A stretch of DNA of 64,000 nucleotides, taken from contig OY843751.1 in NCBI GenBank assembly GCA_963693055.1, positions 3,360,001 through 3,424,000 of the forward strand. The letters are read 5' to 3'. The stretch comes from a bacterium. Its GTDB lineage: Bacteria > Zhuqueibacterota > Zhuqueibacteria > Residuimicrobiales > Krinioviventaceae. Below are positions 1 to 64,000 of the stretch, one piece after another. Below the pieces are notes generated by a model. That model had not been told where the DNA came from. It saw nothing but the letters and a program-made list of their open reading frames with translations, and searched no databases. Numbering within the stretch: position 1 is the first letter of the stretch; each line of letters begins with the position of its first letter. The position numbers and the translations under genes are program-made.

Positions 1-1189
1 CTGTGCCATAGTATAGATTTGTTTCAGGTCCGCTATCATCGATCAACAAGGATCTGCCGGCAAGTCCATCCATTCCCTCAACTTTGCGCTGCCATTCTGT
101 TTCATCTATATCTCGTTTATAAAATCCTTCTTCGGTACCCAGCAACACCTTGTTACCGTTCACCTGAATGCAATTAACGCTAATACATTCCAATCCGTTA
201 TTATCGGTCCGCCAGGTTTTACCGCCATCTTTGGTTTGAATTATACCTTGCGACGTACCCACAAACAGGGTACTGTCATTTGTCTGAACAATGGCACGAA
301 TGAGTTTATTAGGCAGAATATCCGGAGATATATTTTCCCATGTCTGACCATTGTCCACCGATTTATACAAACCATTAAAGAGTCCCGCATACAGTTCTCC
401 TTTTGTAAATGGACTGCAATACAAGGTTACCACCCGTTTATCGGATGTTATGGGAGAGATATTATTCCATTGCCCAATTCCCCGATTTGTATTGATATAA
501 ATTCCATTCAGCGTACAGGCATATAAATAATCACTGTTGTGTGGAGAGATGTACAATCCGGTTATGTCCGTTGAACCCAGACCGATATTATTTTCATGCC
601 AGGTTGTACCATTGTCAATTGTATAATGAAACCCCCAACCAAACATACTATTTCCACGATACAAACCGGTATATATAATATTCTCATCTTCCGGATGTGA
701 GACAATACTGGAATGAATGGCACCAGAACCCAAATAAAAAATAAGGAGCTCCCAGTTCTGTCCCTTGTCAGAGCTGTTATAAAAACCATGCTCTGTTGCA
801 ACCAGTACTCTATTGTGTAAATAATTAATATCAATTGTATTCTTTGATAAAAGAGCCGGAATAATTCTCTCTGTATCCAAAAGATACCTGGCCCAGGAAT
901 TCCCACCGTCACACGATCTGTAAATGCCACTTTGCTTTGTCGCTGCAAGTATCGTGTCTTTGCTGATACAACAAATGTCAGAAATGGCAGAACCCTGCGG
1001 GCCATAGGTTTCCCAGTCACTGGTATATGGCCCGGAATTGTTTATCGTTCTGTAATGCGGATTGAATGCATTTGTATCTCGATTAAAAACGCCCCAACGA
1101 TTGGGATTTTCAAACAAATTCAAATCAAGACCTAAAGCAATTTGACTTTGTAATAAAAGAACTAAACAACAGATTACATATTTGCTCAT
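1..1189 (-). CDS. Secreted BNR/Asp-box beta-propeller protein (VPS10/YCF48-like); runs off the window start; paralog of 1218..3563
   Basis: Absent from the ORF track, consistent with no in-frame stop inside the window. Hand translation from the ATG at 1189 gives MSKYVICCLVLLLQSQIALGLDLNLFENPNRWGVFNRDTNAF...GIYRSCDGGNSW. Near position 1 it reads DGGKTWRTDNNGL...VLLGTEEGFYKR, collinear with the neighbouring paralog. GGGGAG SD upstream. Confidence 0.85.
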   Translation of the reverse strand, partial: MSKYVICCLVLLLQSQIALGLDLNLFENPNRWGVFNRDTNAFNPHYRTINNSGPYTSDWETYGPQGSAISDICCISKDTILAATKQSGIYRSCDGGNSWARYLLDTERIIPALLSKNTIDINYLHNRVLVATEHGFYNSSDKGQNWELLIFYLGSGAIHSSIVSHPEDENIIYTGLYRGNSMFGWGFHYTIDNGTTWHENNIGLGSTDITGLYISPHNSDYLYACTLNGIYINTNRGIGQWNNISPITSDKRVVTLYCSPFTKGELYAGLFNGLYKSVDNGQTWENISPDILPNKLIRAIVQTNDSTLFVGTSQGIIQTKDGGKTWRTDNNGLECISVNCIQVNGNKVLLGTEEGFYKRDIDETEWQRKVEGMDGLAGRSLLIDDSGPETNLYYGT

Positions 1190-1213
1190 TACAACACTCC
1201 CCTGGTAAAAAAT
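1078..1213. repeat. 136-bp direct repeat, copy 1 (copy 2 at 3452..3587)
   Basis: Hand alignment at offset 2374 shows 2 mismatches (1089, 1105). 1106..1213 is identical to 3480..3587. Covers SD, ATG and signal peptide. Confidence 0.95.
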
Positions 1214-1217
1214 ATGA

Positions 1218-3563
1218 TCACGGCAAATACAACAGCTTGATAGTAGTTTGTTGATTGTTCACAATCAAGCGGCACACATAGAGTCCGGCGCTGACGGGTT
1301 GACCATTGTCATCATGTCCGTCCCAGGATTGGGTATACTGCCCGGCCGATCTGTATTCGTTCACTAGGGTGCGCACCTTTTGCCCCAACATATTATATAT
1401 AACGAGTTGTGTATTACCGTTTCTCGCAAGTTCATACTCTATCATTGTAGAGCTGTTAAAGGGGTTGGGATAGTTTTGCTTTAAACCAAATCTTCGAGGA
1501 ATGGCCGGGTCTTTTTCGTTAACCGAGGTGAGAACCCCCTTGTAACAAAGCAAACCGTTGCTGCTGGTAGCGATATAAAGAACATCAGGATCACCAGGAT
1601 CAAAATGTGCGTCGTAACACATTCCCGAGCCCGGGGGCAGCGACTCTTTAAATAACTGCCAGCTCTCACCCGCGTCATAACTGATACATACATCGGTTCC
1701 CGCGGTTACCACAATATTAGTATCAACCGGATTTACACACAAAGTAAAAGGTTCCGTATCCAAACTATCAGAATCAAAATCATTCCGGCTCCAGGTTACA
1801 CCCCTGTTTTTAGATTTAAAAATGCCTTGATACATATTTATCGCATAAACCGTATTTGAATCCAACGGATTTATCTCGATTTCGTTAATCAAATAAACAT
1901 CCTGACTAAACGGCCCCTCCGCAAGCTGCCAGTTTTCTCCCATATCCTGAGAAATGTAAATACCATTTGGATCTGTCTCCTTGTTACTAATAGTACCCAA
2001 AAGCAAAGTATTGTCAATCCGAACAATTCGGTTAACACCAATGTTCAGATTATCAAAAGATTTACTCTGCCATGCTTCTCCTCCATTATAAGAAACAAAC
2101 ATCCCATTATTGGTGCCCATAAACATGCGGCTTTCTTTACATTCACAAATAGTGTTTGGTGCACCAATCAAATCCTCTTTGAATTGGTATATTGTACCAA
2201 AATTTTTATTTGCAATATCATAGCGGAACAATGGCATGAGTGTATCATCATATTCTTGGTTATAACCGGTAACAGATAGCTGGTAAAACGATTCATTGTC
2301 ATTCGATACACACAAGTCTTCAATTCTGCAAAAACCACTATCCACATTAGCATCTTGCCAACCACTTCCGTCTGCCTTGAAATACATACCCGCCCCTAAT
2401 GTTCCGGCATAGATTACGGTACCGGTGTCTGTAGATATTAACTCAAAATCATTTATAGACATGGCATTTAAACCGTTTGTACGACGATACCAGATACTAT
2501 CTTTCAAAGATTTTGTATAAAGCCCTTCCCCAGTTCCAAGCCAGATTTCCTCGTCAACATATAAAAGCGTACGAACATAACAATTATTCAACCCTGTATG
2601 ATCAGTTTGCCAGCTTGTTCCACCATCTTTACTTTTAAAGAGACCATTTTGAGTACCCACATATAATATGCTGTCATCCATCGCAATAATATTGTGAATA
2701 ATAGTACCATTCGAAATTTCAGGATTGATATTCTGCCAATTCTTACCTCCGTTAACTGATTTGTACAACTCGGTATACAATCCCACATACATGATGTCAG
2801 AATTATTGGGATCAATGCACAAAGTAGTTACCGGTCCCGCTGGTAAATCATCGCCCACACGCTCCCATTCTACCAACCCGCTATTACGGTTTAAATACAG
2901 ACCATCCATGGTACAGGCGTATAACCAATCATGTTTATCAGGGGAAAAAACTAAATCCACAACATCAGCATTACTCAGGCCTTCATTATTGCAATCCCAA
3001 CTAATCCCTGAATCATTTGTGTACCATACACCTTGTAAACCAAACAAATCACTATATACACCCACATAATAGGTTAACGAATCCAAAGGGTCAACAATAA
3101 CATTGAATGCCCCAAAAGTGTTAAATAAAATCTGCCAGGATTCACCCAGGTCATCGCTGCAAAACAAACCAGCATCCGTCGACGCAAGAATACGATTTCC
3201 GGAAAAACAAACATCTCGCGCAACCATTGTATTGAACCACTTTTCATCAATAATCAATTTTTCCCAGCTCTGCCCCTTTTCATAGCTTTTATAAAAACCA
3301 GCCTGACCTGCACCAACAACCATAAAATCACTTTGTGAATCTATCGCCAGACATGAGACACGCCCGCCCTCAGGGCCCGTGAATTCCCAGGCACCGGTAT
3401 AAGACCCAGTACTTTCTACCACTCTAAAACACAGATTGAACGCATTTATGCCTCGATTAAAAGCGCCCCAACGATTGGTATTTTCAAACAAATTCAAATC
3501 AAGACCTAAAGCAATTTGACTTTGTAATAAAAGAACTAAACAACAGATTACATATTTGCTCAT
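1218..3563 (-). CDS. Secreted BNR/Asp-box beta-propeller protein with C-terminal FlgD-Ig/T9SS-type sorting domain
   Basis: Repeated SxDxGxSW boxes (SDDLGESW, SKDGGTSW, SQDMGENW, SYDAGESW). C-terminal QNYPNPFN...IYNMLGQKVRTL...WDG. Signal peptide. Start moved to the ATG at 3563 behind a GGGGAG SD. Confidence 0.85.
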   Translation of the reverse strand: MSKYVICCLVLLLQSQIALGLDLNLFENTNRWGAFNRGINAFNLCFRVVESTGSYTGAWEFTGPEGGRVSCLAIDSQSDFMVVGAGQAGFYKSYEKGQSWEKLIIDEKWFNTMVARDVCFSGNRILASTDAGLFCSDDLGESWQILFNTFGAFNVIVDPLDSLTYYVGVYSDLFGLQGVWYTNDSGISWDCNNEGLSNADVVDLVFSPDKHDWLYACTMDGLYLNRNSGLVEWERVGDDLPAGPVTTLCIDPNNSDIMYVGLYTELYKSVNGGKNWQNINPEISNGTIIHNIIAMDDSILYVGTQNGLFKSKDGGTSWQTDHTGLNNCYVRTLLYVDEEIWLGTGEGLYTKSLKDSIWYRRTNGLNAMSINDFELISTDTGTVIYAGTLGAGMYFKADGSGWQDANVDSGFCRIEDLCVSNDNESFYQLSVTGYNQEYDDTLMPLFRYDIANKNFGTIYQFKEDLIGAPNTICECKESRMFMGTNNGMFVSYNGGEAWQSKSFDNLNIGVNRIVRIDNTLLLGTISNKETDPNGIYISQDMGENWQLAEGPFSQDVYLINEIEINPLDSNTVYAINMYQGIFKSKNRGVTWSRNDFDSDSLDTEPFTLCVNPVDTNIVVTAGTDVCISYDAGESWQLFKESLPPGSGMCYDAHFDPGDPDVLYIATSSNGLLCYKGVLTSVNEKDPAIPRRFGLKQNYPNPFNSSTMIEYELARNGNTQLVIYNMLGQKVRTLVNEYRSAGQYTQSWDGHDDNGQPVSAGLYVCRLIVNNQQTTIKLLYLP

Positions 3564-3587
3564 TACAACACTCCCCTGGTAAAAAAT
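3452..3587. repeat. 136-bp direct repeat, copy 2
   Basis: Matches 1078..1213 with 2 mismatches. Confidence 0.95.
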
Positions 3588-3761
3588 TATGTTCATGGCG
3601 CAATAAATAATTTATTGATTGTTTAAAGTTAAACAACACAACAAAATAACAATATAACCATACGCATTTTACACACCAGACACCCCCAAATGGATATTAT
3701 GGTTTGGAATTACATTATAAATGCCTAACTTTTATTATTGTTCCCCATAAAACACATTTTC

Positions 3762-3803
3762 TTGATCTACATCAAGGAAATATATCTAAAAAACAGGTAT
3801 ATT
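3762..3803 (+). promoter_or_regulatory. FNR/Crp-family box (TTGAT-CTAC-ATCAA) with class II -10 element
   Basis: Perfect TTGAT-N4-ATCAA at 3762..3775. TATATT at 3798..3803 would place the box centre at about -41.5. Confidence 0.7.
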
Positions 3804-3833
3804 TCTATACATCATATAGCAGGAGGAGACGTA

Positions 3834-4091
3834 ATGACATCAACCAAAGTAACCTCTAAAACCAACAGTAAGGTCAGTCAATATGACTCGTTTACAGTAC
3901 GGGTTATGGACTGTCTGGACGAATTGTACACAACCGCTGTAAGGCTGACAAAAGACATGCCGAAAGCGGAACAGCTTGTACAAACCACTCTTGAAAAGGG
4001 AGCTAAAATTTACAAACCAGAAAGCTCGGCAGTTATTCGTGTTTGGCTTTTGGAAATCATGACGCAAACCTATTACGCATCCGCAAACTAG
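3834..4091 (+). CDS. Small protein resembling an isolated ECF sigma-70 region 2 domain (85 aa)
   Basis: AGGAGG SD before the ATG at 3834. LDELYTTAVRLTKDMPKAEQLVQTT...IRVWLLEIMTQTY parallels the ECF sigma2 pattern LYxxAxRLTxxxxDAEDLVQE...FxAWLxRIxxN. No region 4. Confidence 0.6.
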   Translation: MTSTKVTSKTNSKVSQYDSFTVRVMDCLDELYTTAVRLTKDMPKAEQLVQTTLEKGAKIYKPESSAVIRVWLLEIMTQTYYASAN

Positions 4092-4106
4092 ATCCATTGC
4101 GAGGCT

Positions 4107-5177
4107 ATGAAATCACTAAAATCATTGATACTCTGGCTGGGATTCGATTTTAGCCGTAACAAATTTACAATTCAGCCCTGGCGGCGTGTGGTTCAGTATC
4201 TGTTTTTGCTTACGCTGATTTGGATTGGGGTCCAGTTTAGCATTTGGATAGACCAATTGCAAAATGGACAAACACCGGGTGTCAGCCGTCCTCCGGGTGT
4301 AGAAGGGTTTCTGCCTATCAGCGCGCTTATGAGTTTGAAATACTGGGTATTAACCGGGGTATTCAATACAATCCACCCATCATCACTTGTCATTCTAATC
4401 ATCGTTATAGTGATGGCAGTGACACTGAAAAAAGCTTTTTGCTCATGGGTGTGCCCTTTTGGATTACTGTCCGAATATCTTGCCAAAATCCATGTTTGGT
4501 TGTTTGACCGTCCCCGTCAATTGCCACGCTGGATCGATTATCCGCTTCGCTCTATTAAATACCTGCTGCTGCTCTTTTTTGTATGGGCCATTTTTGCAGG
4601 CATGGATGTAACCGCGTTAAAGAAATTTATCTACAGTCCATACAACCGGGTGGCTGATATTAAAATGTACCAATTCTTTGCAGATCCCTCCAATCTTACA
4701 ATTTATGTACTGATTGGGTTGGTATTGTTATCCATTCTTGTTCGGCATTTCTGGTGTCGGTATCTCTGTCCCTATGGCGCCATGCTGGGGGCATTGAGCT
4801 GGATAAGCCTGTACAAAATCAGACGTAACACAACAACCTGTATCGACTGTGAGAAATGTACAAAGGTTTGCCCTTCAAACATTGTTGTTCATAAAGTCAA
4901 AAGCGCACACAGCGATGAATGCCATGCATGCATGCAGTGTGTGGATGCATGTCCGGTCAAAGACACGCTATACCTGTCTGCTCTGGGTAACAAGCTCCGT
5001 TTACGCAAATGGATGCCGTTAATCATTGTACTCTTGTTCCTGGGTGGCAGCCTGATTGCACGGGGACTCGGACTCTGGCAAAACTCAATCTCTACAGAAG
5101 AGTATAAATCCCATATCAAAAATATCAACTCTCCCATGTATCACCATGCCCGCGGGCAGGTGCCAAATTATGAATAA
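4107..5177 (+). CDS. Membrane 4Fe-4S ferredoxin-type protein (NapH/MauN/YccM family)
   Basis: TM helices, two CxxxCP motifs (FCSWVCPFG, WCRYLCPYG) and two CxxCxxCxxxCP clusters. Confidence 0.85.
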   Translation: MKSLKSLILWLGFDFSRNKFTIQPWRRVVQYLFLLTLIWIGVQFSIWIDQLQNGQTPGVSRPPGVEGFLPISALMSLKYWVLTGVFNTIHPSSLVILIIVIVMAVTLKKAFCSWVCPFGLLSEYLAKIHVWLFDRPRQLPRWIDYPLRSIKYLLLLFFVWAIFAGMDVTALKKFIYSPYNRVADIKMYQFFADPSNLTIYVLIGLVLLSILVRHFWCRYLCPYGAMLGALSWISLYKIRRNTTTCIDCEKCTKVCPSNIVVHKVKSAHSDECHACMQCVDACPVKDTLYLSALGNKLRLRKWMPLIIVLLFLGGSLIARGLGLWQNSISTEEYKSHIKNINSPMYHHARGQVPNYE

Positions 5178-5182
5178 ATAAA

Positions 5183-5216
5183 AAAAAGGCGTCCTCCACA
5201 AACAAGACGCCTTTTT
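5183..5216. terminator. Bidirectional intrinsic terminator
   Basis: AAAAAGGCGTC...GACGCCTTTTT inverted repeat between convergent genes. Confidence 0.75.
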
Positions 5217-5237
5217 CTCGGAGGAATTGGGTATTTT

Positions 5238-7190
5238 TTATTGGGTAAGGTTAAATGTATTTACAAGATCACTCATCTGCTTTGCTTGCTGCGACAACTC
5301 TTTGGCGGAACTTGCAGACTCTTCCGCATTTGCAGCGTTTTGTTGAGTGATTCCGTTCATCTGTTCTACGGCACTATTGATCTGTTCCAGTCCATCATTT
5401 TGTTGCTCAGAAGCGGCCGCAATCTCTGCCATAATTTCACTAAACTTTACTACTTTTTCGGTTATCTCTTGTAGGTTTTCAAGCACCTGCTCATTCAGAG
5501 ATACACCTTCACTGGTATTACGAATTGAATCTTCAATCAATTGGGATGTTTCCCTTGCAGATTCGGCGCTGCGCTGCGCAAGGTTTCTCACCTCTTCCGC
5601 AACAACTGCAAATCCTTTACCTGCTTCACCGGCACGTGCTGCCTCAACCGCTGCATTCAATGCAAGCAAATTGGTTTGAAATGCAAGTTCATCAATCGTC
5701 TTGACCACTTTGGAAGATTCATCGGATGATGTTTTTATTTTGCCTATAGCTTCAGAAAGCTGCTCCATGCTTTTCATACCTTTTTCAGTGCTAGTCTTGG
5801 CAGAGTGTGTTAAATTGTTAGCAACCTGGGCATTACTGCTGTTCTGCTTGATCATTGAAAGCATTTCCTGCAAGCTACTTGCAATCTCTTCCAGAGAGCT
5901 GGCCTGTTCGGTTGCGCCCTGAGCGGTGGACAAGCTGCTGTCATCTATCTGTGCGGATGCCGAAGCAACCTGTGATGCTCCTCTGGCAACATCCAGCATG
6001 GCTTTATCGAGATTTTCAACAGCATCATTCAATGAATTTTTAATCATTGCATGATCACCACGATACTCCCCATTCATTCGGGCATGCAAATGACGGTCAG
6101 CCACTTTGGCAAGCACAGCCGAAGCTTCATTGATAGGTGTTAGCACTGAATCCAGTGTATTGTTTACACCTTCTATAATGGATTTAAAACTACCATTATG
6201 AAATGAGCTTTCTATACGATAAGACAGTTCTCCATTTTGAGCAGATTGAGCGAGTTGGTTAATATCATTGACCATCAATTCAATACTGGATTTCATGGTC
6301 TTCATTGAAAGACCCAGGGTATCCTGATCGGATGCCAGGTTTATATCATAACTCAGATCACCATTCGATATTTTTTCGGCCATCTTTGCTTTATCTTGTA
6401 ATGCAATATTCAAAGTTTTAAAGGCATTTGCCAATTTACCTACTTCATCTTTTTGGTCAATATGTATTTCATTGTCCAGATTTCCTTTGCCAATTTCCTG
6501 TGCAATATTTGTAATGAGCTTTAAAGGTTTGGCAACACCTTGCCCTATTACAATAATCAACACAACGCCACTAAGAAAGCCAAACAAAATAACAAAAATC
6601 AACCCAAGAGATTTTGCTTTATAATCTTTTGTTGATACATTATGAGCATCAGAAGCTTTTTGTAATAAAATTTCCGTAATTACATTTAAATGTTCTCTGG
6701 CTGTATTAAATTTATCATTGGCCTCTGAGAGTGAGAGCTGTATTGCATTTTCTTTACTCACCTCATCACCGTTTTGGCAGAGATCAATTACACGCTGAGA
6801 AACCTGTTGCCATTCTTTAAAATCACTCTCAAATTGAGGGATAATTTCATGTTCACGATCTGAAGTAGCCAGCTTGGTATAATTTGTCCAACGTTCATAG
6901 GTCTGATCAACATTTTCCAGATAATCTGCTACAAATTGTTTAAATACTTCTGTACCACTCGTTTCAAAAAATAGAGAGCGTTCAGCAACCAATGCTTGCT
7001 GCATATCACGGTCTGCTTCAATCAAATAGTCCATACCGGGCATGCTGATTGAAAAGATTTCATCTAATGTTTTATCAATTTTTGACATGCTGCTGTATCC
7101 TACCAGTCCTACAATAACCAGCAGCAAAATCATGAGAGAAAATCCTATAGTTAGTTTAATTCCAATTCCAAGATTATTTACAATTTTCAT
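5238..7190 (-). CDS. Methyl-accepting chemotaxis protein (four-helix sensor, HAMP domains, MA domain)
   Basis: Two TM helices flanking a periplasmic domain, HAMP (DEVGKLA) and the hairpin tip [41 protein letters not shown]. Confidence 0.95.
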
Positions 7191-7213
7191 TTCAAACTCC
7201 TCAGATCAATATA

Positions 7214-8197
7214 TTAGAATGCACCCTGGAATAAAAATTGGACTGAATCAGCCCCATCCAAATCAGACATCACATAGTTAAATTGAATTTTAGATTGTTT
7301 ACGAACATCAGGATTTAAAAAGATATTAAATCCCACTGTTACAAAAGACTGATCTTTACTATTATCTGTAAGATCATTAGACTCGTACTTGACGATCGGC
7401 TGCAAAAAGGGTTTTAATAAATATCCGGCTTGAGCATAATACACAACTCCATCAGAAGCATCTGCCTGAAAATCATCACGTGTCATATACTCTCCTTTTA
7501 ATTCAATCTTTTTAACAGGTGTTAGTTGTATACCCACACCGGCCACGTTTACATTTTCCTGACCTTCAACACTGGTCAAAGCAGAACCCCAGTATGCTTC
7601 TGCATGCAGTTTTTTCGATGGGTCCACATTCACACGTCCAACCAAAGTATAATCATTACCAACAGCAGGATCACCAACGTCGATTGCTTTACTGGGGCCG
7701 GCATTAAAAACACCCGCAGCAAAGCCAAAACCATATTTTCCAATACCACTCATATGCAGCATGGCACCGGTATCAAAATGGAAAATAAACTTTTGCGCAT
7801 AACCACGTTTAACAAAATCCAGACTGTGAGCACCGGTATTCCACTCCATGCCAATGGGCGTTTTCATCTTTCCAACCGACAAACGGAGCTTTTTGTATGG
7901 TTTTACAGTAACCATAGCATAATTGATTAGCTTGGGGGTATCTCCATCAGGACCAATGCCCTCGGGAGAATCAATAACATCAATCAATAATTTGTAATCC
8001 ATATATTCATTCAGAGCCCCGGAGAGTCCAAATCGAACACGTTCAAATCCAAATACAAATGCTTTATTGTCCTCAGATTTAATAATACTGGTTTGAGTAT
8101 ATCCACCCCATTTTAATGTAGGCTTATCCTGAGAAAAAGTAATCTGCGACAAGGACAGGATGAAAACAAATAGCAACAATACCCAAGTTTTTAACAT
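7214..8197 (-). CDS. Outer-membrane porin (phosphate-selective porin O/P-like)
   Basis: Signal peptide, FERVRFGLSG and VGKMKTPIGME motifs, alternating beta-strands, C-terminal Phe. Confidence 0.7.
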   Translation of the reverse strand: MLKTWVLLLFVFILSLSQITFSQDKPTLKWGGYTQTSIIKSEDNKAFVFGFERVRFGLSGALNEYMDYKLLIDVIDSPEGIGPDGDTPKLINYAMVTVKPYKKLRLSVGKMKTPIGMEWNTGAHSLDFVKRGYAQKFIFHFDTGAMLHMSGIGKYGFGFAAGVFNAGPSKAIDVGDPAVGNDYTLVGRVNVDPSKKLHAEAYWGSALTSVEGQENVNVAGVGIQLTPVKKIELKGEYMTRDDFQADASDGVVYYAQAGYLLKPFLQPIVKYESNDLTDNSKDQSFVTVGFNIFLNPDVRKQSKIQFNYVMSDLDGADSVQFLFQGAF

Positions 8198-8309
8198 AAT
8201 ACTACTCCTTTACTGTAAATATCTTTGGGACACAATTCCAGAATTTCAGAATTGAATCAAACCAAAAGACATTCACAAATTTATACTAATAAACGACAAT
8301 GAACTCCAC

Positions 8310-8324
8310 TCAAAATGCATGCCA
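8310..8324 (-). promoter_or_regulatory. Possible sigma-54 (-24/-12) promoter for the porin-MCP pair
   Basis: Minus strand TGGCATGCATTTTGA versus consensus TGGCACGNNNNTTGC. The conserved -12 C is replaced by A. Confidence 0.35.
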
Positions 8325-8677
8325 CAAATATAAATCATTTAAGAACTGATATTTAAGTGCCGCGATTCACTACACTAAAACTTTTTCTTGCTTTACAGGA
8401 AACCACAATTACTGCGAAAAATATATAAAAATTCATACATTTCAACCACTTCTTTAAAAAGCATTCCTGCAAATTGCGTCATAAATAATTGCATAAACCT
8501 AAATCATTCCCAAGATGAAACATAATACAAAAATTCAGAAAAATAGTTCACATATAGATACATTTTTCTCTCAAATGTCAGTATTTTTTAAGAAATTTTT
8601 AATTGATATAAACGTTTTATAATTTAAGAACGTCTAATATTCAAGTAACCAAAAAACAAAACGTCAACGAGGGGTAT

Positions 8678-9790
8678 ATGATTGGGGAAAAGTTGCGTTC
8701 CGTTTCAAGAATGAGCATTATATATTTATGTATTCAAACGTTTACAGCAAACGCAAATATTATGGGGTCAATAACTGACAGTAAAACAAACGAGCCCATT
8801 TATTTTTCAAACATTTTTCTGGCAAACACCACAATTGGAGCCACATCAGACAAAAATGGAAACTTTGAAATTCACCACTATCCCCCGGGTGAGTATGAAC
8901 TTGTAGTGCACCATATTGGATATAAACCCTATAGTCAAATGATACAATTACACAGAAACAAAGACATTCACCTGAGCATCATGCTTGATCAAAGAATCAT
9001 AAAAGGAGATACGGTAACTGTAACTGCTGAAAATCCTAAAGAGTGGAAAAAGTATCTTGATCATTTTATTAAACACTTTATTGGGAATTCTCCTAATGCC
9101 ATTCACACCCGGATCCTTAATCCGGAACGAATCGATCTCGAGTTTGATAAAAATACCGGATACCTCACTGCCAAGTGCGATACATTCATTCAAATCGAAA
9201 ACAATAACCTGGGTTACGAGCTGGATGTTTTGCTGCTTGATTTTAAATGGTATGATATTGATTTGCATGAAAAATTTTATGGCAAGGAGAAAAAGTCAAA
9301 ACCCATCAGTTATTTTTTAGCTAAACCCTTGTTCAAAGAGCAAGACCCTGAAAATAAAAAACAACTATTGTATTGGCAAAAAAAACGCCAAGAGACCTAC
9401 AAGGGATCATTCAGGCACTTTTTGTCTTGTGCAGTAAATGACGATCTGGAGAAAGAATCATTTCATATTTCACGAGACGGACTCTCACTCCCTCATGACA
9501 GTCTTTATATTACAGACATGGATACATTGGGAAATTTTAAATTAAGTTTTAATGGAACAATTACGGTTCATTATACCAACAGAATCCCCCATGAAAAGAA
9601 TATTATAAAGCTCTATACAGAATGCCTGAAATGTAATGCAAGAGGCAAACAGGTTGCATTTGGTCCGCTGGATGTCATAAAAAAAGGTAAATGGGGTCAG
9701 GAACGTACAGCGGACTGGCTCCCTTTTGATTATACTCCGGAATATACAATCAATCAACTGTTTCTATACAAAGATTTACCTAGCTTTTAA
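8678..9790 (+). CDS. Carboxypeptidase-regulatory-like (CarbopepD_reg_2) domain protein
   Basis: GSITDSKTNEPIYFSNIFLANTTIGATSDKNGNFEI...GEYELVVHHIGY transthyretin-like domain. GAGGGG SD. Confidence 0.75.
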   Translation: MIGEKLRSVSRMSIIYLCIQTFTANANIMGSITDSKTNEPIYFSNIFLANTTIGATSDKNGNFEIHHYPPGEYELVVHHIGYKPYSQMIQLHRNKDIHLSIMLDQRIIKGDTVTVTAENPKEWKKYLDHFIKHFIGNSPNAIHTRILNPERIDLEFDKNTGYLTAKCDTFIQIENNNLGYELDVLLLDFKWYDIDLHEKFYGKEKKSKPISYFLAKPLFKEQDPENKKQLLYWQKKRQETYKGSFRHFLSCAVNDDLEKESFHISRDGLSLPHDSLYITDMDTLGNFKLSFNGTITVHYTNRIPHEKNIIKLYTECLKCNARGKQVAFGPLDVIKKGKWGQERTADWLPFDYTPEYTINQLFLYKDLPSF

Positions 9791-9859
9791 GCTGGATAAA
9801 TAATTGATATCAACAATATTTCCATAATTCTAGAAATATGATAACTTGAGGGGTAAATT

Positions 9860-12220
9860 ATGAAAAATTTGTACATGGTTACGCTGGTACTGTTAATAAC
9901 TGTTTTTAGTTTTGGTCAAACAACACCTCCAGATACTTATAATCTGGGATTGGCTATGGTGCACAATGATTCATTGAATGCAGCAGAGGACCTGTTTGAA
10001 CAACTCTTAAAGGCTGATAAAAACAGCCCCTGGGGATATTTGGGACTCGGATTGGTTGAAAAACATAGGGAAAACCGATTACTGGAAGCTCGAAAACATT
10101 TTAAAAAAGCAGCCAAACTGAATCCACAGCTGATTCAGGCATGGACCGAATGGGCTGATGCTGAAACTAAATTTGAACAATATGGACAAGCGGCCAATGT
10201 TCTTAGAGATGCAATACTTGAAAATCCGGATAATATGGATTTGCTTAATCGTTTTGTACACTATGTAGAGTGGCAGGATATGCAGAAAAAAGGCCTAAAC
10301 ACGCTGGATAAAATGATAGAAACGGGTCCCCAACCTGACCTCTATCGCTTCAAAAAAGCTGAATTGTGGTATGGAATGCATGAATTTGAAAAAAGTATGA
10401 ATATTGTGGACTCTATTGATAAGAACTCGGATTCGTTTTCAGAAACAATGTATTATGCTTTGCTGGCAAAAAACTGCTTTACAATGAATAAGATTGAAGA
10501 TGCGCAGGATTATTATTTAACGGCTATAAACCTGATAAGGGATGATAAAGATGCCACATACATTCTGGAAGATATTCGCTATATCATGAATAGTAACGAA
10601 TATAAGGAATATCAAAATTTACCTATTGATAAAAAGGGGGATTTTTTCCACAGATTTTGGCGGTCACGTGATCCCAATCATGCTACTATTACAAATGAAA
10701 GGATACCCGAGCATTTTAACAGAATTGAATATGCCCGCAAACATTATCACGCTTATAGTACCGACAGGAGAAACGATGTTAACAAGCTGCGGTTAAATCA
10801 TTCAAGGATACGGTTTGCTGAAATCATAATGGGGCCTGAACTTTTGAGTAAATCAGATTATCCTGATGAACTTTTAAACAATATGGATGTAGATGATTGC
10901 GGGCTCATTTACATACGCCACGGTGCGCCAGACCAGACAATATACAAAACAGATTATGCGACAGAGCTGTTTGAGCCCATGGAATTTATTTGGAAATATT
11001 ACCAAAATATTGACAGAAAAAAAATGATCTTTCATTTTGTACAGTTTGGTAAAAACACCGGCGCTATTGTACAATCCCTTCCCTATTCATTTAAAAACAC
11101 CTGGGAACTGGGAGCAGATTACGCGGAACTGGATCCGGATATAATAAAAAGTGTTTATGAATGGAATGAAAAAGTGCCTGCGGGTGGTGGAGGTATTCCA
11201 CCGGACATTAAAATTCCGGACAATTCATCCATTCGAAAAGCTCAAGATAAACAAAAAAATTCCATTGCTGACAGTTCCAGCGGTTTGCATTATCTTACAA
11301 GTCGTATTAAAAATTTAATAATCAAAGATATTTCCGTGGGGATGGAAACAGAAACATCCGGCTATCAATATTCTGAGGATCCGTTGAATTACCCCTATTA
11401 TTTTGCTCAATTCAAAGGCAGTAATGGGAAAACAATGGTCGATCTTTATTATGCGGTCAATGGCAAAGATGTAGCGTTGAACCAGTCTGATTCAACCTCA
11501 TTTATAGATTTGAAGCGATTTATTGGACTATACGATCAACATTGGAATGAGCGGTTTCGCTATACAATGGATGAAAATATTAATATTTCTATAAATCCAG
11601 AAATATGGAAACAATCAAGCATTACAGATATGATGAATCTGGCGCTGCCCCCTGAAACATACGCTTATGAATTACAAATACAGGACAAAAAATCGGGTAA
11701 ACTGGGGGTCTATCAAAACACAATAAAAGTTGAGAATTTTAATACAAATAAATTACAAATGAGTGACATTTTACTTTCCGGGCCTATATCAACAAAGGGT
11801 AAGGTTTCAAGATTTAGAAAAGGCGATATATATTTCACTCCACACATGTTTAATGCATATCGTCAAGATGAAAAAATAGGATTGTATTTTGAAATATATA
11901 ATCTACTATTTAATGATGAAAACCATACAAAATTCAACATAACATGTATACTGGAATCCAAAGAAAGGTTATTAATGGTGCCAATAAAGGGAAATTTTAA
12001 ATCTTTGCTTGGATTGTGGGACTCGGGTATAGGTAGTTCTTATGAATATACCGGTCAATCACGAGATGACAAAATTTATGTTAATCTTGATTTTCCGGAA
12101 ATAGAATCTGGTGAATACGACCTTGTAATCACCGTCAGAGATGAAACCAGTCACATTGCAGTAGAAAAAACCACAGGGGTCGTAGTTCTTTCCTCATCAT
12201 TTACCCAAAACACAAATTAG
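9860..12220 (+). CDS. Secreted TPR plus GWxTD-domain protein
   Basis: Signal peptide, N-terminal TPR-like helices, FWRSRDPNHATITNERIPEHFNRIEYA and DDCGLIYIRHGAPD motifs, C-terminal Ig-like domains (GEYDLVITVRD). Confidence 0.75.
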   Translation: MKNLYMVTLVLLITVFSFGQTTPPDTYNLGLAMVHNDSLNAAEDLFEQLLKADKNSPWGYLGLGLVEKHRENRLLEARKHFKKAAKLNPQLIQAWTEWADAETKFEQYGQAANVLRDAILENPDNMDLLNRFVHYVEWQDMQKKGLNTLDKMIETGPQPDLYRFKKAELWYGMHEFEKSMNIVDSIDKNSDSFSETMYYALLAKNCFTMNKIEDAQDYYLTAINLIRDDKDATYILEDIRYIMNSNEYKEYQNLPIDKKGDFFHRFWRSRDPNHATITNERIPEHFNRIEYARKHYHAYSTDRRNDVNKLRLNHSRIRFAEIIMGPELLSKSDYPDELLNNMDVDDCGLIYIRHGAPDQTIYKTDYATELFEPMEFIWKYYQNIDRKKMIFHFVQFGKNTGAIVQSLPYSFKNTWELGADYAELDPDIIKSVYEWNEKVPAGGGGIPPDIKIPDNSSIRKAQDKQKNSIADSSSGLHYLTSRIKNLIIKDISVGMETETSGYQYSEDPLNYPYYFAQFKGSNGKTMVDLYYAVNGKDVALNQSDSTSFIDLKRFIGLYDQHWNERFRYTMDENINISINPEIWKQSSITDMMNLALPPETYAYELQIQDKKSGKLGVYQNTIKVENFNTNKLQMSDILLSGPISTKGKVSRFRKGDIYFTPHMFNAYRQDEKIGLYFEIYNLLFNDENHTKFNITCILESKERLLMVPIKGNFKSLLGLWDSGIGSSYEYTGQSRDDKIYVNLDFPEIESGEYDLVITVRDETSHIAVEKTTGVVVLSSSFTQNTN

Positions 12221-12240
12221 TACACTGAGGGGTGGACGCG

Positions 12241-12273
12241 AAAGCACCGGGCTGTTGGCCCGGTGCTTTTTTT
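12241..12273 (+). terminator. Intrinsic terminator
   Basis: AAAGCACCGGGC-TGTTG-GCCCGGTGCTTT followed by a T run. Confidence 0.85.
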
Positions 12274-12496
12274 AAATCGTATTTATTCTGCAAAATTTTC
12301 AAGATAGCAGAACATGGAAAAAAACAGATTGTTTTTTAAAAACAAATTATTAATTTATGTAGTGTATGAATGTATTCTAATATTCTGCTCAGTTAATTAT
12401 AAACTTTTTGAATATTTATAGCAGTATATTAAATCCATATTGTACTTTCAGCTTGTTTAAAGCACCATAAAAACATAATAATTACGGAGGAATTTT

Positions 12497-13939
12497 ATGG
12501 CTGAAGAAAAAAAGGATATCACACGTCGTGAATTCGGCAAAACCACACTTAAAACTGCAACAGCTGTAACTGCGGCAAGTGCCATTACCGGCCCGTTCTT
12601 TTCAGGCAAGGTATTGGGCGCAAATGACCAGGTCAATATTGCGCATATCGGTATCCGCGGCCAGGGTGGTTCTCACATCAATGGTTTTGGAAAAATACCA
12701 GGTGTTAAAATTAAAACAATCTGTGACATTGATGAAAACCTGTTTCCAAGACGCGTTAACGAAATTAACGAAAAATTCGGTTATAAACCCTCGACCGAAT
12801 GGGACATGCGTAAAGTTTTTGAAGACAAAGATATTGACGCAGTAACCTTTGCTATACCGAATCACTGGCACGCACTTGCAACAATCTGGGCTGCTCAAGC
12901 CGGCAAGAATGTTTATGTTGAAAAACCTTCAACACATTCTGTTTGGGAAGGTCGCCAGATGGTACATGCAGCCCGTGCAAATAAAGTACTTGTACAGGTT
13001 GGTTTCCAAAACCGTTCACGCAAAAACACCATGGCTGCAATGAAATTTCTGCATGAAGGCGGAATCGGTAAAGTATACATGGGACGCGGTATGTGCTTTA
13101 AACCGCGTTGGGATATTGGCCGCTATCCCGATGGTCCCATGCAACCCGGTGAAAAAAATTACCTGAGAACCAACAAAACCGGTGAAATGCCGACATATGA
13201 TGCAAAATACCTGGAAAAAGTCCATTATGATATGTGGATTGGACCTGCCCGTAAACGTGCATTCAACCGCAATCGTTTCCATTACAACTGGCACTGGCAG
13301 TTTGAATATGGCAATGGAGACACCGGCAACCAGGGACCACACCAGTTTGACGTAGGCCGTTGGGGTATTAACAAAGATGAATACCCGGTAAGAGTAAGTT
13401 CTTTGGGTAACTTGTATCTGTTTGGTGATTCTCAACAAGATACTCCAAACACCCAAACTACTATTTTTGAATACACTGATGGAACAATATTCGAATTTGC
13501 TACCCGCGGATTGTTTACCAACCCCGATGGTGAAATAAGAATCGGAAATGTATTCTATGGCAGCGAAGGCTGGTTGGAAATTGATGCAAACGGCAACTGG
13601 AAAACCTTTTTTGGTTACAAAGGTGAACCCGGCCCGAACTCTGACAACATCGATTCCGAAAAAGCAGACGCATTGAACACCGTTGGTACCGGTGTTGGCG
13701 GTCATTATGGTAACTTTATTGGCGCTGTTCGTTCCGGAAAACAGACTGACCTGACTTGTGATATTGAAGTTGGTCACCGTTCAAGCGTTCTACCTGCATT
13801 GGGTAACATCTCTTACCTCGTTGGCAGAGAATTGGAATTTGACGGTCGTAACGAAACTTTTGTAGACGATGCTGAAGCAAACGCATTGCTGAAACGCGAA
13901 AATTATCGCGCACCTTATGTAGTGCCTGATCTGAGCTAA
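12497..13939 (+). CDS. Tat-exported Gfo/Idh/MocA family NAD(P)-dependent oxidoreductase
   Basis: TRREF twin-arginine signal, IGIRGQG Rossmann motif, PNHWH, VYVEKP and NQGPHQFD. Confidence 0.9.
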   Translation: MAEEKKDITRREFGKTTLKTATAVTAASAITGPFFSGKVLGANDQVNIAHIGIRGQGGSHINGFGKIPGVKIKTICDIDENLFPRRVNEINEKFGYKPSTEWDMRKVFEDKDIDAVTFAIPNHWHALATIWAAQAGKNVYVEKPSTHSVWEGRQMVHAARANKVLVQVGFQNRSRKNTMAAMKFLHEGGIGKVYMGRGMCFKPRWDIGRYPDGPMQPGEKNYLRTNKTGEMPTYDAKYLEKVHYDMWIGPARKRAFNRNRFHYNWHWQFEYGNGDTGNQGPHQFDVGRWGINKDEYPVRVSSLGNLYLFGDSQQDTPNTQTTIFEYTDGTIFEFATRGLFTNPDGEIRIGNVFYGSEGWLEIDANGNWKTFFGYKGEPGPNSDNIDSEKADALNTVGTGVGGHYGNFIGAVRSGKQTDLTCDIEVGHRSSVLPALGNISYLVGRELEFDGRNETFVDDAEANALLKRENYRAPYVVPDLS

Positions 13940-13962
13940 GCATAGTTAACATAGCTTTATAA

Positions 13963-13999
13963 AAAAAACGCCATGCAATTCAATTGTATGGCGTTTTTT
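13963..13999. terminator. Bidirectional intrinsic terminator
   Basis: AAAAAACGCCATGCAATT-C-AATTGTATGGCGTTTTTT between convergent genes. Confidence 0.85.
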
Positions 14000-14082
14000 G
14001 TTTTGTAATGTACGCAAAAAATTAGTAAATAAAAAAATTATAAAACATTGAAATTTTTCATATAATTCATTTGGCAATAGTA

Positions 14083-14859
14083 TTAAAAATTAATTACATT
14101 TTTCGATTGTATTTTTTTTGAATACTCAATAGAAGAAATTATATCATTTTCAGTTAAAACTTTATCATACTTTTCATATTTCCTTTTCATATCATTTAAC
14201 CTAATTAATGCATTTCCAAATTTATCATTTAAAAAACCAATTCGACTTATAATATAATTATTACAATTTTCATCAAAATTAACATTATAAACTTTTCTTA
14301 TATAAAAAGCTTTTAAAATGTTTGCTTCAATAGTAGGATTAAGTGATTTATACTTATCATTTTTCTGAATAATATCAAGTTGATTATATTTTAAAAAATT
14401 TAAAAAATTTTTTATATTCATCTTTTTTGAATGTATATTGATAACTAATGAATCATAATTATAAAAACAGCCATTTGCTATACTTTCTAAAATATTATCA
14501 TCATTTTTAACTACAAGTTTATTATTAAAAGCCCAATTATTTTCAATACACCACGTATCAATTTCATAATTATCAAGTAAAATTTTTATACCATTCATCC
14601 TATTTATTTTATAGTTCAAATTTGTATTTGTTAATAATTCTTTTACTCGTGTTGTAGGTAAACCAATTATTATATCTAGATCTCTTGTTTCCTTATCAAG
14701 TATTATATCACGTAAAAAACCCCCTACAACATAGGCTGTACCATATGCGAATATTTCATAAAAGAAATCTTTAACTTTTAAATTTCTATTTAATAATGTT
14801 GAAAATTTTATTATAAATTTTTTCCGTATGCTGTTGTAATCAATTTCATCATAATGCAT
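14083..14859 (-). CDS. Minimal CCA-adding/poly(A)-polymerase-like nucleotidyltransferase (putative CloB-like partner of the dGTPase)
   Basis: AYVVGGFLRDIILDKETRDLDII matches the class II NTase head motif GGxxRD...DxD, with a third acidic residue in EIDTW. Only 258 aa and lacks the RRDFT motif. Starts immediately after the dGTPase stop (TAA-ATG). Confidence 0.75.
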   Translation of the reverse strand: MHYDEIDYNSIRKKFIIKFSTLLNRNLKVKDFFYEIFAYGTAYVVGGFLRDIILDKETRDLDIIIGLPTTRVKELLTNTNLNYKINRMNGIKILLDNYEIDTWCIENNWAFNNKLVVKNDDNILESIANGCFYNYDSLVINIHSKKMNIKNFLNFLKYNQLDIIQKNDKYKSLNPTIEANILKAFYIRKVYNVNFDENCNNYIISRIGFLNDKFGNALIRLNDMKRKYEKYDKVLTENDIISSIEYSKKIQSKNVINF

Positions 14860-16230
14860 TTATATTCTTATACCTTTCAATTTTTGAAATAATGAAATAG
14901 CATATGAATCAGTCATACCTACTATAAAATCTAAAACCAATTGAATCTTATTATATTTTATGTTATTGTAATAATTTTTACTATAACATTCATAGATATG
15001 TCTATAGCTAGAAGATATGCATTTATACAGCCTACTTTCTTTATTATTATTCTTCGTATCAAAATCATCAGATAAAATCCCTGCTACAAAAATATCAAGA
15101 AGACCACAAATAGCCTCAGAACCTGCTAACTCAGTTTGCATTATTTTTTTATTATCAAACACAATATTTTGTAATTTTTTAAATGATTTTCTTATATCAG
15201 ATGCTTCTGAAACATTTATAATTTCATCGTTCAAACTACCGCTCATGATGCTTTCATAATTTTGTTTAAATGCTTGAATTACGTGACCAATCATTTTTGA
15301 TTGAGCTTTCACACGAAATTTTTGAATTACTAAATTAATTTTATCATTACCATCAACTTTAATTTTTTTATATAATTCTTCTAGTTCATCATTTAACTCA
15401 ATATTTGTTTGTAAATTTTCTTTAAATATATCAATAATATCATTATAACATATTATTCCAAGTTTTACACCATCTTCAATATCAGCAGCACAATAAGCAA
15501 TATCATCAGCGGCTTCTAATAAATAAACAACAGGATGCCTTTGATTATTTAATTTAAGCTTATCATTAATTCTTTTATATGCCTCTTGCTCTGAAGCAAA
15601 ATATCCAAATTTTTTCTTTCGAATTTCAATAGAATTTTTCCCATTATTACCTTCAATTGAACTAGAGGGATATTTTATTATAGATGCTAAAGATGGAAAA
15701 GTTAAATTAAAACTAAACTCATCACCAAAATAATGCAATTTTCTCAAAATTCTAAAAGTTTGGACATTACCATCAAAATTTTTAAAATCTTCTTTTTCTT
15801 GATTATTAAGATCATTGAAAATGTCAGTTTCGAATTTTTTTATAAAAAATTGTTGAATTGCTGTTTCACCAAAATGTCCAAATGGTGGATTACCTAAATC
15901 ATGCACTAAGCCTGATAATTTTAGTAGAGAGCTTATATGCCCCCTAAATATTTCATCTAAATATTTATTATCAATTAAAAACTTTTCTATACTTAAACCA
16001 ATCGAACTCGCAATATAAGAGACTTCTAACGAATGAGTCAGTCGAGTTCTTATAAAATCACTTTTCTCTAATGGAAAAACTTGTGTCTTATCCTGCAAAC
16101 GCCTGATTGAAGAACTGGAAATCAATCTTCCATAATCATTTTCAAATGGATTACGACCATCATATTCCGATTTTTGTGATTTTTTACGGAATGTTTCTGG
16201 TGTTAAAAGCTCATCCCATCTTTTCTTCAT
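14860..16230 (-). CDS. dgt: dGTP triphosphohydrolase (HD superfamily), probable anti-phage effector
   Basis: RRLQDKTQVF, RTRLTHSLEV, HDLGNPPFGHFGE, FDGNVQTFR, EAADDIAY and DFIVGMTD motifs. Confidence 0.92.
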   Translation of the reverse strand: MKKRWDELLTPETFRKKSQKSEYDGRNPFENDYGRLISSSSIRRLQDKTQVFPLEKSDFIRTRLTHSLEVSYIASSIGLSIEKFLIDNKYLDEIFRGHISSLLKLSGLVHDLGNPPFGHFGETAIQQFFIKKFETDIFNDLNNQEKEDFKNFDGNVQTFRILRKLHYFGDEFSFNLTFPSLASIIKYPSSSIEGNNGKNSIEIRKKKFGYFASEQEAYKRINDKLKLNNQRHPVVYLLEAADDIAYCAADIEDGVKLGIICYNDIIDIFKENLQTNIELNDELEELYKKIKVDGNDKINLVIQKFRVKAQSKMIGHVIQAFKQNYESIMSGSLNDEIINVSEASDIRKSFKKLQNIVFDNKKIMQTELAGSEAICGLLDIFVAGILSDDFDTKNNNKESRLYKCISSSYRHIYECYSKNYYNNIKYNKIQLVLDFIVGMTDSYAISLFQKLKGIRI

Positions 16231-16414
16231 AGTATAAACTCTTTCTAATCATTTATGATTATAATTTTTTTAGATGTAATTTAGTAAATATAATAACTAT
16301 TTATTAATGAAAACAATATATAATTATGATGTCTAATATACAAAAATTAGAAATAAGATTATGCTGTCAATTTATAACATTTGATGTATTCATTATATTA
16401 ATAATTATTATAAG

Positions 16415-16477
16415 CCCCTTTATCCCCTTTATCCCCTTTATCCCCTTTATCCCCTTTATCCCCTTTATCCCCTTTAT
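16415..16477. repeat. Perfect tandem repeat (CCCCTTTAT)x7
   Basis: Seven exact 9-bp units read directly. The minus strand is (ATAAAGGGG)7. Confidence 0.97.
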
Positions 16478-16668
16478 AATTTGAATAATTAATAGATTTC
16501 AGACAAAATATGCAAGAAATAATTGGTTTATTATCCATTTTCAAAAAATAATTTTATAAAGAAAATTTTCAAATTAATATTTACTAAATATATCAGTGTG
16601 AGAATTGTTTAAAAATTACCAACCCGATAAACGATGAGTAAAATGTCCTTGCAACAATATGCAATTTA

Positions 16669-16698
16669 TTGCCCGGCACTTGATAAGTTACCGGGCAA
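16669..16698 (-). terminator. Hairpin downstream of 16708..18873, possible terminator
   Basis: TTGCCCGG...CCGGGCAA stem, but a poor U tract. Confidence 0.4.
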
Positions 16699-16707
16699 GT
16701 ATCACTA

Positions 16708-18873
16708 TTACCTTATCACATGATAATATTTTGCCATCCAATAAGGCAGCAGGTATTCATCACCGGCGAGACGAGACATTCCCCCACCACCGGAATCAAT
16801 ACTAAAGGCGTTTGAATTGTGGCGGTTCATGGGACGTTCATTGGGTGATAATACCTCAGAAATTCTTTGACGTCGGAAATTTTTAGGTAAATATTCCAGG
16901 TCTTTACGATTCGAATTTTTGATGGTATAGCGGTTCATATCAATAGGATACTCTTTTAAATGCCAGATAACAGAATCAAAATCCATTACGCCAACTGATG
17001 CGTATGGCAATACATTCCACAATGCACTTTTTTCGGGACGTTCAAGTTCCCAGTGATCAATAATAGCTTCTTTATATACATCCCGTAATTCCTGGGTAAA
17101 TGCATATTTATAAGATACATAATAGGTTAAAAACGCCATTTCATCATCAGAGTGGTTCCAGGAATCGCCCATGGTAAATGCATGGTCACGCCATCTATAA
17201 ACAAAGGTGGTATCTTCTTTAATCTCTTTCATACTGATCTTCATGTTCTCAAGATAGCCGTAATCATCCATCATGCGGTAGGCTTCAGTCTTGAAAATCT
17301 CTTTACCCGTCAAAGCATAGGCAAGCTGCAGCCCGGCAATGAGATGCGTACTGTTTAAGCGCCTGTCAAAAATATGACGGGGATACGCGTTAACAAACTC
17401 GGGATTCCAACGTCCCCACAAGGTGGGTTCTCCATCAATATCCACAAAATAATAATCATTTTCAATAATATGAGTCATTATCGCATCGATAAAGTTTGCA
17501 ATGCGTTCATGTTCTTCCGGGGTTTTGGCAACAAATTCGTCCATGACGGTGGTAACATAGAGATAAGCAATATACTCATCGGTACTGGTGTGTCCCTTCC
17601 ATTCCCAATCCGCTTCAGGAGACTGGCGCCAGCGATCAATGTCAGACATTTTGAATCCCTTACGTTCAAACGTACGGGACGGAAATCCTTTTAATTGATT
17701 GATTGAAAGCAGTCTCTCAAATGTTTCAAAAGATTCCCAGGCATAACGGCGTGCACTTTCGTCACCGGTTACCGCGTATTTGTAACACAGACTGCCAAGG
17801 TAAAAAGTGGTCCACAAGCCATCGTTGTCTGTATCAACAGTAACAGCGGTTGTTAAATCACCGGCTTTTTTATAATGCAAAGGACGTGTAAAGCCATAGC
17901 TGATGTGATATTGCCTTAAATCTCTTTCAATTTCAGCAGTCTTTTCTGCAAGGGTCATATTGCGATAGTGGATTTTGTTCAAACCGGTTGGCGATAAAAC
18001 ATATACATCTCCCCTGCTGTCTGTAGCCAGATCCACAACTGTATCATTATCCAGCCAGCGTTTGGATGCGTAATAACGATATTTTTCACCATTGGGAGTA
18101 AATGCACCGGCATCAGAACCAAACCACAATTCGCAGCCTTTTGTCATCATGGCTGTAATTGCAGGTACGGGTAATTTGGCATCAAGTTCTTTTGTGACAG
18201 ATCCGGTTTCGCTATTAATTTTTAAATATCCGTTTGTTGTACCCAAAGCAATTTCATCTTTAACAAAAGCCGCAGCAGTCAAGTTTTTACCTGAATAAAC
18301 CGTTTCCCATTTTTTATCATCAAGACGGTATAGATTGCTCTTTGTTAACAGATAAAATTGAGTTTTGTGCACATACAGGTTTAAACACTCGCCTTTAGGA
18401 ACATCAACATCACTGATTTTTATCTTGTTATGATACAGGGCAGCATTCTTTTCTCCCACCAGCAAAATCTCATCATTGCTGTTCATAGCAATATGATCAT
18501 AGCTGCCTTTATCAAAATGCGCGTATATGGCTCCGGCATGGGCATTGGTCAGGAACTGATCGTTATAGAGATAATAGAGATATCCAGTACCCTCTTGCAC
18601 CGTAACATCCACAGGCTGCAAATCAGATAAAGATCTGTAAAGTAAATCTTTTGCTAATACATCCTCAAATACTCGCCACAACCCATGATTTGTCTGCACA
18701 TAAACAATGTCATTATAATCAACAACCACTTTGAGTAATTGCAAATCAGATGGGGCATTCTGTGTCTGGTATTTTACCGATACCGGAAAATCATAAGGCT
18801 TGTCCACATATTGCGCAAAAGCAAAACTGGATAATAAAATACCGGTCAAAAGAATGAGTACTATTTTTTTCAT
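16708..18873 (-). CDS. Secreted hypothetical protein: N-terminal beta-propeller-like region and C-terminal helical domain with acidic motifs
   Basis: Signal peptide (AFA). Propeller-like blades (ELWFGSDAGA, VYVLSPTGL). C-terminal half contains DTDNDGLWT, TSTDEY and NHSDDEMAFL. Confidence 0.6.
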   Translation of the reverse strand: MKKIVLILLTGILLSSFAFAQYVDKPYDFPVSVKYQTQNAPSDLQLLKVVVDYNDIVYVQTNHGLWRVFEDVLAKDLLYRSLSDLQPVDVTVQEGTGYLYYLYNDQFLTNAHAGAIYAHFDKGSYDHIAMNSNDEILLVGEKNAALYHNKIKISDVDVPKGECLNLYVHKTQFYLLTKSNLYRLDDKKWETVYSGKNLTAAAFVKDEIALGTTNGYLKINSETGSVTKELDAKLPVPAITAMMTKGCELWFGSDAGAFTPNGEKYRYYASKRWLDNDTVVDLATDSRGDVYVLSPTGLNKIHYRNMTLAEKTAEIERDLRQYHISYGFTRPLHYKKAGDLTTAVTVDTDNDGLWTTFYLGSLCYKYAVTGDESARRYAWESFETFERLLSINQLKGFPSRTFERKGFKMSDIDRWRQSPEADWEWKGHTSTDEYIAYLYVTTVMDEFVAKTPEEHERIANFIDAIMTHIIENDYYFVDIDGEPTLWGRWNPEFVNAYPRHIFDRRLNSTHLIAGLQLAYALTGKEIFKTEAYRMMDDYGYLENMKISMKEIKEDTTFVYRWRDHAFTMGDSWNHSDDEMAFLTYYVSYKYAFTQELRDVYKEAIIDHWELERPEKSALWNVLPYASVGVMDFDSVIWHLKEYPIDMNRYTIKNSNRKDLEYLPKNFRRQRISEVLSPNERPMNRHNSNAFSIDSGGGGMSRLAGDEYLLPYWMAKYYHVIR

Positions 18874-18975
18874 AAAGCGTTCCTTTCCATATCGTAAGAA
18901 TTTATCAATATACGCATTAATGAGCTATTTTTCAACTTACTCGAGCAGATTAAATACGATGTCAGATTATTTGAT

Positions 18976-20052
18976 TTACAATACACGATCAATAACACCG
19001 CCACCCAGCACCAGATCATCTTGATAAAAGACGGCTGACTGGCCGGGAGTAATTGCGCTTTGTGGTTCCGTGCAAATGACTTTGACTTTGCCATGCTCAA
19101 CAGGTTCAATCAATGCTTCAAATTCCTGCTGAGATGATCTGATTTTCATATTCACTCGAGTTGCGCTTTTTAGATCTGCAACCGCTATCCAGTTTAGCTG
19201 GTCTACCAAGAAAGAGTCATTAAATACATATTCACGCGGACCAACAACTACCTGATTACTGTGCGCGTCAATATTGATCACATAAAGTGGTTCTGATGAA
19301 GAAATGCCCAATCCTTTACGTTGTCCTATGGTATAATTCCAAACACCCTTGTGCTGTCCCAGCACTTTGCCATCTATATGTACAATATTTCCGGTTCTCT
19401 CACGAATATCGATCAGGTCGTTATAATCACCACTGTAAAAATCCTGACTGTCAGATTTATCATGCAATGAGATTTGGTTTTGTCGGGCTATCTTTCGTAC
19501 CTCTGTCTTTTCAAATTCGCCCAGGGGTAACAGCAGCTTTTGCAACTGCGGCTGAGTAAGGCGATACAGAAAATAAGTTTGATCTTTGGAAGAATCGACA
19601 GCCTTGAGTAATACATAACGACCGGAAGATTCCTGATAGTTTACTCTGGCATAATGCCCGGTGGCAAATTTATCAAAAGCTTCACCTGAATCCTGAATCA
19701 TTGTGGGCAAAACATCCAGCTTGATCTGTTGATTACACTGAATACAGGGATTCGGTGTTCGTCCTGCAAGATACTCTCGCTTGAAATAATCCAGCACAAT
19801 CTTTTTATAAGCCGTTGAACAATCATAAACCTGAAAAGGGATTTTTAGTTCGTTGCAAAGGACCCGTGCTTCATCAATATCATCCTGTTCTTCCGGGCCA
19901 AAGCAAGCGTGTTTACCGGTATGAGAAGTAACATTTGTAGAGTGGTTCCAAATGGCCATGGTAACGCCAAAAACATCGTGCCCCTGTTCTTTTAACATAT
20001 ATGCGGTAACAGCAGAATCTACTCCGCCGCTTAATCCTACAGCTATTTTCAT
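18976..20052 (-). CDS. mnmA: tRNA-specific 2-thiouridylase MnmA
   Basis: SGGVDS PP-loop, TPNPCIQCN, ATGHYAR, KDQTYFL, YTIGQRKGLG and TPGQSAVFY. Start set at the ATG of MKIAVG. The usual DSQDIC Cys appears as DSQDFY. Confidence 0.92.
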   Translation of the reverse strand: MKIAVGLSGGVDSAVTAYMLKEQGHDVFGVTMAIWNHSTNVTSHTGKHACFGPEEQDDIDEARVLCNELKIPFQVYDCSTAYKKIVLDYFKREYLAGRTPNPCIQCNQQIKLDVLPTMIQDSGEAFDKFATGHYARVNYQESSGRYVLLKAVDSSKDQTYFLYRLTQPQLQKLLLPLGEFEKTEVRKIARQNQISLHDKSDSQDFYSGDYNDLIDIRERTGNIVHIDGKVLGQHKGVWNYTIGQRKGLGISSSEPLYVINIDAHSNQVVVGPREYVFNDSFLVDQLNWIAVADLKSATRVNMKIRSSQQEFEALIEPVEHGKVKVICTEPQSAITPGQSAVFYQDDLVLGGGVIDRVL

Positions 20053-20121
20053 GAGTTTTCCATAGATAAAACAACAATTTGGAAAATAAAACAAATATTG
20101 GCAGGAAAAATTCCGGAGAAA

Positions 20122-20865
20122 CTAAAAAACGCCGAGTAGTTTAGCGGACATGATCAGAATGGCTACCAGTAAAACAATACGAACAACCTTTTCACCTTTT
20201 TTCACAGCTACCTTGGCAGAAAACCAGGCACCGGTTGCATTACCGGCAGCAAGGGCAAGACCATATTCCCACCTCACATTACCTGTCAGAATGAATACTG
20301 CAAGCGCGGGTATGGTATAGAAAAATATTACAAAAACTTTATGCATATTGACTTTGACCAGATCAATCTTTAATATATTTTGCAGTGCTGCCATTAAAAT
20401 AAATCCAACGCCTACCTGTATAAAACCACCGTAAAATCCAATTCCAACCATAGCGGGATAAATGAGCCAGGCATTTTTAGGGTTTTCCGAGAATTTTATT
20501 TTTTTCTTGGGAAGCACAATGGTTATCATAATACCAATCATAACAATACCCAAAATCTTGTGGAACAATGCGTTGTTAATATGCACAGCCAGAAAAGCAC
20601 CCAAAATAGCACCGGGAAGCGCGAACAAAGACATTACAGTACTGTGTCTGAATGAATGGACTTTTTCCTGACGGAAGGATAAAATTGCGGATATATTTTG
20701 GATAAAAATTGCTACACGATTTGTGCCATTTGCAAGTGCACCATCAAGCCCTAAAAATATTAACAATGGCAAAATAATGGCTGAACCACCACCTGCCATA
20801 ACATTCATAAAACCGGTAAATACACCTGTTGTATAAAGCAATAATATCTTTGGTATTTCATGCAT
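20122..20865 (-). CDS. Sulfite exporter TauE/SafE family membrane protein
   Basis: AGGGS, ANGTNR and GFYGGFIQVGVG motifs, about 8 TM helices. Confidence 0.88.
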   Translation of the reverse strand: MHEIPKILLLYTTGVFTGFMNVMAGGGSAIILPLLIFLGLDGALANGTNRVAIFIQNISAILSFRQEKVHSFRHSTVMSLFALPGAILGAFLAVHINNALFHKILGIVMIGIMITIVLPKKKIKFSENPKNAWLIYPAMVGIGFYGGFIQVGVGFILMAALQNILKIDLVKVNMHKVFVIFFYTIPALAVFILTGNVRWEYGLALAAGNATGAWFSAKVAVKKGEKVVRIVLLVAILIMSAKLLGVF

Positions 20866-21010
20866 AACTTTATCCTAAAGAAAAAATAATATACTGAATT
20901 AAAATAAAAAAATCCAGTTTGAAAAATTGGTCAAATTCACTTGCAATTCTGCACACATTTTGATATTTTTGAATATAGGCCACGTAGTATTTTACAGGAC
21001 ATCAAACAGA

Positions 21011-21853
21011 ATGAAAACAACCCATTTCCTATTAATGCTTTTATTGGGGACAAGCATTAGTATATTCGCTTTACCCGCAAAAAAATCATTAAACGGATGG
21101 GAACAGACACAACCGGAAACAGTTTATACAACCAATCTACACGAACACATAAACGGACAATCTCCCCTCTATTATGAACTGGGTTTTGATTCATTATTTG
21201 TATTGCAATTTAAAAAAAAGAATTCCGAATTAGAGTTGAATATCTATAAAATGCAATCACCAGAATCAGCAATGGCCATATATCTGGTATCAGCAGGTAA
21301 CGAAATTCCATCTGACGTGTTTCAGGAAAGAAACAGTGTAAATCCCTACCAGTTAAATCTGGTCAAGGGGAGTTATTATTTTCAGATCAACATGTATAAT
21401 AGCGATGCATCTACTCTCAAAGACATTCGCACTATAATTTCACCTATATTATCCAAAATTAAAAAACAAAATATTGTTCTTTTAAACCGATTGCCTCAAA
21501 ATGGTCTTGTTAAAGGATCAGAACGCATTGCCAGGGGCATGTATTCCATGCGAAATATTTATTATTTTGGTAAAGGTGACCCCCTGATGTTAGATGGGAA
21601 TATATTTGCGGTTGCAGGCGAATATGATGATGGTAACAAAAAATATACCCAACTGATTATCGAGTATCCTGATATTGTTCAGGCAAAAACAGTATTTGAC
21701 AGTTTAAATTCTGATACAAATAAATATTGGAAGATAGTGTTAAAGCAAAACAACAAAATGGTTTTTAAAGATATTTACAATCATTTTGGTAAAGTTCTGT
21801 TATCCCAAAACAAAATTACGATCAACACAAAACTGGAGAATATTCCAAATTGA
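21011..21853 (+). CDS. Secreted conserved protein (DUF6599-like)
   Basis: Signal peptide, NLHEHINGQSPLYYELGF, IYKMQSPESAMAIY and KGSYY. Start set at ATG 21011. Confidence 0.55.
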   Translation: MKTTHFLLMLLLGTSISIFALPAKKSLNGWEQTQPETVYTTNLHEHINGQSPLYYELGFDSLFVLQFKKKNSELELNIYKMQSPESAMAIYLVSAGNEIPSDVFQERNSVNPYQLNLVKGSYYFQINMYNSDASTLKDIRTIISPILSKIKKQNIVLLNRLPQNGLVKGSERIARGMYSMRNIYYFGKGDPLMLDGNIFAVAGEYDDGNKKYTQLIIEYPDIVQAKTVFDSLNSDTNKYWKIVLKQNNKMVFKDIYNHFGKVLLSQNKITINTKLENIPN

Positions 21854-24558
21854 AGATCAAACTTTTTATCCTGATGACTGTGTTATCAAGTCAAATTCTT
21901 GCAGCCAGTCCCAATATCACGGCTGAAAATCGTCCCTGGACCCGTTGGTGGTGGCCGGCGAGTGCGGTAGATTCAGCCGGTATTACTTTTCAGATGGAAT
22001 CGTTTCATCAAGCAGGTATGGGCGGAGTAGAGATTACACCTATTTACGGCGCAAAAGGCTATGAAGACCGTTTTATCGACTTTTTATCACCTCAATGGGT
22101 GGATATGCTGCAATTCACACTGGACGAGGCAGACCGTCTTGGTTTGCAAGTGGATATGAACAACGGTACAGGCTGGCCTTTTGGTGGCCCACAGATCACT
22201 CCTGAACTGGCGGCCTGTAAAGTTGAGATTGTAGAGCTGCCGGCTGACTCTGTGCTGCTGTCCCCTCAAAAGCTATTGGGAGTTATAGTTCATGACAAAA
22301 AAAACAAGATCATCACTACAGATTTTAAAAAGTCTTTATCAAAACTTGAAACCCAAAAAGTTACTGCTATCTATGAAGGCAGAACTCGTCAAAAAGTAAA
22401 ACGGTCAGCTCCCGGTGGTGAAGGCTGGGTAATGGACCATTACTCCACTCTGGCAACAGATACATATCTTGACCGGTTCAGTGAAACAATTCCGGTAGAG
22501 GTCATGTCACGCGTTCGTACCATTTTTAATGACTCGTATGAAGTGTATGGTGCCAACTGGACCCCGGACATGTTTGCTGAATTTGAAAAACGTCGCGGTT
22601 ACAAATTACAAGACCATCTGGATGCTTTGGCAGGTCTTGGAGATGAGGACACCATTGCACGTGTCAAATCCGATTATCGTGAAACCATTGGTGATTTGCT
22701 ATTAGAACATTTCACCCAACGCTGGACGAATTGGGCGCATGAACAGGGTACGTTGACACGCAACCAGGCCCATGGCTCTCCCGGAAACCTGCTTGATCTT
22801 TACGCAACAGTGGATATTCCAGAGACTGAGATTTTCGGCCCCACACGCACTCATGTACAAAATCTGAAAATTGATCCTGATTTTCCAACCGAGGGACGTA
22901 TTCCCCCCGATATGTTTATGATGAAATTTGCTTCTTCAGCAGCAAACATAACCGGTAAAAAACTGACATCCTCAGAGTCTTTTACCTGGCTGGGCGAACA
23001 TTTTAAAACCGCACTTTCTCAATGTAAACCCGAGATAGACCACATGTTTATCAGCGGTATTAACCACATCCTGTTTCATGGGACGTGTTATTCTCCGCAA
23101 GATGCCCCCTGGCCCGGTTGGTTGTTTTACGCATCCGTTCAGTTTGGGCCTGAAAATTCAATCTGGCAAGATTTGCCTGCAATGACCGAATATATAACCA
23201 ACTGTCAAAACATGTTGCAAAACTCTACGCACACCAACGATGTTTTGATATACTGGCCCATTTATGACATCTATTATGATACGGAAGGGCTCATGAAAAC
23301 TTTTACCGTACATGGTATTGATGAATGGCTCTATCCTACTGATTTTTACCAGACCGCAAAATTGCTACACCAGAATGGTATTGCGTTTGATTATATTTCA
23401 GACCATTTGCTAGAATCAGTTAATGTTAAAGACGGACAGTTGATGACAGCCGGTGGCCCTTATAAAACCATCATTGTACCGGAAACACGATTCATGCCGG
23501 TCTCTACACTAGAAAAGCTCTACTCTCTTGCAGAAAATGGTGCAACTGTGTTGTTTCATCATCAGTATCCTCAAGATGTGCCCGGATTCAATGATCTGAA
23601 AAATCGCAGAAAAAGCTTGAAACAATGTGCAGACAAGGGAGCAAAAATAACAGGCAATCGTTTTGCCGTAACCGATCATATCCTCCCCGATCTTGACAGA
23701 TTAAACGTCAACAAAGAAAGCCTGGCAGATTCAGGGCTGGTATATATAAAAAAGAATTATAATGATAAACCCTTTTATTTTGTCAGCAATTTGACATCAA
23801 AACCGGTTAACGGGTGGATACCCTTTAATGTTAAATCCGAATCTGTTTGGGTATGGTTGTGGAAACCTATCCAGAACCATCTGGGCAAAGGTCAAATCGT
23901 TCAAATAAATGATTCTGAATCAATGGTCTATTTACAAATTGAATCCGGTGAATCCGTTCTCTTGTTGTTTGATTTTGAACTACCGCAGGAATTTAAAAAC
24001 CTGCGCAAAGGTGACAATCCTGTTCTGCTGACAGGTCCGTGGGACCTTGAATTTACCAAGGGCGGTCCGGAATTACCCGGCTCTGCCACAATAAAATCTC
24101 TAAAATCATGGACAGCTTTGGATGACAAGGAATGTCAACGCTTTGCAGGTACGGGCAAATACATAACCACCTTTGACAAACCGAAAATTCAGGCAGACGA
24201 GTGGCAACTGGACCTGGGTAAAGTCTGTGAAAGCGCCAAAATCCGTATAAATGGCAAAGATCTGGGTACGGTATGGTGCCTGCCCTTTAACCTCACATTT
24301 CCGGCCACATTACTAAAAGACAAAGGCAATACACTTGAAATTGAGGTTACCAACCTTTCCGCAAACCGTATCAAAGATCTGGAACAACGGGGTGTTGAAT
24401 GGAAACGCTTTTACGAGATCAACTTTGTGAATATCAATTATAAACCGTTTGATGCCTCTGCTTGGGAGCTGGTACCATCTGGACTTTTAGGGCCTGTTCA
24501 GCTTGTACCAATGCATTATTTTAAACCGGACGTACATTTGATCAAAAAATCGGAGTAA
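21850..24558 (+). CDS. Glycoside hydrolase family 106 (alpha-L-rhamnosidase-like)
   Basis: RPWTRWWW, GMGGVEITPIYG, GTGWPFGGP, FNDSYEV, QAHGSPG and a C-terminal LDLGKV...LEIEVTN...SGLLGPV beta-sandwich. Confidence 0.85.
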   Translation: MKIKLFILMTVLSSQILAASPNITAENRPWTRWWWPASAVDSAGITFQMESFHQAGMGGVEITPIYGAKGYEDRFIDFLSPQWVDMLQFTLDEADRLGLQVDMNNGTGWPFGGPQITPELAACKVEIVELPADSVLLSPQKLLGVIVHDKKNKIITTDFKKSLSKLETQKVTAIYEGRTRQKVKRSAPGGEGWVMDHYSTLATDTYLDRFSETIPVEVMSRVRTIFNDSYEVYGANWTPDMFAEFEKRRGYKLQDHLDALAGLGDEDTIARVKSDYRETIGDLLLEHFTQRWTNWAHEQGTLTRNQAHGSPGNLLDLYATVDIPETEIFGPTRTHVQNLKIDPDFPTEGRIPPDMFMMKFASSAANITGKKLTSSESFTWLGEHFKTALSQCKPEIDHMFISGINHILFHGTCYSPQDAPWPGWLFYASVQFGPENSIWQDLPAMTEYITNCQNMLQNSTHTNDVLIYWPIYDIYYDTEGLMKTFTVHGIDEWLYPTDFYQTAKLLHQNGIAFDYISDHLLESVNVKDGQLMTAGGPYKTIIVPETRFMPVSTLEKLYSLAENGATVLFHHQYPQDVPGFNDLKNRRKSLKQCADKGAKITGNRFAVTDHILPDLDRLNVNKESLADSGLVYIKKNYNDKPFYFVSNLTSKPVNGWIPFNVKSESVWVWLWKPIQNHLGKGQIVQINDSESMVYLQIESGESVLLLFDFELPQEFKNLRKGDNPVLLTGPWDLEFTKGGPELPGSATIKSLKSWTALDDKECQRFAGTGKYITTFDKPKIQADEWQLDLGKVCESAKIRINGKDLGTVWCLPFNLTFPATLLKDKGNTLEIEVTNLSANRIKDLEQRGVEWKRFYEINFVNINYKPFDASAWELVPSGLLGPVQLVPMHYFKPDVHLIKKSE

Positions 24559-24561
24559 TAA

Positions 24562-26160
24562 ATGAACAAGAAAATCAATCGTCGTCAATTTATATCCCGA
24601 ACAGCAACAGGAATCGGTGCAATAACTGCGGGTAGTGTATTTAGCAGTTTAAGCTGCACCAAAACCACCAAACGACCCAACATACTTTTAGTTATGGTGG
24701 ATGATATGGGTTATTCGGATCTGGGCTGCTTTGGCTCTGAGATAGATACCCCAAATGTAAACAACCTAGCCAATAACGGCATACGCTTTACCCGGTTTTA
24801 TAATGCTTCCCGCTGCTGCCCTACCCGGGCATCACTCATGACTGGCCTTTATCCACACGAGGCTGGAATTGGTGATATGGTGGGTTCAAAATATAACATG
24901 CCCTCATACCAGGGTTATCTGAATGACGAATCTGTTACCATAGCAGAAGTTATGAAATCTGCCGGATACACAACTCTCATGTCCGGTAAATGGCATGTGG
25001 GTGAACATAAACCACACTGGCCCTGTGACCGTGGATTTGATCGCTACTTTGGTCTCATCAGCGGAGCAGCCAATTACTGGGATATTACCAAAGGCAAAGC
25101 CCCAAATGTAAATCGTCAAATGGCACTGAATAATGATCCATGGACTCCCCCGAAAGAGGGATTTTACATGACCGATGCCATTACCGACCATGCAGTTGAA
25201 TTTTTAAATGAAAATATTTCAGATACCAAACCTTTTTTCATGTACCTTGCCTTTACTGCTCCACACTGGCCACTGCATGCATGGCCCCAGGATATTGCCA
25301 AATACAAAGGTAAATATATGATGGGCTGGGATGAACTCCGGCGCATTCGCTATAAACGTATGGTAGAAATGGGTATCATTGATGAAAAATGGGACCTGAG
25401 TCCGCGTGACCCTCAAGCCATGGCCTGGGAAGAAGTCAAAGATAAAGAGCTGATGGATTCAAAAATGGCAACCTATGCCGCTATGCTGGACCGTATGGAC
25501 CAGAACCTGGGCAGAGTTTTAAATACAATCAAAGAAAAAGGCCAGGAAGAGAACACATTGATCATGTTCCTGTCCGATAACGGTGCCTGCCATGAGAGTG
25601 GTCCATTGGGATTTGACCGTAGAGACAATGGCCTGCCGGTAGGTGGTGTGGATTCGTACATGAGTTATGGGTTAAGCTGGTCTAATGCCGGTAACACCCC
25701 CTTTCGTATGCATAAACACTGGGTGCACGAAGGCGGAATTTCAACACCCTTTATCGCCAAGTGGCCTGCTGTGATCAAAAATACCGGTGGATTAAATACC
25801 GAGACCGGCCACATAGTGGATGTAATGGCAACCTGTGTAGATGTTGCGGGTGCAGACTATCCCGAAATATACAATGGTAAATCCATCAAACCCATGCGTG
25901 GTAAAAGTCTGGTACCTGTATTTAAAGCCGGAGAACGTAACGGACACGAATATTTATTCTGGGAACATGAAGGTAACAAGGCCGTTCGTCATGGCAATTG
26001 GAAACTGGTATCCAAAGATAATGATGAATGGGAATTGTACGATCTTGAACTGGACCGCAGCGAGCTGAACAATCTGGCCAAATCTAAACCTGATCAAGTT
26101 GAGCAATTGATTGCCAAATGGACAGAATGGGCCAAAGAAGTGGGCGTATATCTGGGATAA
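24562..26160 (+). CDS. Cys-type arylsulfatase (S1 family) with Tat/lipoprotein signal
   Basis: NRRQF signal, lipobox-like SLSC, RPNILLVMVDDMG, CCPTRASLMTG (CxPxR), GKWH and SDNG. Confidence 0.93.
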   Translation: MNKKINRRQFISRTATGIGAITAGSVFSSLSCTKTTKRPNILLVMVDDMGYSDLGCFGSEIDTPNVNNLANNGIRFTRFYNASRCCPTRASLMTGLYPHEAGIGDMVGSKYNMPSYQGYLNDESVTIAEVMKSAGYTTLMSGKWHVGEHKPHWPCDRGFDRYFGLISGAANYWDITKGKAPNVNRQMALNNDPWTPPKEGFYMTDAITDHAVEFLNENISDTKPFFMYLAFTAPHWPLHAWPQDIAKYKGKYMMGWDELRRIRYKRMVEMGIIDEKWDLSPRDPQAMAWEEVKDKELMDSKMATYAAMLDRMDQNLGRVLNTIKEKGQEENTLIMFLSDNGACHESGPLGFDRRDNGLPVGGVDSYMSYGLSWSNAGNTPFRMHKHWVHEGGISTPFIAKWPAVIKNTGGLNTETGHIVDVMATCVDVAGADYPEIYNGKSIKPMRGKSLVPVFKAGERNGHEYLFWEHEGNKAVRHGNWKLVSKDNDEWELYDLELDRSELNNLAKSKPDQVEQLIAKWTEWAKEVGVYLG

Positions 26161-26209
26161 ATTATGATGCTTGAGCGGTCACATGTCACTCAAGCTTTTG
26201 GAGAATATT

Positions 26210-26698
26210 ATGAAAAAAACATGGTTCTTGTTCCTCTTACTAACTATTGTAATATCCGGTTGTGAAAAAATGGATGAAAAATCCACAACTGCATCAGAAT
26301 CAGAAACAGTAACGACCAAAGATCAAACCCCTTCCGAGATTATCATTTCAAAAGAACTGGAAGCTCTTACTCGCTGGAGTCATGGTGATCCATCCGGATA
26401 TATTGATATTGCAGCAGATGATATCACCTATTATGCCGAAGGTTGCGATACATTGATCATAGGGATCAAGGATTTCACAACCGTGAATGCCGCACTTGAA
26501 GGCAAGGTAAACATTCCCCATCTAGAGTTGAAAAATCCCAAGGTTGAAATGTATGGTAATGTTGGCATATTTACTTTTGTACTGCACAATTTCAATGATG
26601 AACGGGAACTCACCTCTCGCTGGAAAACAACCGAAGTTTACGAAAAAATCGATAACGATTGGAAGCTGGTACATTCCCACTGGTCACTTTTAAGATAG
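26210..26698 (+). CDS. NTF2/SnoaL-like (DUF4440) lipoprotein
   Basis: Lipobox ISGC, C-terminal TEVYEKIDNDWKLVHSHWS, GGAG SD before ATG 26210. Confidence 0.75.
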   Translation: MKKTWFLFLLLTIVISGCEKMDEKSTTASESETVTTKDQTPSEIIISKELEALTRWSHGDPSGYIDIAADDITYYAEGCDTLIIGIKDFTTVNAALEGKVNIPHLELKNPKVEMYGNVGIFTFVLHNFNDERELTSRWKTTEVYEKIDNDWKLVHSHWSLLR

Positions 26699-26730
26699 AT
26701 GCACAAACGCTGAATTGGAATTTAATTTAA

Positions 26731-26765
26731 AAAAATCCCGAGGAATTAGATTTCTCGGGATTTTT
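26731..26765 (+). terminator. Intrinsic terminator
   Basis: AAAAATCCCGAGGAAT...TTTCTCGGGATTTTT. Confidence 0.8.
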
Positions 26766-26886
26766 CATTTCTGGTTCTTAAACTCTACCTTGTTTTCTAA
26801 ATACAATCTCGTTCCAGTGCAAAGCCCATGAACGATAAGTAAAACTTTTAGCCATTCTGTTTGTTTGTATTAGCGTTGAAAAAAGA

Positions 26887-26923
26887 ATCTGCCTTGTCCG
26901 CAATCAAATCGTACAAGGCAGAT
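26887..26923 (-). terminator. Intrinsic terminator of the FGE-PL11 gene
   Basis: ATCTGCCTTGT...ACAAGGCAGAT stem followed on the minus strand by TCTTTTTT. Confidence 0.65.
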
Positions 26924-26944
26924 ATGATAAAAATTATAAACGGT

Positions 26945-29344
26945 CTATTTTTTTGCTTTAATCAATGGCTGATCATAAATTGAAGGATAACCGCCACCCA
27001 TGTTGCGGGCCAACCAGAGTCGGTAATCCAGAGAGGTGGTAGCGGTTAAATATTTTTTGGTGATAGGAGTTACCGCAGTAACCACAGCTACAGCGGGGCC
27101 ATCTTTATCGTTTACAATGAGTACGAGTTCGTCCCGGAAATCGCCATATAAATCAGCGGTCATTCTTAATCCGCTATGAGGCACAGGATTAGGGACCTCA
27201 CCCTCCACCGTTACTACTTTATCACCATCATAATTGCCTATTACCCTGCCACTGCCACTCAGCAGTTCGCGGGTATCATCTCCATCCCATTCAAAAGGAA
27301 GATAGCCAAAAGGTTGAGCTTTTTTTAACAAACGGCCGTCAGCAGAAAACATTGCTAATTTAGCGTCACCATGACCGGTACGGGTACACAGACATTCCAT
27401 ACCTGGTGAGCCGTCCCAAATATCTGCCGCCCAGCCGTTATGACCATGCGACCAACGTGGATCGTCTTCCTTGTTCTCTTTCCAAATGATCTCGCCGGTA
27501 CTGGCATCGCACATGTATGTTCCGGCATTGATATTGTCTTCAATCAGGTACCACACTTCAAGACCGGGACGATCCGGTAAAAAGTCGAGTATCTTGACCT
27601 TGTCCGCATGCCGTTTATAGATAGACCATCGCAGTGTACCGTCAGAATTGAGACAGGTGGTACCATCAAACACTTCTTGCTTTCCATCACCGTCCACATC
27701 ACACACTTCAATTTTGTGCCCACCGCTGCCGTTGGTAGCGCCGGTGCTTTTATATTCCCACAGCTTTTTCAAATTATGATCAAAAGCTGTAAGGACTTCA
27801 TTTTCATAGAGTCCGGTTTGGGTTATCACTGCTGGGTGAACACCATCAAGATAACCGATTGATAATTGAATACGGGTAGATGACCGGTAAATATCAGATA
27901 TCATTTCGGGCCAGAGATTTTTAGCTTTGAGCTTGCCGGTCATTCCGTCAAGAATTGTGACATAGACCTCATCGCCAATCTGCATGCGGCAAATGACTTC
28001 GGCCTTGCCGTCACCATCCATATCCCAGACATTAAAAGGTACATTGCTTGCACTGCCCCAACAATGGTCATGCCAGCAAACATCTTTGCACCATAAAGAT
28101 CGACCATAAGAGGTAAAAGCTTCTATCTGTACAGGTACTTTGGGATTCTGTGATTGTTCATGATTGCCGTTATACATCTTTATTACACAATCCATAACAC
28201 CATCGCCATCCAGATCTCCAAAAATGGGAACAATCTGGTCCTTGGTAATGGGTTTGAAACGTGTAACAATAGGCAAATATGTTTCCTGATCAACAACTTT
28301 AATATCGGTCCAATCCGATCGTTTACCTTCCTTCTCTTTGCTGTTTACCGAACGAACATAATAGTGATAATGTTTTCCGGGACTCACATCGTCATCGATA
28401 AAGCAGGTACCATCTTTGACCGGCGATTTTGTGATGCGGAACCCGTCATGCCGCCGGGAATCACTGCGATAAACGTGAAAACCGTCCCCTTGTTTGTCTG
28501 TTTCAAGAAGCGCCCACGAAAGAAAGACACTTGAAGGGCCGGTTTGAACAACACAGGATTTACGCGGCAAGATCGTCCAGTCTCCGGGATTCGGTTCACG
28601 TACCGGACGAAAGCCTTTATCCGGACTCTTGATGCCCTGTATTGAGCTATCTGTTCCACCGCAGTGCAGATAAATTTCGCCAACAGCCCAGGATCCGCCA
28701 GCTAATCCTTCTTCAAGACATCGAGGATCAATTACACGATATTTAAATCGAATTGCAGAAGCGTCATTCCGGTCGTCTACTCCCTGCCATACATTTCCCA
28801 TAATATGGTACAAGCCATAACCGTTTTGGTAACCCGATTTAGCAGGTTGAAGCCATTTTTCCCAATCGGGATAGTTGCGTTTGTGATCATGGTTGTAATT
28901 GGCAAATTTGGGTGATGCCTTGTCACCCCAGGGGAAAAGCTTGTCTACTAGCCCCCCTCTGGATGCCCATTCAAACTCGGCTGTTGTGGGAAGACGATAC
29001 AAACGGCCCTCTTTGGCAGAACGCCAGTCAAGATAGGCCAGCATGTCGTAACGGTTGACATAAATAACGGGGTAATCTTTTTTGCCATTGGGGATTTCAC
29101 CGTTTTCCCAGTACTCGGGTACCGGGTAGCCAGTGTCATCGGTAAACGCTTTATACTCGGCATTGGTAATTGTGTGATCCAGAATCTCAAAGTCATCTAC
29201 CCTGACCTGTTGACGGGATTTGTACAAAATACTACCGCTTTTAAACTCGGCACCTTTAATAAGCACAAAGCCATCATCAGCCATAACAGCACTAACAAGG
29301 AAAAGCAGAAAAACCATACTCGTGTAGAATCTTGCTTTCAACAT
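26945..29344 (-). CDS. Secreted fusion of an FGE-sulfatase (SUMF1)-like domain and a rhamnogalacturonan lyase PL11 (YesW/YesX-like) domain
   Basis: N-terminal ITNAEYKAF, RLPTTAEFEWASRGG, NGYGLYHIMGNVWQ and GFR. Then VFLSWALL..FHVYR, GDLDGDG, WDMDGDGKAEV, DVDGDGKQE and ADLYGDFRDE. Confidence 0.78.
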   Translation of the reverse strand: MLKARFYTSMVFLLFLVSAVMADDGFVLIKGAEFKSGSILYKSRQQVRVDDFEILDHTITNAEYKAFTDDTGYPVPEYWENGEIPNGKKDYPVIYVNRYDMLAYLDWRSAKEGRLYRLPTTAEFEWASRGGLVDKLFPWGDKASPKFANYNHDHKRNYPDWEKWLQPAKSGYQNGYGLYHIMGNVWQGVDDRNDASAIRFKYRVIDPRCLEEGLAGGSWAVGEIYLHCGGTDSSIQGIKSPDKGFRPVREPNPGDWTILPRKSCVVQTGPSSVFLSWALLETDKQGDGFHVYRSDSRRHDGFRITKSPVKDGTCFIDDDVSPGKHYHYYVRSVNSKEKEGKRSDWTDIKVVDQETYLPIVTRFKPITKDQIVPIFGDLDGDGVMDCVIKMYNGNHEQSQNPKVPVQIEAFTSYGRSLWCKDVCWHDHCWGSASNVPFNVWDMDGDGKAEVICRMQIGDEVYVTILDGMTGKLKAKNLWPEMISDIYRSSTRIQLSIGYLDGVHPAVITQTGLYENEVLTAFDHNLKKLWEYKSTGATNGSGGHKIEVCDVDGDGKQEVFDGTTCLNSDGTLRWSIYKRHADKVKILDFLPDRPGLEVWYLIEDNINAGTYMCDASTGEIIWKENKEDDPRWSHGHNGWAADIWDGSPGMECLCTRTGHGDAKLAMFSADGRLLKKAQPFGYLPFEWDGDDTRELLSGSGRVIGNYDGDKVVTVEGEVPNPVPHSGLRMTADLYGDFRDELVLIVNDKDGPAVAVVTAVTPITKKYLTATTSLDYRLWLARNMGGGYPSIYDQPLIKAKK

Positions 29345-29549
29345 GGACTCCTTTTAATAAAAAGTGATAATAAAACTGGGGTGGCTGTCAATTAACACAA
29401 TGTATTGTTCGTTATTATCTAAATAAAAAACTAATAATTGACAATAAAAAGTACAAAATTGTAAACTCGAAAAAAAAGAATATTGTTATGATCAAAATTC
29501 AAACCACAATTTAATTCACATGTAATGCCAGGAAATTAGAATAAGGGAA

Positions 29550-30158
29550 TTAATCATTCCAATCTTTTACTGGGCGAATATTATCTTGCAACAACTGGTT
29601 TGTAAATTCACCAATACAATTTAAAATTTGATTCGTTTTTGGTATACTAAAAATAAACTCTAAATTCTTAATTAAAACGATCCCATTTTTATTAGAACGA
29701 AATTGATATTTTTTTAATAATGCCTTGAGTGATGAAATCTCTTTATCCCGAAGGTCTACAGGAATGGCAATTGTAATATATTTTTTGGAATTATTATAGA
29801 TAGGAAAAATAGAAATAATAAATCCGTTATGAGGACCTAGATACTGTCGTTCCTGTTGTTGATAACCATATAAAGTTAATGCAGTCATTTTAGGATTATT
29901 GAATAACCTTTTCTCTCTTTTAGGTCTGAAAATTTTTTCGTCTAAAAGCAAAATCGATCCTATTAAAATGGATAGAACAAGTGCAAAAAGGAATGCAAAA
30001 CAAAACAGAAAATAATCAAAATTATAATGTGATTTAATTATTATTACAATAGTAAACATAATCCATAAAACAATAAAATTCAGTAAATAGAATTGTTTTA
30101 TATTTTTCCATACTATTTTTAATAACGTTTCATTAGCTGAAAAAGTAGTAATTTTCAA
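29550..30158 (-). CDS. Hypothetical membrane protein (two N-terminal TM helices), AT-rich
   Basis: 202-aa ORF with TTG start behind GGAG. No recognised motif. Confidence 0.6.
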   Translation of the reverse strand: MKITTFSANETLLKIVWKNIKQFYLLNFIVLWIMFTIVIIIKSHYNFDYFLFCFAFLFALVLSILIGSILLLDEKIFRPKREKRLFNNPKMTALTLYGYQQQERQYLGPHNGFIISIFPIYNNSKKYITIAIPVDLRDKEISSLKALLKKYQFRSNKNGIVLIKNLEFIFSIPKTNQILNCIGEFTNQLLQDNIRPVKDWND

Positions 30159-30219
30159 CTTTAATCTCCACTATTTTGAATTTACATTTGAACATTGAAA
30201 TCATCAAGTTTTTCTCAAC

Positions 30220-30248
30220 CTCATTCCCAGGCAGAGCCAGGTAACGAG
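30220..30248. repeat. Degenerate REP-like palindrome (related copy at 26808..26835)
   Basis: CTCATTCCCAGGCAGAGCCAGGTAACGAG is an imperfect inverted repeat. 19/28 identity, ungapped, to CTCGTTCCAGTGCAAAGCCCATGAACGA. Confidence 0.4.
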
Positions 30249-30326
30249 AACTAGATAATTTCTATTAACAACCTTTATATCAGTATTAATCTGCGTTTAT
30301 CTGTGGTTCAATAATTAAAAATTTAA

Positions 30327-31469
30327 TTATGTATTCGGTAAAACCTCTATCACTGAAACCGGACAAGCAATCACGCACGCACCACACCCAACACATGCAT
30401 CCTTTATAATCTCGGGGCTGGCAGAAAAATCTGTATTCGATTTTTTAATCACCACTGCCTGATAAGAACAGAAATTTTTACACTGGTTACATTCTTTTAA
30501 TTGTGTCAGCAAGCAATCTTTAACATGGATAACAGCAATGCCCATGACATAATTCTTCTTTTCATCACCGGTAATTCTTTTCAACGTTCCTGAAGGACAC
30601 ACATCTCCACAGGCTGTACATTCCGGTAGACAATAGCCATTTTTTAAGGAAACATGCGGCGTTAAAATGCCTGCCAAATCAGAGAGATCAAACGAGGATT
30701 GTATTATATCCGTAGGACACGCTTTACCACAATTACCGCAACGTAGGCAACTTGCCAGCAGTTCTGCTTCCGGTAATGCAGCAGGCGGACGGATAACAGT
30801 CCTGCGAGTATTTGAAAAGACAGACCGGATTGAAAATCCTGCTGCGAACCCGGTTATCGCTCCCAGGGCCAATCTTCTCGAGTGGTTAAAACGGGACTGT
30901 TGAGACCGGAAAACCAATCGTTTCAGACGGGTTAGCAAGTCCTGTAATCCTCCAAGCGGACAAACCTTGCCGCACCAGACAAAGGGTAAAACAAAATTCA
31001 AAAGCAGCAGCAATACGAGTCCGGCAGCTTTGAGGATAATAAGAAAAACCGGTTGGCTTTTAAAAGCACTGAAAAATGTATAAAAAATAGATATGGGGTC
31101 CAATAATCCCAAAATGGTTGTCCCTGTCAAGGCTGCAACTAATCCCGCAACGGCTAGCGCTATTCCCAATGCGGGAATGTGCTTGACAATCCCAGAACGT
31201 CTTCCCCGTTTTGATACCGCATCACAAAGCGCACCGGTGGGACACATCCATTTACAATACCAGCGATGACGCATAAAAGATGCAATCAATACAAGTATGG
31301 CAATTACCTGCAGCCCCCCAAAAGTAAATTGACCAATGACCATCAACAGCATTAGATAGGGACTGGTCCATAAATAGAAACCGCTGAACCCTTTCCAGGA
31401 TATAGGTAATGCAAACAAAACTGCAATACCAAATAAAATCCAACGAACATTAAAAGACTTGAACCTCAT
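30327..31469 (-). CDS. Membrane polyferredoxin (NapH/MauN-like membrane part fused to a NapG/MauM-like 4Fe-4S part)
   Basis: WYCKWMCPTG, WCGKVCPLG, IRPP, CLRCGNCGKACP and CVGCGACVIACP. Confidence 0.85.
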   Translation of the reverse strand: MRFKSFNVRWILFGIAVLFALPISWKGFSGFYLWTSPYLMLLMVIGQFTFGGLQVIAILVLIASFMRHRWYCKWMCPTGALCDAVSKRGRRSGIVKHIPALGIALAVAGLVAALTGTTILGLLDPISIFYTFFSAFKSQPVFLIILKAAGLVLLLLLNFVLPFVWCGKVCPLGGLQDLLTRLKRLVFRSQQSRFNHSRRLALGAITGFAAGFSIRSVFSNTRRTVIRPPAALPEAELLASCLRCGNCGKACPTDIIQSSFDLSDLAGILTPHVSLKNGYCLPECTACGDVCPSGTLKRITGDEKKNYVMGIAVIHVKDCLLTQLKECNQCKNFCSYQAVVIKKSNTDFSASPEIIKDACVGCGACVIACPVSVIEVLPNT

Positions 31470-32791
31470 CCCAAATTGGCCTTTTGCTCACGTAACAGAT
31501 TTTGTACCTGGGGAACATCCACGGATTTAGCGGTTGTATTGTTTTTCGCTGCAATGGCAGCCGCTGCTCCGGCTGCATGCCCGGTAATCAGGCAGGTACC
31601 AATGATTCGTGTATCCTGAAACAGGGATTCTTCAAAATCAAAACAACGTCCTGCTACTAGAAGGTTTTGCGTATTTGACGGGATTAATGATCTTAGGGGT
31701 ATTTGCCACAAGGGCCTTTTTTTCATAGGAACGCGTTTCCCCTGGTAAGGAATAGTTGTCCACGCTCCGCTTATGCCCACAACATCCTTGAATGATTTAA
31801 AAGTCATGGAATCCTGAAGGGTTAAACGATATTCTCCATTCAACAATCGGGAGATACGGGTTCCCAACTGTGATGCCGTATCAAGCACGTATAATTTCTC
31901 ATATCCCGGAGTAGATTTGATCTTTTTAAATGTTTCCCAAATATCCAAGCGATACTGCTGTTGCATGTGAGACAGGTTCCAGGCATCCAACACATCCTGA
32001 TAGTCACCGGTAGTCATATTGACCCAATTTACGCCTTCTATGGGGGTCGATTTGCCAATATTCAATTCTTTGTATCCGGGTTTGGTTTTATCCACCAGAT
32101 GGGTATTACCCAGACGATGTACCAACCCAACCTCATATTTCATGGTACGATAGGATTCACCTGCCAGATGATAAATATCACCATCCCCCGTACAATCCAC
32201 AATCATTTTTGCTACAATTGCACCGCGTCCCGATTTTGTTTCTACCAGTACAGCTTTAATATGGTCATTTTCAACAATCACATTACCTGCCCAAGCATGA
32301 TACAACATGCGCACCCCGGCTTCTTTGACCATCTCTTCCATTACATACTTGCCGGCCTCTGGATCTATAATCGTGTTATAATCCCGTATAGCCATGCCCA
32401 TATCACGCAGTTTTTGTTCAATTTCTCCACCAATGCCATACAAAACGCGTTTAAACTTTCCGGATTCATCAATTGCATGCGTAGATAACAATGGCAAAAC
32501 CAATCCACCGGTCCATAAACCACCCAGATGGTTATAACGCTCAGTGAGAACAACATCAGCGCCGGCCCTACCTGCAGATACCGCCGCCGCTACACCGGCA
32601 GGCCCTCCTCCCACCACAAGTACATCCGTTGTTGCCAGGATAGGTATGTCACGCGCAGGTTCACGTATGGTATCAACACCGGTCAAATCCGTAGTTTTAG
32701 TCTTAACTGCTTCTTTATTTTCACATCCAGTACTACTCATGACCGCGCCGGCACCTGCAGCCAAAGTGGTTAAAAACCTGCGACGTTTCAT
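31466..32791 (-). CDS. Tat-exported FAD-dependent oxidoreductase (FAD_oxidored family), probable lipoprotein
   Basis: MKRRRFL signal with STGC, GGGPAG, LGGLWTGG, DCTGDGD and NLLVAGRC. GGAGG SD before ATG 32791. Confidence 0.87.
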   Translation of the reverse strand: MKRRRFLTTLAAGAGAVMSSTGCENKEAVKTKTTDLTGVDTIREPARDIPILATTDVLVVGGGPAGVAAAVSAGRAGADVVLTERYNHLGGLWTGGLVLPLLSTHAIDESGKFKRVLYGIGGEIEQKLRDMGMAIRDYNTIIDPEAGKYVMEEMVKEAGVRMLYHAWAGNVIVENDHIKAVLVETKSGRGAIVAKMIVDCTGDGDIYHLAGESYRTMKYEVGLVHRLGNTHLVDKTKPGYKELNIGKSTPIEGVNWVNMTTGDYQDVLDAWNLSHMQQQYRLDIWETFKKIKSTPGYEKLYVLDTASQLGTRISRLLNGEYRLTLQDSMTFKSFKDVVGISGAWTTIPYQGKRVPMKKRPLWQIPLRSLIPSNTQNLLVAGRCFDFEESLFQDTRIIGTCLITGHAAGAAAAIAAKNNTTAKSVDVPQVQNLLREQKANLG

Positions 32792-32868
32792 TTTTCCTCC
32801 TCCTGTATTATCTTTGTAATTTTTATAAATTAAGGATTTATTTACGAAAATCAAGCAGGAAACAAAAC

Positions 32869-32897
32869 TTGCATTTCGAACATATGTTCATTATATT
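32869..32897 (+). promoter_or_regulatory. Sigma-70 promoter with a palindromic operator in the spacer
   Basis: TTGCAT-17 nt-TATATT. Perfect 12-bp palindrome GAACATATGTTC at 32878..32889. Confidence 0.65.
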
Positions 32898-32927
32898 GTG
32901 CCGCATGAATCATCATAAAGGATAAAA

Positions 32928-33392
32928 ATGTCACGCACAAAAAAACAAAAAATGGTTGAAACACCACCCGTATTTAAAACATTCAAACCGGTTGGGATCA
33001 AACGAAGTAACCTGCAACATCTGGCTCTGAATCTGGATGAATATGAAGCCATAAGACTTGCAGATTATATGGGTTTAGACCATAAAGAAGCTGCAGAAGA
33101 AATGGATATATCACGTCCATCCTTTTCACGTTTAATTGAACATGCAAGAAACAAACTGGCCACATTTCTAATTGAAGGTAAAGCATTGGCTATTGAAGGT
33201 GGAAACATACATTTCAGGGGGAACATATATCAATGTTTACAATGTGATCATATGTTCAATATTAGTATTGAAAACAGTATGAATGAATGTCCATCTTGCA
33301 GTTCAAAAACACTGGTCAATCTTGCTGGCGGCTTTGGTCATGGTGAGTGTTGTGTAAAAAATCTTGAACAGGATGATGAAAACCATGCATAA
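32928..33392 (+). CDS. DUF134 (UPF0251) DNA-binding protein with C-terminal Zn ribbon
   Basis: FKPVG, LDEYEAIRLADYMGLDHKEAAEEMDISRPSFSR HTH, CxxC...CxxC. Confidence 0.88.
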   Translation: MSRTKKQKMVETPPVFKTFKPVGIKRSNLQHLALNLDEYEAIRLADYMGLDHKEAAEEMDISRPSFSRLIEHARNKLATFLIEGKALAIEGGNIHFRGNIYQCLQCDHMFNISIENSMNECPSCSSKTLVNLAGGFGHGECCVKNLEQDDENHA

Positions 33393-33441
33393 TTTTAAAT
33401 AACAATATTTTAAAAACAAAACGACAAGACTCGAGGAAGTA

Positions 33442-34803
33442 ATGAAAAAGACAGACGTATTGGTAATTGGAAGCAGCGCAGCAGGTTTGGTTGCCGCAAT
33501 AACAGCAAAAACAGTTAATCCGGATAAAGATATCGCAGTAATTCGCAAGGAAGAAAAAACACTGGTTCCTTGTGGAATTCCTTATATTTTTGCTTCAGTA
33601 GAAAGCAGCGACAATAACATTCTGCCATCAGACAAAATGTTTCAAAGCGCAGGAGTAAACCTGACAATTGGCAGTGTATCATCAATATCACGTAATGATA
33701 AAAAATGTATTTTGGAAAACGGTGATGAAATAGCATATGATAAACTGGTAATCGCAACAGGATCTTCTCCCTCTATACCCAAATGGTTAAAAGGCGCAAA
33801 TTTGAATAATGTATTCACTGTTCCCAAAAACAAAGTATATCTTGATGAAATGCAGGAAAAGCTGCAAGACTGCAATAAAGTTATCACTATTGGAGCAGGT
33901 TTTATTGGCGTTGAACTTTCAGACGAGTTGAACAAAGCTGGCAAAGAGGTAACCCTGGTTGAAAAGTTGCCACACATATTAGGATTGGCATTTGATGAAA
34001 AGATTGCCAGCAGAGCAGCCACCCTTTTGACAGAAAGAGGTGTTAATATCAGAACGGGTATTGGTGTTAAAGAAATTGTTGGTGATGGCAAGGTTAGTGG
34101 TGTATTGCTTGAAAATGGAGAGACACTTGAGGCAGACGCCGTTGTTTTAGCAATGGGATGCAAACCCAACTCTCAATTGGCTCTGGACGCAGACTTGCCT
34201 GTCAGTTCAAATGGCTTTATCAAAGTAGATGAATATATGCGTACCGAAGACTCGGATATTTTTGCAGTTGGTGATTGTGCAGAAAAAAGAGATTTTATTA
34301 CCCGCAAGCCCAATTCCGTAATGCTTGCTTCTACTGCATGTGCAGAAGCCAGAACAGCCGGAATCAATTTGTACAAATTGTCCGTTGTTAAGACTTTTAC
34401 CGGAACTATATCTATCTTTTCAACAGCAATTGGAGACACTGGGTTTGGAGTTGCCGGGCTAAACGAGTCTAGAGCGAGAGCAGAAGGATTTGATATCATT
34501 ACCGGAGAGTTTGAAGGAATGGATAAACATCCGGGTACATTACCGGGAACACAAAAACAATTAGTTAAACTCATAGTCAGTAAAGAATCCGGAATCATTC
34601 TGGGTGGTGAAATTGTTGGTGGATTGTCCGTAGGAGAATTGACCAATACCCTGGGATTCATCATCCAAAACCGGATGGATGTAAATGACATTCTGACGTC
34701 ACAAATAGGAACACATCCGCTGTTGACTGCTTCGCCTGCCGGGTATCCCCTGTTAAAAGCAGCCGGTGATGCTGCCAAGAAAAAAATGGGGCTGGCCGCG
34801 TAA
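33442..34803 (+). CDS. Pyridine nucleotide-disulfide oxidoreductase (NADH oxidase/CoA-disulfide reductase family)
   Basis: IGSSAAG, single active Cys in VPCGIPY, ATGS, IGAGFIGVE and FAVGDC. Confidence 0.9.
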   Translation: MKKTDVLVIGSSAAGLVAAITAKTVNPDKDIAVIRKEEKTLVPCGIPYIFASVESSDNNILPSDKMFQSAGVNLTIGSVSSISRNDKKCILENGDEIAYDKLVIATGSSPSIPKWLKGANLNNVFTVPKNKVYLDEMQEKLQDCNKVITIGAGFIGVELSDELNKAGKEVTLVEKLPHILGLAFDEKIASRAATLLTERGVNIRTGIGVKEIVGDGKVSGVLLENGETLEADAVVLAMGCKPNSQLALDADLPVSSNGFIKVDEYMRTEDSDIFAVGDCAEKRDFITRKPNSVMLASTACAEARTAGINLYKLSVVKTFTGTISIFSTAIGDTGFGVAGLNESRARAEGFDIITGEFEGMDKHPGTLPGTQKQLVKLIVSKESGIILGGEIVGGLSVGELTNTLGFIIQNRMDVNDILTSQIGTHPLLTASPAGYPLLKAAGDAAKKKMGLAA

Positions 34804-34821
34804 ATAATTGATCTAAAATAC

Positions 34822-34860
34822 AATAGTCTTATTGCAAATTTATATTGCAATAAGACTATT
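34822..34860. terminator. Bidirectional terminator (16-bp perfect stem)
   Basis: AATAGTCTTATTGCAA-ATTTATA-TTGCAATAAGACTATT between convergent genes. Confidence 0.75.
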
Positions 34861-34867
34861 TTTATAT

Positions 34868-36061
34868 TTAATCTGATGCATTCGATGTTTTGAAATGGAA
34901 TTTTAAAATAAAATACCCCAATATACCGGATGCAATAGAGCCTACCAGAATGCCCAGTCGTTCATCAAAAATCAAATCTACACCGGTTTCCTCAAATGCC
35001 AGAGACCCAATAAAGAGACTCATGGTAAAACCTATACCACATAGCGCAGCGGTACCATATAATCGGGTCCAGTTCATACCTTTGGGTAATACAGCTAGAC
35101 CAATTTTCACTGATAACCAACATAACAAGAATATTCCAACTTGTTTTCCAATAAATAATCCCAATGCAATACCCACAGGGACATTATGGAACAACTGGTC
35201 CATGCCACTGCCAATGAGCGTCAGACCCGCGTTTGAAAAAGCAAAGATGGGTAAAATGATAAAAGCGACCGCATCATGCAGGTCGTGTTCCATACTTTTC
35301 AAGGGAGAATAATCAGGATTGGTTTTAGACTGGATGGGTATAAACATTGCCAATACCACACCCGCAAGAGTAGCATGAATACCGGATTTCAACATGGCTA
35401 CCCACATGACGATTCCGATAAAAATATAAACACTTTTCGATTCCACTCCCTTTTTATTCAAAAGCCACAATATGGGGAGCAGCAAGACCACAACCAGCAA
35501 TGCAATTTTAGAAATATTTGATGTATAGAAAACTGCAATGATCAATATGGCCCCAATATCATCAAAAATCGCCAGGGATGTGAGAAAAATCTTGAGACTG
35601 GTAGGCACCTGGGGCCCAAGCAATGAAAGTATACCCAATGCAAAAGCGATATCTGTTGCCGCGGGTATGGCCCAACCCTGTATTGCAGAAGGATCGTTAT
35701 AGTTGAATGCAAAATAAATCAGTGCCGGCACAGCCATGCCTCCAATTGCACCAACACCAGGTAAAATAATGTTTCGCTTGTCGCGAAGTTCACCTTCAAG
35801 CACTTCACGTTTCAACTCCAGACCAATCATGAAAAAGAAAAATGCCATCAGTCCGTCATTGATCCATAAAAGCAGGGGCTTGGCAATTTTTAACGGTCCT
35901 ATAATCACTGCAACTTTAGAGGTTAACAGCAGATCATAATATTCCCGCAAAGGAGTATTGGCTACAACAAGCGCAAGTATAGTGGCAATCATCAGTACGA
36001 TACCACCAGATGATTCTTTTTTCAGGAAATTTGAAATTACGGAATTATTCTCATTCGTCAT
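34868..36061 (-). CDS. nhaA: Na+/H+ antiporter NhaA
   Basis: WINDGLMA, GLELKRE, GWAIPAATDIAFALG, LAIFDD and LCGIGFTMSLFI. Confidence 0.96.
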   Translation of the reverse strand: MTNENNSVISNFLKKESSGGIVLMIATILALVVANTPLREYYDLLLTSKVAVIIGPLKIAKPLLLWINDGLMAFFFFMIGLELKREVLEGELRDKRNIILPGVGAIGGMAVPALIYFAFNYNDPSAIQGWAIPAATDIAFALGILSLLGPQVPTSLKIFLTSLAIFDDIGAILIIAVFYTSNISKIALLVVVLLLPILWLLNKKGVESKSVYIFIGIVMWVAMLKSGIHATLAGVVLAMFIPIQSKTNPDYSPLKSMEHDLHDAVAFIILPIFAFSNAGLTLIGSGMDQLFHNVPVGIALGLFIGKQVGIFLLCWLSVKIGLAVLPKGMNWTRLYGTAALCGIGFTMSLFIGSLAFEETGVDLIFDERLGILVGSIASGILGYFILKFHFKTSNASD

Positions 36062-36120
36062 AGATTGTTCCTGTATTTAGTGAGTATTAATTTATACTAT
36101 ATACAAAAATTTCAACAACT

Positions 36121-37413
36121 CTATTTCCAAAACTCGTATACCCTGTCCAAACTTTCCCGTTCTTTTAATATTTTAAAGGATTCACCATCATTGAAATATC
36201 CAACAACTTTGGGTAGTTGTCGGCTATTGTGACGTGACCACATGCCCATGGTATACGCGCCGGTATCATGAATAATGAGATGGTCGCCTTCTTCTAACTC
36301 CGGTAATTCAACATCTCGCGCAATGATGTCCCCTGCAAAACACAAAGGACCGGCAATGGTATACTGGTCTGTTTTATCCAAAGATTTGAGATTCCCCTGC
36401 GCATCAGTAACGGCAATCTCGTGGTGCCAGTCCTGCGGCAAATAGCAGGCACGCATAAGCAGATCTGCTCCCACATGGATCATTGCCGTTTTCACTCCTG
36501 CCAGGTCTTTGACATACTCGACGCGACTAGCAGTCCATCCACAATTGGCGTGCATATATCGCCCAAATTCAGTAAAGAGTCTATATGTACCAATAAAAAG
36601 TTGAGGAAAACGGGACTGCAATGCATCCCGATAATCTTTCATACTGTCAGGAGCAACATCCCGAAAATAGGAAACCGGCAGACCGCCACCCAAATCAAAA
36701 ATATCGATACGTCTGTCACTGCCTGTCTGTTCTAGTTTAGCGTTGACAGTTTCCGCAAACTCTAATACCCGTTCAACGCCATTCAAGAGCAGCTCCATCT
36801 CGCACCCTTGCGATCCCACATGCAAGTGAACACCGGTCAGCCATCCATATTTCAAATATATATTTAAAAGCTCATCGTACATGTCATTCAGAGGAATACC
36901 AAATTTAGAGTATTTCCCCGCCACACTGGTAATCCCTATTTTTCCACTCCCCACCTGTGGATTAATGCGAATACCGATGGTGCTATTGCTTTTATTATCT
37001 TTAAGGAATTCATCAATACGTTCAAGTTCCTGAAAAGAATCAGCATTTACATGAGCACCCAGTTCAAGGGCGTATTCAAGTTCTTGCCGGGTTTTTGCCG
37101 GTGAATCAAAAACCATCTTTTGGGGATCATAACCGCATTTCTCTGCAAAATAGAGCTCGGGTAAGGTAGCGGCTTCTGCTCCGGCTCCCAGAGTTTTCAA
37201 ATAATCCAATAAAGCAATCAGAGGATTCGCTTTTATAGCAACCGAATGCAATGTATCTTTGGGGAACAGGCTTTTTAAATCGTTAAATTTTTCTTCAAGA
37301 AATGACAGATCATGAAACATGACAGCCGTATCGTCAACTGTTAACAGTTCTGAATATTTTAATGCATTTTGTAATGCAATAGATGCTTTTAGATCACTGA
37401 TTCGATTTTGCAT
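36121..37413 (-). CDS. Fold-type III PLP decarboxylase, diaminopimelate decarboxylase-like (second, divergent paralog)
   Basis: VAIKANP (PLP Lys), SKFG, HLHVGSQ, DLGGG, EFGRY, GPLCFAGD and GAY. Confidence 0.8.
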   Translation of the reverse strand: MQNRISDLKASIALQNALKYSELLTVDDTAVMFHDLSFLEEKFNDLKSLFPKDTLHSVAIKANPLIALLDYLKTLGAGAEAATLPELYFAEKCGYDPQKMVFDSPAKTRQELEYALELGAHVNADSFQELERIDEFLKDNKSNSTIGIRINPQVGSGKIGITSVAGKYSKFGIPLNDMYDELLNIYLKYGWLTGVHLHVGSQGCEMELLLNGVERVLEFAETVNAKLEQTGSDRRIDIFDLGGGLPVSYFRDVAPDSMKDYRDALQSRFPQLFIGTYRLFTEFGRYMHANCGWTASRVEYVKDLAGVKTAMIHVGADLLMRACYLPQDWHHEIAVTDAQGNLKSLDKTDQYTIAGPLCFAGDIIARDVELPELEEGDHLIIHDTGAYTMGMWSRHNSRQLPKVVGYFNDGESFKILKERESLDRVYEFWK

Positions 37414-37531
37414 TTTTCTTCCCGGGTTCAAGTATAAAATAATATAGAAAAAAAAGAACAATTCACAAATGAAATCAGGGATGCAGCTTTAGAAATGAAA
37501 AAGCCCAATTCAAAGAACCGGGCCTGTAAAC

Positions 37532-38308
37532 TTAGATATTATAAATCGCGGATAATCGCACCATCCATCCATTTTTATCTGGGACCGTAGGCAATACACG
37601 CGGTGCCATGCTCGATTGATTGCTCTCGGTAAGGTAAAAAATAGGTCCGGCTCCCAACCGGATTTGCATGGATTCGGTCAACATCTTGACATTGGGACTC
37701 AGCAAAAGTTTTGCACCGCCATCGGCCTCTTCTTCTTCAAAAAAGCCTTCCAAATCTTCGCTCACAAACTCTATTCCCAAATGGAAGCGCTTGCTCACCT
37801 GCATATTGGTACCCATGGAAAACAAAACATCCACAGCATCGCGATCATCAGAAAAAGGCTTTTGTAAAACAAAATTTGCCGCTGTTCCCCATTTTCCTCT
37901 GATCCAGCTAGCAACTAACCGTGTTTGTGCAGTTTGCACAGCTTGGAATTCACGTATCCAGGCGCCACCTACACTAAAGGAAAGACCGTATTTTCTCATT
38001 TTATAGAAATCATACATTAACTCTATTTGTCCTGAAGAGATGGCATTATCATCATCTTTTTCAAATATGGTGGTAGCAACTGCCGATAAATTCAAATTAT
38101 CGCTAAATCCATAAACACCGCCAAGACGCTGTTCCAAACCATCTTCACCAAAGGGCTGTACCGCGCGTAAAGCATAGGCAGATTCATATTTTGTGCGCCA
38201 CTGGTTCTTTTCAACTTGTCCTGGAGTAACCAGATACAAAAAATTCCCATATTGCGCAAAACTCTGTACTGCAAACAACATAACTGCTAAAAGTATCCAT
38301 TTTTTCAT
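37532..38308 (-). CDS. Putative outer-membrane beta-barrel protein
   Basis: Signal peptide (SFA), amphipathic beta-strands, C-terminal VRLSAIYNI. Confidence 0.6.
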   Translation of the reverse strand: MKKWILLAVMLFAVQSFAQYGNFLYLVTPGQVEKNQWRTKYESAYALRAVQPFGEDGLEQRLGGVYGFSDNLNLSAVATTIFEKDDDNAISSGQIELMYDFYKMRKYGLSFSVGGAWIREFQAVQTAQTRLVASWIRGKWGTAANFVLQKPFSDDRDAVDVLFSMGTNMQVSKRFHLGIEFVSEDLEGFFEEEEADGGAKLLLSPNVKMLTESMQIRLGAGPIFYLTESNQSSMAPRVLPTVPDKNGWMVRLSAIYNI

Positions 38309-38342
38309 AATCGTTCCATTTGTAATATTATTAAACAGTAAA

Positions 38343-39113
38343 CTAGTTATCGAACAAACCATCAGGATAAAAAGAATTCAGAAAATCCTCATTTTCCAGC
38401 AAGTGTTTATTTACCTCGTTGGAATCCCGTTCAATCAGATATTTTAATTCTTTAATATTATCTGACCATCTTAATCCATTAAAAAACTGCACTCCCTCGA
38501 ACTGGGTCTTGTAGAGTGCTCCACGGCTGTAACATGAACCCAGGTATATATATTCCACTCCCTTTTCCTGCATAAACCGAACTGTCCAGGTCATCATATA
38601 CATGCCCAAATTATTGTGAAAATAATCCAGATCATAAAATGAATAGTAATAAAAGGCCATTTGTGGTTCCTGCAGATACAAAAACACAATACCCACATCC
38701 TGTCCGGTCTCTGTATCAGAAAAAATCAAAACATGAGATATAATGGGCGACTGCATTAACTTGTCCAGACGTTCATAGCTCATCACATCCTGACCGAATT
38801 TAGCATCCGCATAGGTTTTACAAAACTCGCGCCACTGCGATGTAAATTCAAAATCCTCACGAGCAATCAGCCTGGCATTAACACCCTCACCTTTACGTAA
38901 AACACGACGGTTCTCGGACGATGGCGAGAAATCCTTTAATTGAACGCGTATATTCCGGCACAAATAAAACCGGCTGAGATCCGGCTTGTTGGGTAAAAAG
39001 CCCCTGTCAAAAATATCGGCAGGGGTTTCATTTTCTTCCGGCTCAGCCCAAATAGCATAGGGGAATATATAATTTGAATAATCGGATTTATACTCTGAAA
39101 AATATAACTTCAT
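38343..39113 (-). CDS. Aminoacyl-tRNA:protein transferase-like protein (ATE1/Bpt family)
   Basis: RGFLP, RNIRVQLKDFSPSSENRRVLRK and YYSFYDLDYFHNNLGMY...EYIYLGSCYSRGALYK match the ATE_C pattern YxFYDP..SLG...YxYLGY....MxYK. Confidence 0.75.
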   Translation of the reverse strand: MKLYFSEYKSDYSNYIFPYAIWAEPEENETPADIFDRGFLPNKPDLSRFYLCRNIRVQLKDFSPSSENRRVLRKGEGVNARLIAREDFEFTSQWREFCKTYADAKFGQDVMSYERLDKLMQSPIISHVLIFSDTETGQDVGIVFLYLQEPQMAFYYYSFYDLDYFHNNLGMYMMTWTVRFMQEKGVEYIYLGSCYSRGALYKTQFEGVQFFNGLRWSDNIKELKYLIERDSNEVNKHLLENEDFLNSFYPDGLFDN

Positions 39114-39134
39114 AAGATAATAAACACCTTTTCC

Positions 39135-40397
39135 TTATTCCTGTCCCGGAGGCCACATACTCTGGCCCACATCGGTACGATAATAACTACTCAAGCAATA
39201 GATCTTTTTAATGTTCTGATAAGCTTTGGCAATAGCAACATCTAGTGAATTACCAATACCCACAATATCTGCAATACGGTGACCACTCATAAACAAGTGT
39301 TTATTGTTCTTGTCAACCACTTCATTCCACCAGATATCACATTCTGGCTTGCCATTCATTTGTACAGTTAAATATGGTCCGGTTATCTTTGTATAAGGGT
39401 ATCCCCAGCCCGCAAGTGTAAGCACACAGGCATGAGACAAACCACTGTTAAACTCGATATTGAGTTTCTGATTTTTGGCCGTATCCATCATAACCTTGAC
39501 AGGGTGTTTCAACATGCGCAGCAGGGGTAAACCGGCAGTAACTCCGGTACGTACATTGTATTCAAGCACATACCACTTGCCATCACGCTGAGCAGCTGTA
39601 ACCTGAACAGGGCCATTAAAATTGGTCTCCCTGAACCACGGCATAAGTGGATGTAAAAGCTGTTTCGCGAGTCCATATTTATCTTCTGTATCCACCTCTA
39701 CCAGGCCACCCAAAGGTGCACCGGCAACCGGGCCCATATTTCCATCAAATGCGCGCTTGTATTCCTGGTTTGTTACCAGTGAATAGATCTCTCCTCCACT
39801 CACCAGGGCAATATGACCGGCTTCGCGTCTGCCCATATATTCCTGCAGAAATACACCTTCGGCGTAATCTACATTTTCCAGCCAACTTTTGGTATCCACA
39901 ACGGTTTCACAAACTATGGTGTGAACCGGGCTGCCGGGACGGCATAATGGATTTTTAATTACATAAGGACGGGGATTCGCATCAACATATTTTAGAGCAT
40001 CCAACCGATTGGGCGCAACATGAGATTTGGGAAACGGTACATCATACCGCTCACACAATTGACGGGCAAAGTCACGGTCCCGTTCCAATTGCATGGCATC
40101 GTGTATAGGAGAAAAGATGTGAGTACCGGATTGTAAAAATTCATGCGTCCATTTCTCCTGATGCCAGTTAATGGACATGGGAAATACCAGATCAATTTTA
40201 TTTTTTCTAATCAACTCGCAGGGATTAGGAAAATCTTTATTATCAAAAACCTCACCCTCTTGCTGCGGACCATAGTGTCCGTAATCCCGTGTCAAATAGC
40301 AAGAGACTTTGGCACCATCCTCAGACAATATGCGCATTGCAGATTGGGCAAAAGAGCCCATTCCAAACACCATTATATGTGGTTTTCTTCCTAACAT
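39135..40397 (-). CDS. Divergent phosphoribosylamine-glycine ligase (PurD)-like ATP-grasp ligase
   Basis: PYVIK, FLQEYM, QEYKRAFDGNMGP, VLEYNVRTG, GYP and YYRTDVG follow the PurD order. The GSGGREHA, GLAAGKGV, NTGGMG and RFGDPE signatures are altered. Confidence 0.75.
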   Translation of the reverse strand: MLGRKPHIMVFGMGSFAQSAMRILSEDGAKVSCYLTRDYGHYGPQQEGEVFDNKDFPNPCELIRKNKIDLVFPMSINWHQEKWTHEFLQSGTHIFSPIHDAMQLERDRDFARQLCERYDVPFPKSHVAPNRLDALKYVDANPRPYVIKNPLCRPGSPVHTIVCETVVDTKSWLENVDYAEGVFLQEYMGRREAGHIALVSGGEIYSLVTNQEYKRAFDGNMGPVAGAPLGGLVEVDTEDKYGLAKQLLHPLMPWFRETNFNGPVQVTAAQRDGKWYVLEYNVRTGVTAGLPLLRMLKHPVKVMMDTAKNQKLNIEFNSGLSHACVLTLAGWGYPYTKITGPYLTVQMNGKPECDIWWNEVVDKNNKHLFMSGHRIADIVGIGNSLDVAIAKAYQNIKKIYCLSSYYRTDVGQSMWPPGQE

Positions 40398-40406
40398 ACT
40401 CTTCCT

Positions 40407-41012
40407 TTATTTAAGGGCGTTCCGTTTTTTAAACAATTCAAACTCTTTTTGTATCTTGTAACCTTTGAACTCTTTACGTATAATATCCATCAAGATGTCG
40501 TCATGATATTCTCCATTCAAATAACAGGCATGTCGTCTTTTACCTGCCGGTTTAAAACCCACTTTTTCATACAAGGCAGCAGCACGCTCATTAAACGCAT
40601 GAACACGTAGATAAAGGCTTTCCAGGTTCATTACATTAAACGCATAATCCATAACCAGCAGCAGGGATTCTTTGCCATACCCCATATTTTTACATTCATC
40701 CGGCCCAATAAAGATACCCAACTCTGCATAGCGATTAGTATAATCTAAACCCAATAGTGATATTGTACCAACTGGCTCACCGGATTTTTTAGCATAAATG
40801 GTAAAGAATCCTTCATTAGGCTTTGCCATATTCTGCAGCCAGTCCAGCTCCTGCTTGTGAGTTAGCAAAATATTTGTAGTGATACCGATCCCATTTTGCA
40901 TATCATGCACCCATTGGCGATATGTATCAGCCAGATCTTCTCGCATGGGACCTAAAATCACCTTATCCCCAACAAGCTTGGGAGAAATTAATTTTGTTTC
41001 CATAAGGTTCAC
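40407..41012 (-). CDS. RimJ/RimL-type GNAT N-acetyltransferase
   Basis: AELGIFIG, GYGKE, YAFNVMNL and NERAAALYEKVGF. Confidence 0.9.
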   Translation of the reverse strand: MNLMETKLISPKLVGDKVILGPMREDLADTYRQWVHDMQNGIGITTNILLTHKQELDWLQNMAKPNEGFFTIYAKKSGEPVGTISLLGLDYTNRYAELGIFIGPDECKNMGYGKESLLLVMDYAFNVMNLESLYLRVHAFNERAAALYEKVGFKPAGKRRHACYLNGEYHDDILMDIIRKEFKGYKIQKEFELFKKRNALK

Positions 41013-41015
41013 CTC

Positions 41016-42074
41016 TTAGCCACTAAAAAAGACAACCCATACCCAATCTATCAACAAATGTACTATGGCAGCAGCCATAATTTTTTTAGTTTTCACATAG
41101 GTTAATCCATAAGCATATCCTGCAATAGTTGCAAGGAGAATATAAGCCCACGGCATATGCCAAACACCCAAAGATCCCAAACTTATATCCAAAAAGGGAG
41201 CATTGCTGTTATTACCATGAGCAAGGCCGAATATTATTGACGAAATGACAAGTGCTTTTGTTTCAGCATTTTTTATTCCGTTCATTCGCCTCTGTATCAA
41301 ATTGTGAATAACGCCGCGAAAGAGCAATTCTTCAGGTATGGCCACAAAAAACAGGATTGTAACTAGACTGGAAACCATAAATCCCAGATCAAGAGAGTCA
41401 TCAGAAAAACGGATAAAATTAACCGCCATACCCAATACCAGGATGACCATACAAACAATCAGGAAATTTATAATTGCGGTTTGCCATTCCTTGTGTTTCA
41501 GGTTATATGTATATCCTACATCGGGCAATTGACGGATTACCAGATAATCATAAAACAACAACAGTAATCCAACCAAATGATATACCGCAATTCCACCATT
41601 CGGGGGTAAACTGGCAGAGGGAATTAAACCAAATTCTATAGGAAGCCATAATAATAAAATGATAGCAGCATCAATAGGTAAAAACTTTTTTTCTTTACCT
41701 CTTAAAAACTGCATCAAAAAAACAGGCAGCAGACAATAAATCAAACCGATACCAAGAATAAAAAATGCAAACGGGCCAGTCAGAACGGTATACAAGCTGG
41801 CAATAATCCATAAAGAAAAGGGGAAATACCATATGGTTGTTGGTTTATCATCCACATATTTTTGCAATATCTTGACAAGTGTACTACTTGAAAAAAAGAT
41901 ATAAATAGAAATCAGCACAAGAAAAACCAAAAAGCTGGTTAACAGTTCACCAACTGACAGTTGCATACGCAACACACTAAATGCATATGTGAATGCAAGA
42001 ATAGCAATAATGATAAGAGAAGAACGAATGTCTTTACTGAGCGATTGACGTTGATAATCTTTTAAAGCAACCAT
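41016..42074 (-). CDS. CPBP (Abi/CAAX) family intramembrane glutamic endopeptidase
   Basis: EELLFRG, FGLAH and AAAIVH motifs, many TM helices. GGAGG SD before ATG 42074. Confidence 0.9.
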   Translation of the reverse strand: MVALKDYQRQSLSKDIRSSLIIIAILAFTYAFSVLRMQLSVGELLTSFLVFLVLISIYIFFSSSTLVKILQKYVDDKPTTIWYFPFSLWIIASLYTVLTGPFAFFILGIGLIYCLLPVFLMQFLRGKEKKFLPIDAAIILLLWLPIEFGLIPSASLPPNGGIAVYHLVGLLLLFYDYLVIRQLPDVGYTYNLKHKEWQTAIINFLIVCMVILVLGMAVNFIRFSDDSLDLGFMVSSLVTILFFVAIPEELLFRGVIHNLIQRRMNGIKNAETKALVISSIIFGLAHGNNSNAPFLDISLGSLGVWHMPWAYILLATIAGYAYGLTYVKTKKIMAAAIVHLLIDWVWVVFFSG

Positions 42075-42132
42075 TAATGGTCCCTCCTGTTTTATAGAAA
42101 ACAATATAAGAAATTCAACAACGTCTTTCAAT

Positions 42133-42167
42133 AAAAAGGTTGTCCCGGTTATCATCAAACCGGGACA
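42133..42167 (-). terminator. Intrinsic terminator ending the lysine operon
   Basis: Minus strand TGTCCCGGTT-TGATGAT-AACCGGGACA-ACCTTTTT just after the lysA stop. Confidence 0.75.
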
Positions 42168-42179
42168 GTTTGGCAAGAG

Positions 42180-43496
42180 CTACTTCAAAGGTACTTCATT
42201 TTGTATCATTTGTTCAACAGTTTGTTTTTTACGAACAATCTGTGTTTCACCGGATACCTTGAATAAAATTTCGGGGGTTTGAGAGTATGAATTATAATTG
42301 TGGAGCGCCATACCTGAGCAATAAGCACCACTTCCACCAATTACTACATGATCACCTATTTCAGGATCAGCCATCACTCGTGGAACAATATGCCCGTGAT
42401 CATCCAAACACTGAGAGTCTCCGGTTTCACAGCAACGTCCCACAACAACACGCTGGTCCTGTTCAGGATCCAGGTCATACAAATCAAATTCAGAAGATAA
42501 TATTTCACCATCATGAGCTACAACATAAAACGGATGCTGAGATCCATACAATAGTGGTCGGGTGTTGGATTCCATACCACCATCCAGAACCAGAAAACGG
42601 AACCCATCTTCACCAGTTTGTTTTTTATCGATTACCGTAGTTACCAGGTAACCCGCATTGGCTATCATAAACGTGCCGGGCTCAATTTCCATAACCAGTT
42701 TACGACCGGTCTTTTGATAAAATGCTTCCAGATGCTCAGTAGCATATTTACCCAATTTATCAATATCTGCTGCATATTCGTCAGGCATACGTGCTTCTTT
42801 GAATCCACCACCAAAGTTGATGGTGGTTGCTTTGGGAAACCATTTTTCAACAAAATCCAGTTCACGGTCAATACTGTCGCGCCATTCATCTGGATCACCA
42901 CCGGAACCGACATGATTATGGACCGTGTCAAACACCAAACCTTTTTCATTTGCAAATTTCATGGCATCATCCAGTTCGGTTATATGTACACCAAAGCTGG
43001 CATACTTGTCACCCGTATTGCGAGATTCAGATTCTCCTGTACCCACACCGGGATGAATACGCATGGAAAGCTTGATATTCTTTTGCGACGCAAAGTCTGC
43101 AATTAATTTTAATTGACGTAATGAACAGACATTGTATTTCAAGCCTTCAAGAATCATTTGTTCCATAGCTTCGCGATCATTGCCCATGGGTACTTCTTGC
43201 GTTGTCAGCATAATATCTTTATAAGGTATACCTGCCAGATATGCTCTTCGTACTTCATTTAATGAACTGGCATCAATATGACAACCTTGTTTATGCAAAA
43301 GCTGCAATATGGCCATATTGGGATTTGCCTTCATTGCATAACTTACTCCAAGTCCATACGCGTTAGGCATGGAAAGTACCTGGTTGCACTTTTCAAGAAT
43401 TAGTGCTTCGTCATACAAGTAAAAGGGAGTTTGAAATTCAGAAACAGTGCTGGCAATCACATCACCGGTAACCATTCCATGACCTGATAATAACAT
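42180..43496 (-). CDS. lysA: Diaminopimelate decarboxylase
   Basis: TPFYLYDE, YAMKAN, HVGSG, NFGGG, EPG and CCETGD. Last gene of the dap operon. Confidence 0.9.
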   Translation of the reverse strand: MLLSGHGMVTGDVIASTVSEFQTPFYLYDEALILEKCNQVLSMPNAYGLGVSYAMKANPNMAILQLLHKQGCHIDASSLNEVRRAYLAGIPYKDIMLTTQEVPMGNDREAMEQMILEGLKYNVCSLRQLKLIADFASQKNIKLSMRIHPGVGTGESESRNTGDKYASFGVHITELDDAMKFANEKGLVFDTVHNHVGSGGDPDEWRDSIDRELDFVEKWFPKATTINFGGGFKEARMPDEYAADIDKLGKYATEHLEAFYQKTGRKLVMEIEPGTFMIANAGYLVTTVIDKKQTGEDGFRFLVLDGGMESNTRPLLYGSQHPFYVVAHDGEILSSEFDLYDLDPEQDQRVVVGRCCETGDSQCLDDHGHIVPRVMADPEIGDHVVIGGSGAYCSGMALHNYNSYSQTPEILFKVSGETQIVRKKQTVEQMIQNEVPLK

Positions 43497-43507
43497 ATAA
43501 TTGTATC

Positions 43508-44740
43508 CTATTCTAATCTCAAATTTTCTTTAATACTTTTAACTGCTGCTTTAATATCATCCAAATGTCCAAATGCACTCAACCGGAAAAAACCTTCACC
43601 ACTGGACCCAAAACCTGAACCCGGTGTACCAACAACATGAGTTTCGGTTAACAGCTTGTCAAAAAACTCCCATGATGTTAAACCATTGGGGGTTTTCATC
43701 CAGATATATGGAGCATTATCTCCACCGAAAACGGTAATTCCCAGCTCTTGTAAACCTGAACGAATGATCTTTGCATTGTTCATGTAATAATCAACTAGTC
43801 CCATACATTCTTTCATACCCTGTTCGGATAATGAAGCAAGGCCTCCCTCCTGCACAACATTAGCTGCTCCATTAAAAAAAGTAGATTGACGACGGTTCCA
43901 TAATGCATTAACTTTGCCTGGTTCGGCATCTTCGGTTACCAATGCTTCCGGCACAATAGCCCAACCCAAACGAACGCCGGTAAAACCGGCAACCTTGGAA
44001 AAGCTGTTAATCTCTATTGCGCATTCTTTTGCACCTTTTACCTCGAATATTGTACGGGGTAATGACGGATCTTTAACAAATGCAGAATATGCCGCATCAA
44101 AAATGATAACGGATTTGTTTTCGCGAGCATAGTCCACAAAAGTTTTTAACTGCGCGTGTGTTGCCACAGTACCTGTAGGATTATTGGGACTGCAAAGATA
44201 GATGAGATCTGCTTTTTCTTTTGGCAGATCAGAGAAAAAGCCGTTTTCTTCATTACATGGCATATAAATCAAACCATCATAGCAACCTTTATCCGGATTA
44301 TATTCACCGGTTCGTCCGGCAATAACATTGGTATCAACATATACCGGGTAAGCAGGGTCCTGAACAGCAACTACATTACTCTGTGCGAAAATCGATTGAA
44401 TATTACCTGCATCAGGTTTTGCTCCATCACTCACAAAAAACTCACTTACATCCAGATCTACATTGTAGGTTTTGTACAAAGCCTGCAATGCTTCACGTAA
44501 CCGAACATCACCCTGTTCATCACCATAACCGGAATAGGTGTCAATATTTGCCAGCTTATCTACACCCAAATGCAATCCTTTTACCACTTCCGGGGTCAGC
44601 GGCTCAGTGGTATTTCCAATTCCCAGTTTCATTATCTTTGCATTGGGATTATTTTCGAGGAACAATCGGGTGCGCTTCGCAATTTCGGGAAACAGATAAC
44701 CTGCAGCCAGTTTATTATAATTTGAATTTATTTTTGCCAT
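43508..44740 (-). CDS. dapL: LL-diaminopimelate aminotransferase
   Basis: GYLFPEI, GYGDEQG, SDGAK, CSPNNPTG, SFSKVAGFTGVRLG and TPGSGFG. Confidence 0.95.
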   Translation of the reverse strand: MAKINSNYNKLAAGYLFPEIAKRTRLFLENNPNAKIMKLGIGNTTEPLTPEVVKGLHLGVDKLANIDTYSGYGDEQGDVRLREALQALYKTYNVDLDVSEFFVSDGAKPDAGNIQSIFAQSNVVAVQDPAYPVYVDTNVIAGRTGEYNPDKGCYDGLIYMPCNEENGFFSDLPKEKADLIYLCSPNNPTGTVATHAQLKTFVDYARENKSVIIFDAAYSAFVKDPSLPRTIFEVKGAKECAIEINSFSKVAGFTGVRLGWAIVPEALVTEDAEPGKVNALWNRRQSTFFNGAANVVQEGGLASLSEQGMKECMGLVDYYMNNAKIIRSGLQELGITVFGGDNAPYIWMKTPNGLTSWEFFDKLLTETHVVGTPGSGFGSSGEGFFRLSAFGHLDDIKAAVKSIKENLRLE

Positions 44741-44756
44741 AAAAATTTCCTTGTTG

Positions 44757-45611
44757 TCAAATTTGCGTTTCAAATACTTCCGGAACAATAACACCTTCAC
44801 CAATCCGGGTTACCGGACCGGTCATAACAATATCAAAATCATCCGAGATTTTTATAGACAGCACACCACCGGGCGAATGCACAGTGATATCATTATCACA
44901 CAGACCCAGTTTGTGCGCAACAGAAGCTGCGGCACTGCTGCTGCTTCCTGATGCCAAAGTATAGCCTGCACCACGTTCCCATATCTCTATCTGAATATTG
45001 TTTCGATCAAGCACTTTTAAAAACTGTACATTAATCTTGTTTGGAAACATTTCATGCGTTTCCAAAACGGGGCCATATTTCACAGCCAGTTCTTTGGAAA
45101 TTTCATCCAATGGAACAATACAATGGGGGTTGCCAATAGAGGCGGCACAAAAAGTAAATGTGCGCTCAAGCGCCTCTATCGGCTCTTGGATCACCTGACG
45201 GGGTTCACCTGCAACAGGTATTTCATTACTGGTAAAGGTAATCCGCCCCATTTCAACAGTTATACGTTTTCCATTATCCATCACTTTAGACTCAACCAGC
45301 CCACCGGGAGTATCAATGGTAAAGGGCTTATCAGACACCTTTTTCATGTCCCATAAATAGCGTGAAAAAATTCGTAAACCATTTCCACTTTTTTCTGCTT
45401 CGCTTCCATCAGGATTATAAATTCTTAATCCGAATTCTCCTTTATCCGAAGGCAGCGGGCCATACAAGATGCCATCCGAACCAATTCCAAAATTACGATG
45501 GCATATAACTTTGATCTGGTGCTCGGTAAAACCCGGACCAAAATCTGCAGGATCGATCACAATATAATCGTTACCCAAAGCATGATATTTAAAAAATCTT
45601 ATATTTTCCAT
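44757..45611 (-). CDS. dapF: Diaminopimelate epimerase
   Basis: KYHALGNDY, GIGSDG, NPDGSEAEKSGNG, GNPH and ERGAGYTLASGSS. Ser replaces both catalytic Cys. Confidence 0.88.
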   Translation of the reverse strand: MENIRFFKYHALGNDYIVIDPADFGPGFTEHQIKVICHRNFGIGSDGILYGPLPSDKGEFGLRIYNPDGSEAEKSGNGLRIFSRYLWDMKKVSDKPFTIDTPGGLVESKVMDNGKRITVEMGRITFTSNEIPVAGEPRQVIQEPIEALERTFTFCAASIGNPHCIVPLDEISKELAVKYGPVLETHEMFPNKINVQFLKVLDRNNIQIEIWERGAGYTLASGSSSSAAASVAHKLGLCDNDITVHSPGGVLSIKISDDFDIVMTGPVTRIGEGVIVPEVFETQI

Positions 45612-45621
45612 TCATTCTCTC

Positions 45622-46536
45622 TTAGATCAGATTCATTTCTTTTAATACTGCTGCCAATTTATCTTTACTTTCCTGCTTCATTCCCACAAGTGGCAATCTG
45701 ACGTTTGCACCGTCAATCTTGCCCATCATTTGAAGGGCAGTTTTAGCAGGCACAGGATTAGTTTCTATAAAATTTATTTCCATCAGGTTTAATAATTTAT
45801 AATGGAGTTCTCGGGCCTTGTCCCAGTTGCCATCAAGAGCATAATGTACCATATCACTCAACATTTTTGGGGTTTCGTTGGCAACTACGGAAATAATTCC
45901 ATCACCACCCAGGGCCATCATGGCCAAAGAAATTGCATCATCTCCCGAGAGTACAAGAAAATCCTGAGGACGATCTTGAAGTATTGCCATAATCTGGTTA
46001 AAATTACCGCTGGCTTCCTTAACTGCAATAATATTTGGTATCTGTGCCAAACGTAATGTTGTTTCAGCAGATATATTACTGCTGGTCCGCCCAGGAACAT
46101 TGTACAAAACGACAGGAACGTTAATAGCTTCTGCAATGGTCTTAAAATGCTGGTACAGACCTTCCTGGGTCGGTTTATTGTAATAAGGAGCAACAGACAA
46201 CACTGCATCTGCGCCGGCTTTTTCAGCAAATTTTGAAAGTGAAATGGCCTCTGTTGTAGAATTACTACCTGCACCACACAGAACAGGTACGCGTCCATTC
46301 ACATGAGAAATAGTGGTTTCAATAACTTTTTGATGTTCTTCATGGGACATGGTTGCACTTTCACCTGTGGTTCCACAGGTCAAAATCACATCTGTTCCCT
46401 GTTCAATCTGCCAATCCAATAATCGCTTATAACCTTCATAATCAATATCACCATTGTTCATAAACGGGGTGATGATCGCTACGGAAGAACCGCGAAATCT
46501 GGAAGCATCCATCATAACATCCTTTCTTTTTATCAT
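45622..46536 (-). CDS. dapA: 4-hydroxy-tetrahydrodipicolinate synthase
   Basis: GTTGES, PYYNKP, LYNVPGRT, VKEASG and ETNPVP. The start could be about 21 nt further downstream. Confidence 0.97.
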   Translation of the reverse strand: MIKRKDVMMDASRFRGSSVAIITPFMNNGDIDYEGYKRLLDWQIEQGTDVILTCGTTGESATMSHEEHQKVIETTISHVNGRVPVLCGAGSNSTTEAISLSKFAEKAGADAVLSVAPYYNKPTQEGLYQHFKTIAEAINVPVVLYNVPGRTSSNISAETTLRLAQIPNIIAVKEASGNFNQIMAILQDRPQDFLVLSGDDAISLAMMALGGDGIISVVANETPKMLSDMVHYALDGNWDKARELHYKLLNLMEINFIETNPVPAKTALQMMGKIDGANVRLPLVGMKQESKDKLAAVLKEMNLI

Positions 46537-47258
46537 GACTGGTTCATGTCGTTCATAAAATCATCCATTGTAAAAACCCCCTTTTTCCCAATCAGCCATT
46601 CTGCGGCAAGCACAGATCCAAAAGCAAAACCTTCGCGACTATGTGCCTGATGACGAAGAGTTATGGTATCGTAAGCAGAATCAAAACCGATTTCATGGGT
46701 ACCCGGTATACGTCCCACCCGGGACGAGGTTACATGTAAACTTTTAGGATTAATTACTCCATGACTGGTTTCAAAAAAAGGGTTATCTTTATATTCAAGG
46801 TTTTCCAGCAATACCTCTGTCAGCTTTTTAGCAGTGCCACTGGGGCTGTCTGCTTTGCCAGTATGGTGCCATTCATGCAAATAACAATCATAGCTATCAA
46901 GTTTAGCCATGAGTTTTGCTGCCGCTTGTACAATTTTAGTAAACTGGTAAACACCAATAGAAAAATTGGGGCTTGTAATCATTGTTAGGTTCTCAATCGC
47001 TACTGCTTTATCATAATCATCAAGCCAGCCGGTAGTACCTTCAACAATGGGAACACCCAAACCAGCGGCTGTTTGCAGATTGTTCATAACTGCACCTGCA
47101 AGTGTAAAATCGATCAAAACCTCAGCACCGTTAAGATCAGAATTTAAATCAAACGGCTGATCAACATCAAAAACTGCGTTTATGGAATGACCTCGGGATT
47201 TTGCAATATCTTCTACCTGATGCCCCATTCGGCCGTATCCTAAAATACCTAATTTCAT
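46533..47258 (-). CDS. dapB: 4-hydroxy-tetrahydrodipicolinate reductase
   Basis: GYGRMG, IDFT, GTTG, NFSIGV and EWHHTGKADSPSGTA. Confidence 0.96.
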   Translation of the reverse strand: MKLGILGYGRMGHQVEDIAKSRGHSINAVFDVDQPFDLNSDLNGAEVLIDFTLAGAVMNNLQTAAGLGVPIVEGTTGWLDDYDKAVAIENLTMITSPNFSIGVYQFTKIVQAAAKLMAKLDSYDCYLHEWHHTGKADSPSGTAKKLTEVLLENLEYKDNPFFETSHGVINPKSLHVTSSRVGRIPGTHEIGFDSAYDTITLRHQAHSREGFAFGSVLAAEWLIGKKGVFTMDDFMNDMNQS

Positions 47259-47266
47259 AATAATCC

Positions 47267-48655
47267 TTAATTATTGTCTGCAAAAATATTTTTATCATAA
47301 TCTCCGCCAAAGAAATAATTATGCAAAGATTTGATAACTTTTTCAAGATCAGATTCATTGATAACAAAACTAAGATTAATCTCTGAAGCGCCCTGTGAAA
47401 TCATATGAATATGCACATCATCTACCAGATTAAAAATCTTGGCCGGCATTCCGGGAGTTCTTTTCAAATTTTCACCTACAAGGCAAACAATAGCATTATC
47501 GTGAGCTATATTTACAACTGCAAACGCGTTCAATTCCTGTGTAATTTCATCCAGATGTTCGGTACTATCAATGGTAATAGATACACTGACCTCGGAAGTA
47601 GATACAAGATCAACAGCTGTTTTATATTTTTCAAAGATATTAAAAATCGATGCCATAAAACCATGTGCCATCAACATTCGGGTGCTGTGTACGGTTATAA
47701 CCGTTAACGCTTCTTTATACGCTATAGATTTAACAACACATTCTTCCTCGGTCATTTTATCAGATGGCGCAATCTTGGTCCCATCTTTTTCCGGGTGCAT
47801 TGAATTTAATACATAAACCGGCACGCCTTTGGCAACTGCCGGTAACATGGTAGAAGGATGTAAGACTTTGGCCCCAAAATAAGCCAACTCGGCTGCTTCA
47901 TCAAAGCTCATTAATAAAATGCGTTTTGCTTCGGGCAATAAAGATGGATCAGCAGTTAAAACTCCACTCACATCCGTCCAAATTTCAACAGCTTCCGCAC
48001 CTATCATGGCACCAACCAGAGATGCTGAATAATCAGAGCCGCCTCTGCCAAGTGTAGTTATCTTGCCGTTCTCATCACGGCCAATGAATCCCTGCATAAC
48101 CGGAATTTTGCCTTCCTGCACAAGCGGTAACAGGATTCGTTTAGCATTTTCTGTTGAAGGGCCATCCTTTGGCAGCGCACTGCCATAATTCGAGTCAGTC
48201 ACCAATATATCTCTGGCATCTGCCATAATACCATTCATGCCGATTTTATCCATATAAGCAGCAAGAATATTGGATGATAAATATTCACCAATGCTTAACA
48301 ACTCGTCAATCAAATCTTTAGCAGGATTTCCTGCATAAGATAGTGCCTCACACACTGATTGAAGCTGCTCAATTGTATCATCCAGACGGGTTTTTAAAAG
48401 CGCATTATCATCAACCTGTAAATCATTAATTATCGTCTGATGACGATTTCTTATTTCAGACAAAATTCCTTTAACATTATCCAAATCACCTTTAACAGCA
48501 GTCTTGCTCAAAGCCACAAGATTATCGGTAAGGCCGCCAACTGCCGATACAACAATTACAGGTGATTTATCTTGACGGGATTGAATAATTTCTGTAACCC
48601 GACGCATAGCTGCAGCATCGGCAACCGATGTTCCGCCGAATTTCATTACGATCAT
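47267..48655 (-). CDS. lysC: Aspartokinase (lysine-sensitive type, two ACT domains)
   Basis: VMKFGGTSV, TLGRGGSDYSA, WTDVSG and FGAKVLHP. ATG 48655 overlaps the upstream stop (ATGA). Confidence 0.96.
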   Translation of the reverse strand: MIVMKFGGTSVADAAAMRRVTEIIQSRQDKSPVIVVSAVGGLTDNLVALSKTAVKGDLDNVKGILSEIRNRHQTIINDLQVDDNALLKTRLDDTIEQLQSVCEALSYAGNPAKDLIDELLSIGEYLSSNILAAYMDKIGMNGIMADARDILVTDSNYGSALPKDGPSTENAKRILLPLVQEGKIPVMQGFIGRDENGKITTLGRGGSDYSASLVGAMIGAEAVEIWTDVSGVLTADPSLLPEAKRILLMSFDEAAELAYFGAKVLHPSTMLPAVAKGVPVYVLNSMHPEKDGTKIAPSDKMTEEECVVKSIAYKEALTVITVHSTRMLMAHGFMASIFNIFEKYKTAVDLVSTSEVSVSITIDSTEHLDEITQELNAFAVVNIAHDNAIVCLVGENLKRTPGMPAKIFNLVDDVHIHMISQGASEINLSFVINESDLEKVIKSLHNYFFGGDYDKNIFADNN

Positions 48656-49650
48656 ATACTTGTTTCCTTTATCAATTTTCCAACAATATTCTCCAGATCC
48701 TGTACTCCGCATTCAAGATCAGATTTACGAATATATTCATCATCACAATGGGCTACATCAATAGAACCAGGGCCATACAATAATATCTTGCCCAGAGGAC
48801 GTAGGTATGAAGCGTCTGTTCCAAAACTGACAATTGATTTTTCAAATCCTTCAACAGTATAGAGATGCAAAGGCTCAGATTCGCTTAAATATTCAATACG
48901 AATTTTTTCAGTTTTAATAGTATTAATGATATTTTTGATATCATTAACCGATGTGGACACACGAAAAATACCTTCAACACTGGCAGCAGGTGCAATAACA
49001 TTCATTCCACTTCCACCGGAAATTTTTCCAAAATTCAGGGTAGACGCTCCAAATACAGGATCAACACCCCAATCCGTCTCCAACCATTGCGTCATATATT
49101 GTACAAGACGGTGAATTGCAGAATCACCATTATCAGGATTACAAGAATGACCGCCTTTTCCTGATGCTTGAATTCGAAATACAATGGTACCTTTTTGTCC
49201 GGCAACCAGTTTGTTTTCTGTTGGCTCGCCAATAATCACATATCTGGATTCCAGATCCAAACGAGCTGCCATTTTAGCACCATCAGAATCCAGTTCTTCA
49301 CCCACAACAAAGAGCAAACCAAAATTCTGTATACCTTTAGAACGCAAACGATCACCGGCTTCAACCATTGCAACAATCTGACCTTTTGCATCACATGCGC
49401 CTCTTCCAAATATTTTTTCTTCTGTTTTACTATACTCACAAAATGGCAATACGGTATCCATATGTGAATTGAGAAGAACGATTGGAGTATCATCTGTCAA
49501 GGCAAGAACATTGAATCTGTCTTTAGTAACTGGCTGCGCAGTAACATGATATCCCTTTTGCTTTAACAGATCCAGCAAGAATTGACCAACCTCCCCCTCC
49601 TGCCTGGAAGGTGATGGTATACGGATCATATTTTCAAGCAAAGAGATCAT
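48652..49650 (-). CDS. M20 family metallo-hydrolase (ArgE/DapE-like deacylase)
   Basis: NSHMDTV, GRGACDAKG, VGEE, GEPT and GPGSIDVAH. Confidence 0.88.
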   Translation of the reverse strand: MISLLENMIRIPSPSRQEGEVGQFLLDLLKQKGYHVTAQPVTKDRFNVLALTDDTPIVLLNSHMDTVLPFCEYSKTEEKIFGRGACDAKGQIVAMVEAGDRLRSKGIQNFGLLFVVGEELDSDGAKMAARLDLESRYVIIGEPTENKLVAGQKGTIVFRIQASGKGGHSCNPDNGDSAIHRLVQYMTQWLETDWGVDPVFGASTLNFGKISGGSGMNVIAPAASVEGIFRVSTSVNDIKNIINTIKTEKIRIEYLSESEPLHLYTVEGFEKSIVSFGTDASYLRPLGKILLYGPGSIDVAHCDDEYIRKSDLECGVQDLENIVGKLIKETSI

Positions 49651-49665
49651 TGAACACCACTATAT

Positions 49666-49707
49666 AAAAAAAAAGGTTGAAAGAATGGAGAACCGTTTCA
49701 ATCAACC
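49666..49707 (-). terminator. Expression-platform terminator of the lysine riboswitch
   Basis: Minus strand GGTTGA...TCAACC imperfect hairpin plus T9, lying between the aptamer and the first ATG. Confidence 0.7.
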
Positions 49708-49730
49708 AACTAATGAGTTATCAGCCTGTC

Positions 49731-49907
49731 AACTAATAGCGCTCCACGGCTTTTTTCTCCGTGACAGTCCGGCAGTTATTCACATACCGACCCAACAATA
49801 CACATTCGCAGTTGTGTATTGTTTCGGCCTGTTATCCTTTCACATGTTGTCTACAAAACTGCAATCTCTCAAACATGTTACTTTTATAACAAGCACCTCT
49901 ATCAAGT
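49731..49907 (-). ncRNA. Lysine riboswitch (L-box) aptamer
   Basis: Minus strand reads AGAGGTGC...AGTA...GAAAGG...GCCGAA...TTGGG...GAATA...GGACTGTCAC...GTGGAGCGCTA, the L-box motifs in order. Directly upstream of the lysC-dap operon. Confidence 0.92.
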
Positions 49908-50064
49908 CAATAAACATACAAAAAATAGTATAAATTTGCAACTTGTTTATTTTAAATTACAAGATATTACAAATGAAACACACAAAAAAAAACAATATAT
50001 ATTTGCAATATTTCATCACAAACTGTTGTTCTAATCACAAATCAAACTATATGGGAGGAATAAT

Positions 50065-50262
50065 ATGTTAAATACAATTGGAGAATTGTCTGGTAATATT
50101 TGGAAAGTACTAGATGATAAAGGTGAACTAACATTAGTTAAATTGAAAAAATCTTTAGACGCAGATGATTTTTCTCTCTACACTGCACTGGGTTGGCTGG
50201 CTAGAGAAGATAAAATCAATATTGATAAATCCGGACGTTCAGTCAAAATATCATTAAAATAA
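50065..50262 (+). CDS. Small winged-helix protein (DUF2582-like)
   Basis: IGELSGNIWKVL...ALGWLAREDKI. GGGAGG SD. Confidence 0.85.
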   Translation: MLNTIGELSGNIWKVLDDKGELTLVKLKKSLDADDFSLYTALGWLAREDKINIDKSGRSVKISLK

Positions 50263-50988
50263 TCAGATAAATTTTTCACGTTTTTGCAGGTTTAACAAAC
50301 CCGCAAGCAGCATAAGGATAGTGGCGGATAAAATGTACAAGCGATTTTTCATTTTCAAATCCGCCCATATCACCTCACTTATCTCTTCAGGAATGTGAAA
50401 TGGATTTAAAAACAGATTCCATTCACTCTCTCTTAAAATTCCACTCAACACCCAAAATGCCATACCAAATGCAACCAAAATTACCATAGATCCAAATCCA
50501 TTTCTAACCCAAGTAGACAGCATAAATGCAAAACACCCAATAAAAAAGATGGGAAACATGAGTTGGTAAACCATGGTGAGAATATGAAACTCGCTGATTG
50601 CTACAAAGCTGAGCAATGACAGAAAAACAAGCAAAGCAAATACCAATACATATATAATTGTCATTCTAACCAGCCAGACTTTGTATCGGTAATCCGGAAT
50701 ACCAAAGAGAATTTCAATCATCCGGTTATCCATATCGTGCTGTATACCAAATGTAGTAGGGTAAAAAATGAGCAACAGTCCGGGGAACAGCAATAAATAG
50801 TAGACAGTTGCTGCATCAGGAACAGTATCGCTGTTGAAAAATATCAGCAAACCAATCAACAGATAAAACACAAAAGCAGCTAACAAGAAATAGATAAACA
50901 GATTGCCAAAAATGATCTTTAAATTGTATCGAACAATCTTGTTGATGAGCGAAAATGAATTCCGGATTTTTGCTTTATCTATAAACAT
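50263..50988 (-). CDS. ABC-2-type permease-like membrane protein
   Basis: About 6 TM helices, D..NRMIEILFGIP loop, FLNPF. Overlaps the end of the RND-ABC gene. Start uncertain (50988 or 51003). Confidence 0.65.
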   Translation of the reverse strand: MFIDKAKIRNSFSLINKIVRYNLKIIFGNLFIYFLLAAFVFYLLIGLLIFFNSDTVPDAATVYYLLLFPGLLLIFYPTTFGIQHDMDNRMIEILFGIPDYRYKVWLVRMTIIYVLVFALLVFLSLLSFVAISEFHILTMVYQLMFPIFFIGCFAFMLSTWVRNGFGSMVILVAFGMAFWVLSGILRESEWNLFLNPFHIPEEISEVIWADLKMKNRLYILSATILMLLAGLLNLQKREKFI

Positions 50989-53900
50989 TATCTTTTTTTC
51001 CATATTGCAATAACCATAAATACGCATCTTCCAGTGTGGGCTGTACTGTTACCGCATCATCTGCCGGTTTTTCGATTGATAAACAACGAATTCTTATCTT
51101 TTCATCTACCCGCATATGATGTATTACTGTATATTTCTCACTCGTCTCACTAAACTCTGTAGGATCAATATAAAACTGCCAGATATGATCTTTGGCAAGG
51201 GTAACCATATTCATGGGATCGCCAAGATAACGCAATTGTCCCCTGTTCATAACCGCAACTTTATTACAGGAACTGGCTATATCTTCAATAATGTGTGTGG
51301 AAAAGATGACAATTCTTTCTCTGGCCAATTCTACCAGCAAGTTTCTAAAACGTATACGTTCACGGGGATCCAAGCCGGCTGTGGGTTCATCAACAACAAG
51401 AATACGTGGCAGATGTAACAGCGTTTGTGCAATTCCCACACGTTGCTTCATACCACCGGAAAATGATTCTATTTTTTTGTGCTGATGTTCCAGCATATGA
51501 ACAGCTTTTAAAACATACTCGATGCGTTCAAGCCGATCTTTTTCATTTAACAGTCCTTTAAGAATTGACTGGTAATTCAAAAACTCGAATGCCGTCATAT
51601 TCTCGTACATGCCAAATTCCTGCGGCAAATATCCAATCAATCCCTGTAATTCTTCACGCTTTTCATTGATATTGTAATGGTTTATCCAAATACGTCCACG
51701 GGACTGGTCCAAAATTCCACAGATAATGCGCATCAGTGTGGTTTTACCGGCACCATTGGGCCCCAGCAAACCAAACATACCACTGCCAATCTCGAGCGAG
51801 ATTCCATCCAATGCCCGGAACGGATTCTTTTTACGACCTATTACCGGAATAAACTGGACCAATCGATAAAAATTCTTTCGGATTCCCTTAAACTTGCCCT
51901 GTATGCGAACAATATCAATTTTTTCACGATGCAAACGATTAGAAGTGGTATAAATCGCCAATGCCAGATACCACACAACGCCGATAAAAGCAACGATGGG
52001 TATATTGTCCCATTTCATATAAAAAATAAACAGATTAATACAGGGTATCATCCACATGCAGAATTTAAACAATTTATCTGTTTTTGAACTTTTCCAGCGT
52101 TCCAACATGGGCTTGAGCAAATAAACCACAAAGAAAAATACAATATGGGACATGACAAACATCCAGAAACCACTGCGCAGGTAAAAATAGGTAAAGTAGA
52201 TCAATCCACCTAACAGGGGCAGTTCCCATACCAGGGTTTCCAGATCATGACGGGTTTTATAGGATTTAAATATACCGTCTTTTTCCCGCATATGTTTACC
52301 CTTGTTCCACTCTCTTGAAAAACGGGAATAGTCGTCATATACTTTAACCAGATGACGAATTTTTATAGTTATCGTTTCATCAGCTCCTATCATTTCAGCG
52401 TTTGCACGACGCAAGCTTGTCAAGATAAACAATGTCATGGATGGGATGACAAATAACAGTAAAAATACATCAATGAACCGCCAGAGAATACTGCTAACCT
52501 GCACATATACCAGCCAAATTCCCAGTGCCAGTAATATCACCTGAATGAGTTTAATTTTTAATGACAAACCGTTGAACCATTCAATAGCAGTTTCAAGTCC
52601 AACATAGACCGTAGGGATAAATACCAGCGTAAATAAAGTACTGAGTGATAATCCGCCTATCACAGTTATGGCAAAAGGAGCTCCAATCTGAGATACGTAT
52701 TCTGCTTTACCCATAGCCAGAGGAAGCATTGCAATAATTGTTGTAATAGCAGTGATCAGAATGGGGCGTGTTCTGGCATGTCCGGCCATCATAATCGCTC
52801 GGGTACGTGAATAATTGTTTCTAATCAACCAACGGGTATAATCTATAAAAATAATACCATTATTCACCACAACTCCCAACAAAATAAGAAATCCTATTAA
52901 TGTGTTGGCATTGAGGATGGAATTACCGGTAAAGATCAGCGCCCATAGAGATCCGATAGCAGCAAGCGGAATGGTGAACATCATAACCAATGGAGTAGAA
53001 ACCGATTCAAATACAGAAGCAAGAATCATAAAAATCAAAATAAATGCGGCTCCAATCAAAAAGTAAAAATCGTCAAGGCCCAGATCTTCATGTATAATTT
53101 CTACGGCTATACCGGAAGGGAATTGTAAATTTGCTACTAGCTGATCAATCTCGTAACGTGCATCATCAAGATACTCTTTGGAATCCAATACATCATCAAT
53201 AAACCGGTAATTGACTTGTATTAATTTTTCCTGATTTACTCTGTTAATGCCGGCAAGTCCTTCGGAATAGATAATCTGGCTGAGGTTCTGCAATTCATAA
53301 TTTCCACCGGATGAAGACGGAACCTGCAATTCCTGTAAATCCTGAAATTTCTTTTCTTCCGTATTATCACTACGGATTACAATATCATATTCTTCATCAT
53401 CAGTCTTGAAATTAACATTGGCGGAAAACTCTTCCTGAAACGCAGACAATTCACTGGACACAGAAGACAAGGGAACATTGTACATGCTGAGAATATTTTT
53501 ATCCAGCATTAAATGTATTTCGGGACGATTGTCAGAAACATTGACATTCGCATTATTAATGGATGTCAAATCTTCGAGATAGGTAACCAGATCATCAGCA
53601 ACATTACGCATGATCTGAAAATCCGTACCCTTGATTTCAATACGCTCTTCTTCCCCACCTATTCCCAGCATTCTCTCAAATGAAGCACCAGGATTACGAG
53701 AACCACCGCCTCCACGGAATCGACTGCTGGACGACGGTTCGGAAAAACTGATTTCAGATACCGGCAGCCGCATCCGGTCTATACCTTCTTCAATATTATC
53801 TTTGATCTGCGGAATGGTTCGTTTATTGATGTCATAATAATCATCTTTAAGGATGATTGTAAGTATGGCCTCTTCTTCATAAATTTTAGAGATCACATCC

Positions 53901-55678
53901 TGTTTTTCTTCCAGACTTTCAAGCTGACTTTCAACTTTGGCAACAAGCTGATCAGTATTCTCAAGTGTTGAGCCACTGGGCATGGTTACATACAGATTGA
54001 TCTCTGTGGTTTCAGCCTCACTTCCTACGTTGATACTGACAGCCAAAGCAATCAATAAAGTTACAAAAAACGCTACTACCGTCAAAACGATAGTTCGAGC
54101 AGGATACCGTAAACAGGATTTCAGCAAAACATTATAGATTTGAAACAATCGGTTTTTCATGGAAATCTGCACAAAATGGGTAATCTTGGTCATCCCCGAA
54201 TGCTTTAAAATAAAATGAATTGCCATGGGAATCAATAACAAGGCTACTACCAGAGAAACACCCAAAGTCGAAATAATAGAAACGCCTACATGTCTGCCAA
54301 GTAATTTCACAAAAACGTTGGAAGCAAAAATAAAGGGCAAAAAAACAGTAATGGTTGTCAGTGTTGCAGCAAATATGGAACGCCAAACCTGGGTTGTTCC
54401 ATTCAGTACCGCATAATCCGGATCTTTACGATTGGCATATAATCGATATATATTCTCCAGCACCACCACCGCATTGTCAAGCAGCATTCCTATGGCAAGG
54501 GCCATCCCTACCAGTGTCAGGCTGTTTATGCTGACATCAAAGGCATAAAAAAGATTAAACGCGGTAATAATAGAGATGGGGATTGCCAGGGCGATAATTA
54601 CAACCATGCGCATGTTTCTTAAAAATATCCACAAAACCAAAACAGCCATTAAACCACCGGTTAGAGCAAGTTCCTTGATCAGGTTAATATTGGTTTCAAC
54701 TGTTTCGGCAGAATCCGTTTGAATGATAACCTCAACATCATCATTCTTTAATTCGTGGTTTAATCGGTCAATAACTTTGCGTGTATTGTGAGACAACTCG
54801 ATGAGATTTACCTGAGTATCACGCACCAGCTGCAAAGTAATTGCATCTTTACCATTTACCCTGCTGATGGTCTCTTGCTGCTTTAAACCAAAATAAACAT
54901 CTGCAACATCTTTGAGGTAAACCGGACCCTCTACATCAACAATGATATTTTCAATTTGAGAAACATCCGTATAATCTGCAGTAATATTTACAAAATAATG
55001 TAAATCATTCTGATAAACATGTCCCGCAAAACTTTTGTATTGATTGTTTCTTGCAATCAATTGACGAATTGTTGCTGTTGTAATACCATAGGCCTTGCTG
55101 GCCTCTTCGCTTACAATCACTTCAATGGATTGCTGCTGCCCCCCCAGCGTTTCCACACTTGCCATACCGTCAATATTTGCAAGCTCGTCGGTAATCTTTT
55201 GATCAATGACTGCGCGTATCCGCTCAAGTCCGCCACTCCCCCGAACCTGCAATGTCATAAACATGTTTGCCAATTGTTCGGTATCAATCTTCATGACATT
55301 GATCATAAACTCGTCTTCAAGTTCGACTTTTAAAGCGGTAAGACGCTCTTCAAGACGGAGGTACGCGTACTTTATATTAACACTGGGATTAAAGTAAATA
55401 AATACCGTACTGCGACCACGATCAGCAAATGATTCTATTTTGTCAATCCCTTCAAGAGTACTGACTACACCCTCAACCGGGATAATGGCTTTTTTCTCAA
55501 TATATTCCGGGTCCGTATCCTGTGCACCGGCAATGGATACAATTAAATATGGCATTTCTGTGTTGGGCAGCAATTCCACAGGAAGCTGATAGTATGAAAC
55601 CAGTCCCAAAAGACACAGTCCCACGAATAGCATTGAGATAAAAACTTTACGATTAATAATAAAACGTACGATTTCCAT
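50975..55678 (-). CDS. RND (AcrB-family) permease fused to extra TM helices and a C-terminal ABC ATPase domain
   Basis: RND motifs LPVELLP, AIGMLLDNAVVVLENI, VVVNNGI and RTRPILIT. ABC motifs GPNGAGKTT, YLPQEF (Q-loop), FSGGMKQR, ILVVDEPTAGLDP and STH. One uninterrupted 1567-aa frame. Confidence 0.9.
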   Translation of the reverse strand: MEIVRFIINRKVFISMLFVGLCLLGLVSYYQLPVELLPNTEMPYLIVSIAGAQDTDPEYIEKKAIIPVEGVVSTLEGIDKIESFADRGRSTVFIYFNPSVNIKYAYLRLEERLTALKVELEDEFMINVMKIDTEQLANMFMTLQVRGSGGLERIRAVIDQKITDELANIDGMASVETLGGQQQSIEVIVSEEASKAYGITTATIRQLIARNNQYKSFAGHVYQNDLHYFVNITADYTDVSQIENIIVDVEGPVYLKDVADVYFGLKQQETISRVNGKDAITLQLVRDTQVNLIELSHNTRKVIDRLNHELKNDDVEVIIQTDSAETVETNINLIKELALTGGLMAVLVLWIFLRNMRMVVIIALAIPISIITAFNLFYAFDVSINSLTLVGMALAIGMLLDNAVVVLENIYRLYANRKDPDYAVLNGTTQVWRSIFAATLTTITVFLPFIFASNVFVKLLGRHVGVSIISTLGVSLVVALLLIPMAIHFILKHSGMTKITHFVQISMKNRLFQIYNVLLKSCLRYPARTIVLTVVAFFVTLLIALAVSINVGSEAETTEINLYVTMPSGSTLENTDQLVAKVESQLESLEEKQDVISKIYEEEAILTIILKDDYYDINKRTIPQIKDNIEEGIDRMRLPVSEISFSEPSSSSRFRGGGGSRNPGASFERMLGIGGEEERIEIKGTDFQIMRNVADDLVTYLEDLTSINNANVNVSDNRPEIHLMLDKNILSMYNVPLSSVSSELSAFQEEFSANVNFKTDDEEYDIVIRSDNTEEKKFQDLQELQVPSSSGGNYELQNLSQIIYSEGLAGINRVNQEKLIQVNYRFIDDVLDSKEYLDDARYEIDQLVANLQFPSGIAVEIIHEDLGLDDFYFLIGAAFILIFMILASVFESVSTPLVMMFTIPLAAIGSLWALIFTGNSILNANTLIGFLILLGVVVNNGIIFIDYTRWLIRNNYSRTRAIMMAGHARTRPILITAITTIIAMLPLAMGKAEYVSQIGAPFAITVIGGLSLSTLFTLVFIPTVYVGLETAIEWFNGLSLKIKLIQVILLALGIWLVYVQVSSILWRFIDVFLLLFVIPSMTLFILTSLRRANAEMIGADETITIKIRHLVKVYDDYSRFSREWNKGKHMREKDGIFKSYKTRHDLETLVWELPLLGGLIYFTYFYLRSGFWMFVMSHIVFFFVVYLLKPMLERWKSSKTDKLFKFCMWMIPCINLFIFYMKWDNIPIVAFIGVVWYLALAIYTTSNRLHREKIDIVRIQGKFKGIRKNFYRLVQFIPVIGRKKNPFRALDGISLEIGSGMFGLLGPNGAGKTTLMRIICGILDQSRGRIWINHYNINEKREELQGLIGYLPQEFGMYENMTAFEFLNYQSILKGLLNEKDRLERIEYVLKAVHMLEHQHKKIESFSGGMKQRVGIAQTLLHLPRILVVDEPTAGLDPRERIRFRNLLVELARERIVIFSTHIIEDIASSCNKVAVMNRGQLRYLGDPMNMVTLAKDHIWQFYIDPTEFSETSEKYTVIHHMRVDEKIRIRCLSIEKPADDAVTVQPTLEDAYLWLLQYGKKDNVYR

Positions 55679-55690
55679 AATTCAGTACCG

Positions 55691-58600
55691 TTAATCCGGA
55701 TATGTGGGATTGATTAACCGATCTATTTTCAGATAAACACATGGAATCACGATCAGGGTCAACAGTGTTGAACTCACCAAACCGCCAATCACTGCAAGGG
55801 CCAATGGAGATCGCAGCGAAGCGCCTTCGCCTATGCCCAACGTCAACGGCAATAAAGCCAGAATTGTCGTCAAACTGGTCATAATAATAGGACGGATACG
55901 TCGTTGTCCCGCCGCCAGTATAGCTTCTCTGCGAGGTTTTCCCTCTTGTTTGACCTGGTTTATGGCATCAACGAGAATAATAGAGTCATTCACCGCTATA
56001 CCTGCAAGCATAATCATACCAATAAATGCCATAACATTAAAAGATTGTCCCATAATCAGGAACAATAAAACAGAACCAACACCTGCAAGTGGTATTGTCA
56101 ACAAAATGGTAAAAGGATGAACCAGAGATTCAAATTGAGATGCCATTACCATATATACCAGAATGATAGATAATAATAATGCAAATTTCAAATTACCAAA
56201 AGCCTCACGGCGCATCAACTCTTCACCAGCGACCTCGTATCTGTATTCCGGAGGCAGTTCGAGCTGATCCATTTCATCCAGTATTTGAGATACAATAGCA
56301 TTCAAGGGTTTATCACTCTGGATTTGTGCAGATAATTTGCCAATTCGTACCTGATTACGACGATATATTTCATTCAATGTCTGACTGGTTTCAATTTCAG
56401 CTAACTGGTCAAGTCTATACACCTCGTCACCGGAACGAATTTCAAGCCCGGGAAGCTCGCTCAACGAGACATCCGGCACTTTGACAAGTATATCCTGACT
56501 TTCGCCTTCGTTCTGCCAGTCTCCCGCCTCACGACCGGAAAGATGGTCTTCAATCTGCTGGGTAATGGTTTCGATATTGATACCCAACAAACCCGAGCGA
56601 ACACGATCGACATGGACTTGGACTTCAGGACGTCCTTCATCAAAATTGGTAGTCATGTTTACCAGATCACTGATATTTTCCAAACGCTGTTTTGCCTGTT
56701 CAGTTAAAGTTTGGATGGTTTCCAAATCTTGTCCCTGGATCTCTACAACAATGGGTGAACTTTTAGTTCCAAGGATATTTTGCAATTCGGATTGCTCTTG
56801 AACAATGTCAAATTCAAAATCAGCAATCTGATGTAATGCTGTTGAAAGCCTTGAAACGATTTGTTTTCCGGTTCCTTTATGGTCAGGAACCAATTTAAAT
56901 AAAATGGATGCCGTATTTTCATCCTGATACTCGGTCTCTTCAAGGCCCGTCAGGCTGGTAGTGGGGCCAATAAGACTGTACAGAATTTCTATTTCATCAC
57001 CCAAAATATTTTGCACAATGGTTTCGATATTCTTTACTGTACCTTCGGTGCGATTGATCTCGGTTCCTTCCGCAAGGCGAATATTGATTGTAAAATCATT
57101 AGATTCGGTTTTGGGGATAAATTCACTGCCAACAACCGGAAGCAGAAAATATGTTCCAATAACCAGTATAACCGCAATTAATATAATTCTTCCGGAATTG
57201 TTTAATACCTTGGCCAGAAAACGGGGATACCCCGGAAATCCAACTGATGTCATTTTTTTGGATTTTTCATGCTTTAGCAACCATACACTTAGCATGGGTA
57301 TTACAAGAATTGCAACAAATAAAGACGATATCAAGGAAAACGCAACCGTCCAGGCCTGATCTTTGAACAACTCACCGGCAGAACCATGCAGATAGACGAT
57401 AGGTAAAAACACGACTATGGTTGTAAGGGTCGAAGCGGTAATTGCGCCGCCAACAGTAGCAGTGCCCTTGATGGCTGCCTCTTTGAGTGGTAAACCTTCT
57501 TCCAGGTATCGGTAAATATTTTCAACAACAATAATGGCATTGTCTACCAGCATACCGGCACCCAGAGCAAGACCTCCCAATGTCATAATATTGAGTGTTA
57601 ATCCTTTAAAATATAGCAAATTAAAAGTTGCCACAATAGATATTGGGATTGCTATACTGATAATGGATGTCACACCAATTCTTTTTAAAAACACAAACAA
57701 AACCAGTACTGCAAGCAGCACACCAATGAGTGCGGTTTGTTTGACTTCATTTACTGAGGAGATAATAAAGTCACCCTGATTTCGTATCAACTGGAATTCA
57801 TATCCGGGTAATGCGGCGTTTAATTCATCAAGCTCGTCTAGCAACCGTTCAACAGCTTTGACCGTATTGAACCGGGTTTCTTTATAAATTGCCAGAGCCA
57901 TACAGCGTTGACCGTTAACATGTACAATATTGTCCGGTTCATGGTTTATAAACTTGACCTCGGCAACATCTTTGAGAAAAACGGGAATCCGGTTTGCAAT
58001 ACTTGCATCTGAACCCGTGGTGGTAACGGTAGAAGCGGCTTCCTGTTTATAAGTCACAATTACATTTTCAATATCTTCAATGGTTTTAAACTCGCCTACA
58101 CCTTTTATAATATATTTTCGTCCCATTTCCTGAATAGAACCGCCAGACATGTTTAAATTATAGCTGGCCAGTTGCTGTGCAATCAAATCCGTTGTAATTC
58201 CAAAAGCTTCCAGCAAATAAGAATTGGTCTCAACGACAACCTCCTGAACCTCCTGACCTAACAATTCTACTTCGGCTATACCTTCAAGGCGAACCAGCTC
58301 ATTACGTATATAATTTTCAGCAACCTGACGCAATTCATCCATATCAGTAATTTCAGGATGGCTGAATCCCAACAGCATAACCGGAGCGGCGTTGGGATCG
58401 TAACGGGATATGGTCAACTCGTCAATGTCCGAGTTTTGCTCAAAACTGGTAAGAGCTTTTTGCAGATCCAGGAATGTTTCATCCATATCCGCATCCCAGG
58501 TGTATTCTACAGTAATCTCGGCAGTTCCTACACGTGAAATAGAAGAAACCTGTACTGCGTGACGCTGACGAATAGCTATGGATTCTATATTTTCCACAAA

Positions 58601-58789
58601 TTGCTTTTCTATCTCGTCAGGTGGACGTTCACCAGCTTTTAATTCAATAAAAATCTTGGGACTGTTTAAATCAGGGAACAGATCCATACCCAATTTTTTA
58701 AAAGAAATGAAACCCAGTAACAAAAATGCCAACACAAGCATTAAAATTGAAACGGGATATTGTACCGAAAATTTTGCCAGTTTTTCCAT
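55691..58789 (-). CDS. RND efflux permease (AcrB/MdtB family)
   Basis: MDLFPD, GMLVDNAIIVVENI, ASQFES, GIAVNDSI and RIRPIIMT. Confidence 0.95.
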   Translation of the reverse strand: MEKLAKFSVQYPVSILMLVLAFLLLGFISFKKLGMDLFPDLNSPKIFIELKAGERPPDEIEKQFVENIESIAIRQRHAVQVSSISRVGTAEITVEYTWDADMDETFLDLQKALTSFEQNSDIDELTISRYDPNAAPVMLLGFSHPEITDMDELRQVAENYIRNELVRLEGIAEVELLGQEVQEVVVETNSYLLEAFGITTDLIAQQLASYNLNMSGGSIQEMGRKYIIKGVGEFKTIEDIENVIVTYKQEAASTVTTTGSDASIANRIPVFLKDVAEVKFINHEPDNIVHVNGQRCMALAIYKETRFNTVKAVERLLDELDELNAALPGYEFQLIRNQGDFIISSVNEVKQTALIGVLLAVLVLFVFLKRIGVTSIISIAIPISIVATFNLLYFKGLTLNIMTLGGLALGAGMLVDNAIIVVENIYRYLEEGLPLKEAAIKGTATVGGAITASTLTTIVVFLPIVYLHGSAGELFKDQAWTVAFSLISSLFVAILVIPMLSVWLLKHEKSKKMTSVGFPGYPRFLAKVLNNSGRIILIAVILVIGTYFLLPVVGSEFIPKTESNDFTINIRLAEGTEINRTEGTVKNIETIVQNILGDEIEILYSLIGPTTSLTGLEETEYQDENTASILFKLVPDHKGTGKQIVSRLSTALHQIADFEFDIVQEQSELQNILGTKSSPIVVEIQGQDLETIQTLTEQAKQRLENISDLVNMTTNFDEGRPEVQVHVDRVRSGLLGINIETITQQIEDHLSGREAGDWQNEGESQDILVKVPDVSLSELPGLEIRSGDEVYRLDQLAEIETSQTLNEIYRRNQVRIGKLSAQIQSDKPLNAIVSQILDEMDQLELPPEYRYEVAGEELMRREAFGNLKFALLLSIILVYMVMASQFESLVHPFTILLTIPLAGVGSVLLFLIMGQSFNVMAFIGMIMLAGIAVNDSIILVDAINQVKQEGKPRREAILAAGQRRIRPIIMTSLTTILALLPLTLGIGEGASLRSPLALAVIGGLVSSTLLTLIVIPCVYLKIDRLINPTYPD

Positions 58790-58798
58790 AATAAACCG

Positions 58799-59872
58799 CT
58801 ATCGTATTATTTTAACTTTGGAGTGATCACGCAATGTTTCATAACCTTTAATAATTATGCGATCATTTTCTTTCAGGCCTTCAAGCACTTGAACCTGGAA
58901 TGGATTTTCAATACCTGTTACAATCCGTCTGTCTTCTGCTGCTCCTTTTTCAACCACAAAAACCCGTTTTGAATCTCCCCGTGCTAAAATGATCTCTTTG
59001 GGAACAACCAACGCGCTGTCTTCACTGGCAACAATAATTTCAGACTTTACAAACATGCCCGGTCTGAATAATAACTTGGCATTATCTACTTCTACAGCAA
59101 CTTTGAAAGAACGGCTATCAGGATCCAGGGCCGGTGCAACCTGGGTAACATTGCCGTTCAGGGTATCATATTTAACCATATAATTCATAATACGCACAGG
59201 CTGTTCTTTATCAACTCGGCCTAATTCTTTACCGGGCAAAGAAAGCTCAAGATACAGTTTTCGATAGTCCATCAATTCAACGATTAACACACCCGTTTCA
59301 ACGCGTGTACCTGATGTAAAATAGGGTAAATCAACAATAACACCATCAAAAAGTGCAATAACTTTAGTTTTGGCAAGCTGTAATACAGCATTTTCATAAC
59401 TGTATTTGGCATCGATATAAGAAATTTCTGCATTTTTCAATTCTCGAAAAGTGACCCCTCCCTTTTCGTACAAGGATTGCTGTTTGGTATACTCGCTTTC
59501 AGACACTTCAAGGTTGAGCTTTTGTGACTCGAACGCGATGGAATTTTCAAGTTCAGGATTGTCCAGGAATACGATCACCTGGTCTTTTTTCACCTGATCG
59601 CCCATCTGAAACGGTTTTCCTGTCATCGGATTGTTAGCAATACGATAATATCCATTGGTTTCAGAATTCAGTTCAACAACCTTTGTTGCATAGACCGTTC
59701 CGGTTGCAGAAATATATTCCTGAATGGGCTGAGGCTTTAATTCTTCCACTGAAACCGGAACCGCAATCTGCATATCCATTCCGGCATCCTGGCGACTACA
59801 TGCCGAAAACATTACAAGAAAAGCAGCGAACAAAATGATTAAAAACTTTTTCATAAGATAATTCCTTGACAC
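58799..59872 (-). CDS. RND periplasmic adaptor (membrane fusion lipoprotein)
   Basis: Lipobox FSAC, alpha-hairpin, ALFDGVI, RPGMF and GLKENDRII. The true start may be ATG 59854. Confidence 0.92.
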   Translation of the reverse strand: MSRNYLMKKFLIILFAAFLVMFSACSRQDAGMDMQIAVPVSVEELKPQPIQEYISATGTVYATKVVELNSETNGYYRIANNPMTGKPFQMGDQVKKDQVIVFLDNPELENSIAFESQKLNLEVSESEYTKQQSLYEKGGVTFRELKNAEISYIDAKYSYENAVLQLAKTKVIALFDGVIVDLPYFTSGTRVETGVLIVELMDYRKLYLELSLPGKELGRVDKEQPVRIMNYMVKYDTLNGNVTQVAPALDPDSRSFKVAVEVDNAKLLFRPGMFVKSEIIVASEDSALVVPKEIILARGDSKRVFVVEKGAAEDRRIVTGIENPFQVQVLEGLKENDRIIIKGYETLRDHSKVKIIR

Positions 59873-59874
59873 GT

Positions 59875-60216
59875 TTATTGTTTTTCCCTGCCGCGATACA
59901 ACTTGATTTCAACCTTTTCAAGTGTCACGAGTCCCTCTTTGATCACATCCTTAATGTGGGGCCAAAACGATTCTATTTTTTCTATTGTATCAACTATTTC
60001 AATTATAATAGGTAAATCTTCAGACAAGCGTAATATTTTTGATGTATGTAATTTACTGGTTGGACCAAATCCTTCAATACCGCGTATAACTGTAGCTCCT
60101 GCCAGCCCTTGTTCTCTGGCCTTACGTACTATCCATTCATACAAAGGTTTGTGCTCGTATTTATCACTTTCTCCAATAAAAATGCGTAACAGGTGTCCCT
60201 GTTCTTCGAGCTTCAT
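59875..60216 (-). CDS. DUF190 family (PII-like) protein
   Basis: LRIFIGESD, GLAGATVIRGIEGFG and LSEDLPIIIEIVD. Confidence 0.92.
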   Translation of the reverse strand: MKLEEQGHLLRIFIGESDKYEHKPLYEWIVRKAREQGLAGATVIRGIEGFGPTSKLHTSKILRLSEDLPIIIEIVDTIEKIESFWPHIKDVIKEGLVTLEKVEIKLYRGREKQ

Positions 60217-60226
60217 ACTGTTCTCC

Positions 60227-60604
60227 TTAAATCAAACGGGAGACAAAATCTCCCAGATAAACAGCGGATAATCCCAATACAATATGCACAACCACATTCA
60301 GTACAGCAGGTGCTATCTGTCCATCGCGAATAAAACTGAATGATTCATATCCAAAAGTGGAAAATGTTGTAAAACTTCCCAAAACGCCAACAAAAAGAAT
60401 CAACCGGGTTTCGGTATGAAACACGCCATGTGCTTCACCAATACCATTTAACAAACCAATTATAAAACAACCCAAAATATTTACAGTCATGGTACCATAA
60501 GGAAAGTATGCTTTGTCTAATATCTGGTGAACCAGACCTCCTACCGCATATCGTAATATTGCACCTACAAACCCACCTATACCTACAAGTAATGCTTTGA
60601 ACAA
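60227..60604 (-). CDS. crcB: Fluoride efflux channel CrcB/Fluc
   Basis: GGFVGAILRY, FPYGTMTVNILG and GVLGSFTTFSTF. Confidence 0.95.
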   Translation of the reverse strand: MFKALLVGIGGFVGAILRYAVGGLVHQILDKAYFPYGTMTVNILGCFIIGLLNGIGEAHGVFHTETRLILFVGVLGSFTTFSTFGYESFSFIRDGQIAPAVLNVVVHIVLGLSAVYLGDFVSRLI

Positions 60605-60622
60605 ATCATACTCCTGTTATTG

Positions 60623-62077
60623 CTATTTATATTCCGGAACTACCGGTTCATTTCTCACAAAATCCCACATGGATTCAATTTTTAAATTCAAAAGCGCCAG
60701 TTTATAATCAATCAAAGCAGAAATCAGGCTGTTTTTACGATCAGATAACTGGGTCTGGTACAAATTCAGATCCATACTTGTCAGGTCACCATTCTGATAT
60801 TTTTCCAGATTAATTTCATAGGTCAACTCTGAATTTCTAACATTCTGACGGGCAATTTCAATTTGAATTTCAAGGTTTTTCAGATTGCGCACAGCCTGAC
60901 GAATACCAATAATAATCTCGTCTTTTTGTGTTCTTTCACGCAATCTGTTTGTTTCTAGTGTAACTTCAGATGCTTTAATACGGGCCTTGCGTTCACCCCA
61001 GTCAAACAAGGGTATATCAAAAGAAACCGCAACTCGCTGGTTTTTGGTTGCCTCGTCATAGATGTTTGCATATTGCTCATTAGTACCAATAATACCATAA
61101 GAAACGGTTACATCCCCTTTGAATTCATTATAAGCTTTGGTTTCAGTCAAAGTAGCCAAAGCATTTTCAATATCAATACTACGTTGGCGCATTTCCATAC
61201 GGCTTGCCAGTCCGGTATCAATTGCCTTTTGCATATCAACTGTAACCGGTACATGAGTTACATCTGCGGTAACATCAACATCTTCAAGAATAGATATTCC
61301 AATCATCTGTTTAAACTGGTCCAGGGCATTGTCCCAGGTCAGTTTCGCATTCTGCATTGTTGATTTACTGGTAGCCAGGTTGACTTCTGCCTGATACAGT
61401 TCCTCCATAGCAGATATGCCAGCATCTACCTTGTTTTTAATGATCTGATAACTGGCTTCCTGATTATTATATTCTTCAACAGCGATGTTATAACTCATCT
61501 TGGCACTGTACACGCTGTAATAAGATTGTGTCACATTGTATTCCAGCATTAACATACGCAAAGCGTAATTGATAGAGGCATTTTCAAGGTCCAGCTCCAG
61601 AGATCTCAGCTCCAAACGGGTACGATTATACGTAAATATAGGCTGGTTATAACTGAGATAAAGGTTATTGCTATATGATTCCCGTTGGGTATCACTAAAT
61701 TCACTATACGCGTCTTGCCATTCCAGTTGATTGTTCAAAGATATGGTGCCATCTGTCCATTCAATAGGCTGAGAAATGCTGAAAACACCGGAATAAGACG
61801 TATTTTCATTATCATTCCATGTATTATAAAACGTATTAAACTCTCTAACCTTTGTATATTCAAAAGGTGTTACAGACAAGTTGAATTTGGAACGTAATGC
61901 AGCCTTTTGAGCTTTTAACAATTGCTGGCTGCGTTCAAGAGACAGTCGATATTGCATAATATCAGGGCTATTTTCGCGTGCTGTTTCCATTGCACTTTCA
62001 AGGGTAAACATTTTCTGAGCAAATGTCAGCGGCGTGATGCATAAAACCAAAACGATCAGAACATTGAAATATTTCAT
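60623..62077 (-). CDS. TolC family outer-membrane efflux protein
   Basis: Signal peptide, TLESAMETA, YNQPIF, DIPLFDWG and KYQNG. Located in the RND operon. Confidence 0.92.
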   Translation of the reverse strand: MKYFNVLIVLVLCITPLTFAQKMFTLESAMETARENSPDIMQYRLSLERSQQLLKAQKAALRSKFNLSVTPFEYTKVREFNTFYNTWNDNENTSYSGVFSISQPIEWTDGTISLNNQLEWQDAYSEFSDTQRESYSNNLYLSYNQPIFTYNRTRLELRSLELDLENASINYALRMLMLEYNVTQSYYSVYSAKMSYNIAVEEYNNQEASYQIIKNKVDAGISAMEELYQAEVNLATSKSTMQNAKLTWDNALDQFKQMIGISILEDVDVTADVTHVPVTVDMQKAIDTGLASRMEMRQRSIDIENALATLTETKAYNEFKGDVTVSYGIIGTNEQYANIYDEATKNQRVAVSFDIPLFDWGERKARIKASEVTLETNRLRERTQKDEIIIGIRQAVRNLKNLEIQIEIARQNVRNSELTYEINLEKYQNGDLTSMDLNLYQTQLSDRKNSLISALIDYKLALLNLKIESMWDFVRNEPVVPEYK

Positions 62078-62086
62078 TTACATTCC

Positions 62087-64000
62087 TTACTGTTTAACCC
62101 ATTTAATTGCGTCTGCCAGAACCACTCTACCACCGGTCTTGTCTGACAATTCTACAACAGCTTTGCCCGATGACAGATAATAGTTCCCCAACAGTATCCA
62201 ACCATCATCAGCGGATTCAAGAGATACAGGAACTTCTTCCTTACCATCATCATGGTAGATAATATAATTAAATTCTTTTAATCCATCACTGTCTCTACCA
62301 CCACCAGAACCTCCGGGAGGTCCACCACGTCTTCTACTAAACATATTGAGCGAAGATGTATTAATATAGGTGTAAATATTATACTGTCCATTCGAGGGTA
62401 TGTCAGCAGTCCACGAAACCTTGTTGGTACCATTTCCTTTTTTCACAGCATATGCCGAGTGTATATTTTTACCCCAGAATTCATCGTTAACTGTTTTTTT
62501 CCACTGTGTAGGTATTCGCCAGGGATTTAAACCGATATATTCATCATCTTCAACTTCTTTTATACCCAGAAAACGTTTTAATATACTGGCTTCCTGTACC
62601 TGCTCAACTTTAAATCCGTCATCTTCATTATCCACAACAATTTCACCAGGAAGGATTGCGGCTTTATATTCTGCAGGGCGAATCAAATCCAAAGGAACGG
62701 CTCGCTCATTGAGCTCCATTTTTTCAAAACGCTCGCTAATTTCATTGGGAAGGTTCATAGATGTCAAAGTATTGATCGTCATACCACGGGGTTCCGTATC
62801 CAGAACTATTCCAACATGATAAGCATTTTTACTATCCAGTTTATATAACCGGGGTGGTTCTTCATCTTCATTTCCGCCGCCGCCGAATCCTCTAAAGCCA
62901 CCTCTTCCACCCATTCGGAAAGATACAGATATTACACCATCTACATCAGAATCATTCTGAATATCAAATCTGAGTTGGTAACGGGTACGGTTATTATCCA
63001 AAACTTTATAGGATTGCATGTTGGACACATAAAATGCAGGCAATTCAGTCTGATTATACCAGTTTTCTACAAAAGACTTGAACTCGGATTGGAAATCACC
63101 CGGCAGGGTCTTAACAAAAGATTCAAACCCTGCGGTTTGAAACCGGTTTTCTGCTAAATATTGTTTTAATAATTCGTCAAATGTATCAATACCAACCTGT
63201 GATTTAATTAATGAAAACAATGCTTCACTTTTTATTTTTAATACATCATTCCACATTTCAGATTCTTCTGAATTGCTCAAAACATTTGCAAGGCTGTTTT
63301 CTTCAAGAAGAAGATTGGCCTTTTCCTCTTCAACCAGGCCCTCCATCCTTCTAAAGAAACTTGGCCTGTTGTCTTGCATTTTTGTTAGCATAAATGCTTC
63401 AAATGCTTTATCCAATACCGGCCAATCTGTGGATTTTACCGTATTGATAAATGTATAAAAGTTCGGAAAAAGATTACCATCGGGTTGTTCCGCTTCATTA
63501 TTACCCCTGAAAGGACGACCAAACTGTTGTCCCTTGAATACATTGGTCACAAACATGTTGAACATTTGTGATTGACTTTCACCAGGACTTATACTGCGGT
63601 TACTGCGCTGACTGAAACGTTCCTGTCGACGAACAGACAGATTAAAATCAGCAGATTCATATTTTACCGCATTTTCTGTTAGAAAAACCTGTGCCGGTTG
63701 TACAACTTCCTGGTGGAACTGCAGCGGTTTTTCAAATGCAAGAAAATGCACCGGGACTTCAATTACTGACAATCGTTTATATGGATAATCGCTATTGAAC
63801 TGGATCTCAAGATCATTCATATTATCGCGAATCAAAGCTTCAAGTGTATCAGCAATGTCTGTAAAGAAAGGTTTATAGTAATTGTGGTTTTTATTGGTAT
63901 AAAGCTCATATTCAACACTGTCAACATTAATACTGGCTCTCTGATATTCACCAATGACAAGTGAAATTTGCGGAAGCGGAATTTCGGATATAAAATGATA
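62087..64000 (-). CDS. Large protein, 5' end outside the window: degenerate M1-aminopeptidase-like region plus C-terminal golvesin/xanthan-lyase-CBD-like beta-sandwich
   Basis: The frame stays open to 64000 (YHFISEIPLPQISLVIGEY...). KSEALFSLIKSQVGIDTFDELLKQYL...FVENWY resembles the M1 helical region. VVDNEDDGF...GQYNIY...GWILLGNYYL...VLADAIKWV resembles the golvesin C-terminal domain. Confidence 0.65.
   Translation of the reverse strand, partial: YHFISEIPLPQISLVIGEYQRASINVDSVEYELYTNKNHNYYKPFFTDIADTLEALIRDNMNDLEIQFNSDYPYKRLSVIEVPVHFLAFEKPLQFHQEVVQPAQVFLTENAVKYESADFNLSVRRQERFSQRSNRSISPGESQSQMFNMFVTNVFKGQQFGRPFRGNNEAEQPDGNLFPNFYTFINTVKSTDWPVLDKAFEAFMLTKMQDNRPSFFRRMEGLVEEEKANLLLEENSLANVLSNSEESEMWNDVLKIKSEALFSLIKSQVGIDTFDELLKQYLAENRFQTAGFESFVKTLPGDFQSEFKSFVENWYNQTELPAFYVSNMQSYKVLDNNRTRYQLRFDIQNDSDVDGVISVSFRMGGRGGFRGFGGGGNEDEEPPRLYKLDSKNAYHVGIVLDTEPRGMTINTLTSMNLPNEISERFEKMELNERAVPLDLIRPAEYKAAILPGEIVVDNEDDGFKVEQVQEASILKRFLGIKEVEDDEYIGLNPWRIPTQWKKTVNDEFWGKNIHSAYAVKKGNGTNKVSWTADIPSNGQYNIYTYINTSSLNMFSRRRGGPPGGSGGGRDSDGLKEFNYIIYHDDGKEEVPVSLESADDGWILLGNYYLSSGKAVVELSDKTGGRVVLADAIKWVKQ

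Follow-up and report, generated by a model that had tools for sequence, protein, structure and literature searches.

Clover is a two-gene system composed of a dGTPase, CloA, and a nucleotidyltransferase (NTase), CloB (Yamaguchi et al., bioRxiv 10.1101/2025.07.09.663793 / PMC12265719; PDB 9P8S-9P8V). CloA is described as assembling into an octamer and as toxic when the NTase product is lacking. The Clover systems tested in that preprint come from Salmonella, E. coli and Xanthomonas, all of them proteobacterial, and both operons tested against phage are described as protective. Its CloB tree also lists Flavobacteriia, Bacilli and Clostridia, and some CloB homologues are described as standing alone or beside other effectors. 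The preprint calls the inhibitory nucleotide p3diT broadly conserved, the enzymes tested being proteobacterial only; among these, the distant CloB of Xanthomonas still produces p3diT (PMC12265719).

According to the same source, the phosphates of p3diT are held in SeCloA, the CloA of Salmonella, by R29, R34 and R38, whose joint mutation abolishes inhibition. Q311 contacts the first thymine; of the second thymidine, the base is read by D37 and N75 and the sugar by F41 and R314. F41 of subunit A and N75 of subunit B line the same thymidine, and D37 and N75 are also labelled as dimer-interface residues (ED Fig. 1; PMC12265719). The interface site is reported to bind differing ligands across dGTPases, and in the Leeuwenhoekiella enzyme F40, which from the numbering would be the equivalent of SeCloA F41, excludes a 2'-OH at this site (PMC9257424).

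The window analysed here is a stretch of 64,000 nucleotides from a bacterium of the Krinioviventaceae (GCA_963693055.1, contig OY843751.1, positions 3,360,001 to 3,424,000) and carries such a dGTPase-NTase pair. The system is already published as Clover and the pairing itself is no surprise. What is new, as far as the sequences tell, is a branch that lies apart from the tested proteobacterial one, with near-fixed changes at four residues of the p3diT pocket.

The gene pair and its catalytic motifs

The two genes are coupled, the TAA stop codon of the dGTPase gene abutting the ATG start codon of the NTase gene (Table 1). Profile searches assign the first product to the HD-family dGTPases, and alignment to SeCloA finds its catalytic set complete (H66, H110-D111, H119/E122, D242 and Y246, for H69, H117-D118, H126/E129, D242 and Y246 of SeCloA). 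The second product carries GGFLRD at residues 46-51, D60-x-D62 and a third carboxylate, D101, and through D60/D62/D101 its active site fits the Clover pattern [D/E]h[D/E]..h[D/E]h. The intact HD motifs, the TAA directly followed by the ATG of a 258-aa NTase and the retained GGxxRD...DxD, all read off this DNA in an earlier note, are thus confirmed.

The Pfam match of the NTase is confined to the PolyA_pol head (residues 42-102, E 2e-7), and a profile built from 107 sequences aligns along 164 positions with the CC-adding enzyme of Aquifex (E 3e-8). In this profile alignment RRD is replaced by A128-N129-G130 and EDxxR by T176-I-E178-A-N180, and the C-terminal body and tail of CCA enzymes are absent from the 258-aa protein. 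The earlier claim that the RRDFT nucleotide-selection motif and the body and tail are missing therefore stands as to the loss but not as to the label, since RRD, in motif B, serves to recognise the ribose, and bases are selected by the EDxxR template of motif D (PMC2910056). The AlphaFold model of the NTase has a pLDDT of 92.7, and sequence profiles assign the fold to the head of CCA/poly(A) polymerases; none of the PDB sequence matches of the NTase is named as CloB.

This fold, and the occurrence of some CloB homologues alone or with other effectors (PMC12265719), would suit an NTase that, in the manner of toxin-antitoxin pairs, modifies either the ends of RNA or its own dGTPase partner, rather than a signal synthase. 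The protein has nevertheless lost RRD, EDxxR and the C-terminal body, a full-length PolyA_pol-family enzyme of CCA type (479 aa) is already encoded by the host genome, and homology to our CloB proxy extends along 190 aa of the NTase (see below); we consider such an activity very unlikely.

Table 1. Location of the features discussed in the text; positions without a prefix refer to the window
Feature	Location	Strand	Remarks
Whole AT-rich insert, two genes only	14000..16656	.	2.66 kb; 4 bases instead in same-genus genome G001
Host terminator-like hairpin	13963..13999	.	A-run before, T-run after; kept in G001; insert begins right after
Perfect 9-bp tandem repeat, 7 copies	16415..16477	.	Upstream non-coding region of insert
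CloA-like dGTPase, 456 aa	14860..16230	-	HD and HE residues complete; changed p3diT pocket (N31, G34, S38, Y72)
CloB-like class II (CCA/PAP-head) nucleotidyltransferase, 258 aa	14083..14859	-	D60/D62/D101; without RRD and EDxxR
HD proteins after CloB-less dGTPases	L065:2098-2715, L085:379-990, L103:4366-4980, L104:1084-1701, L118:1099-1701
Extra dGTPase in same-family genome	G010:C1:298252-299550
Listeria dGTPase	L172:2498-3895		Beside rpsL
E. coli CloA-type pair	L200:6001-8230		Between flhB and cheZ
Dysgonomonas apparent deletion remnant	L045:5722-6417

A two-gene insert in the host genome

The pair lies on an insert, since a genome of the same genus matches both the left (86%) and the right (88%) flank with 4 bases between them. 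The host hairpin that immediately precedes the insert could also terminate the transcript of the cassette. Neither terminal repeats nor a target duplication could be convincingly recognised at the insert, and the 29 promoter-like sites are about as many as chance predicts (26.2). The tandem repeat, located some 185 bases before the start of the dGTPase gene, could permit length variation in the promoter region.

Both genes had been described as AT-rich, and this is confirmed by a GC content of 26.5% for the dGTPase gene and 20.2% for the NTase gene against 39.4% for the genome, in which 6 of 13,066 overlapping 2.1-kb segments are equally GC-poor, these six possibly including segments over the locus itself. 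The NTase was found in none of the 60 relatives searched, and the host genome encodes a separate second dGTPase. The cassette was probably acquired horizontally. An extra dGTPase in a genome of the same family matches the window protein with an E-value of 2e-56, and this genome gave no NTase match.

Homology to Clover and position in the dGTPase tree

The top four PDB matches of the window dGTPase are SeCloA (E 1e-74 to 1e-72), followed at some distance by the next entry (1.5e-55). For comparison, SeCloA-type loci were collected, namely a Phaeobacter plasmid pair and metagenome stretches, 120 in all and 80 with flanks, drawn with a pattern that fixed R34, D37, R38 and F41. An SeCloA-type pattern search gave one true locus among three matches. 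The Phaeobacter DNA, used as query, had no match in E. coli genomes, whereas metagenome loci did: the pair of locus L089 has an identical or almost identical counterpart in about 100 of 5,426 complete E. coli genomes, and the E. coli CloA-type pair is matched in 116 of them. The dGTPase of this pair matches SeCloA with an E-value of 1.5e-190 and its partner carries D61/D63, the numbering of the CloB mutant given in the preprint (PMC12265719); we infer that the E. coli pair between flhB and cheZ is the E. coli H5 system of that paper.

The window dGTPase is 34% identical to the E. coli CloA-type protein, and the window NTase is 25% identical over 190 aa (pairwise E 1e-15) to its partner, taken as a proxy for SeCloB. 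The family profile of the window NTase matches this partner sequence with 98% probability, and a profile-profile comparison with the family of the Phaeobacter partner reaches 99.1%. Both genes are Clover homologues, in agreement with the architecture that the earlier note had named. The note had also offered two versions of this view. In the first, a distant Clover member in a new lineage, the distance holds, and the group is probably not new to the Clover authors: the branch is probably among the ~650 Clover homologues of the preprint, because its CloB tree lists Flavobacteriia, Bacilli and Clostridia (PMC12265719). As to the lineage of the host, the named MnmA matches are Bacteroidales or Bacteroidota proteins at 57-58%. 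The second, a variant with a different signal, gains support from the changed inhibitor pocket described below, which makes another signal conceivable. A literature search for a second Clover signal, with subscription journals outside its scope, returned the preprint and reviews only, and a term search of PMC13519002 gave no mention of Clover.

In a FastTree phylogeny of 101 dGTPases, the window protein falls in a clade of 31 members, mostly from Bacteroidota (support 96), and the SeCloA-type dGTPases form a separate clade of 58 members (support 100). Both clades were recovered by IQ-TREE on 24 of the 101 rows (99/97 and 100/100), and the separation of the window branch from the tested proteobacterial Clover branch is well supported. 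In the IQ-TREE phylogeny the window branch, the SeCloA branch, two Bacillus pairs, the Listeria Dgt and the Enterobacter Dgt meet in one fork without resolved order, so that a single origin for all CloA-like enzymes goes without support from the tree.

A well-supported subclade of SeCloA-type dGTPases is devoid of CloB. Each of its members is directly followed by an HD protein of 200-205 aa (Table 1), and the three such proteins tested all exceed the cut-off of the 5'-deoxynucleotidase model PRK03826; this subclade may represent a partner swap, with a deoxynucleotidase in place of the signal synthase. Three other SeCloA-type dGTPases (L056, L067 and L080) have no CloB match in 1.7 kb downstream, and that of L080 abuts a 428-aa protein without an NCBIfam match.

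Co-inheritance and defence neighbours

The two genes are inherited together. The NTase has 207 close homologues and 1,178 representatives detected by profile at E<=0.001; cluster look-ups gave a name in one case of 10, a Paenibacillus protein. A scan of species genomes for the NTase gave 38 loci, 35 of them titled as Bacteroidota groups, with a dGTPase match directly upstream in 37, the 38th running into a contig edge; the co-conservation whose absence the earlier note had listed among the points against its proposal is therefore observed. These 38 loci include two duplicates (L016, L018) and four apparently broken copies (L008, L021, L032, L045); in the Dysgonomonas copy a C-terminal piece of the dGTPase runs into the second half of the NTase, apparently as a remnant of a deletion. 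On plasmids, six of seven NTase matches directly follow a dGTPase match, all six in Bacillus. Within the branch, pairwise identity in one gene tracks that in the other (Spearman 0.87; 29 gene pairs, which are not independent of each other). Viral contigs yielded no relative of either gene.

Defence neighbours were sought in 28 of the 38 loci, namely those with long flanks, after leaving out duplicate, short and broken ones. At E<=1e-8, PADLOC models match 44 of the 217 ORFs next to these loci and 13 of the 128 in the control, an approximately twofold enrichment (Fisher p 0.016) to be read with the non-independence of the ORFs and with a control that represents the genome of the window and not the hosts of the loci (evenly spaced regions, 128 of 176 called ORFs). 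The control matches are mostly to generic domains. By manual reading, specific defence neighbours (RM, AbiE, NsnABC, OloAB, PD-T7-5, PDC-M30 and others) are present in 15 of the 28 loci and absent from 13. The location in defence islands described for Clover may apply to part of the relatives; none of the 12 flanking genes of the window copy matches PADLOC.

The pair could then be regarded as a mobile regulator of the dNTP pool with no role in phage defence. The isolated window copy and the 13 loci without a specific defence neighbour are in line with this, as is a tree in which the branch is not separated from the housekeeping Dgt of Listeria. Conversely, the distribution is sporadic, with an empty site in the same genus, more than half of the loci (15/28) lie beside RM, AbiE, Nsn, Olo, PD-T7-5 or PDC genes, and both tested Clover operons protect against phage (PMC12265719). 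Such a purely metabolic role seems to us improbable.

The nucleotide-binding sites

In SeCloA numbering, the window dGTPase keeps R47, D61, K256, S418, T449 and Y452 of the dTTP site and differs at Q172 and N420. Among 30 distinct full-length members of its branch, R47, D61, K256 and T449 are found in all and Y452 in 27, and two contacts of the dTTP phosphates are mostly changed (Q172 to Y or H, N420 to S). The conservation of this site is weak evidence, because an unpaired Listeria dGTPase has most of the same residues (R47, D61, K256, S418, N420, T449 and Y452). The identity between this Listeria protein and the window protein is 39.7%, and given these residues the former may itself be dTTP-activated. 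The Q127F change of the window dGTPase is also present in the Enterobacter Dgt and is no argument against dGTP specificity.

The p3diT pocket is visibly altered. Five of the ten listed contacts are kept (R29, R38, N181, Q311 and R314, each invariant in 30/30), four are replaced (R34 by N in 27/30, D37 by G in 29/30, F41 by S in 30/30 and N75 by Y in 29/30), and T25 varies within the SeCloA-type set as well. Among the 41 SeCloA-type proteins paired with an NTase, 37 have N75 and all 41 have R34, D37, R38 and F41, the latter count being circular because the search pattern fixed these four residues; their presence in SeCloA and in the Phaeobacter protein owes nothing to the pattern. The Bacillus pairs retain an aromatic residue at position 41. 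As 25 of the 122 positions fixed in both branches differ, a background of about 20% fixed change has to be considered.

The NTases of the two branches also differ. At the base-template position the window branch has E178 (32/33) and N180 (33/33), whereas the SeCloA-type branch has mostly L (20/45) and M (24/45); further differences are R59 versus S and G130 versus T. RRD is missing from both branches, so that nothing points to a regained use of ribonucleotides.

A proposed mechanism and the identity of the inhibitor

The insert most likely carries the logic of Clover, that is, a dTTP-activated dGTPase restrained by a 5'-triphosphate dinucleotide made by the NTase. By analogy with the described systems, the dGTPase would be specific for dGTP and activated by dTTP, the NTase would synthesise the inhibitor, and the pair would act in defence against phages. 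In the uninfected cell, the coupled NTase is predicted to hold the dGTPase off through its product, a short dinucleotide with a 5'-triphosphate; upon phage infection, rising dTTP would likely switch the enzyme on, and the active dGTPase would drain dGTP during infection. Against this Clover reading count the almost branch-wide replacement of four p3diT contacts, the difference at two dTTP-phosphate contacts, the lack of defence neighbours around the window copy and a raw enrichment that is only about twofold.

The invariance of R29, R38, N181, Q311 and R314 suggests that triphosphate and first thymidine are likely still part of the inhibitor. The molecule as a whole may differ, because the pocket that binds the brake differs from those of the studied systems. 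We see an even chance that the signal is still p3diT, in a pocket rebuilt by remodelling of the dimer interface, where Tyr72 of the other subunit would take over the role of aromatic platform from the missing Phe41. F41S combined with N75Y could indeed be an aromatic swap, as both residues line the same thymidine in SeCloA; D37 and N75 also belong to the dimer interface there, the distant Xanthomonas CloB has kept p3diT as its product (PMC12265719), and the background of fixed change is itself considerable. This reading has to accommodate the loss of D37 and N75, with which SeCloA reads the second thymine in Watson-Crick fashion, and of one of the three arginines R29/R34/R38, as well as an NTase with E178/N180 in place of mostly L/M.

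A different inhibitor, still a 5'-triphosphate dinucleotide with thymidine first but with a second nucleotide that has another base or a ribose, is conceivable, although we would not favour it outright. It would explain the near-fixed loss of the base readers D37 and N75 and of the sugar reader F41 next to the five unchanged contacts, and the parallel differences in the NTase (R59, G130 and E178/N180). The exclusion of a 2'-OH by the equivalent Phe of the Leeuwenhoekiella enzyme and the variety of ligands at this site among dGTPases (PMC9257424) point in the same direction. On the other hand, the argument comes entirely from the inspection of residues, the conservation of R34, D37, R38 and F41 in the comparison set is circular through the search pattern, the Bacillus pairs keep an aromatic residue at position 41, and RRD has been lost in both branches. 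We tentatively raise, with more doubt than conviction, the idea of a second Clover type centred on Bacteroidota, with its own inhibitory nucleotide, in which the synthase and the pocket of the receptor would have changed together.

Whichever signal is used, this branch offers a sharp and inexpensive test of the claim that p3diT is broadly conserved, because neither reader of the second thymine survives in the receptor and the base-template position of the synthase differs. If the product differs, it would be a new immune nucleotide and a case of signal diversification within inhibitory signalling; if it is the same, the branch would exemplify a pocket rebuilt around one ligand.

Comparison with known systems

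Class II CCA-adding enzymes and poly(A) polymerases share with the window NTase the head domain with GGxxRD and DxD. An assignment to these enzymes was rejected, as ANG and TIEAN stand in place of RRD and EDxxR and the 258-aa protein has no body or tail.

The Shewanella SpdGTPase (PDB 9P8W; NCBIfam NF041026) is likewise an HD-family dGTPase, and the PADLOC dGTPase model matches the window protein (E 2e-72), whose match to SpdGTPase is much weaker (E 3e-29). SpdGTPase is described as having no NTase partner and as active without an activator (PMC12265719). The window dGTPase scores 203 bits against the cut-off of 400 of NF041026 and has a coupled NTase, and it was not retained as a stand-alone anti-phage dGTPase. 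Housekeeping Dgt enzymes (those of E. coli and Listeria and the dATP-activated one of Leeuwenhoekiella; PRK01096, 427 bits for the window protein against a cut-off of 439) share the fold and carry an allosteric site where the subunits of the dimer meet. Those retrieved are, however, unpaired genes in housekeeping contexts, and the host has its own separate dGTPase.

Clover resembles the window pair in the order and size of the genes, in the HD/HE residues, in an NTase with DxD..D, in the homology of both genes, and in the retention of most dTTP-site residues and of R29/R38/N181/Q311/R314. The window pair differs from it by its separate branch, by R34N, D37G, F41S, N75Y, Q172H, N420S and Q127F in the dGTPase, and by other residues at the base-template position of the NTase.
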